Of a DNA stretch of 9,050 nt, positions 1 to 9,050 are shown piece by piece. The position numbers were made by a program, and so were the translations under genes. The stretch comes from Candidatus Wukongarchaeum yapensis (GTDB lineage Archaea > Asgardarchaeota > Wukongarchaeia > Wukongarchaeales > Wukongarchaeaceae), in contig JAEOSI010000077.1 in the NCBI GenBank assembly GCA_016840425.1, forward strand, positions 1 through 9,050, in the 5' to 3' direction. Below the pieces are notes generated by a model that worked only from the letters and a program-made list of their open reading frames with translations, did not search any database and had not been told where the DNA came from. Positions within the stretch are counted from its first letter, which is position 1. Each line of letters begins with the position of its first letter.

Positions 1-1
1 T

Positions 2-364
2 TCTTTGATGGATGCTGTTAAGGCGTTAAACATGTTTAAGAGGCTGGGAGTTCCAATTTTGGGAATTATTGAAAATATGAGTTATTTTACGTGTCCTCAT
101 TGTGGTGAGCTTACAGAGATATTTGATCATGGTGGAGCAGAGAAAGCAAGTGAAAGTTTAGTTGTGCCGTTTTTGGGAGCTATACCTTTGGATCCAAAGA
201 TCAGGATCGGCGGGGATTGTGGTAAACCCCTAGCAGTGATGGACCCACAGTCGCCTCAAACGGAATCTTTCCGGAAGATAGCGAAGTCTTTGGTTTCTAA
301 AATTTGTTTTGAAGCATTGAAAAGCCCTCTTTTTCAACAAAGTAGAGGGGGAGAGGATAAGTAA
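2..364 (+). CDS. mrp: Mrp/NBP35 (ApbC) family Fe-S cluster carrier ATPase, C-terminal part (5' truncated by window edge)
   Basis: The translation contains the family C-terminal signature VPILGIIENMSYFTCPHCGE..EIFDHGG and FLGAIPLDPKIR..GD.GKP. The frame is open from the window edge and stops at TAA 362-364. Confidence 0.93.
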   Translation, partial: SLMDAVKALNMFKRLGVPILGIIENMSYFTCPHCGELTEIFDHGGAEKASESLVVPFLGAIPLDPKIRIGGDCGKPLAVMDPQSPQTESFRKIAKSLVSKICFEALKSPLFQQSRGGEDK

Positions 365-387
365 AAAGATGCTAGTACTTTGAAAAG

Positions 388-873
388 GTGGGATTTTTGA
401 CGAGTCGTTCTATTTTTGAAATACTTGAGGAGAAGGGTATTAGGGTTTCTGATCTTATTGAAGCTGCCCTTGAGGTTTTTGTGCCCCATCCTTCTGTTGA
501 CGGTTCTCTAGATTCGAAGGAAGCGGTAAGGGAAGCTTTGGAGGAGGAGTTGAAGATAACTTTGTCTGATTTTAATGTTTGTTCCTTGCTTTTAGCGGGA
601 TTAAGGCTTGATGAAGATGGCTCTAGAGGATTGATTCCCAACCTCAGTATTAAGGATTATGAGAGTGATACAGTTGCGCTTGTTGCTGATGAAGTTCTTG
701 GAATGGCTTTGGCAAACTATTTAGCAGGTACTCGGGCCATTTTTCAGTTTAACCAGTTTGAGAGACTGAAACCCGGAATTATAGGTAAACTTTCTCCTTT
801 CCTTGATGATATAATATCCGGCCTTCTTGCTGGATGTCTTACAAATCTATATAACAAGAAGATTTTACGGTAA
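388..873 (+). CDS. cobZ: Archaeal alpha-ribazole-5'-phosphate phosphatase CobZ (PgpA-like fold), cobamide nucleotide-loop synthesis/salvage
   Basis: Recognised motifs are FVPHP, LSD.NVCSLLLAG, YESD...LVADEVLGMALANY, KPGII..L.PFLDDII.GL.AG. The true start may be the in-frame TTG at 397, which has AGGTG (386-390) upstream. Confidence 0.85.
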   Translation: MGFLTSRSIFEILEEKGIRVSDLIEAALEVFVPHPSVDGSLDSKEAVREALEEELKITLSDFNVCSLLLAGLRLDEDGSRGLIPNLSIKDYESDTVALVADEVLGMALANYLAGTRAIFQFNQFERLKPGIIGKLSPFLDDIISGLLAGCLTNLYNKKILR

Positions 874-882
874 ATTAGAGGG

Positions 883-1893
883 GTGAAAAGTAGTTTGAGG
901 ATTTCTTTAGGTCTTACTACTGGAATGCGTATAAAAGATGGTTTGGAGTATGCCCAAATAGCGGAGGATAGCGGTTATTATAGGATTTTTGTTGGAGAAG
1001 ATGTGCTTTCGAGAGAGGTTTTTACTTACCTTTCATTGATTTCTTTAAGGACTCAGAGGGTTCTTATTGCTTCAGGTATTGCGGCTTTATTTGCTCGGAA
1101 TGTTGCTTTAATTGCTTCGGGAGCTGCAGGGATGCAAGAGCTAAGCGGTGGAAGGTTTACTTTGGGGATCGGCATAGGCGGTGCGCCTGAAATTGAAAAA
1201 CTAACAGGTAAAAGACCTAAGAAAGCGGGGAAAGTTTTACGGGAAGCAACCACAGTACTTAAAAAGCTTTTCAATAAAGAGAAAGTAACTTATAACGGCT
1301 TTTATGTCGATTTAGACGGCTATGAGCTTGAAATACCTTTTAAAACCCCTCCAGAAATATATTTCGGGGTCAGGGGGCCAAAATTGCTTTCAATTGCTGG
1401 TGAATTAGCAGACGGCGTGATTTTCAGCGGACCCAAAAAATACCTATTCCAAGCAGTAAAGGTATTAGATGAAGCTGCTGAAAAAGCTGGCAAAAACCCA
1501 AAAGAAATAGCTAAAGTTTTATGGAACCCTCTTATGATAGCAGAAAAAGCAGAAGAATTGGAACAAGCCAAAAAAATAGTTGCTACTATAATTTCAACAT
1601 TACCCTCTTTCATATTAAAATACCTTGAAGATCAAAAGGAACAGATAGAAGCAATAAAATCGGTCTATGAAGCAGTAGAATATGGTGGTATGGCGGAGAC
1701 AATAACAGAAGCAAGTAAAAAGGTAACTCCAGAGCTCCTTGACCAGTTCTGCATCACAGGATCCAAAGAAGAAATTATTGAGGCGTTTAAAGAATACCAA
1801 AAAGAAGGGTTTCAAGAATTTATTATAGGACCACCCTACGGCAGCGAACCCAAAAAGGCTATAGCAGCCTTTAAACCTTTTACAGAAGCGTGA
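883..1893 (+). CDS. LLM (luciferase-like/Mer-like) oxidoreductase, probably F420- or flavin-dependent
   Basis: 336 aa with TIM-barrel LLM motifs: AEDSGY..IFVGED, ELSGGRFTLGIG, PEIYFGVRGPKLL.IAGELADGV, and a C-terminal ITGS.EEIIE...EY..EGF. GTG start 9 nt after the cobZ stop. Confidence 0.85.
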   Translation: MKSSLRISLGLTTGMRIKDGLEYAQIAEDSGYYRIFVGEDVLSREVFTYLSLISLRTQRVLIASGIAALFARNVALIASGAAGMQELSGGRFTLGIGIGGAPEIEKLTGKRPKKAGKVLREATTVLKKLFNKEKVTYNGFYVDLDGYELEIPFKTPPEIYFGVRGPKLLSIAGELADGVIFSGPKKYLFQAVKVLDEAAEKAGKNPKEIAKVLWNPLMIAEKAEELEQAKKIVATIISTLPSFILKYLEDQKEQIEAIKSVYEAVEYGGMAETITEASKKVTPELLDQFCITGSKEEIIEAFKEYQKEGFQEFIIGPPYGSEPKKAIAAFKPFTEA

Positions 1894-1897
1894 TAAA

Positions 1898-2770
1898 ATG
1901 GAATATGGAATTAGTTTCATTGGGGGAAAATTTCCTATGAAAGAAACCATAGAAAAAGCAAGCCTTTCAGAAAGGGTTGGATTTGATTATATTTGGGTAG
2001 GGGAATCACCAACTTTTGCGCTACCCTTCGAACTAATAGCAGCCATAGCAGAAAACACGGAGAAAATAACCATAGGCTTAGGGATTATATCCCCTTTACT
2101 CTATAATGATATTCATATAATTAAAGCATTTCAAACTTTAAAGGAGATTCACGGGAACAGGTTTATCATAGGGCTTGGGCCGGGAGACCGGCACCACTTA
2201 GAATCGGTAGGCTTAGAACAGAAAAATTTCTTGAAGAGGATTAGGGAGTGTATTAAAAGCTTAAAAGAGCATAAAGCCACAAAAGATATGCCGGTTTTTG
2301 TGGGGGCAGCGGGTCCAAAAATGATAAAACTTGCAAGTTCTGAATCAGACGGCGTATTACTAAACTATGTTTACCCCACTTTTATTAAATGGTCACTTAA
2401 ACTCTTTAAGGATAAAAATTACACAGTAGCTTATGGACCTTCTTTGGTTTGTCCTGATACGAAAAACAGGAAAAGATTACTGATGGCTACTGCCACTGTA
2501 GCAATAAGTATTCGAGAGGAGATACAAGAAAAATTTGGAATGAAAGAAACTATAGACGAGATCAAAAAAATATTTGAAGAAGGGAATTTCGAAGAAATAT
2601 GGAAATACGAAGTATTTCTCGCCGAAAAATTCGCCTTATGCTCCCCGGTAAGCAAACTAAAAGAAAGAATAAAAGAACTTGAAAAACTGGGAGTAGATCA
2701 AATAATCTTCAGCTATCCATCAAGTCACAATAAAACATCAATAGAAAAGCTCTCAAAAACTTTCTTTTAA
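1898..2770 (+). CDS. Second LLM/Mer-like oxidoreductase (shorter paralogue)
   Basis: 290 aa with ERVGFDYIWVGE, NRFIIGLGPGD (Mer-like GPGD), PVFVGAAGPKMIKLA...SDGVLLN and LEKLGVDQII. Starts 4 nt after the previous stop. Confidence 0.85.
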   Translation: MEYGISFIGGKFPMKETIEKASLSERVGFDYIWVGESPTFALPFELIAAIAENTEKITIGLGIISPLLYNDIHIIKAFQTLKEIHGNRFIIGLGPGDRHHLESVGLEQKNFLKRIRECIKSLKEHKATKDMPVFVGAAGPKMIKLASSESDGVLLNYVYPTFIKWSLKLFKDKNYTVAYGPSLVCPDTKNRKRLLMATATVAISIREEIQEKFGMKETIDEIKKIFEEGNFEEIWKYEVFLAEKFALCSPVSKLKERIKELEKLGVDQIIFSYPSSHNKTSIEKLSKTFF

Positions 2771-2889
2771 ATTACGCGGTTTTATTTGGGTTCTATGGTA
2801 AAGAGAACAGTTTACACTCAGATTTTTGGAAATAAGGGCTAAAAAACAGCGTTTCAATTAAAAAAAATGAATAAAGGAATGGTTGCAAG

Positions 2890-3378
2890 CTATAGATTCA
2901 CCAGATCTCCATAGTAATGGATTAAAGGTTTTTTGTAATTTGTTCGGGCCGCTATGACTTCAGCTATAAAGATAGTATGGCCTCCTACTTCATGAGACTC
3001 AACAACTTTACATTCAAGGTTTGTATGAGCATTCTTAATTAAAGGGGGCTTTACCTTATTTGCAGGCTCTGTTTCAAGGTTTATTTGAGAGAGTTTATCC
3101 ACATCACGCCCAGAATGGCTGCCACAATACTCTGCATGCTTTTTCCATGTTGGATCAGCTAAAATTCCGTTAATAACGAACTCACCGGTTTTCTTAATGA
3201 TTTCATGTGTATATCTTGAAGGATGAACAGCGATTACTATCATCGGAGGCTTCTCAGAGGCTTGGCAAAAATAACAACCAGTCATGATATTTGATTTACC
3301 ATCCTCATCCATAGTTGTAATGAAATACATGGGGAATGGAAGTCCACTAATAGCTAGGTTTATATCACTTCCAGACAT
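2890..3378 (-). CDS. Flavin reductase-like (split-barrel, DIM6/NTAB family) FMN/F420-binding protein
   Basis: 162 aa with P.YFITT.D.DGK.NIMT, S.KPPMIVIAVHPSRYT.E.I...GEFVIN, SGRDVDK, PPLI.NA..NLECKV and GGHTIFIAEV. RBS GGGTGAT (complement of 3385-3391). Ends in TAG. Confidence 0.88.
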   Translation of the reverse strand: MSGSDINLAISGLPFPMYFITTMDEDGKSNIMTGCYFCQASEKPPMIVIAVHPSRYTHEIIKKTGEFVINGILADPTWKKHAEYCGSHSGRDVDKLSQINLETEPANKVKPPLIKNAHTNLECKVVESHEVGGHTIFIAEVIAARTNYKKPLIHYYGDLVNL

Positions 3379-3423
3379 AAAAATATCACCCTTAACAGTC
3401 TTTTAGGTTACTTGTACACAAGA

Positions 3424-3439
3424 TTTATAAAGCTTTTTT
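3424..3439 (-). promoter_or_regulatory. Putative archaeal promoter (A-rich BRE + TATA box TTTATAAA) for the flavin-reductase-like gene
   Basis: The - strand reads AAAAAAGC-TTTATAAA about 45 nt upstream of the ATG at 3378. Confidence 0.6.
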
Positions 3440-3522
3440 ATGAGAACATCGCTACAAAAACCTCTAACTTTACTTAGGTTTATTTTTTTTGAAGGAGGAG
3501 TTTTTTCTTTAAGATTTTTGAA

Positions 3523-3538
3523 GGGGGAAGTTTAAATA
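3523..3538 (+). promoter_or_regulatory. Putative archaeal promoter (purine-rich BRE + TTTAAATA) for the wHTH-GTPase unit
   Basis: GGGGGAAG-TTTAAATA lies 48 nt upstream of ATG 3587. RBS GAGGGTGG is at 3575-3582. Confidence 0.55.
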
Positions 3539-3586
3539 ATCGGAATTCGAAAGTTTGGTAATTTCCTCCGCGATGAGGGTGGAAAA

Positions 3587-3940
3587 ATGGATGAGGAATA
3601 TGTAGAGATAGATGAAGAGGAAATGGAATACATTTTATACAAGGCTTTAGGAACTATTCGAGGACAATTGTTAAAGGTCGTAGTCAAGGCAAAAAAGTCG
3701 ATAAGCGTCCAAGAAATCGCTGAAATAATGCAAATAGATGCGGAAACTATCATTAGTTCTGCAGATTTTTTCGCGAAAATAGGGTTTTTCGAGAAAACTT
3801 CGTCGGGTTATATGATAACATCGGATCCTAGAAAGCTCGAGGCAGCTACAATAAGGATCTCGATAGGAAATGATGGGGCAGCTACCCGAAGATTACAAGT
3901 GATTTTAGGTTCTTTGTTAGGACTTAAAATTAGAATGTAA
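3587..3940 (+). CDS. Hypothetical protein, probable winged helix-turn-helix
   Basis: 117 aa with a good RBS. The pattern IRGQLLKVV...SISVQEIAEIMQIDAETIISSADFFAKIGFFEKTSSGYMIT fits helix-turn-helix plus wing. The family is not recognised. Confidence 0.65.
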   Translation: MDEEYVEIDEEEMEYILYKALGTIRGQLLKVVVKAKKSISVQEIAEIMQIDAETIISSADFFAKIGFFEKTSSGYMITSDPRKLEAATIRISIGNDGAATRRLQVILGSLLGLKIRM

Positions 3941-4002
3941 AGGCTTCCCTGGCAGAGATTCTACCGTTACTAAAGTTGAAGAAAAAATTAGGAGGTTTTC
4001 AA

Positions 4003-5046
4003 TTGGTTAAAGTAGCCATCATAGCAGGTTTTTTAGGCTCTGGAAAAACTAGCGTAATTGTCCACATTGGAAAAACTTTGGGAGCGAAATACAAAAAGAA
4101 AGTGGCAATATTAGTAAACGAGATAGGAGAAATTGGCGTGGATGGTAAGTATATTGAGGATTATGGTTTTGAAACGAAGGAGATTACTCAAGGATGTATT
4201 TGTTGCACTTTATCCAGGGATTTAATGAGCACTGTTACAGTTCTAGCTGAGAAGTTTGGCCCTGACGTGATCCTTATCGAGCCTACAGGTGTGGCTTTTC
4301 CCTCAAGAATCAAGCAAATACTGCACGGGTTAATGTTAAAAGAGAAGATAGAAATGGCTCCCCTTATGACGTTGATTGACGGAGGACGTTTTATGCAGCT
4401 TTTCAGGGAGATGGAACGGTTTACCAGGAGACAGATAGAAGATGCGGAAATAATAGTGATAAACAAAAAAGACCTAATCGATTCTAAACAAATGCTCTTA
4501 GTTATAGAAACTTCTGCAAAGCAATTAAACCCTAAGGCTACTATCATGTCAATTTCTGCGAAAAATGAGGAGGGAGTAGATGAATTACTCGAAATAATTC
4601 TTGAGGAAGAGGTCTTAAGTGACCTTACAAAACCAGCAGATCTAGAGGAAGAGGCAGATTCGAAAAGCTTAGCTGGTATGGGTTCTCATGGCGTGGAGAT
4701 TCATTTTCCCCAAGGAAAAAAAGTATCCGGTTTTAAGGATGCCGTAAGCGAACTGTTACAAATAATAGGGCAAAAGGCCGAGGAATTGGGTTCTGAAAGG
4801 ATAGGGCATATAAAAGCAAGCATCAAGACGCCAGAAGGCGTCATGAAAATAAGCCTATTAGACTTGAAAAGAGGTGTTGAGATTAGCGGGAAATCCATCG
4901 ACGAATTTCAGGAAGGCGAGATGTCATTACTAGCGGTAATAGGAGAGCTTAAAGATGAACAAATAGAACAGATCGTGGAAGAAACTATTTCAAAAGTATT
5001 TGGAACTAGAAACATATATTTTGAACTCAAAAACCACGCCCATTAA
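4003..5046 (+). CDS. COG0523/CobW-HypB-UreG (G3E) family P-loop GTPase, probable metallochaperone, with C-terminal GHIKA-type domain
   Basis: Walker A GFLGSGKT, LVNEIGEIGVDG, metal motif GCICC, Walker B IEPTG and G4 INKKD are present, and the protein ends NHAH. Start set at TTG 4003 behind GGAGGT (3991-3996); the ORF track starts at 3976. Confidence 0.88.
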   Translation: MVKVAIIAGFLGSGKTSVIVHIGKTLGAKYKKKVAILVNEIGEIGVDGKYIEDYGFETKEITQGCICCTLSRDLMSTVTVLAEKFGPDVILIEPTGVAFPSRIKQILHGLMLKEKIEMAPLMTLIDGGRFMQLFREMERFTRRQIEDAEIIVINKKDLIDSKQMLLVIETSAKQLNPKATIMSISAKNEEGVDELLEIILEEEVLSDLTKPADLEEEADSKSLAGMGSHGVEIHFPQGKKVSGFKDAVSELLQIIGQKAEELGSERIGHIKASIKTPEGVMKISLLDLKRGVEISGKSIDEFQEGEMSLLAVIGELKDEQIEQIVEETISKVFGTRNIYFELKNHAH

Positions 5047-5070
5047 CTAATGAGTTAAAAAGATAAGTGC

Positions 5071-5106
5071 TTGACCTCCTCCTCAAACAGCTAAAGCAGT
5101 TGGATT
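5071..5106 (-). mobile_element. IS200/IS605-family right end (subterminal hairpin + TCAA terminus)
   Basis: The - strand reads AATCC-AACTGC-TTTA-GCTGTT-TGAGGAGGAGG-TCAA. This matches the known layout of IS605-group right ends (imperfect hairpin with TTTA loop, GAGG, TCAA cleavage motif), as I recall for ISDra2. Confidence 0.75.
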
Positions 5107-5413
5107 ACTCTGTTGGTAAGCCGTTTCCTAACAAGCTTTTTGGTTCTTGCTCCTCTTTCTTCAAGCCTTTCAAAGGGGTGGTTTCCGCTTGTTTGTCCAA
5201 CCAAGGGAGAAGCACGGGTTTAGTCACTTGCCCGCTAGCGTTATCCCTTTCGCCAGCATGAGCTTCGCGCTTATCGCCGCTTTGCGGATGTCATCGCACC
5301 CTTTTCGCTTAAGGGAACAGCATAGAGGCCTGTACTGATTGATATCGTCCTCGTCTTACCTGCCCTACCACCATGCTGTGCGGCAATGACCAGATTCAGA
5401 AAAGCGAAAATCT
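5071..5413 (-). ncRNA. Candidate structured RNA (TnpB omega/reRNA-like) or non-autonomous IS200/IS605 derivative with no ORF
   Basis: GC-rich (35/60 G+C in 5221-5280 vs 15/60 in 5401-5460) with many stems. G-U wobbles form on the - strand. Contains GAGCAAGAACC, similar to the GAAGCAGGAACC seen in TnpB 3' regions, and ends at the IS right end. No credible ORF on either strand. Confidence 0.55.
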
Positions 5414-5436
5414 ATACTAATCTATCACATTCATCC

Positions 5437-5471
5437 AAAAACAAAAAAATAAGAAGAAAGTAAGGAAAAAA
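5437..5471 (-). terminator. Oligo-T tracts downstream of ramA (archaeal-type terminator)
   Basis: The - strand has T6 (5466-5471) and T7-G-T5 (5437-5449) within 60 nt after the ramA stop. Confidence 0.45.
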
Positions 5472-5495
5472 GTGTATCGCCTATTTTTTAATGAT

Positions 5496-7160
5496 TTAGG
5501 TTTTTGCTTGGGTTACCTCCATCTTCTTCGCGATTTTTTCTGCGCTGTGTTCTAACATGTGGAAATTAAATACGTGTTCTGGGCACACTTTTTCACATCT
5601 GACGCAAGCACTGCCGTCGCAGAGGTCACTTAATACAAAAATCTTCGGGAAGTCGTAGAATATTGCGTCTTCTGGACATTCTTCAGCACATTTTTCGCAC
5701 TCTGTGCATCCTTCAAACTCAGCAACAAGTGTGACACCTATTTCCTTTAACACTTTTAAGCCCATTTCTCCAACGTCTGGAATGTCACGCTTAAGCTTCT
5801 TTTCAATTTTTGTCGTTTTTGATGGGGGCGGTATCTCTTGGATTTTTTTAAATTTGAGCATCTGGTTATACATTTGGAAAGGCATGCCCTCGTCCCAGTA
5901 TGCTAGCTCTTGCAAGTAAGCAAACTCAAAGACTGGCGCTGTTGCGAACATCACGTGTTTTGCTCTCATTTCGTCGGCTATTTTTTGAAGCCTGTCTAGG
6001 AGGCTTGGATCTCTGACTAGGTCTACGGCCATTGCTAGCGATGTGTTGCCTACCTGGTATATTCTTTCTGAAGTTGCAGGGATTTGGCCGACCATTTTAG
6101 ATTTTACTGCGTCCACATATGTTCCAGCTGCTCCACACATGTACATCTCGTTAACATCGTTCAGCGTTATGCCTGCCTCTTCCACTAAAGTTATGTGTCC
6201 TGCCCTGAAAGCTCCGAGCGCTTTTCCTGCTTCAAGAACGTCTTTCTCCGTGATTCTTACTCCATCTTGTAGATGAAGGATTTTATCTGAAGTATCAATT
6301 TTCGGCAATTTTATTAACCCACTATCTAAGCCATAAGCAATTGCCGCTATTACCCCTGTACCTGTAACGCCTTTTGCTTTACCGTGCATAGGTCCTTCTT
6401 CTATCACTTTTCCTACGGATGTGTTTATAAGGTCACCTTTCTGGGCTAGGATGTTTTCGTCTAAGACTATGCACCGGTAATATGCGCCCTCTTGTTGTAA
6501 GTCGGATATTGCTCCTGGAGCCGCCAGCATTCCATCCTCTATATGTTGTCCTTCTATGGCTGGTCCTGCTGCTGCCGAGCCACTGTATATGTCTCCATCG
6601 ACTTTGAGGGCGATTTCGGCGTTGGTGCCGAAGTCGGTGACAAGGGCTATCTCTTTTGTTTCAAGAAAGCCGCTTTTGAACATCATGGCTAAAGCATCAG
6701 CCCCGATCTCGTGGCGGATAGCTGGAGGGATTATGACATCAGCGTCGGGATTTATGTTTAACTTTAGATCGCTTGCTTTAAGGATCGTGGCATTTCTGCT
6801 TGGGGGGACGACTCCTTCGAGTTCAAGTTTCTTTTTTCCCGCCCATGCGAGGTCCCTGATCTCTATGTTTTGAAAAATTGAGAGCTGGATTGGGTTGCCG
6901 CAAACAGCAGCTCTTTCAACTTCTTCTAAGTTGACATCAAGTTGCTCAAACAAAGTGGCTATTGTGTCCAACATTAAGGCATTTGCTACATCTTCGCTGA
7001 CCTCTACAGCAAAGTGGAGGTGATCCATAACGTTAGCTCCTGGGACGGGGTGTCTTAAAGTGATTGCGGTTGATAAAATTTTACCAGTATTGAGATCGAT
7101 AGATTGTGCCCTAAAACCACTAGTCCCTAGGTCAAAACCAATTCCAAGACGCAAAACCAT
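5496..7160 (-). CDS. ramA: Methylamine methyltransferase corrinoid protein reductive activase RamA (ASKHA ATPase + C-terminal 2x[4Fe-4S] ferredoxin domain)
   Basis: N-terminal DLGTSGFRAQ, HPVPGANVMDHLHFA, AVCGNPIQLSIFQNIEIRDLA, HEIGADALA, DFGTNAE, GSAAAGPAIEGQ. C-terminal CTECEKCAEECP and CDGSACVRCEKVCP. Start is ATG 7160 (or GTG 7163 / TTG 7154). Confidence 0.92.
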   Translation of the reverse strand: MVLRLGIGFDLGTSGFRAQSIDLNTGKILSTAITLRHPVPGANVMDHLHFAVEVSEDVANALMLDTIATLFEQLDVNLEEVERAAVCGNPIQLSIFQNIEIRDLAWAGKKKLELEGVVPPSRNATILKASDLKLNINPDADVIIPPAIRHEIGADALAMMFKSGFLETKEIALVTDFGTNAEIALKVDGDIYSGSAAAGPAIEGQHIEDGMLAAPGAISDLQQEGAYYRCIVLDENILAQKGDLINTSVGKVIEEGPMHGKAKGVTGTGVIAAIAYGLDSGLIKLPKIDTSDKILHLQDGVRITEKDVLEAGKALGAFRAGHITLVEEAGITLNDVNEMYMCGAAGTYVDAVKSKMVGQIPATSERIYQVGNTSLAMAVDLVRDPSLLDRLQKIADEMRAKHVMFATAPVFEFAYLQELAYWDEGMPFQMYNQMLKFKKIQEIPPPSKTTKIEKKLKRDIPDVGEMGLKVLKEIGVTLVAEFEGCTECEKCAEECPEDAIFYDFPKIFVLSDLCDGSACVRCEKVCPEHVFNFHMLEHSAEKIAKKMEVTQAKT

Positions 7161-7227
7161 CACCTAATTTCTATTACATTTAAATTGATTTGAGTTAGTT
7201 ATCTTGGGAACATGTTTAATTTTTGAT

Positions 7228-7333
7228 GTTATTTGTGTTTAAGTGAGAATCGTTTATTTAATTATTTATATCTTACTAAAGTTATTTGTGTTTAAGTGAG
7301 AATCGTTTATTTAATTATTTATATCTTACTAAA
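7228..7333. repeat. Perfect 53-bp tandem duplication (2 copies) in the ramA upstream region
   Basis: GTTATTTGTGTTTAAGTGAGAATCGTTTATTTAATTATTTATATCTTACTAAA occurs at 7228-7280 and identically at 7281-7333. Confidence 0.97.
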
Positions 7334-7752
7334 GAACGTTTATTCGGTTAACCCTTTATTTCTTTTTCTGCAAGAAAAGAAAAAAATTCGAAAACTGTAC
7401 TGAGGTTGTTGTCAGAGGGGTTTCCCCCCTTGCTCGGAGAGGGATTCAAAAAAGGATTATGCTCCAGCGGGCTGTGAAACGATTCAAAGACCTGTTGAGA
7501 AAGGCTTTGATAATGAGAACAGGTAAGGAACTGCACACTATCAGCGAACATTACACCCCTTAAATATGCCCAAGATGTAATGCAAAAGGAAAAGAATAAA
7601 AGGTGGAGAGAATAGGACAGGCTGTTATAAGATGTGGTAATTGCGGTTATGAAAACACAGACCTCGTAGGCGCCATAAACATAAAAACAAAAAAATACAG
7701 GAACAAACTTTTAGATGAAATAGAAATGGAATATAGGAGGAAAAAAACGTAA
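7333..7752 (+). pseudogene. tnpB: TnpB / Cas12f-like RNA-guided nuclease pseudogene, C-terminal half only
   Basis: Frame 1 translates ..EVVVRGVSPLARRG..KRFKDLLRKAL...GKELHTISEHYTP*ICPRC..KGKE*..IRCGNCGYENTDLVGAINI..*. This is the TnpB order of RuvC-II region, YTS-x-x-CPxC/CxxCG zinc ribbon and RuvC-III DxxxAxNI. In-frame TAA at 7561-7563 and 7597-7599, AGA (Arg) at 7414-7416 where the RuvC-II Glu is expected, and no N-terminal half. Confidence 0.85.
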
Positions 7753-7766
7753 AAAAAGTTCAGATC

Positions 7767-7851
7767 GTGGCTGTACAGAGCCACACCACGAGGACCGCAA
7801 GAGTCGCGGTCACCTAAGGGTTGCAAAAAAAGATCCCTTTGTGAGACAAAG
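7767..7851 (+). other. Three hairpins after the tnpB remnant (candidate reRNA scaffold/right end, or terminator structure)
   Basis: GTGGCT/AGCCAC (7767-7784), GACCGC/GCGGTC (7793-7811) and CTTTGT/ACAAAG (7837-7851), each a perfect 6-bp stem. Confidence 0.5.
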
Positions 7852-7861
7852 AAAGACTCTG

Positions 7862-8521
7862 TTATTTGATGAGGCTTTTAGCTTCTTCTACGCTTTTTAA
7901 GACATCGTTCTCTAGGAGATCTATTTCTTTATCCAGTCCCTTTAAATCCTTATTTAGCAAGCCTCCACCCATGATTATTTTCACTTTTCCCCTTAATCCT
8001 TCTTTTTTTAAGCGTTCTATGATCTTTTTTATTGTGGGTATTGTCACAGTATATTCCGCAGATATTACTAGTAGATTCGCATCCATTTCCTTTATTTTTT
8101 TTACGATCATATCAGGAGATGCTGGTTGGCGGAAGTTGTATACATTAAAACCGTTGACTTTGAACAATGGCGCTAAGACCTCTTTTACCATTATGTGACC
8201 CTCACCTGTAACACAAGCAACTATTGCTTTGCCTATTGGGGGGTCTGGTACTTTAATATTTGCATCTATCTCCATTGAGAGCCTATACAAGGTCATAAGG
8301 GATTCTGTCCATTTTTTCATTGCCTCTTTTTCTTCTTCGCTAAACTCTGGAACTGAACATATTGCCTCTCCTATTTCTAAAACTGCTTTTAAAACACCAT
8401 TCTCTAAAATAGTTTTGATATCAGTATCTTGGTTTAAAAGCGTTCTAAGGCTTGAAGAGGCTTTACTACTATCCCCCTCTTTAAGGCTCTCAATTAGTTC
8501 TTTTAAGGCTGGGTTATCCAT
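7862..8521 (-). CDS. Cobalamin-binding (corrinoid) protein, MtbC/MtmC-like two-domain architecture with a non-canonical B12 motif
   Basis: 219 aa: helical cap, then GKAIVACVTGEGHIMVKEV..LF..NGFNVY, LLVISAEYTVT, LKKEGLRGKVKIIMGGG. RBS GAGGAG upstream. Confidence 0.85.
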   Translation of the reverse strand: MDNPALKELIESLKEGDSSKASSSLRTLLNQDTDIKTILENGVLKAVLEIGEAICSVPEFSEEEKEAMKKWTESLMTLYRLSMEIDANIKVPDPPIGKAIVACVTGEGHIMVKEVLAPLFKVNGFNVYNFRQPASPDMIVKKIKEMDANLLVISAEYTVTIPTIKKIIERLKKEGLRGKVKIIMGGGLLNKDLKGLDKEIDLLENDVLKSVEEAKSLIK

Positions 8522-8584
8522 TTTTGGTCTCTCCTCTTTTAATTAATAATTTTTGAAAATCTATTAAATCTCTTTATATCGTCA

Positions 8585-8600
8585 TATTTAAAAATTTCGA
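8585..8600 (-). promoter_or_regulatory. Putative archaeal promoter (BRE CGAAA + TTTAAATA) for the corrinoid protein gene
   Basis: The - strand reads TCGAAATT-TTTAAATA about 65 nt upstream of ATG 8521. Confidence 0.6.
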
Positions 8601-8618
8601 TATGAATATCCTAAAGAA

Positions 8619-8642
8619 AACAAATACCCAAACAAATACCCA
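8619..8642. repeat. Perfect 12-bp tandem repeat AACAAATACCCA x2
   Basis: Copies at 8619-8630 and 8631-8642, in the divergent promoter region. Confidence 0.85.
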
Positions 8643-8880
8643 GACCAATATTAATCTAAAAACTTCAGATAAAAGAAAACTTAAACAAAAAAATCATTAA
8701 TAGAGAACTAGAGAAAAATTAAGATAAATTTTTATTTATTTATCTTAAAACTATTTTATTCCTAATTGTAAAGTATTTAAATGCTTGAAAAACTATTTTA
8801 CATTATGACGTAAAAAATAAATAAAAACTTGACTTGATTTTCTATGAGAATACTATGAGGAACTAACAGAGGGAAAAACA

Positions 8881-9050
8881 ATGGAAGACATACCAGTCGA
8901 GATCCTAGAGTTGCTTGAAAGAAGCAAAGTCCGTCGAAAAGTCCTTAAATTTCTCGCAGAACAGTCTTTACCAAGCTATGTTAACCAAATAGCGAAAAAA
9001 ATTAAAACAGCTTCTCGAAATGTCAGCGCTGCCCTAAAAATTTTTGAAGA
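8881..9050 (+). CDS. Archaeal winged-helix DNA-binding protein (DUF1495/ArsR-like), 3' truncated by window edge; not in ORF track
   Basis: MEDIPVEILELLERSKVRRKVLKFLAEQSLPSYVNQIAKKIKTASRNVSAALKIFE.. The RSKVRRKVL...SY...IA....S.NV..AL pattern resembles archaeal DUF1495 wHTH proteins. RBS GAGGG at 8869-8873, and a TATA-like TTTAAAT at 8776-8782. Confidence 0.7.
   Translation, partial: MEDIPVEILELLERSKVRRKVLKFLAEQSLPSYVNQIAKKIKTASRNVSAALKIFE

Follow-up and report, generated by a model that had tools for sequence, protein, structure and literature searches.

A probable protein-less IS200/IS605 mini-element with a predicted long omega-RNA-like transcript in the Asgard archaeon Candidatus Wukongarchaeum yapensis

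Introduction

In the insertion sequence IS608 of Helicobacter pylori, TTAC lies 5' of the left end (LE) and AAAG beside the LE hairpin. At its right end (RE) TCAA is found, (G/U)AAU stands beside the RE hairpin and cleavage takes place 10-13 nt after this hairpin. The canonical guide RNA of TnpB, the omega-RNA or reRNA of IS605/IS1341 elements such as ISDra2, is arranged in the order scaffold, right end, guide (PMC8612924, PMC10097598). The work summarised in PMC10691335 includes stand-alone omega-RNAs that have no effector of their own and act in trans, and protein-less PATEs are stated in bioRxiv 10.1101/2023.03.14.532601 to "often encode omega-RNAs". IStrons are IS605 or IS607 elements in which a left-end group I intron is joined to a right-end omega-RNA, and their minimal, ORF-less forms splice (bioRxiv 10.1101/2023.11.20.567912). 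As stand-alone omega-RNAs and omega-RNA-bearing PATEs have already been published, the idea of a stand-alone guide RNA is of a known kind.

The locus described here lies in Candidatus Wukongarchaeum yapensis, within a window of 9,050 nt (the whole stretch of DNA that was analysed; contig JAEOSI010000077.1 of assembly GCA_016840425.1, positions 1 to 9,050 of the forward strand). The window is part of contig C56 in our numbering of the genome, which comprises 2.16 Mb in 277 contigs. An original prediction, made from the letters of the window, had read the - strand of 5071-5413 as a stand-alone TnpB guide RNA ending in an IS200/IS605 right end.

Like PATEs and stand-alone omega-RNAs, the window element contains neither tnpA nor tnpB, and as in stand-alone omega-RNAs its scaffold ends at the right end, so that a guide would be read from the flank. 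As in PATEs, the subterminal hairpins of the LE and RE resemble those of co-resident tnpB elements, with only the 3' half and tail kept at the LE of the window; genes for candidate effectors and for a Y1 transposase lie at other loci of the genome, and the element is absent from the orthologous site of a close relative. What differs from PATEs is the Asgard host, a predicted RNA of ~315 nt, a conserved, tnpB-unrelated 5' domain of 130-175 nt in the place of the ORF, and a scaffold, in the genus of the window (g1), for which no tnpB-linked counterpart was found among 400 Asgard genomes; the left end of the window element is, in addition, damaged. The order of scaffold, right end and guide is that of a canonical omega-RNA, and homologues of the terminal hairpin and tail stand behind tnpB genes in the same genome, but the window RNA overlaps no tnpB 3' coding end and has about twice the usual scaffold length. 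The ends resemble those of IS608 in TTAC and AAAG at the intact LEs of this element family, in UCAA and AAU at the window RE and in the 10-13 nt from the RE hairpin to the expected cleavage site, although the window element has no transposase and the hairpin sequences are unrelated. As in the ORF-less form of IStrons, a structured RNA module by the left end is combined with an omega-RNA-like right end; in contrast to IStrons, no intron core was detected in the window element, an internal promoter is predicted upstream of the module and the insertions are intergenic.

Results

The element occupies the spacer between two convergent genes assigned by Pfam, a CobW-type GTPase gene (3976-5046, + strand) and ramA, a RACo/RamA-type corrinoid activase gene (5496-7163, - strand). 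It is situated between the ramA stop codon and the T-run terminator of ramA, in the same orientation and inside the ramA transcription unit. The GC content of the ORF-less stretch, 5071-5391 on the - strand, is 0.50-0.54 as compared with 0.33-0.44 in the flanks. Each frame of the RNA-sense strand is interrupted by four to seven stop codons, none being open, and the indels that separate the copies described below are of 1, 2 and 4 nt, which are not multiples of three and break the frame. The GC profile, the stop counts and the Pfam assignments thereby confirmed that a GC-rich, ORF-less island lies between convergent genes and, together with the indels, that the locus is protein-less. No tRNA or tmRNA was found in the window, and a scan for sigma-70 promoters and intrinsic terminators, the models for which are not suited to an archaeal host, gave no match. 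Elsewhere in the window, 7516-7683 was observed to be one of the truncated tnpB elements, solo ends or deletion derivatives of this genome, others of which lie on C246, C75 and C84.

A paralogue 77% identical to the window element was found on contig C12 of the same genome, and a copy 75% identical to it on contig C4 of a sister genome (G001). With 75-79% identity among them, the three genus-g1 copies are unlike a recent burst, and their genomic contexts are mutually unrelated, all three insertions being intergenic; the G001:C4 copy sits before a D-aminoacyl-tRNA deacylase gene (Pfam). The copies with different 3' flanks that the original prediction had proposed to look for thus exist: homology among them stops at the right end, and the flanks beyond are unrelated. 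Distant homologues were found in another Asgard family, in genus g18 (G040:C8 and G316:C91). The 5' domain occurs at these five loci only, in two Asgard genera, and a covariance model of the 5' part (R1) recovered exactly the five known loci from 151 Asgard genomes. A second model (R2) gave right-end fragments only in the same 151 genomes; its match at G285:C27, the only weaker match inspected, lies inside an ABC-transporter gene and was rejected as false. Besides the window, a pattern of the penultimate hairpin was found in 400 genomes only on C12, at G001:C4 and in an orphan fragment in G002. A pattern scan of public genome contigs gave the sister MAG only, two scans of metagenome collections gave two contigs identical to G316:C91 and two chance matches and nothing more, and no homologue was found in a scan of a viral collection. 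The RNA family is rare, given five loci to which public scans add just the contigs identical to G316:C91.

In the sister genome the orthologous cobW and ramA genes (G001:C6) are ~80 nt apart and the element is absent, which amounts to an insertion/deletion difference of ~400 bp, a size with approximate boundaries as the AT-rich spacer has diverged at the empty site. The site of the C12 copy is occupied in G001 (C128) by other DNA without the element. The equivalent of the G001:C4 copy in the genome of the window (C173) is a deleted pseudogene region and, being such a wreck, offers no clean empty site. In metagenomes, three strains have the element in the position that it holds in the window, and the strain of the window is present in marine-sediment and marsh samples. 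Neither a joint that skips the element nor an empty-site contig was found in four metagenome DNA runs; short A-rich metagenome matches at 5437-5471 were dismissed as low-complexity noise.

This distribution also bears on the reading of the island as a host RNA gene, be it SRP RNA, RNase P RNA or a cis-regulatory 3' UTR of ramA, with a chance likeness to an IS end. Its ~315 nt equal the length of an archaeal SRP RNA and no SRP RNA match was found in the window's own genome, a gap best attributed to its completeness of 92%. We nevertheless regard a host RNA gene as extremely improbable, as the element is missing from the ramA locus of the sister genome, occurs in two diverged copies per genome and has ends in common with tnpB elements. 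Moreover, RNase P RNA maps to C123, and canonical SRP RNAs are found elsewhere in G001, G040 and G030, where the window RNA is present or absent independently of them. Identity with SRP RNA or RNase P RNA was accordingly rejected, both mapping elsewhere.

A decayed left end and a TATA-like box, absent from the original prediction, were recognised at 5412-5459. The left end (5422-5459, - strand), identified by motif comparison, consists of the 3' half of the LE hairpin and the LE tail GGATGAATGTGATAG (5422-5436). This motif is common to the window, the complete LE of the C12 copy and intact tnpB elements (G000:C235 and G316:C37). In the C12 copy it forms the tail of a complete hairpin, GCAGAAAG-CCAACGG...CGTTGG, positioned 13 nt after TTAC; the hairpin is complete in the G001:C4 copy as well and is of the same type as the LE of the G000:C235 tnpB element. 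The same left end stands ahead of intact tnpB genes (Pfam), one of 416 aa on G000:C235 and, in its g18 version, one of 396 aa on G316:C37. TTAC lies 13 nt before the GCAGAAAG-hairpin in every intact left end (C12, C246, C235, C91, G001:C7, G001:C99 and the g18 elements). The window LE is without the 5' half of the hairpin and its AAAG guide and is ~16 nt shorter than intact LEs, at 5437-5459; because of this shortening, the assignment of TTAC at 5460-5463 (- strand) as the candidate target/TAM tetranucleotide outside the left end is tentative. As the 5' half of the hairpin is lost, TnpA can probably not excise the window copy any more, which would leave it immobile.

Upstream of the RNA all copies have GGATGAATG.GATAG followed by an A/T box that ends in ATAG. 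The box is located 19-22 nt before GGTCAT in five of five homologues. By this comparison the window sequence TTAGTATAG (5412-5420, - strand) was assigned as the TATA-like box of a putative LE-borne archaeal promoter, from which a non-coding RNA of ~315 nt would start with GGUCAU (~5391). In the intact tnpB element G316:C37 the same A/T box precedes the start codon of tnpB and would serve that gene; promoter activity is predicted both there and here.

The right end of the element (5071-5103, - strand) was identified by its match to tnpB right ends and consists of the terminal hairpin CCAACUGCUUUAGCUGUUUG (5084-5103) and a tail ending in UCAA (5071-5074). The terminal unit, a CUUUAG-loop hairpin followed by a 10-nt tail, has the consensus ...GTGGGAGGATGTCAG, and the last ~50 nt of the window right end (...GGUCAA) match right ends that immediately follow tnpB genes in this genome. 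An HMM built from the three close copies detected the terminal ~40-50 nt by nhmmer at at least eight other sites in the genome. Matches directly behind tnpB ORFs lie on C7 (836-872), C135 and C235/C23, and the match at C7:3440 closes a protein-less LE-RE mini-element of ~280 bp with its left end at C7:3241. That the RNA ends in an IS200/IS605 right end, as originally predicted, is therefore well borne out, the same terminal hairpin and tail being matched downstream of tnpB ORFs. Of five ends that were compared, three show a correspondence between the terminal tetranucleotide and the one preceding the hairpin, AAU/AAT going with TCAA (window and C75 fragment) and GAAC with TCAG (tnpB ends); the misfits are C12 (GAAC with TTAG, or ACAA) and G001:C4 (GACC with CCAG). 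In IS608, such tetranucleotide pairing is how the DNA guide of the Y1 transposase reads the cleavage site.

The 20 nt of flank at 5051-5070 (- strand) can be read as a guide and had been proposed as such. This proposal did not hold at its full length, as a T5 run at 5057-5061, a likely archaeal terminator, would shorten the guide to at most ~14 nt. As the empty site of the sister genome has the T run as well, this run would be the terminator of ramA itself. In the genome of the window the predicted guides have no trans-target with a full match and TTAC, and no second genomic target was found, which is more in keeping with selfish homing than with control of host genes.

The decayed left end is what would be seen in an inert wreck, a tnpB element decaying to its 3' coding end and right end without any RNA function. 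Truncated tnpB elements, solo ends and deletion derivatives are indeed abundant in the genome (C246, C75, C84 and window 7516-7683), and one marsh strain diverges by ~5% in the RNA as compared with ~2% in the ramA coding sequence. A decayed, frameshifted tnpB 3' end, named in the original prediction as the outcome that would speak against it, was however looked for and not found: no tnpB coding relic outside the terminal hairpin was revealed by tblastn, for which every open tnpB frame of the genome served as query, or by blastn and blastn-short against intact family-D elements. The sole significant tblastn match is an antisense family-A tnpB tail nested in the G040:C8 element; it was set aside as lying outside the family of the window element. 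An inert wreck is also at odds with the promoter box, spacing and RNA start preserved in five loci of two families, with compensatory and wobble changes that preserve the helices and with a GC content 10-15 points over both flanks and coding DNA, and we judge it unlikely.

The two parts of the RNA differ in their relation to tnpB. The 5' domain, which stands in for the ORF immediately after the LE promoter, was not similar to any tnpB gene by tblastn or blastn. The 3' scaffold (5071-5233) has the layout of the last two hairpins and the right-end tail in common with tnpB omega-RNAs. Orphan fragments of its last ~100 nt are present at G002:C18, G000:C75 and G001:C30, and beyond the last ~50-100 nt no tnpB-linked omega-RNA match was found in its own genome or in 400 Asgard genomes. 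Potential partners are present in the same genome, in which 31 TnpB Zn-ribbon matches were found, several of them in open frames of 379-459 aa; intact tnpB genes include those of 416 aa on C235, 415/424 aa on C5/C117 and 412 aa on C59. A Y1 tnpA of 152 aa is located on C70 within an IS605-type element whose left end is laid out similarly (TTAC, AAAG, hairpin, ATGAAT).

The mini-elements of genus g18 have the order LE, TATA, a ~190-nt domain homologous to the 5' part of the window RNA, the last 33 codons of tnpB (VNIGLAQ...RPSFLTIEV and stop), 3' tail and RE. The block containing the tnpB tail is the omega-RNA scaffold of the co-resident tnpB, and it differs from the copy in the intact gene by pair-keeping changes (for example CCCCAC/GUGGG as compared with CCUCAC/GUGAG).

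Homologue comparison was also utilized in order to evaluate the structure of the RNA. The conserved 5' domain (5234-5391, - strand), of ~130-175 nt, starts with GGUCAU at the predicted transcription start. It contains a helix around an invariant G-rich loop of 20 nt, UGGUGGUAGGG.GGGUAAGAC, followed by a hairpin with the loop AAGGGAUA. Across families it is better conserved than the rest (~88% over the first 40 nt), and four compensatory pairs distinguish g1 from g18, with 0-1 in slid-partner controls. In the second hairpin the (A)AGGGAUA loop is kept and the stems differ, AGCGC/GCGCU against CAGAGG/CCUCUG, between g1 and g18. The middle and 3' scaffold (5104-5233, - strand), delineated from the three g1 copies, comprises a hairpin at 5215-5234, a long stem region, the penultimate hairpin at 5111-5133 and UAAU (5104-5107).

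All complementary segments listed in the original prediction are present on the - strand at the coordinates given there, and the arms 5317-5328/5368-5379 and 5203-5211/5241-5249 were re-detected separately. As helices they stood up in part. Comparison backs 5371-5379/5317-5325, 5215-5218/5231-5234 (CGGG/CCCG in the window and CGAG/CUCG in the paralogue) and 5111-5133, all of which had been listed, as well as 5349-5352/5325-5328 and the terminal hairpin 5084-5103. The listed helix GCUGGCG/CGCUAGC (5234-5257), on the other hand, is lost in the paralogue, and its place is taken by the conserved AGCGC/GCGCU stem with its AAGGGAUA loop. A suggested pseudoknot between AAGGGA and UCCCUU is formable in other copies only via a shifted UCUCU with a G-U pair, and the long stem at 5150-5211 is an alternative to the pairing of UCCCUU/UCUCU with the AAGGGA loop.

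Within genus g1, 19 of the 33 variable predicted pairs are canonical in all three copies (5-12 in controls), columns vary less where paired (26%) than where unpaired (42%), and the stem changes in the 3' scaffold are mostly pair-keeping; covariation statistics are weak with five homologues. The energy of the single-sequence fold was not significantly different from that of shuffled sequences (z = +0.69 for the - strand and +0.41 for the + strand). As the fold is no stabler than shuffles, the reality of the structure rests on comparison and not on energy. Among metagenome strains, variants at 5323, 5328 and 5372 and at the pair 5291+5296 keep or restore pairing, a low-depth variant at 5240 disrupts one predicted pair and four changes clustered at 5201-5206 are uncompensated. 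The comparison with Rfam models suggested in the original prediction produced no family: cmscan of the whole window against Rfam release 15, IS605- and HNH-associated families included, gave no match at E up to 1, and with the limit raised to 10 a 461-nt stretch and the g18 homologue gave only noise matches to vertebrate lncRNA models.

The 5' domain in particular raises the question of an RNA-only mobile element with an RNA other than a guide, such as one that acts on TnpB or TnpA as a decoy or regulator, a ribozyme for processing or stabilisation, or a passenger cargo RNA. Its being unrelated to tnpB and to all Rfam families would suit such an RNA, as would the highest conservation of all parts across families (the ~88% and the invariant loop given above) and a g1 scaffold without a tnpB-linked counterpart. 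In g18, however, this very domain is joined to a complete omega-RNA scaffold that derives from a tnpB tail and has changes that preserve pairing. In addition, the omega-RNA layout is retained by the last two hairpins and right-end tail of g1, and no ribozyme model matches. We consider a non-guide RNA improbable.

Likewise, the position of the element, same-oriented inside the ramA transcription unit, would allow the LE-proximal RNA to be a self-splicing intron that excises the element from the ramA 3' UTR, with an omega-RNA at the right end. IStrons provide the precedent, both for joining the two and for splicing of minimal ORF-less versions. We consider this very unlikely, since neither group I nor group II intron models match, also with E allowed up to 10 for the short stretch, since a TATA promoter is predicted between the left-end hairpin and the RNA, and since the three g1 insertions are intergenic, where splicing would bring no benefit.

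Discussion

The GC-rich island is very probably a protein-less, PATE-like IS200/IS605 mini-element, an identity based on its tnpB-type ends and its absence from the orthologous site. As the best explanation of the sequence, ~5071-5459 (- strand) would be a protein-less derivative of an IS608-like, TTAC-targeting TnpB element. It appears to retain the LE tail with a TATA promoter of predicted activity, a structured RNA of ~315 nt and the right end. It is best described as a fossil mini-element that would encode a long omega-RNA-like transcript, with transcription predicted.

The original proposal of a stand-alone guide RNA agrees with the protein-less nature of the locus, its right end, its LE motif and promoter, and the fusion of the 5' domain to an omega-RNA in g18; it finds no tnpB-linked match for the scaffold beyond the last ~50-100 nt. 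As no tnpB-linked copy of the 3' scaffold was found in 400 Asgard genomes, TnpB guide function in trans is something we infer, and we would put it at slightly below an even chance. The two taken together, a mini-element that carries a trans-acting TnpB guide RNA, form the explanation that we favour with moderate confidence.

If this explanation holds, the LE promoter would start the RNA near 5391, and transcription would read through the scaffold and right end into the flank and stop in the T5 run at 5057-5061. The resulting guide would be ~10-14 nt of flank, GCACUUAUCU..., and its target would have the form TTAC followed by GCACTTATCT.... A TnpB encoded elsewhere in the genome would load this RNA and cut TTAC-flanked empty sites, and through such cutting the element would tend to be retained. 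Stand-alone omega-RNAs and PATEs are the known examples of an RNA-only hitch-hiker of this type.

Two broader proposals appear unlikely. In the first, the 5' domain, with its invariant G-rich loop and its position in place of tnpB, would be a new functional RNA module. Such a module might make the omega-RNA self-sufficient as an RNA-only selfish element in Asgard archaea, for instance as a ribozyme for processing or stabilisation or by offering a second protein a handle. In the other, the whole 315-nt RNA would be the guide of an unrecognised effector and not of a classical TnpB.

For annotation, the ORF-less island beside the corrinoid-methyltransferase activation operon would be read as mobile-element debris and not as a regulator of ramA. 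More generally, Asgard genomes are rich in tnpB, and IS200/IS605 elements in them appear to shed the protein gene and retain the promoter, the RNA and the ends. The RNA retained here exceeds the usual tnpB tail by an extra structured domain that is conserved across two families. Should this domain be active by itself, it would be a new RNA module. If the RNA does load TnpB in trans, these elements would be a source of long archaeal scaffolds for engineering and would represent a natural, guide-only parasitism of an RNA-guided nuclease.

IS200/IS605 sequences in the Candidatus Wukongarchaeum yapensis genome

Only one intact tnpA was found in the genome, in an IS605-type element at contig C70 (7440-8568, + strand). 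The element is arranged as TTAC (the candidate target tetranucleotide), a left end (LE) hairpin, a TATA sequence, a Y1 tnpA of 152 aa and a family-D-like tnpB, the last of which is cut off by the contig end. This element is apparently autonomous. Two further derivatives, protein-less or internally deleted, carry the same LE as the RNA element family. The first (C7:3195-3475, + strand) has roughly 220 nt separating the LE from the right end (RE) and a family-C omega-RNA tail; the second (C246:2512-3068, - strand) is composed of the LE, pieces of the 3' part of tnpB and the RE. At C84:3720-3777 (+ strand) the LE 5' context is joined to the RE tail by a single hairpin, with TTTTAC and AAAAAATATCGCAGAAAGCC... 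on the LE side and the RE tail GGGATTATGTCAG fused directly. This one-hairpin LE/RE junction is possibly the smallest derivative, or else what a circle junction left behind after excision.

Variation among copies of the RNA element

At window positions 5201-5206 of the RNA, two marsh metagenome strains share a cluster of four substitutions (C>A, C>T, A>G and G>A). These convert UCCCUUGG to UCUCCUAU, which is nearer to the paralogues on C12 and in the sister genome G001. Gene conversion among the paralogues might account for this, or the site might be a variable loop. In the Asgard genus g18, the copy on G040:C8 contains a nested remnant of the C-terminus of another tnpB family, antisense to the RNA (about 1245-1325 of locus L004; GRREFTPVEIRPP*PVKGIESVVEAGS as compared to ...GLSEFTPVEIEPLPREISASSVVEAGS), and is therefore longer than the G316:C91 copy.

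Genomic context

In G001 the RNA element is followed by a D-aminoacyl-tRNA deacylase gene (contig C4, locus L003 668-1945), of which only short fragments are left in the Wukongarchaeum genome (C173:3223-3554), the gene therefore being a pseudogene or deleted there. Within the window, the interval from the ramA start to the gene for a B12-binding corrinoid protein (7862-8521, - strand) holds a decayed tnpB C-terminal fragment at 7440-7752 (+ strand, core 7516-7683; Zn-ribbon CPRC...CGNCG, ...DLVGAINI) that is interrupted by in-frame TAA stops. Besides the RNA element, this is a second IS200/IS605 relic of the ramA operon region. Pfam assignment of the genes at 883-2770, 2890-3378, 3976-5046, 5496-7163 and 7862-8521 returned two luciferase-like (F420-type) oxidoreductases, a flavin reductase, a CobW GTPase, a RACo/RamA activase carrying a ferredoxin tail and the B12-binding protein. 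We read this gene set as a corrinoid methyltransferase activation cluster of an Asgard genome.
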